Positions 1-1,727 of a stretch of 1,727 nt of DNA are shown piece by piece. The notes below the pieces were generated by a model. That model saw only the letters and a list, made by a program, of their open reading frames with translations, was not told the DNA's origin and made no database searches. How positions within the stretch are numbered: the stretch's first letter is position 1; each line of letters starts with the position of its first letter. Where the stretch lies: the NCBI RefSeq assembly GCF_003334815.1, contig NZ_QOWO01000094.1. One strand, written 5' to 3'. The DNA comes from Escherichia coli (GTDB lineage: Bacteria > Pseudomonadota > Gammaproteobacteria > Enterobacterales > Enterobacteriaceae). The translations under genes were made by a program, and so were the position numbers.

Positions 1-1727
1 CTATGACAACCGTGGCCGGTTAACCTCGGTGAAAGACGCACAGGGCCGTGAAACGCGGTATGAATACAACGCCGCAGGCGACCTGACTGCCGTTATCACC
101 CCGGACGGCAACCGGAGCGAGACACAGTACGATGCGTGGGGAAAGGCGGTCAGCACCACGCAGGGCGGGCTGACGCGCAGTATGGAGTACGATGCTGCCG
201 GACGTGTCATCAGCCTGACCAACGAGAACGGCAGCCACAGCGTCTTCAGTTACGATGCGCTGGACCGGCTGGTACAGCAGGGCGGCTTTGACGGGCGGAC
301 GCAACGTTATCATTATGACCTGACCGGAAAACTCACACAGAGTGAGGATGAGGGACTTGTCATCCTCTGGTACTACGATGAATCGGACCGTATCACTCAC
401 CGCACGGTGAACGGCGAACCGGCAGAGCAGTGGCAGTATGATGAGCACGGGTGGTTAACCACCCTCAGCCATACCAGTGAAGGCCACCGCGTGTCGGTCC
501 ACTACGGCTATGACGATAAAGGCCGCCTGACCGGCGAATGCCAGACGGTGGAGAACCCGGAGACGGGGGAACTGCTGTGGCAGCATGAGACCGGACATGC
601 GTACAACGAACAGGGGCTGGCAAACCGCGTCACGCCGGACAGTCTGCCGCCGGTGGAGTGGCTGACCTACGGCAGCGGCTATCTTGCGGGCATGAAGCTG
701 GGCGGGACGCCGCTGCTGGAGTTCACGCGCGACCGCCTGCACCGTGAGACGGTGCGCAGCTTCGGCAGCATGGCAGGCAGTAATGCCGCATATAAACTGA
801 CCAGCACATACACCCCCGCAGGCCAGTTACAGAGCCAGCACCTGAACAGCCTGGTGTATGACCGTGACTACGGGTGGAATGACAACGGCGACCTGGTGCG
901 CATCAGCGGCCCGCGACAGACGCGGGAATACGGCTACAGCGCCACGGGCAGGCTGGAGAGTGTGCGCACCCTCGCACCAGACCTGGACATCCGCATCCCG
1001 TATGCCACGGACCCGGCGGGCAACCGGCTGCCGGACCCGGAGCTGCACCCGGACAGTACACTCACAGTGTGGCCGGATAACCGCATCGCGGAGGATGCGC
1101 ACTATGTCTACCGCCACGATGAATACGGCAGGCTGACGGAGAAGACGGACCGCATCCCGGCGGGTGTGATACGGACGGACGACGAGCGGACCCACCACTA
1201 CCACTACGACAGCCAGCACCGCCTGGTGTTCTACACGCGGATACAGCATGGCGAGCCACTGGTCGAGAGCCGCTACCTCTACGACCCGCTGGGACGGCGA
1301 ATGGCAAAACGGGTCTGGCGGCGGGAGCGTGACCTGACGGGGTGGATGTCGCTGTCGCGTAAACCGGAGGTGACGTGGTATGGCTGGGACGGAGACAGGC
1401 TGACGACGGTGCAGACTGACACCACACGTATCCAGACGGTATACGAGCCGGGAAGCTTCACGCCGCTCATCCGGGTCGAGACAGAGAACGGCGAGCGGGA
1501 AAAAGCGCAGCGGCGCAGCCTGGCAGAGACGCTCCAGCAGGAAGGGAGTGAGAACGGCCACGGCGTGGTGTTCCCGGCTGAACTGGTGCGGCTGCTGGAC
1601 AGGCTGGAGGAAGAAATCCGGGCAGACCGCGTGAGCAGTGAAAGCCGGGCGTGGCTTGCGCAGTGCGGGCTGACGGTGGAGCAACTGGCCAGACAGGTGG
1701 AGCCGGAATACACACCGGCGCGAAAAG
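1..1727 (+). CDS. Rhs-family YD-repeat protein, internal core fragment (partial at both ends; reading phase has the first complete codon at nt 2, last complete codon ends at nt 1726). Polymorphic toxin shell/core region; the toxin tip is not in the window.
   Basis: Seen in sequence: the frame starting at nt 2 is open across the entire window (575 codons, no stop), which is why it is missing from a stop-to-stop/ATG-based ORF track. The translation begins [50 protein letters not shown]... and contains repeated xxGxxxRYxYDxxGRL(I/T) units, e.g. [79 protein letters not shown]. Established knowledge: this is the Rhs/YD-repeat signature, and the protein closely matches the E. coli Rhs core as I remember it. 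The paralog (rhsA/B/C/D-type) cannot be assigned from memory, so the symbol is left empty. Confidence 0.95.

Follow-up and report, generated by a model that had tools for sequence, protein, structure and literature searches.

A 1.7-kb DNA stretch that very probably lies inside a full-length rhsD/rhsE-subfamily Rhs gene and encodes a predicted helical insert

Results

Coding content of the window

The stretch of DNA analyzed in this work, 1,727 nt in its entirety with an overall GC content of 63%, is referred to here as the window. It is taken up by a coding sequence of the Rhs core type, in which we distinguished the following features:

2..1726, + strand: internal fragment of an Rhs core ORF, 575 complete codons (open frame, NF041261 match, 99.9% nucleotide identity)
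2..1486, + strand: YD-repeat part, assigned to the C-terminal half of the wall of the beta-cocoon, or shell (RHS_repeat, TIGR01643, YxYDxxG(R/K) motifs)
539..583, + strand: patch of rhsD-type alleles in an rhsE-type core, with rhsE-type alleles on either side, at 505 and 593, and thus at most ~87 bp long
1487..1720 (aa ~496-573), + strand: non-YD insert of ~78 aa, predicted to be a five-helix bundle (AlphaFold2, structure alignment)
827..1684, - strand: antisense ORF of 285 aa (ORF scan), judged to be a shadow ORF of the GC-rich sense frame that does not code and does not belong to the Rhs system

Frame 2 of the + strand (nt 2-1726) runs through 575 codons without a stop, while each of the remaining five frames has between 3 and 28. 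From the base composition 16.5 stops would be expected, and the probability of finding none is ~5e-8. GC content at codon positions 1, 2 and 3 is 65, 46 and 78%, respectively, which is a coding signature. In the ORF scan of the window, none of the ORFs delimited by a start and a stop spans this frame. An earlier note on this DNA had described a single open frame with neither start nor stop, and this description is correct down to the end of the translation that it quoted, which matches ours exactly. Its remark that no DPxGL-type terminus appears holds as well: DPxGL is absent from the translated window, and the shorter pattern DPxG occurs just twice, as DPAGN at aa 337 and as DPLGR at aa 428, where it belongs to a YxYDxxGR repeat.

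GC-rich sequence yields long spurious ORFs, and the minus strand of the window itself holds an open stretch of 299 codons, so we asked whether frame 2 might be open by chance or the real gene might be the 285-aa ORF on the opposite strand. This reading is already refuted. The 575 open codons exceed the longest open stretch found in 500 shuffles of the window (383 codons, mean 189), and the minus-strand stretch falls inside that range. The sense protein matches the RHS_core model at E = 0, whereas neither the 285-aa antisense ORF nor two other antisense ORFs, all with lengths inside the shuffle range, matched any NCBIfam family. Moreover, in the relatives this region is annotated solely as a sense-strand Rhs gene.

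Little else was found in the window. There were no Rfam matches at E ≤ 1, the repeats were merely short matches of low identity with nothing meaningful among them, and the one promoter-like and one terminator-like site that a scan returned are at chance level. Salmonella rhs cores have an internal promoter, P2, directly upstream of the sequence coding for PxxxDPxGL (PMC7043789). We rejected it as a candidate feature of the window, since its described position would fall downstream.

Assignment to the rhsD/rhsE subfamily

All 575 amino acids align in one stretch to positions 583-1156 of the 1261 positions of NCBIfam NF041261, RHS_core (E = 0). The score of 1261 bits is to be read against a model, the equivalog "RHS element core protein", whose curated cut-off of 2000 bits is meant for whole proteins; full-length relatives of the window score 2770 and 2777 bits, above that cut-off. 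Pfam RHS_repeat (PF05593) gave four matches with E ≤ 0.001 in addition to weaker ones, the YD-repeat model TIGR01643 matched with E = 2.5e-26, and YxYDxxG(R/K) motifs start at aa 103, 168 and 425. Multiple YD repeats are therefore combined with an end-to-end, collinear match to RHS_core, as in an Rhs core. Hill and colleagues reportedly described the Rhs core as GC-rich. The composition of the window (63% GC, 78% at third positions) against that of the flanks and tips of its relatives (25-50% GC) agrees with this, and a contrast of this kind between core and tip or surroundings was described by Jackson et al. 2009 (PMC2935791).

The DNA of the window was matched in 3,872 of 5,426 complete E. 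coli genomes (about 70%), at a median of 6 places per genome, and the top matches, 99.9% identical, carry the annotation "RHS element core protein" or "rhsD". Nucleotide identity is 97.5% to rhsD of K-12 and 99.84% to K-12 rhsE over positions 455-1727, against 78.4-78.6% to K-12 rhsA, rhsB and rhsC. High identity to rhsD and rhsE together with a divergence of ~20% from rhsA/B/C places the window in the rhsDE subfamily of the Hill nomenclature, which corresponds to "clade I" of Jackson et al. 2009 (PMC2935791). These values identify it as a piece of an rhsDE-subfamily core, and we hold with high confidence that its 1.7 kb come from the interior of a full-length rhsD/rhsE-subfamily Rhs gene of Escherichia coli (or Shigella). 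The statement in the earlier note that the window lies wholly inside an Rhs core is thus borne out by RHS_core, by RHS_repeat and by the genome matches.

Among the known members, the closest are K-12 RhsE (b1456, a pseudogene) and the intact rhsE-type protein of strain W60 (WP_197219669.1), which share 99.84-99.9% of nucleotides with the window over the common part and have the same reading frame and position in the protein (aa 579-1153). They differ from the window at positions 539 and 583, where the window has T and G, the rhsD-type alleles, and the K-12 rhsE copy is truncated and covers only window positions 455-1727. K-12 RhsD (P16919, b0497), which is paired with YbbC, has the subfamily, length and register of the window, its alleles at 539 and 583 and also its helical insert (AFDB50 match to P16919); it differs by 43 substitutions (97.5% identity), has a DUF4329 tip and sits at another chromosomal locus than rhsE, with no adjacent vgrG. 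RhsA, RhsB and RhsC of K-12 (rhsABCF subfamily) have collinear cores and the same architecture, including the region of the insert, where the alignment has one gap, but belong to a different subfamily, with about 78.5% nucleotide identity. The feature is, in short, a member of a well-known gene family, already known and ordinary.

An rhsD-type patch in an rhsE-type core

The window differs from its best E. coli matches at two positions only. T at 539 gives Cys instead of Arg, and G at 583 gives Gln (CAG) instead of His (CAC). K-12 rhsD has both of these alleles, as do many metagenome contigs. The exact haplotype was absent from the 5,426 complete E. coli genomes, searched with a 151-nt probe and in which the best full-length matches retained the two mismatches, and from GTDB representative genomes and metagenome contigs, searched with exact patterns spanning both variants. 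An exact pattern for 583G by itself had no match in the GTDB genomes. The pattern for 539T by itself was found in 39 metagenome contigs, which are 88-98.6% identical over the full window, none of them closer to it than the reference genomes. Since both variants are rhsD alleles bounded by rhsE-type alleles, the window is, judging from this pattern, a natural mosaic of paralogues and not an artefact, and the patch is consistent with gene conversion between them.

Cocoon wall and helical insert

Structures have been solved for the T6SS Rhs effectors RhsA of P. protegens (7q97), Tse5 of P. aeruginosa (8cp6), Rhs of S. bongori (8qjb-d), Rhs1/Tre23 of P. laumondii (7pq5) and Tse15 of A. baumannii (8uxt). 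Their YD-repeat cocoon aligns with the window from aa 1 to about 494-522, and the matching residues are shell residues (697-1206 of 7q97, 1280-1756 of 8qja and, for window aa 14-346, 497-826 of 8cp6). In the solved effectors the protein continues into a C-terminal aspartyl-protease plug that ends in DPxGL. They are distant from the window in sequence, and none of them has the ~80-aa helical insert that follows the YD repeats here.

This insert follows the last shell strand and is itself followed by the C-terminal plug, whose start, VHFYHCDH, falls just past the end of the window. The gap between the shell strand and the plug start ("xHYxxD") is 2 residues in 8qjc and ~25 in 8cp6, against ~80 here. 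AlphaFold2, run on an alignment of 21-30 sequences, predicted helices at window aa 496-502, 507-518, 526-540, 546-554 and 559-563, with pLDDT values of up to 93. The insert is conserved in Rhs proteins of Escherichia, Salmonella, Citrobacter, Lelliottia, Hafnia, Kluyvera and Yokenella, where Leu, Glu, Ser and Trp-Leu positions are invariant. We found no fold relatives of it in the PDB and no match in PHROGs, and the 50 matches listed from AFDB50 were all Rhs proteins, RhsD (P16919) included. In the S. bongori Rhs paper, the loop at this position (residues 1312-1315) is reported to vary in length among cores (10.1101/2024.02.26.582050); the literature searched contained no account of the helical form that it takes in enterobacteria. 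The RHS_core model includes the insert, which is a feature of the family and not special to the locus of the window. The earlier note had the frame end in core-like sequence, which stands insofar as the last ~80 aa are conserved core, except that they consist of this helical insert and not of YD repeats.

Full-length relatives and their downstream tips

The two closest E. coli loci encode Rhs proteins of 1407 and 1426 aa, in which the window takes up aa 579-1153:

L001, strain W60: yncH - vgrG - rhs - ydcD - ISAs1 elements, an rhsE-type locus
L002, isolate F95: ybbP - rhsD - ybbC, the rhsD locus

A vgrG gene lies immediately upstream of rhs at the rhsE-type locus and not at the rhsD locus. The full-length proteins have a weak PAAR-like motif at aa 3-20, DUF6531 at aa 46-123 and TIGR03696 at aa 1181-1258. 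Judging from these relatives, the N-terminal region for loading onto the T6SS, and vgrG, would fall upstream of the window. The two loci are separate chromosomal sites whose cores are identical to each other over the whole window (8001-9727 in both L001 and L002) and diverge only just past its end, and their tips are unrelated. The core therefore does not fix the tip, and a window made up of core only cannot serve to predict the effector. As a side observation on the rhsE-type locus, ydcD, the presumed immunity gene, is annotated as frameshifted in strain W60 (L001 10475-10956) downstream of an intact Rhs gene, and its 3′ end is overlapped by a small antisense gene, yncO.

To see what follows such a core, we turned to the 35 related loci whose sequence continues 3′ of the window, namely the two genome loci and 33 metagenome contigs. 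In all 35, PxxxxDPxGL ends exactly 105 codons (315 nt) past the end of the window. The boundary and the catalytic motifs (…YDPLQGRYITPDPIGL…PxxxxDPMGL) all lie within those 105 codons in the relatives. After PxxxxDPxGL the relatives turn non-homologous, with truncated copies as well as five types of tip of 122-168 aa:

Tip type 1: 168 aa, Pfam DUF4329; truncated copies also occur
Tip type 2: 149 aa, Pfam DUF6973
Tip type 3: 144 aa, Gly-rich (L007, L011, L023); no Pfam or NCBIfam match
Tip type 4: 142 aa (L022); weak match to Pfam serum-amyloid-A (SAA), E = 2.5e-4
Tip type 5: 122 aa (L029); no NCBIfam match

An NCBIfam search of the five tips and two immunity candidates returned no families. 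The core of the relatives has a GC content of ~64%, which drops to 25-40% from the tip onward, and 3′ of the tip lies a small ORF, which is ybbC, ydcD or, after the Gly-rich tip, a lipoprotein-like ORF.

The earlier note had placed a variable toxin tip and its immunity gene downstream of the window, and the relatives support this with the boundary in 35 of 35 loci, the tips and the small ORFs. It had also proposed to look for a DPxGL boundary, a GC drop and a short ORF downstream, all of which are seen in the relatives. Neither of the outcomes that it named as speaking against its view, an early stop with no boundary or a failure to align to Rhs core models, occurs in any relative. Its expectation that new biology would be found in the 3′ flank fared less well. 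The variable tips are indeed downstream in the relatives, but novelty is unlikely, as the modules DUF6973/YdcD and DUF4329/YbbC are common and known.

Discussion

Many E. coli strains, K-12 included, have rhs genes without an active T6SS. The working model that we draw for the window is built on the solved effectors and on studies of other Rhs systems. Rhs effectors form a YD-repeat beta-barrel cage around the toxin, sealed by two plugs, one N-terminal and the other a C-terminal aspartyl protease, and the cage protein sits on VgrG and is delivered by the T6SS (PMC8636562, PMC8765631). The toxin is encapsulated and split off by aspartyl autocleavage at the conserved boundary (PMC8636562), Rhs-CT and RhsI are pairs of a toxin and its cognate immunity protein (PMC3150448), and within the architecture of core plus tip recombination in the conserved core lets loci swap their tips (PMC2935791). 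By its sequence, the window encodes approximately the latter half of the YD-repeat beta-cocoon around the C-terminal toxin, together with the conserved helical insert where the cocoon meets the C-terminal plug. By analogy, the full protein probably sits on a T6SS VgrG spike, attached via its N-terminal region, the toxin would be carried inside the cocoon and cleaved off at the PxxxxDPxGL aspartyl-autoprotease site, and the producing cell would be protected by an immunity protein whose gene follows immediately downstream. We infer this delivery mechanism from homologues. The autoprotease plug, the boundary (~315 nt downstream), the tip and the immunity gene would all be situated outside the window.

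As for the tip that follows, the frequencies of known combinations are informative. The E. coli records in which a core of the window type (at least 99% identical) continues into DUF6973/ydcD number 962, against 22 for DUF4329/ybbC, which makes an rhsE-type core at the rhsD locus rare; the two modules themselves, at ≥99% identity, are present in 2,525 and 1,896 of 5,426 genomes, respectively. On these record counts, the continuation is likely to be of the rhsE type, that is, the 149-aa DUF6973 tip and then ydcD, at the vgrG-linked rhsE locus. The alternative that the window comes from the rhsD locus (ybbP-rhsD-ybbC), with the 168-aa DUF4329 tip and the immunity protein YbbC, draws on the rhsD-locus core of isolate F95, identical over the window save the mismatches at 539 and 583, and on the two distinguishing alleles of the window, which are those of K-12 rhsD. 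The DUF4329 tip is also the commonest among the fetched metagenome contigs (20/35), but those contigs were chosen by the 539T allele, which biases them toward rhsD-type cores, and with so few records of DUF4329/ybbC on a window-type core we regard an rhsD-locus origin as rather unlikely. Less probable by a good measure is a rare or undescribed pair of tip and immunity gene in the 3′ flank. At least five unrelated types of tip are attached to the core type of the window, two of them without a confident family (the 144-aa Gly-rich tip in Pfam and NCBIfam, the 122-aa tip in NCBIfam), tip exchange between loci is documented (PMC2935791), and the haplotype is unique among the collections searched. 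Nevertheless, nearly all cores that are at least 99% identical bear one of the two very common modules, and the unique haplotype differs merely by a two-SNP patch of paralogue alleles, so that such a pair would be a real surprise.

It could also be argued that the window stems not from an intact effector gene but from an rhs remnant that has decayed and lost its function, be it truncated, disrupted by an IS or left as an orphan fragment. Such remnants exist. K-12 rhsE (L043 3891-5939) is a 5′-truncated pseudogene whose remnant starts at window position 455, orphan core fragments homologous to window positions 981-1726 and 1571-1726 are found 3′ of K-12 rhsC and rhsA, and the rhsE-type locus of strain W60 has flanking ISAs1 elements and the frameshifted ydcD. 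The window, however, is open in all of its 575 codons and starts 454 nt 5′ of the point at which K-12 rhsE is truncated, and for these reasons it fits the intact genes for proteins of 1407-1426 aa and not the known remnants. We consider degradation improbable, slightly more so than an origin at the rhsD locus. The orphan fragments are K-12 ybfO (L046 7135-7880) and yibJ (L044 7208-7362), with 74-78% identity to window positions 981-1726 and 1571-1726, respectively; these core remnants suggest that the 3′ part of the window is the kind of homology region that displaced tips keep.

The architecture of the rhsD/E subfamily, the exchange of tips and the toxin-immunity logic have been described since the 1990s-2010s, and the window adds little of significance to them. 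The one mildly interesting item is the helical insert of enterobacterial Rhs proteins, which is in no solved structure. It may be a functional module, either a gate or latch for movement of the plug and release of the toxin or a docking site for a partner, as opposed to a passive expansion of a loop. This proposal should be approached cautiously, as we find it doubtful ourselves, and an undescribed toxin-immunity pair downstream is a less likely source of novelty still.

Finally, the Gly-rich tip found in the relatives deserves a brief description. Its 144 aa follow PIIRMDPLGL and include the strings GHAGLGV…GIGGGINA…GGGVGGH. The ORF that begins 11 nt past it encodes 131 aa with a lipoprotein-like signal sequence (…LLCGCS), and the pair may consist of a membrane-active toxin and a periplasmic immunity protein.

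Follow-up and report, generated by a model that had tools for sequence, protein, structure and literature searches.

Descriptions of E. coli Rhs cores with their YDxxGRL(I/T) repeats go back to about 1990, and since 2013 solved structures of several Rhs cocoons have become available. Enterobacterial Rhs elements are composed of a G+C-rich core that contains the YD repeats and an A+T-rich tip, with Gly recurring at intervals of 9-11 residues (PMC2935791). At the structural level, the repeat unit of Tse5 was described as a hairpin with a DXXGR turn (PMC10684867), and for RhsA the formation of a cocoon, its autoproteolysis and its loading onto VgrG were reported (PMC8765631). The spiral beta-sheet shell built from YD repeats is also found in the TcB/TcC components of Tc toxins and in metazoan teneurins, the shells of the latter being uncleaved (PMC8765631).

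Here, we analysed a stretch of 1727 nucleotides from an E. coli genome (assembly GCF_003334815.1, contig NZ_QOWO01000094.1), hereafter called the window, in which a preliminary description made from the letters alone had noticed regularly recurring Tyr-Asp codon pairs. Among the described systems, the closest are the E. coli clade I core ORFs (RhsA-E of K-12 and the vgrG-linked copies at the rhsE locus), with which the window represents essentially the same gene: the copies of E. coli W60 and of ETEC share 99.9% nucleotide identity with it, whereas rhsE of K-12 has no counterpart of window nt 1 to about 454. Like the E. coli Rhs elements described before, the window is part of a G+C-rich core with YDxxGRL(I/T) repeats (PMC2935791, PMC10684867). 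[quoted passage not shown] However, they are only about 25-30% identical to the window, differ in their N-terminal domains and toxins, and have no sequence match to a predicted helical linker of about 80 residues with which the window ends. More distantly, TcB/TcC and the teneurins have the same YD-repeat shell (Foldseek E values of 1e-15 to 1e-20; PMC8765631) but are 11-16% identical to the window, differ in delivery (TcA translocator) or have a scaffolding role, and are not linked to VgrG.

Gene content and genomic context

Almost certainly, the window derives from the interior of a clade I RHS element core gene of E. coli, of the rhsE-locus type, and the periodic Tyr-Asp pairs are the motifs that form the turns in the YD (Rhs) repeats of this gene. 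The frame starting at nt 2 of the + strand is stop-free across the whole window and forms an ORF of 575 codons (nt 2-1726) that runs off both window ends and, over all 1727 nt, is 99.9% identical to genes annotated as 'RHS element core protein'. Of the 5426 complete E. coli genomes, 3872 contain a match, and the median number of matching places in a genome is 6. The corresponding NCBIfam equivalog model (NF041261, 'RHS element core protein') fits the window end to end, covering model positions 583-1156 of 1261; its score of 1261 bits is below the cut-off of 2000 bits only because the fragment represents 46% of the model, and the full W60 protein scores 2770 bits, above this cut-off. Nothing in the analysis contradicts the RHS core identification.

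In the 1407-aa protein of W60, the window corresponds to residues 579-1153, with two amino acid differences, namely Cys for Arg at aa 180 (nt 539-541) and Gln for His at aa 194 (nt 581-583). The Arg at aa 180 is also found in both aligned E. coli paralogs (within GERQTV), and Cys180 looks specific to the strain of the window. The window has a GC content of 63.3% and a GC3 of 77.9%. Opposite the Rhs frame, a stop-free antisense ORF of 285 aa with a TTG start was observed (nt 827-1684, minus strand), for which no NCBIfam match was found. Most simply, this long ORF is a by-product of the GC-rich composition (63% GC, 78% GC3) of the coding strand of the real gene.

Neither gene end lies in the window, and what is said here on the vgrG linkage, on the autoprotease motif and on the toxin tip refers to the near-identical W60 copy. 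In W60, the gene order is ansP, yncG, yncH, vgrG, rhs, ydcD, ISAs1-type transposases and pptA, and these flanks are those of the rhsE position in K-12. The vgrG gene (TIGR03361, E 1.5e-187) ends 66 nt upstream of the rhs gene. In the encoded Rhs protein, a PAAR motif at the N-terminus was detected only weakly (E 0.13), and DUF6531 was matched at E 1e-18; PF03527 (RHS) follows directly after the window end, and TIGR03696 (Rhs_assc_core) is matched at aa 1181-1258. At the end of the core, the sequence PIQVIDPMGL fits the autoprotease motif PxxxxDPxGL, and the tip behind it, assigned to Pfam DUF6973 (E 1e-11; positions 7727-8488 of the W60 locus sequence), is a putative toxin domain. The GC content is 60-69% in the core and 27-41% in the tip and the downstream DNA, and this succession of a GC-rich core and an AT-rich tip is the classical layout of a composite Rhs element. 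Positions 8001-11500 of the W60 locus sequence show a sharp GC drop and contain a frameshifted ydcD, yncO, a decayed ISAs1 transposase and an intact ISEc5 (H-repeat) transposase.

At the corresponding site of its chromosome, K-12 has a 5'-truncated rhsE pseudogene (positions 3891-5939 of its locus sequence) that matches only window nt 455-1727, at 99.84% identity. It starts at about window nt 443-455, so that the seven YD units of greatest regularity are missing, and no vgrG gene precedes it. The existence of this truncated copy raises the question of whether the window is itself a decayed or truncated rhs copy, in which the YD periodicity would be a fossil, and the frameshifts in the W60 neighbours ydcD and the ISAs1 transposase point in the same direction. 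However, the window extends the unbroken frame by 454 nt beyond the 5' truncation of K-12 rhsE and differs from the intact W60 gene at two codons only, and in 3861 genomes a place covering at least 80% of the window was found. A pseudogene is very unlikely.

Tyr-Asp codon pairs and repeat units

The regularly spaced Tyr-Asp codon pairs of the window are real. Scanning the whole window for TAYGAY hexamers gave 11 occurrences, eight of them (nt 2, 128, 188, 251, 314, 374, 437 and 509) exactly where the preliminary description had placed Tyr-Asp pairs and three further on (nt 857, 1205 and 1280). All 11 are in the single open frame starting at nt 2 of the + strand, and the count in the other frames is 0. 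Together with a variant unit, the first eight delimit nine regular YD-repeat units of 20-24 codons (nt 2-571, + strand), which start at nt 2, 65, 128, 188, 251, 314, 374, 437 and 509 and for which the positions, the statistics, the Pfam RHS_repeat matches, a profile of upstream units and the structure model provide the evidence. The variant had been reported as YEY at nt 62. While a variant unit does exist there, the placement was slightly off, as nt 62 is the start of GAATAC (Glu-Tyr) in the middle of Y-E-Y-N (nt 59-70), and the pair that is in register is the Tyr-Asn at nt 65, within YNAAGDL.

The nine units have lengths of 21, 21, 20, 21, 21, 20, 21, 24 and 21 codons, and the measured gaps of 20-24 codons (60-72 nt) agree with the spacing originally proposed (about 60-72 nt, 20-24 aa). 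In the first 173 aa, the YD dipeptide occurs 8 times versus 1.2 +/- 1.0 times in shuffled sequences, with a count of at least 8 in 0 of 5000 shuffles. Likewise, when nine sites were placed at random, all gaps were within 20-24 in 0 of 200000 trials. The consensus of the units is Y-D-x-x-G-R/K-L/I/V-T-x-x, followed by about 4 residues and G-x-x-x-x-Y/W. With regard to the original statement that each pair is typically followed by Gly and Arg-Leu/Ile, position +4 is Gly in seven of the nine units (Asp in the other two), position +5 is Arg in five and Lys in two, and position +6 is Leu, Ile or Val in eight.

The units were also recovered with family profiles. Pfam PF05593 (RHS_repeat) gave four matches with E <= 0.001 within aa 1-178, plus six weaker ones. 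The matches in this part are at aa 1-37, 43-78, 63-100, 84-113, 105-138 and 146-178, those within aa 84-138 being weaker, and weak matches occur further on at aa 292-322 and 369-409. The TIGR01643 model (YD_repeat_2x) was matched with an E value of 2.5e-26 and 91 bits, versus a cut-off of 15.8. A profile built from the nine units of the window was discarded as circular and replaced by an independent one, made from five YD units of the homologous W60 protein that precede the part covered by the window. This upstream-unit profile recovered the window units at nt 2, 65, 188, 251 and 509, four of them with at least 5 bits versus 0.01 per shuffled sequence; the units at nt 314, 374 and 437 were recovered weakly. 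Both of the checks that had been proposed for the repeats, internal-repeat detection and a search with RHS-repeat profiles of the PF05593 type, were positive.

The periodicity had been described as visible at the nucleotide level. This is the case for the codons of the conserved residues, but not in the sense of a DNA-level array, as no tandem DNA array was detected in the whole window by Tandem Repeats Finder, even at the lowest score threshold of 30. The direct-repeat families are short (16-24 nt, 67-88% identity) and anchored on the conserved YD codons, and a repeat search with a seed of 7 gave only families of 16-40 nt, some of them YD-anchored and many chance-like in GC-rich DNA. When the units are anchored on Tyr, their nucleotide identity is 38%, versus 29% +/- 6% for random in-frame pairs of 60 nt from the same ORF, and their amino acid identity is 24%, concentrated in 4-5 columns. 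Moreover, the Tyr-Asp codons vary synonymously (TACGAT four times, TATGAC three times and TATGAT once). In these ancient repeats, conservation is limited to the residues forming the turns, which is why the DNA shows recurring codon pairs and no DNA repeat. What recurs thus belongs to the protein, is old and has been preserved at a few structural (turn) positions.

An origin of the periodicity in a recent tandem duplication of DNA, minisatellite-like and prone to slippage, would require no selection on the protein fold, and the short direct-repeat families on YD codons, for instance those at nt 2, 437 and 509 (67-71% over 24 nt), could be taken as its traces. Yet such a duplication is at odds with the empty Tandem Repeats Finder output, the low identities between units, the different synonymous codons among the units and the unit boundaries, which are retained in betaproteobacterial homologs at about 30% identity. 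The probability of a recent duplication is, in our judgement, negligible, and the DNA tandem-repeat reading was rejected on the basis of the Tandem Repeats Finder result and the unit identity statistics.

Structure model and comparison with solved shells

The structure of the 575-aa fragment was modelled with AlphaFold2 from a shallow alignment of 14 sequences, which contained E. coli paralogs and Rhs genes of Burkholderia, Paraburkholderia, Cupriavidus, Rahnella, Acinetobacter, Proteus, Pantoea, Cronobacter and Eleftheria, collected by tblastn from plasmid records. Three of the Rhs-bearing 'plasmid' records (NZ_CP077849.1, NZ_OL790812.1 and NZ_CP104448.1; two from Acinetobacter baumannii and one from Proteus mirabilis) are 3.7-4.1 Mb long and are probably mislabelled chromosomes. 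Since such long PLSDB records are probably chromosomal, a plasmid-borne location of Rhs should not be read from these matches.

The model has a mean pLDDT of 81 and a pTM of 0.68, with a pLDDT of about 90 over the first 220 aa, and contains 41 strands up to aa 494. Each of the nine regular units is predicted as strand-turn-strand, with pLDDT values of 87-95. At each of 20 YD-type sites in the model, a strand ends on the Tyr, a five-residue turn D-x-x-G-(R) follows, and the next strand begins from the Leu, Ile or Val. In the model, each unit of about 21 residues is, therefore, one beta-hairpin, and a second, Gly-containing turn leads into the next unit. Taken together, the roughly 20 hairpins between nt 2 and about nt 1483 are predicted to form part of one antiparallel sheet with the Rhs-shell fold. 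The beta-hairpin register that had been suggested from the codon pairs is supported by this model, which superposes on solved Rhs cocoons.

In a Foldseek search of the PDB, the Rhs cocoons were ranked first (8cp6, 7q97 and 8qja, the last with a TM score of 0.70), followed by teneurins and TcB/TcC. The solved Rhs shells were also matched by sequence, with phmmer E values of 2.3e-54 for Tse5 (8cp6) and 6.7e-36 for RhsA (7q97), and further sequence matches among solved structures were 8qja, Tse15, RhsP, Tre23 and teneurin-like proteins. As the fold is common to several kinds of proteins, and the Foldseek E values are about 1e-17 to 1e-20 for teneurins and about 1e-15 to 1e-16 for TcB/TcC, it might be asked whether the window encodes another class of YD-repeat protein (Tc toxin TcB/TcC, teneurin-like, or a wall-associated toxin of the WapA type) instead of a T6SS-type Rhs protein. 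The best matches in both sequence and fold are, however, all T6SS Rhs effectors, a gene with 99.9% identity to the window directly follows vgrG, and the equivalog model NF041261 fits it from end to end, which makes membership in another class extremely improbable. The interpretation of the codon pairs as YD repeats of an Rhs shell is, in turn, supported by the profiles, by the structure model and by the 99.9% match to RHS core genes.

The regularity had been reported to be strongest in the first 520 nt or so and to degrade afterwards. It is the literal YD dipeptide and the even spacing that fade, while the underlying repeat runs on to about nt 1483. In this part of the window (nt 572-1483, + strand), the DSSP assignment of the model, weak Pfam matches and the conservation of turns indicate a degenerate YD-repeat sheet with eleven more YD-type hairpin turns, spaced by 20-47 codons. 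The turns are located at about nt 602 (YNEQG), 668 (YGSG), 809 (YTPAG), 875 (WNDNG), 935 (YSATG), 1007 (TDPAGN), 1115 (HDEYG), 1205 (YDSQH), 1280 (YDPLG), 1385 (WDGD) and 1442 (YEPGS), and at each of them DSSP assigns strand, turn and strand in the model. Several turn residues of this part (D337, A339, N341, D373, G376, Y427, D428 and G431) are invariant across distant Rhs proteins in the 14-sequence alignment, and the alignment to Tse5 reaches aa 495 of the window. With nine regular and eleven degenerate ones, the total predicted for the window is about 20 hairpins; for Tse5, 40 hairpins have been reported.

Predicted helical linker downstream of the repeats

The last YD hairpin is separated from the Rhs-associated core domain, which starts just past the window, by a non-repeat linker (aa 496-575; nt 1487-1727, + strand). 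Helices are predicted by the model at aa 498-515, 526-540, 546-554 and 559-566, with pLDDT values below 50 at aa 496-524 and 568-575. For nt 1487-1727, the Pfam search gave no match, and the same was true for a sequence search of the PDB at E <= 1; the sole NCBIfam match of the linker is NF041261 itself, at model positions 1076-1156. In distant homologs, the alignment stops at about aa 490-505. The length of the linker, counted from the last hairpin (xPLxRID) to the start of the Rhs-associated core (YYFHxD...), is about 8 residues in Rahnella, about 15 in B. multivorans, about 45 in B. plantarii and about 82 in E. coli. The linker is the sole part of the window without a direct explanation from known structures. 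One reading, albeit a speculative one that we consider rather unlikely, is that it constitutes a functional module found only in Rhs cores of the E. coli type (clade I). As for its role, the linker could, for example, line the shell from within and hold or release the toxin, or serve as a handle on the outside.

Proposed function of the encoded protein

By analogy with the solved Rhs proteins, the sheet of hairpins would spiral into a closed shell, or cocoon, and homology suggests that this shell encloses the variable C-terminal toxin. Inside the shell, the aspartyl autoprotease in the Rhs-associated core domain (PxxxxDPxGL) may release the toxin by cleavage, and a type VI secretion system would then carry the loaded shell, mounted on its VgrG spike, into a neighbouring bacterium. 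The basis for this sequence of steps is published structural and experimental work on Tse5, RhsA and Tc toxins, together with the vgrG gene beside the near-identical W60 copy. Many rhs-carrying E. coli strains, K-12 included, are not known to have a type VI secretion system.

Implications

The YD repeats reported for this window are correct but ordinary, being already known, and the YD periodicity as such admits of no new interpretation. As the same sequence is annotated in thousands of genomes, the observation has little weight as a discovery. Its value is one of calibration, in that a structural repeat of the protein level was recognised from codon pairs alone, with the right coordinates and in the right family. 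For the Rhs protein, the analysis means that the repeat extends about 960 nt past the part in which the eye can discern it, is constrained only at the turn residues and ends at a non-repeat linker. Should this linker indeed be a functional module of the clade I cores, it would be one that is absent from the description of every solved Rhs structure.

Follow-up and report, generated by a model that had tools for sequence, protein, structure and literature searches.

The stretch of Escherichia coli DNA analysed here (1,727 nt; hereafter the window) is an internal piece of the gene for an RHS element core protein. Frame 2 of the plus strand is free of stop codons over all 1,727 nt, and its translation of 575 codons, from a reading frame open at both ends (2..1726, plus strand), corresponds to residues 579–1153 of E. 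coli RhsD, window aa 1 being RhsD residue 579. Genes for rhsD or "RHS element core protein" in complete E. coli genomes match the whole window at 99.9% nucleotide identity, and the window sequence was recovered from 3872 of 5426 complete genomes, at a median of six places per genome. The rhsD gene of isolate F95 (locus L001, NZ_OY754453.1), which encodes 1426 aa, also contains the window at 99.9% nucleotide identity. Relative to F95 RhsD (WP_094284000.1), the window product has two amino-acid differences only, both outside the segment at aa 200–285 that is the subject of this analysis. These differing residues (C vs R and Q vs H) are at aa 180 (nt 539–541) and aa 194 (nt 581–583), in the long hairpin that immediately precedes the segment.

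Full-length RhsD scores 2777.5 bits against the NCBIfam equivalog NF041261 (RHS_core), above the curated cutoff of 2000, and belongs to this family. The 575-aa window alone scores 1261 bits, colinear over profile positions 583–1156, and falls below the cutoff because it is a fragment. Encoded in the same frame and with a colinear profile match, it shows no substantive difference from E. coli RhsD and is a fragment of that gene family. Four matches to Pfam RHS_repeat (PF05593) at E ≤ 0.001, together with weaker ones, and a match to TIGR01643 (E 2.5e-26) identify the window product as a protein with multiple YD repeats. Outside the window, the same gene carries the Rhs-associated core (TIGR03696, RhsD 1181–1258) with the DPxGL aspartyl autoprotease motif (sequence ...YYDPLQGRYITQDPMGL...IDPMGL). 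On the 3′ side of rhsD in the F95 genome (L001:6588–7907) we found ybbC (YbbC/YhhH family), then a 5′-truncated pseudogene of an "RHS repeat-associated core domain-containing protein" and then a small ORF. Orphan toxin tips accompanied by a putative immunity gene are usually arranged in this way.

Chromosomes of E. coli typically have a GC content of about 0.51. In the window it is 0.55–0.69, well above that value, which is a long-known peculiarity of Rhs cores. A 285-codon antisense ORF occupies minus-strand positions 827–1684, and there are several more of 120–145 codons; these antisense ORFs are most likely by-products of GC-rich (0.63–0.69) coding sequence. At the DNA level we detected no tandem repeats and no Rfam family in the window, and its direct and inverted repeats are short and at chance level only. 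Explanations at the DNA level were rejected, the periodicity being seen at the protein level only.

A stretch of the window without canonical YD units

Nucleotides 599–856 (plus strand) translate to AYNEQ...LNSLV, 86 codons. The peptide that had drawn attention to this stretch in the sequence-only reading (YNEQ...VYDRDY) is in fact encoded by nt 602–871, and of the coordinates given with it the start was one codon out and the end five codons. The dipeptide YD is found at window aa 1, 43, 63, 84, 105, 125, 146 and 170, where the canonical units (aa 1–170) are spaced 20–24 residues apart; the next YD is at aa 286. Pfam RHS_repeat matches extend up to aa 178 and begin again at aa 292, and relaxing the threshold to E ≤ 10 gave none from aa 179 to 291. 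An HMM that we built from 16 canonical RhsD units had no match in RhsD 760–882 (window aa 182–304), and when 23 homologous segments from relatives were compared with Pfam RHS_repeat, none matched at E ≤ 0.1.

The claim that about 85 aa here lack a canonical YD unit is thus confirmed by the positions of the YD dipeptides, by PF05593, by our own HMM and by the 23 homologous segments. Judged against the single-sequence consensus YDxxGRL[IT], the segment (aa 200–285) would not count as YD repeat units. The failure of the repeat models backs the absence of canonical units but is silent on structure, and since the segment fails every single-sequence repeat model, its assignment as repeats depends on the family profile and on the structural model. 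Further YD-free gaps of equal or larger size follow downstream (aa 286 to 402 and aa 427 to 603); the segment thus opens the C-terminal half of the shell, which is YD-poor in general, and is not a unique hole in it.

Profile comparison points to repeats in register

A search of 1.84 billion representatives with RhsD 90–1260 yielded 14,966 proteins at E ≤ 1e-30. We kept 48 colinear relatives, 33–91% identical, and left out rearranged fragments as well as giant multi-repeat proteins that matched through generic repeats only. Many of the 150 best representatives (P0002, P0004, P0006, P0007, P0021, P0032 and others) are not colinear with RhsD, with pieces out of order or duplicated, as could result from artefacts of assembly or of recombination between Rhs paralogues.

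The family profile of the segment was aligned by hhalign to that of the canonical block (window aa 1–178) with a probability of 96.5%, an E-value of 7.6e-10 and a score of 56.9 over 73 columns, and the four Y/D/G/R/L positions were aligned. By comparison, 60 column-shuffled segment profiles scored 10.3 on average (sd 2.5, max 19.5). A second canonical block (RhsD 419–578) also aligned to the segment profile (probability 81%, E 1.2e-5). In the first alignment, RDRLHRE of the segment is paired with canonical YDAWGKA, and the three other units described below (units 1, 2 and 4) are each paired with a canonical unit, the W of unit 2 standing opposite Y. A 7-residue gap was placed opposite SMAGSNA. 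At the profile level, the segment (aa 200–285) is thus homologous to canonical YD units and in register with them.

The predicted β-spiral continues through the segment

We modelled RhsD 90–1260 with AlphaFold2 from a 49-sequence alignment, with the window residues spliced into the F95 RhsD context. The model has a mean pLDDT of 86.6 and a pTM of 0.79, and successive ten-residue blocks of the segment have pLDDT values of 94, 86, 91, 86, 90, 92, 67, 89 and 91. DSSP assigned eight strands, equivalent to four hairpins, across the segment of the model, with a strand content of 55% vs 59% in the canonical block. From aa −19 to 317, YD-type and distal turns of the model alternate strictly; the connectors run ...Y|DDKGR, E|NPETGE, Y|NEQGL, T|PDSLPP, Y|GSG, L|GG, R|DRLHR, a 9-residue loop after F, Y|TPAGQ, L|NSLVYD, W|NDNGD, S|GPRQ and Y|SATGR. 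Within the segment, YD-type turns are predicted at aa 202–206, 224–226, 244–248 and 271–275, in a strand–tight turn–strand pattern with a period of about 21 residues. The spacing of turn starts is 22, 20, 27 and 22 aa, compared with 20–24 in canonical units.

The boundaries of the first four hairpin units were taken from model DSSP together with hhalign. Unit 1 (572..634, aa 191–211, plus strand) is predicted to consist of a strand ending in GHAY, the turn N202-E-Q-G-L206 and the strand ANRVT, and is a YD unit in which D is replaced by N and R by L; relatives read YDaLG at this place. Unit 2 (653..700, aa 218–233, plus strand) has the predicted strand VEWLTY, a turn of three residues (G224-S-G226) instead of the canonical five, and the strand YLAGMKL. 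This variant unit is conserved among relatives, with the family consensus WLtYGsGHLHG, and hhalign and DSSP differ by one residue on which position corresponds to "Y" (T222 or Y223). Unit 3 (707..763, aa 236–254, plus strand), with the predicted strand TPLLEFTR, the 5-residue turn D244-R-L-H-R248 and the strand ETVRSF, is likewise a conserved variant, with R for Y, H for G and E for L (family F.RDxLHRE). Unit 4 (791..844, aa 264–281, plus strand) is predicted to comprise the strand YKLTSTY, the turn T271-P-A-G-Q275 and the strand LQSQHL, and is a YD unit with D replaced by T and R by Q where relatives read yD.lGRL.

Between units 3 and 4 lies the distal loop GSMAGSNAA (764..790, aa 255–263, plus strand), a 9-residue connector and the sole irregular element of the segment. 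It corresponds to the one block of lower confidence in the model (block 741–750, pLDDT 67 vs 86–94 around it). Its occupancy among divergent homologues is 0.31, and its central 7 columns are gapped in 20 of 24 sequences, with residues present in the other 4. By the alignment, the loop contains an insertion of about 7 residues that is specific to the E. coli lineage.

Unit 4 is followed by the distal connector NSLVYD (845..862, aa 282–287, plus strand), modelled with a 3-residue helical turn in it. The YD dipeptide at aa 286–287, at which the repeats had been thought to resume, is located in this connector and not in a YD-type turn. The YD-type turn that truly comes next in the model is W292|NDNGD, part of unit 5 (863..907, aa 288–302, plus strand), which has the predicted strand RDYGW, the turn N293-D-N-G-D297 and the strand LVRIS, with W at the Y position. 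The region of unit 5 is matched by Pfam RHS_repeat (aa 292–322, E 0.0033).

In structural comparison the model was matched along its entire length by the solved shells of four Rhs proteins: Tse5 (8CP6_B; TM 0.80/0.86, E 1e-85), the Advenella protein (8QJA; TM 0.74/0.85, E 6.5e-69), RhsA (7Q97; TM 0.74/0.83, E 2.0e-68) and Tse15 (8UXT; TM 0.72, E 2.2e-67). By these comparisons the RhsD shell is predicted to adopt the spiral β-hairpin cocoon fold. The sequence-only reading had proposed just such a comparison of the predicted structure with solved shells as its check; in the model the β-spiral continues through the segment in uninterrupted hairpins, an outcome set beforehand as refuting an excursion.

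Two other parts of the window depart from the strand pattern. Within aa 334–367, of which 9% is strand, aa 343–363 (nt 1028–1090) form a 21-residue coil connector after the conserved DPAGNRLP; homologues carry 27–101 residues at aa 334–367, which makes this a variable-length loop region of the shell. Further downstream, aa 496–564 (nt 1487–1693; RhsD ~1074–1142) are a charged stretch with five predicted helices and no strand (65% helix, pLDDT blocks 61–86), which sits between two shell strands and varies in length from 1 to 97 residues in 24 divergent homologues. According to the model, the real non-β excursions of the window are aa 343–363 and aa 496–564, and not the segment.

Conservation of the segment

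Conservation, expressed as bits × occupancy among the 27 sequences less than 50% identical, was 1.88 for the segment vs 1.90 for the canonical block, and the occupancy of the segment in divergent homologues (33–48% identical) was 0.92. The family consensus of the segment reads H.yDaLG.r..t...gLp...WLtYGsGHLHGl.L.G..lldFERD.LHREt.Rrfg(-gap-)...r.yD.lGRL. It has a canonical YD at units 1 and 4, and E. coli has therefore merely swapped D for N and T there.

Ten positions of the segment alignment are at least 90% invariant (G205, Y223, G224, G226, R243, D244, L246, H247, R248 and E249). Most fall in a conserved signature spanning units 2 and 3 (659..748, aa 220–249, plus strand), which ranks third in conservation of all 30-residue windows in the 1171-aa region, as measured over the 27 sequences less than 50% identical. 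It is surpassed only by the window of the DPxGL autoprotease motif and by that of NEN...YD..DRL...GFDGR. The term "degenerate", applied to this stretch in the sequence-only reading, is misleading given the near-identical conservation of segment and canonical block and the rank of aa 220–249 among the three most conserved windows.

As a regular expression, the motif of units 2–3 was found in 24 of the 150 best representatives. The segment profile matched one place per chain in Tse5, RhsA, the Advenella VgrG-Rhs protein and Tse15, with E-values from 1e-15 to 8e-23, and gave weak matches in S. bongori Rhs, Tre23 and RhsP (E 0.002–0.13). Against teneurins and Tc toxins it gave no match at E ≤ 1.

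Among the canonical units, aa 74–99 (nt 221–298; NENG..F.YD..DRL..E.GFDGR), a stretch that includes two of these units, are conserved to the level of the DPxGL window (top-residue frequency 0.68 in sequences less than 50% identical). Judging by the alignment, aa 74–99 appear to be a second position-specific signature within the "generic" repeats.

Comparison with known Rhs, Tc toxin and teneurin shells

The closest solved relative is the Tse5 shell of Pseudomonas aeruginosa (PDB 8CP6; 31% identity). The segment aligns to Tse5 chain positions 673–803, where PPVAWLTYGPGHLHG...LAFERDALHRE is conserved; full-length Tse5 numbers are higher by roughly 47. In the alignments, the E. coli GSMAGSNA loop is matched by Tse5 residues, but the distal connector before it is one residue shorter in Tse5. 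The two proteins differ after window aa 495, and Tse5 carries a different toxin. Its barrel was described as 40 β-hairpins with the consensus YDXXGRLV and marked sequence variability (PMC10684867). In that structure DxxGR forms the turn, with D and R often swapped for N, S, L or Q and Y for H, R, W or F; the Y and L side chains face the cavity, and Y bonds to the L position one unit earlier (PMC10684867).

The segment also aligns to residues 902–1026 of RhsA (7Q97), 1477–1594 of 8QJA and 980–1102 of Tse15 (8UXT). RhsA of Pseudomonas protegens, the Advenella VgrG-Rhs protein and Tse15 of Acinetobacter baumannii each have the YGSGH[LIV]...F.RDxLHRE pair at one orthologous place. Their shells are three-turn β-cocoons, 20–25% identical to RhsD, and their N-terminal domains differ (prePAAR/TMD, a VgrG fusion and a clade domain, respectively). 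RhsA was reported to have 76 antiparallel strands in three turns (PMC8765631), and the Advenella and S. bongori Rhs cores to consist almost wholly of staggered β-hairpins whose YD motif sits where the strand passes into the turn (bioRxiv 10.1101/2024.02.26.582050). The structure papers searched, on Tse5, RhsA, Tse15 and the Advenella and S. bongori proteins, make no mention of the YGxGHL/RDxLHRE residues or of a role for this region. We considered the Glu of LHRE as the nucleophile of N-terminal autocleavage and rejected it; the Glu implicated in this cleavage has been assigned to an N-terminal PVxxxxGE-type motif (E343 in Tse15).

The Tc toxin BC components and the teneurin YD shells have the spiral architecture of YD hairpins in common with the RhsD model. 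They differ from it in being four-turn or otherwise larger, and the TM values are 0.2–0.5. The gene, the fold and the phenomenon of substituted YD motifs are not new in kind, all three being already known.

Discussion

We consider it very likely that nt 599–856 encode four consecutive β-hairpin repeats (aa ~191–281) of the wall of an RhsD-type toxin container, and that these are YD repeats by geometry and ancestry and not by spelling. Homology, register, predicted secondary structure and conservation all favour this reading, the geometry being that predicted by the model DSSP string. In each unit, one strand would end at the "Y" position, a tight turn would replace DxxGR and the return strand would begin at the "L" position. 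Units 1 and 4 (Y|NEQGL and Y|TPAGQ) would be plain lineage substitutions of D by N or T, whereas units 2 and 3 (Y|GSG|YL and R|DRLHR|E) would be an old position-specific variant pair, near-invariant across proteobacterial T6SS-type Rhs shells. By analogy with the description of Tse5, N202 and T271 would stand in for the turn Asp while G205, G226 and G274 retain the turn glycine; in unit 3, R243 at the Y position and E249 at the L position would face the cavity, and H247 would replace the turn glycine.

The strong conservation of units 2 and 3 calls for a reading of its own. The simplest one, and probably the correct one, is that these residues pack locally or pair by charge within the wall. 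Another, compatible with the segment being hairpin repeats, is that units 2–3 (WLxYGxGHL ... F.RDxLHRE, aa 220–249) form a functional site specific to this position in the T6SS-type Rhs containers of proteobacteria. Such a site may be a charged or polar patch on the inner wall that touches the encapsulated toxin or the N-terminal anchor or plug, or it may hold adjacent turns of the spiral together as a latch. The ten near-invariant positions, a conservation comparable to that of the DPxGL autoprotease window, and the replacement of Y, G and L at structural positions by the charged or polar residues R, H, R and E all point in this direction, as does the profile: in each of four T6SS Rhs proteins of solved structure it singles out one place in the chain, three others it matches weakly, and in teneurins and Tc toxins it finds none. 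High conservation can, however, be purely structural, the structure papers searched do not refer to these residues, and the catalytic Glu of N-terminal cleavage is assigned to the PVxxxxGE-type motif and not to LHRE. A functional site of this kind seems to us rather unlikely.

Divergent repeats and a structural insertion had both been suggested for the segment from its sequence. The first suggestion is borne out by the profile register and by the alternating turns of the AlphaFold2 model; of the second, only the 9-residue loop at aa 255–263 with its 7-residue insertion remains. That no repeat model matches the segment, and that this loop has a pLDDT of 67 and a lineage-specific insertion, are what an excursion breaking the β-spiral would have in its favour. 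In the model, eight strands and four hairpins run through the segment with high confidence, however, and hhalign with its shuffled controls places it in register with canonical units. An occupancy of 0.92 in divergent homologues means that the segment is not an insertion, and the true excursions are elsewhere, in the coil at aa 343–363 and the helices at aa 496–564. We regard an excursion at nt 599–856 as very improbable. We give practically no credence to the segment being degenerate filler, that is, repeats decaying under relaxed constraint: in the E. coli lineage, units 1 and 4 have indeed exchanged the canonical D for N and T, but conservation equals that of the canonical block, the invariant positions are present, aa 220–249 rank third in conservation and the segment is retained in homologues just 33–48% identical.

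Recognition of the segment as four hairpin repeats of the container wall removes a false lead, as the YD-free stretch is not an excursion from the shell. It also indicates that the spelling of the motif underestimates the continuity of repeats in Rhs shells: over a third of the window's hairpins escape sequence repeat models and are recovered by profile–profile comparison together with structure prediction. The YGxGHL/RDxLHRE pair could serve as a positional landmark for aligning the shells of T6SS-type Rhs proteins and is a candidate for mutagenesis.

Follow-up and report, generated by a model that had tools for sequence, protein, structure and literature searches.

The Rhs core gene and its locus

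The stretch of DNA analysed here (1,727 nucleotides of Escherichia coli, called the window throughout) is the middle of an Rhs core gene of the RhsE/RhsD type. Frame 2 of the forward strand is the sole frame free of stops and stays open at both ends over 575 codons, and the five remaining frames hold 3-28 stops each. The window corresponds to residues 579-1153 of a gene of 1407 amino acids at the rhsE locus of E. coli W60, and positions 20001-21727 of that locus (L001) are 99.88% identical to it. Against the NCBIfam profile NF041261 (RHS_core, 1261 positions), the window covers positions 583-1156 with 1261 bits, under the cut-off of 2000 bits only because it is a fragment; the near-identical full W60 gene scores 2770 bits over profile positions 1-1261. 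The profile match agrees with the preliminary description of this DNA, which had taken it for part of an Rhs core gene. Repeats were recognised in three stretches by NCBIfam TIGR01643 (YD_repeat_2x) and in four stretches by Pfam PF05593 (RHS repeat) at E ≤ 0.001, together with more weak ones (Table 1). We found no DNA-level tandem repeats in the window, and its dispersed repeats of 14-24 nt reflect the YD motifs only faintly; Rfam families were absent from both strands of the window, as were Chi sites from the window.

Table 1. Features of the window (positions 1-1727) and the codons singled out in the preliminary description
Feature	Position	Strand	Basis or remark
Partial ORF, internal part of Rhs core (RhsD/E subfamily)	2..1726	+	Only open frame; identity; NCBIfam RHS_core
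YD (RHS) repeat cluster, residues 1-37, 43-78, 63-100 and 146-178	2..535	+	PF05593, TIGR01643; weaker repeats further downstream
Two nonsynonymous sites at which the window alone departs from its closest E. coli copies	539..583	+	Sequence comparison
CGA, Arg	914..916	+	Previously placed at 912
AGG, Arg, in GGC-AGG-CTG (G-R-L), YD-repeat motif	950..952	+	Previously placed at 949
AGG, Arg, in GGC-AGG-CTG (G-R-L)	1130..1132	+	Previously placed at 1129
ATA, Ile	1169..1171	+	Previously placed at 1167; ATC in RhsA, B and C
ATA, Ile	1241..1243	+	Previously placed at 1240; ACA (Thr) in RhsA, B and C
CGA, Arg, remaining two	start 1298, 1721	+	Previously placed at 1297 and 1720
AGG, Arg, in GAC-AGG-CTG (D-R-L)	1397..1399	+	Previously placed at 1396
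AGG, Arg, in GAC-AGG-CTG (D-R-L)	1601..1603	+	Previously placed at 1600

In W60, the gene lies directly 3' of vgrG (TIGR03361, 624 bits for the encoded VgrG), between yncH and ydcD, which is the rhsE locus, and genes for ISAs1-family transposases follow just 3' of the rhs gene. The Rhs-associated core (DPxGL) domain is found at residues 1181-1258 (TIGR03696), and an AT-rich variable tip comes next. The W60 locus is a mosaic of GC content, with 55.6% in vgrG, 63.9% in the core, 40.9% in the toxin tip and 27.4% in ydcD, and GC3 breaks sharply at the boundary of core and tip, from 0.77 to 0.31. Rhs genes have been described as a "genetic composite" of a G+C-rich core and an A+T-rich extension (PMC2935791). 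The RhsD/RhsE subfamily to which the window belongs, known from the Hill laboratory and included in clade I as defined by Jackson et al. (2009; PMC2935791), likewise combines a G+C-rich core with an A+T-rich tip, and a small gene follows downstream.

The K-12 rhsE pseudogene is 99.84% identical to the window over nt 455-1727, but it is truncated at the 5' end and has no vgrG, whereas the W60 gene is intact with vgrG on its 5' side; the chromosomal site, yncH ... ydcD, is the same in both strains. Two substitutions set the window apart from both of them: at nt 539 the window has T where the close copies have C (Cys instead of Arg, codon 180), and at nt 583 it has G where they have C (Gln instead of His, codon 194). 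The identity to K-12 rhsD is 97.5%. RhsA, RhsB and RhsC belong to the same family and share the architecture, at about 78.5% nucleotide and 78% amino-acid identity to the window (dS ~0.75, dN/dS ~0.17), and their homologous region has a GC of 61.6-62.0% and a slightly lower GC3 of 0.74-0.75.

Among proteins of solved structure, the closest relatives are Tse5 of Pseudomonas aeruginosa (8cp6, E = 2.7e-123) and RhsA of P. protegens (7q97, E = 5e-88), both with a homologous YD-repeat shell. The N-terminal and toxin domains of these two proteins differ from those of the present gene, and their hosts are of high GC, such that a GC-rich core is no anomaly there. In these two T6SS effectors, the C-terminal toxin is enclosed by the YD repeats, which fold into a closed beta-sheet cocoon; an aspartyl-protease plug releases the toxin, and the PAAR-like N-terminus is carried on the VgrG spike, on which delivery depends (PMC10684867). 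By homology to 8cp6 and 7q97, the same cocoon fold and enclosure of a toxin are predicted for the gene in the window. Its core would thus encode a YD-repeat beta-sheet shell around the variable C-terminal toxin, with delivery by the VgrG spike, and the window itself would encode part of the shell wall only.

Base composition of the window

The GC content of the window is 63.3% (1093/1727), slightly more than the roughly 60% that had been estimated by eye, and the values at the three codon positions are 65.4, 46.4 and 77.9% (GC1, GC2 and GC3). The 22 native flanking genes, pooled, have a GC of 51.6% and a GC3 of 55.2%. When ~70 kb of native E. coli sequence was cut into 39 chunks of 1727 bp, their mean GC was 50.0 (sd 3.6) and none exceeded 55.3%, which places the window at z = 3.7; its GC3 lies 3.1 sd above that of 45 native genes. 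The dinucleotide signature distance (delta*) of the window is 0.159, compared with 0.069 +/- 0.019 and a maximum of 0.117 for the native chunks, and its Karlin codon distance (B) is 0.60, where long native genes have a median of 0.28. Thus, the earlier impression that this DNA is unlike its surroundings holds by GC, GC3, Karlin distance and dinucleotide signature, all of them outside the native range, and the compositional anomaly of the window against the E. coli chromosome of ~51% GC is real. By the Karlin distance, only tufA and fusA are equally remote, in another direction. The effective number of codons (Nc) is 34.6 for the window and 49.3 for the flanks, and the favoured codons, ending in G or C or in a purine, include CGG, ACG, GCA and GGA. 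Purines make up 57.3% of the coding strand, compared with 50.9%.

Could the protein alone impose this composition on its gene? In a YD-repeat shell, Gly, Arg, Asp, Thr and Tyr abound while Phe, Ile, Lys and Met are scarce, and GC-rich, T-poor DNA could be the by-product of such a protein. In agreement with this, the window exceeds the flanking genes in Arg (9.7% vs 5.0% of residues) and Thr (9.2% vs 5.4%) and falls below them in Ile (2.4% vs 5.8%) and Phe (1.2% vs 4.8%), its GC1 and GC2 are raised over the flank values of 0.581 and 0.416, and T makes up 13.6% of its bases compared with 24.8%. However, native codon usage would give this protein a gene of 54.7% GC and not 63.3%, and the gap is widest at the synonymous third positions (0.779 vs 0.552). 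As the full cause, amino-acid composition was ruled out: it accounts for ~3 of the 11.7 GC points, roughly a quarter, and the rest is synonymous choice. That the anomaly is at bottom a property of the protein is therefore scarcely credible to us.

The codon adaptation index (CAI) behaves differently from these measures. With weights taken from 30 MG1655 genes for ribosomal proteins and elongation factors, the CAI is 0.368 for the window and 0.370 for the 22 pooled flanking genes (range 0.28-0.49). A value typical of native genes had been named beforehand as evidence against a foreign gene, and this is the value we obtained; yet by CAI this gene and native genes of weak expression cannot be told apart. 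For this type of foreignness, CAI is the wrong tool, whereas GC3, the codon-usage distance and the dinucleotide signature work.

Codon usage

The preliminary description pointed to AGG, ATA, CGA and many CGG codons as rare in enterobacterial core genes. All the codons it listed are present in frame, although every coordinate given was 1-2 nt too low (Table 1). We compared the share of each codon within its own amino acid between the window and the 22 flanking native genes. CGG, with 20 occurrences in the window, takes 36% of Arg compared with 10% in the flanks (p = 5e-6), so that for this codon the atypical choice was borne out. The same cannot be said of the other three in the window: AGG takes 7.1% of Arg compared with 3.0% (p = 0.13, not significant), CGA is not enriched (5.4% vs 8.1%, p = 0.6), and ATA is used for 2/14 Ile compared with 7.5% in the flanks (p = 0.3, not significant). 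The high count of AGG per kilobase is partly explained by Arg being twice as common in this protein. The genuine Ile anomaly is the absence of ATT, which serves for 0/14 Ile in the window and for 51% in the flanks (p = 1e-4).

Over the whole core of 1258 codons and after correction for GC3, there is a modest over-use of AGG (10 vs 4.6 expected) and ATA (5 vs 1.6). A model in which native codon usage receives a uniform boost of GC3 was rejected (chi2 = 156, df 40); what is left after the boost is a preference for the purine-ending codons CGG, GCA, ACA, GGA, AGG and ATA over CGC, ACC, GCC, TCC and GGT. The residual codon excess rests on small counts, and the bulk GC signal acts neutrally.

The AGG codons of the window are confined to (G/D)-R-L repeat motifs, where they occur as AGG-CTG. 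Those at 950 and 1130 are kept as AGG in RhsA, RhsB, RhsC and RhsD and in both E. albertii copies, that is, across a dS of ~0.75. At the equivalents of the AGG at 1397, RhsA and RhsB have CGG, RhsC has CGC, and the E. albertii copies L005 and L003 have CGA and CGG, respectively. One might imagine that the codon dialect is partly held by selection, either for translational pauses that would aid the folding of the shell or through DNA-level constraints from recombination between copies, but we consider this most unlikely.

Distribution and age of the GC-rich core

A megablast search against 5,426 complete E. coli genomes found a match to the window in 3872 (71%); the median number of matching places in a genome was six. 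The best of these matches, led by W60, are 99.9% identical and none reaches 100%; the enterobacterial host that had been supposed from the similarity of the protein is thus established by near-identity to E. coli chromosomes. In a protein search, the best 120 matches listed were nearly all from E. coli, apart from a few from Shigella and a single plasmid entry from Klebsiella. GC is 58-64% and GC3 is 0.69-0.80 in all the clade-I relatives found, which come from E. albertii, Enterobacter, Citrobacter and Pseudocitrobacter.

This distribution bears on whether the GC-rich core is the sign of a young genomic island, acquired horizontally by the strain or its lineage in recent times. The patchy presence of the core is in line with such an event, kdpA being matched in 5424/5426 of the same genomes, and so are the variability of the rhsE locus (intact in W60, truncated and without vgrG in K-12), the transposase genes next to the W60 gene and the core fragments of Pseudocitrobacter faecalis, which are 86-91% identical to the window. 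Island finders based on composition also call the RHS genes of Escherichia fairly recent transfers (PMC3195076).

The divergence of the cores tells otherwise. In E. albertii, the locus L005 is colinear with kdpA-kdpF-ybfA-rhsC of K-12, at 92.1% identity over 6.3 kb. Between the two species, the rhsC core has a dS of 0.252 and the adjacent kdpA one of 0.257, and the core has a GC of ~61% and a GC3 of ~0.71 in both; the equality of the two dS values indicates vertical inheritance since the split of E. coli and E. albertii, a result whose scope is the rhsC locus rather than the window's own rhsE locus. The D/E-like copy of E. albertii (L003) stands further off, at a dS of 0.54, and the sequences on either side of it have no match in the flanks of E. 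coli rhsE. The D/E and A/B/C subfamilies, separated by the dS and dN/dS given above for RhsA/B/C, are both GC-rich and both established in E. coli, and the chromosomal site of the rhsE gene is common to K-12 and W60. Jackson et al. regarded several rhs loci as older than E. coli and clade I as pre-dating that species (PMC2935791). The GC-rich composition is therefore old and predates the split of E. coli and E. albertii, and a recent acquisition of the core appears very unlikely. The horizontal origin put forward in the preliminary description is contradicted by the co-divergence at rhsC insofar as "foreign" was to mean recently arrived; the part of it that stands concerns the GC3 of the core, treated below.

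Direction of the change in GC

We then asked in which direction the composition of the core is moving. For 14 E. coli copies of the D/E type, whose identity to the window is 93-100%, biallelic sites were polarised with E. albertii L003 as the outgroup, and kdpA from 11 E. coli strains, with the E. albertii orthologue as the outgroup, served as the control. At third positions, S>W changes outnumber W>S changes by 79 : 33 in the Rhs core and by 48 : 39 in kdpA (Fisher p = 0.027), in a test that has one control gene, relies on single-outgroup parsimony in base-skewed sequence and takes its copies from an identity band. The Rhs ratio is 47 : 12 when two outgroups agree and 37 : 10 in the strictest outgroup set. 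The implied equilibrium GC3 is 0.60 for both the Rhs core and kdpA, whereas the current values are 0.78 and 0.65; a per-site conversion by hand of the strict-outgroup counts gives 0.47 for Rhs. With all positions included, the implied equilibria are 0.43 for Rhs and 0.44 for kdpA. As the equilibrium is the same as that of kdpA and the current GC3 is higher, the Rhs core appears to be under the ordinary E. coli regime and to be losing GC.

A net excess of S>W was seen on nearly every branch tested, the larger samples among them, two small branches, K-12 rhsD (11 : 10) and E. albertii L003 (23 : 33), being the exceptions. A first, small comparison, of RhsE and RhsD only, had been balanced (16 : 14); the equilibrium it suggested was overturned by the sample of 14 copies. 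Changes between G and C at third positions number 31 in the Rhs set and 7 in the control, an excess that suggests that some of the Rhs "polymorphisms" may be imports from diverged paralogues. There is a net loss of GC from the Rhs core.

These data also speak to a second way of accounting for the composition, in which the GC is actively kept high, either because gene conversion among the paralogous cores (5-9 in a genome) is GC-biased or because selection acts on the DNA or mRNA; if so, the composition would be uninformative on origin. Conversion is plausible, given the median of six places per genome and the dS of 0.017 between RhsA and RhsB at different loci. High GC is found in every clade-I host sampled, two AGG codons are kept across the distance between the subfamilies, and derived alleles are at higher frequency in the W>S than in the S>W class (0.53 vs 0.34). 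But kdpA has a like skew (0.44 vs 0.27), such that the skew is not specific to Rhs, and the equilibrium GC3 of the Rhs core, by either estimate, is not above that of kdpA and is far under 0.78, with the S>W excess extending over nearly all branches. No sign of a special force maintaining GC, such as biased conversion among paralogues, was seen in the polymorphism test. Active maintenance thus seems very improbable.

Origin of the anomaly

We believe it likely that the GC anomaly of the window is the legacy of an ancient acquisition from a source of higher GC, now slowly ameliorating. The GC3 of 0.78 stands above the equilibrium of the core itself (0.60 or 0.47), as predicted for such a legacy, and in this respect the proposal of a horizontal origin holds. 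The lineage of the core would have entered Escherichia from a background of higher GC before E. coli and E. albertii separated; afterwards, it would have been inherited mostly vertically, with copying between loci, and it would now be drifting to the composition of the host under a regime of mutation and fixation like that of native genes, a process known as amelioration. We infer a foreign source of higher GC, bearing in mind that composition alone cannot prove transfer. From a two-state decay with an equilibrium of 0.60 and a starting GC3 ≤ 0.95, we obtained a rough estimate of residence of up to a per-lineage dS of ~0.3-0.5, which would be older than the split from E. albertii (0.13 per lineage) and at most roughly the divergence of Escherichia and Salmonella.

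The G+C-rich core, the A+T-rich tip and the outside origin of Rhs elements are already known, have been documented since the 1990s and form the standard account of these elements (PMC2935791); Wang, Zhao and Hill (1998), cited there, reportedly described the two compositional parts and the entry of the elements from outside the species. Composition is not treated by Poole et al. 2011 (PMC3150448).

Lawrence and Ochman are said to have described the amelioration of compositionally atypical genes acquired horizontally. The Rhs core shares with ameliorating acquired genes a GC3, a codon distance and a dinucleotide signature outside the native range, as well as the flux from GC to AT. Atypical genes of E. 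coli are mostly AT-rich and young. The Rhs core differs from these in being GC-rich, present in multiple copies and older than the split from E. albertii, with a CAI not below that of its neighbours. A strong compositional anomaly can thus outlast the age of a species, and it is a poor marker of recent transfer.

A search of genome contigs returned 13 loci, all of them from enterobacterial relatives or misbinned, and three were misbinned contigs of E. coli type. The atypical composition of Rhs cores, along with their repeats, leads to the misassignment of short Rhs contigs to unrelated metagenome bins.

Codon choice and strand composition

AGG codons in the window are tied to a protein motif. 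In all four cases CTG follows AGG directly on the 3' side, each within a (G/D)-R-L repeat motif (see table). AGG encodes 4 of the 11 arginines in Arg-Leu dipeptides versus none of the remaining 45 Arg codons (hypergeometric p ~ 0.0009, calculated by hand from the codon counts). Those at 950 and 1130 are likewise AGG in all of RhsA-D and the two E. albertii copies, and over the full core 6 of 10 AGG codons have the G/D-R-L context.

The coding strand is strongly purine-loaded and T-poor (+ strand, 1-1727: 57.3% purine, 13.6% T), with an AT skew of +0.12 to +0.33 across all 200-nt windows. Codon positions 1 and 2 account for most of the purine loading and T depletion, and the bias is therefore due mostly to the hydrophilic YD-repeat protein. 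On the opposite strand, the frame holding a 285-aa antisense ORF contains only three stops, and no gene is annotated opposite this ORF in W60. Several further antisense ORFs of 120-144 aa are also present in the window. Such antisense ORFs are the expected by-product of a coding strand that is rich in GC at third codon positions (GC3) and poor in T.

Features located in the window
Feature	Position (nt)	Strand	Context
AGG-CTG codon pair	950-955		(G/D)-R-L repeat motif
AGG-CTG codon pair	1130-1135		(G/D)-R-L repeat motif
AGG-CTG codon pair	1397-1402		(G/D)-R-L repeat motif
AGG-CTG codon pair	1601-1606		(G/D)-R-L repeat motif
Antisense ORF, 285 aa	827-1684	minus	

Divergence and variation of the Rhs cores

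A positional orthologue of rhsC adjoins kdpA in E. albertii, as seen when its locus (L005, 6392-12715) was compared with the K-12 rhsC region (L018, 1-6324). Between the two species dS is equal in the rhsC core and in the flanking kdpA (0.252 vs 0.257), whereas dN is twofold higher in the core (0.043 vs 0.021) and peaks in its middle third at 0.071. Among 14 E. coli copies of the RhsD/RhsE subfamily (D/E-type), aligned over the window region, nucleotide diversity is 0.046 compared with 0.031 for kdpA, and third-position G<->C transversion differences are in excess, numbering 31 versus 7. Both the excess and the higher diversity are compatible with a shuffling of variants from diverged paralogous cores into these copies, as opposed to the separate origin of each variant.

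The window carries two private nonsynonymous differences relative to W60 and K-12 rhsE, namely Arg to Cys in codon 180 (nt 539) and His to Gln in codon 194 (nt 583). None of the matches listed from 5,426 complete E. coli genomes was 100% identical to it, the best reaching 99.9%, and therefore the source strain appears to lie outside that collection.

The rhsE locus and relatives in other genera

Comparison of the rhsE locus in K-12 (L017, 3891-5939) and W60 (L001, 16093-22491) revealed that K-12 rhsE is a 5'-truncated pseudogene, its start corresponding to nt 455 of the window, and that vgrG is absent there, whereas at the matching site W60 has an intact vgrG-rhs pair, downstream of which lie ydcD, here frameshifted, and two transposase genes of the ISAs1 family.

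Core fragments of Pseudocitrobacter faecalis (L011, L012, and L013) share 86-91% DNA identity with the window and are nearer to it than is the D/E-like copy of E. albertii, at 81%; this closeness hints that D/E-type cores may have been exchanged between genera. A search of genome contigs also recovered E. coli-type Rhs cores on short contigs (2.6-3.6 kb) placed in metagenome-assembled genomes that bear the names Lentisphaerae, Akkermansia muciniphila, and Collinsella (L004, L007, and L008; 95, 81, and 80% identity to the window, respectively), which are almost certainly misbinned E. coli contigs, repeat-collapsed and compositionally atypical.

Follow-up and report, generated by a model that had tools for sequence, protein, structure and literature searches.

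The window analysed here, a 1,727-nt stretch of Escherichia coli DNA considered at its full length, encodes the central part of the YD-repeat shell in an RhsD/E-type Rhs protein. Taken as a whole, our results make it likely that this shell fragment is a repeat-bounded, collapsed contig and that it comes from two gene copies which trade an internal patch by gene conversion. According to this explanation, the genome would carry two D/E core copies that are identical over the window range except for a patch of 436 nt, and a short-read assembler would stop at both window ends, where it would meet two alternative continuations, one per copy. The copies would exchange segments by homologous recombination without crossover, and such exchange would keep the flanks identical while moving the patch between sites.

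Rhs cores form the YD-repeat shell of polymorphic toxins, which end in a variable C-terminal toxin. In the 1,727-nt window, the list of open reading frames showed that frame +2 is open across all 575 codons and runs off both ends. Against the NCBIfam model RHS_core (NF041261), which has 1261 positions, the translation scored 1261 bits and matched positions 583-1156. This is under the 2000-bit whole-protein cut-off of the model only because the window is a fragment; the full-length W60 gene, which differs from the window by two amino acids over its range, scored 2770 bits. Three stretches of TIGR01643 YD_repeat_2x (91 bits, cut-off 15.8) and four matches to Pfam RHS_repeat PF05593 at E<=0.001 were also detected in the window. 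In the closest full-length genes, the motif PxxxxDPxGL is located at residue 1249 and the Rhs-associated core domain TIGR03696 is present outside the window range, which stops at residue 1153. The window also aligned to the central YD-repeat shell of three solved Rhs cocoon proteins, namely P. aeruginosa Tse5 (8cp6), a Photorhabdus Rhs (7q97) and a Salmonella bongori Rhs core (8qjd), with E values from 2e-54 to 9e-30; these are distant relatives, compared here by sequence, and the window does not reach the toxin or the cleavage motifs.

The G+C content of the window was 63%. At the homologous locus of W60, G+C fell from 64% in the core to 41% in the toxin tip, with 46-47% in the neighbouring genes, and a high-G+C core within low-G+C surroundings is the known composition of Rhs elements (PMC2935791). 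Comparison of the window with itself gave short, chance-like DNA matches only, none of them meaningful, so that the YD repeats are not repeats at the DNA level and the repetition is between loci. Several antisense open reading frames lie opposite the Rhs frame, one of 285 aa at window 827-1684 on the minus strand and several of 120-144 aa; most likely they arise as by-products of the 63% G+C coding region and are not genes.

Megablast of the window against 5,426 complete E. coli genomes gave matches in 3,872 of them, at 22,086 places (median 6, maximum 9 per genome), nearly all chromosomal and 16-18 on plasmids, and about 29% of the genomes had no match. The best matches, in six genomes, were 99.9% identical (two mismatches), and none was exact; four of these six genomes were ETEC17xx strains. 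In the largest class of complete genomes (1,783 records), the best match was just 90-95% identical, which points to a further diverged lineage of D/E-type cores. Compared with the window, K-12 rhsD (b0497) was 97.5% identical, with all 43 mismatches inside window 444-879, and the K-12 rhsE pseudogene (b1456) was 99.84% identical, covering positions 455-1727 only, against 78.4-78.6% for K-12 rhsA, rhsB and rhsC, where the longest exact match was 30-32 nt. These values place the window in the RhsD-E subfamily, which is listed beside the RhsA-B-C-F subfamily in PMC2935791. It has the reading frame of K-12 rhsD and rhsE, occupies the same part of the core (CDS 1734-3460) and is likewise G+C-rich (63%), and it differs from them in combining an rhsE-type patch with two rhsD-type alleles (539 and 583); K-12 rhsE in addition lacks window positions 1-454. 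K-12 rhsA, rhsB and rhsC are of the same family and have a collinear core; they are 96.7-99.5% identical to one another over the homologous stretch and are classical rearrangement hot spots (PMC2935791). Their identity to the window is only 78.5%, and no exact match exceeds 32 nt. On these grounds we rejected them as a mapping or recombination hazard; it is unlikely that they would attract short reads of the window or recombine efficiently with it.

The near-identical copies of the window usually number two per genome, one at the rhsD site (ybbP-ybbC) and one at the rhsE site (yncH-ydcD), about 1 Mb apart and in the same orientation. The second copy in each genome was placed by synteny; at five further places, the neighbouring genes confirmed the site. 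In related genomes, the rhsE-site gene lies between vgrG (upstream) and ydcD (downstream), and ybbC follows the gene at the rhsD site. The VgrG gene next to the rhsE-site gene belongs to a type VI secretion system. In W60, F95, 6409 and ETEC1730, the two copies were 97.4-99.3% identical across the window range. The first-pass annotation had described the window as likely multi-copy Rhs core sequence, and the NF041261 match together with the 22,086 places in 3,872 complete genomes bears this out; it had further expected several near-identical kilobase-scale copies, and near-identical copies do exist but there are two per genome, not several.

Both loci showed signs of decay in some strains. At the rhsE site, a full-length gene with vgrG ahead of it is present in W60, F95, 6409 and ETEC1730. 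In K-12, the rhsE match begins at window 455, inside the variable patch, and the upstream vgrG is lacking (L004, 3891-5939). At the rhsE site of KL53, the gene is N-terminally truncated and vgrG is missing (L012, 3326-7048), which is another independent decay of the locus. The rhsD gene of W60 is annotated as a pseudogene with an internal stop, and it is one base from K-12 rhsD, at CDS 1006 (L008, 18433-22713). In every genome examined, ydcD at the rhsE site is closely followed on its downstream side by ISAs1-family (H-repeat) transposase genes, of which one is decayed and the other intact (L001, 12138-14504, and the corresponding stretch of L010, L015 and L017).

Comparison of the copies divided the window into two shared segments and the variable patch between them (Table 1). 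Strain 6409 had a single rhsD/rhsE difference in the shared right segment, at window 1541. The patch occurs as two haplotypes, alpha, the type of K-12 rhsD, and beta, the type of K-12 rhsE, which are about 10% divergent although the surrounding sequence is identical. The genes rhsA, rhsB and rhsC were rejected as donors of a patch haplotype; of the 45 sites, rhsA agrees with alpha at 20 and with beta at 23. A third haplotype, gamma, was noticed in the rhsD of strain 210221272, with variants at CDS 1182-2151 (L011, 2825-7105), and in the rhsE-site gene of ETEC1730 it reaches only CDS 1733 (L017, 3268-7491).

Table 1. Segments of the window, and agreement of the two D/E copies of strain ETEC1730 along the coding sequence
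Feature	Window	Strand	CDS	Description
Internal fragment of RhsD/E-subfamily Rhs core gene	1..1727	+	1734-3460 (W60, F95, K-12)	Frame 2; codons 579-1153 of a 1,407-1,426-aa protein
Left shared segment	1..443	+		Identical in rhsD-site and rhsE-site copies of one genome (W60, F95, ETEC1730)
Variable patch, 436 nt	444..879	+		Two haplotypes, 45 differing sites, 12 amino-acid changes
Micro-conversion tract (probable)	506..591	+		Alpha alleles 539 and 583 inside beta patch
Right shared segment, 848 nt	880..1727	+		rhsD-site copy identical to rhsE-site copy in K-12, W60, F95, ETEC1730
ETEC1730 D versus E	before 1		...1716, 1733	Differ
ETEC1730 D versus E	1-443		1734-2176	Identical
ETEC1730 D versus E	444-879		2177-2612	Differ (patch)
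ETEC1730 D versus E	880-1727		2613-3460	Identical
ETEC1730 D versus E	after 1727		3461 onward	Differ

The window is the entire contig QOWO01000094.1 (1,727 nt) of the draft assembly GCA_003334815.1, and its 575-aa translation is RCR41173.1, "RHS repeat protein, partial [Escherichia coli]", the sole exact record. At the 3' end, the D-type and E-type tails part immediately after the window, their first difference being at CDS 3461. The base preceding window position 1 (CDS 1733) is polymorphic, as first seen in the third haplotype of strain 210221272, and a synthetic junction of the third haplotype with the window start found a 100% match in at least eight complete genomes, including ETEC17xx strains. 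The rhsE-site copy of ETEC1730, a related genome and not the source, equals the window except at sites 539 and 583, and both window ends abut the D/E divergence points of this genome. A polymorphic base on both flanks occurs in 4 of the 2,021 possible 1,727-nt placements in the core (0.2%), a figure that uses nine copies picked during the analysis and not with the contig ends in mind. Because the ends coincide with the D/E divergence points in ETEC1730, the contig is most probably repeat-bounded and collapsed in GCA_003334815.1. Related genomes suggest a second copy in the source genome, for which no complete genome is a true stand-in. Two versions of the collapse fit: either both copies share all 1,727 nt, or they share the flanks and the assembler followed one branch, the beta-type middle. 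Under both versions, at least window 1-443 and 880-1727 would represent two loci.

Breaks of this kind are known from other draft genomes. Among the 11,336 members of the 90% protein cluster are many Rhs fragments that fill a whole contig of a draft assembly, and the draft-assembly fragment P0011 ends at residue 1153, as the window does. In de novo assemblies of a K-12 derivative, rhs elements accounted for 5 of 62 common contig breaks (PMC3045373). As a repeat-induced break, the window acts like the IS elements, rRNA operons and tufA/tufB genes that interrupt contigs in E. coli drafts, but the rhs repeat consists of two protein-coding paralogs that differ in an internal variable patch, and it is neither a mobile element nor an rRNA operon. 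It could be argued that the window is single-copy in its source, the other D/E copy being absent or truncated, and that the contig ended through coverage drop-out in 63% G+C DNA or at a neighbouring insertion sequence. Copy content does vary, as the truncated K-12 rhsE and the N-terminally truncated rhsE-site gene of KL53 illustrate, and roughly 29% of complete genomes are without any match. Nevertheless, both contig ends abut exactly the divergence points of ETEC1730, as expected for 0.2% of random placements, and another draft fragment ends at the same residue, so that we regard a single-copy origin as quite unlikely and retain collapse of two copies as the explanation.

Within the patch, the window carries beta at 43 of the 45 sites. 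The remaining two, 539 and 583 (Cys180 and Gln194), are adjacent informative sites and carry alpha alleles. Exact search of 5,426 complete E. coli genomes did not recover the patch haplotype of the window, and its unique 36-mer (575-610) had no match in three collections of genome, metagenome and viral contigs. A single conversion tract of 45-86 nt probably accounts for both alleles. The alternative is that they are a consensus artefact, produced from mixed reads of the two copies. Such an origin would agree with the haplotype being unique to contig QOWO01000094.1, with a contig that probably draws reads from two copies, and with the position of 539 and 583 among the most isolated variant sites of the patch. 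It has to reckon with the beta allele kept at 592, only 9 nt from 583, since a k-mer graph could switch back over this distance only with k<9; for two random errors, the probability that both equal alpha at informative sites is about 7e-5, given 45 such sites in 1,727 nt. For this reason we consider the consensus artefact unlikely and the conversion tract probable. Popping of a bubble in a de Bruijn graph was likewise judged an unlikely origin of the two alleles, beta being retained 9 nt from 583.

The assignment of the window to one site was considered with the flanks of its closest relatives. The same 99.9% match was found at the rhsE site (yncH-vgrG-rhs-ydcD) in W60 and at the rhsD site (ybbP-rhsD-ybbC) in F95, and these two genes are identical over the window and over the whole of CDS 460-3460. 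In W60 and K-12, the rhsD site has the alpha patch and the rhsE site the beta patch; F95 shows the opposite, with beta at rhsD and alpha at rhsE (L002, 7268-11548; L010, 13851-18074). Compared with K-12, W60 and ETEC1730, the F95 patch swap looks reciprocal within one genome and not like a one-way conversion. Because the same match occurs at both sites in different strains and the patch, as the sole stretch that discriminates between the copies, is exchanged in many strains, the window is not assignable to the rhsD or the rhsE site without its flanks.

Typing of 111 informative sites in nine D/E copies revealed five differing breakpoint patterns. In the rhsD of strain 6409, the patch is beta up to its 34th informative site and alpha beyond it (L014, 2825-7105). 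The rhsE-site gene of the same strain has a D-type 5' region (L015, 3268-7491), and for this reason the two 6409 copies are exactly identical over their first 2,448 nt. In the rhsE-site gene of SCEC020007, the tail past CDS 3461 starts with 21 D-type informative sites before turning E-type (L013, 2825-7048); therefore the supposedly locus-specific tail also moves between sites. We counted the records whose best place was at least 99% identical to each combination of patch and tail, a count that may include partial mosaics. The beta patch with the E tail was the most frequent (983 records), followed by alpha with the D tail (513), alpha with the E tail (191) and beta with the D tail (36). A non-K-12 combination was thus present in at least 227 of about 1,700 informative records. 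All four combinations occur in many unrelated strains, with patch and tail just 848 nt of identical sequence apart, which is the signature of repeated exchange between two loci.

The mosaics might themselves be doubted, as products of assembly or polishing errors in "complete" genomes and not of biological exchange. Short-read polishing can copy variants between near-identical repeats, and the reciprocal look of the F95 swap is unusual for simple gene conversion. Mis-polishing should, however, give ragged mixtures, whereas whole 45-site blocks move intact here and their breakpoints are sharp and differ; the non-K-12 combinations come from 36 + 191 records of unrelated hosts, countries and laboratories; and the gene, at about 4.2 kb, is under the typical size of a long read. 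We therefore hold it very unlikely that the mosaics are technical and treat them as biological exchange. As to mechanism, we infer gene conversion, that is, homologous recombination without crossover between the paralogs, because the loci are direct repeats about 1 Mb apart that appear to exchange sequence without rearrangement. Import of DNA from another strain, integrating at the wrong (ectopic) site, would look the same. The first-pass annotation had held that the window could not be given to a paralog without flanking sequence, that it was at risk of assembly collapse and that it was a substrate for recombination. The 99.9% match at both the W60 rhsE site and the F95 rhsD site establishes the first point; the risk appears to have materialised in a draft of which the window is a whole contig with its ends on the ETEC1730 D/E divergence points; and the block mosaics, with five breakpoint patterns and four patch/tail combinations, agree with the last.

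Repeats, collapse and recombination at Rhs cores are established biology. The rhs elements owe their name to unequal recombination, which yields duplications (Capage and Hill, 1979, as cited in PMC3150448; Lin, Capage and Hill, 1984, as cited in PMC3150448 and PMC2935791), and crossover products are known from the literature for rhsA-rhsB (PMC3150448). Recombination within an rhs locus has also been selected experimentally in Salmonella (PMC3967940). Directly seen in our comparison are mosaic, conversion-like exchanges and not crossover rearrangements. Within the literature covered, which is incomplete and has the older Hill-group papers outside it, we found no paper that quantifies core exchange between rhsD and rhsE, nor one on "ectopic gene conversion" together with rhs, nor any that mentions assembly GCA_003334815.1. 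We tentatively propose, with slightly less than even confidence, that core exchange between rhsD and rhsE is common in natural E. coli, apparently reciprocal swaps of the 436-nt patch included, and that the patch could act as a shell module open to selection and not as neutral variation.

These findings have practical and evolutionary consequences. The contig is unfit for use as a single-copy locus, for SNP calling or typing, and for assignment to rhsD or rhsE by sequence alone, and variants called in window 444-879 may mirror exchange between paralogs and not descent. The concerted evolution of the rhsD and rhsE cores, with an internal patch passing between them, also means that rhs genes found at the same chromosomal position in different strains should be taken as simple orthologs only with reservation.
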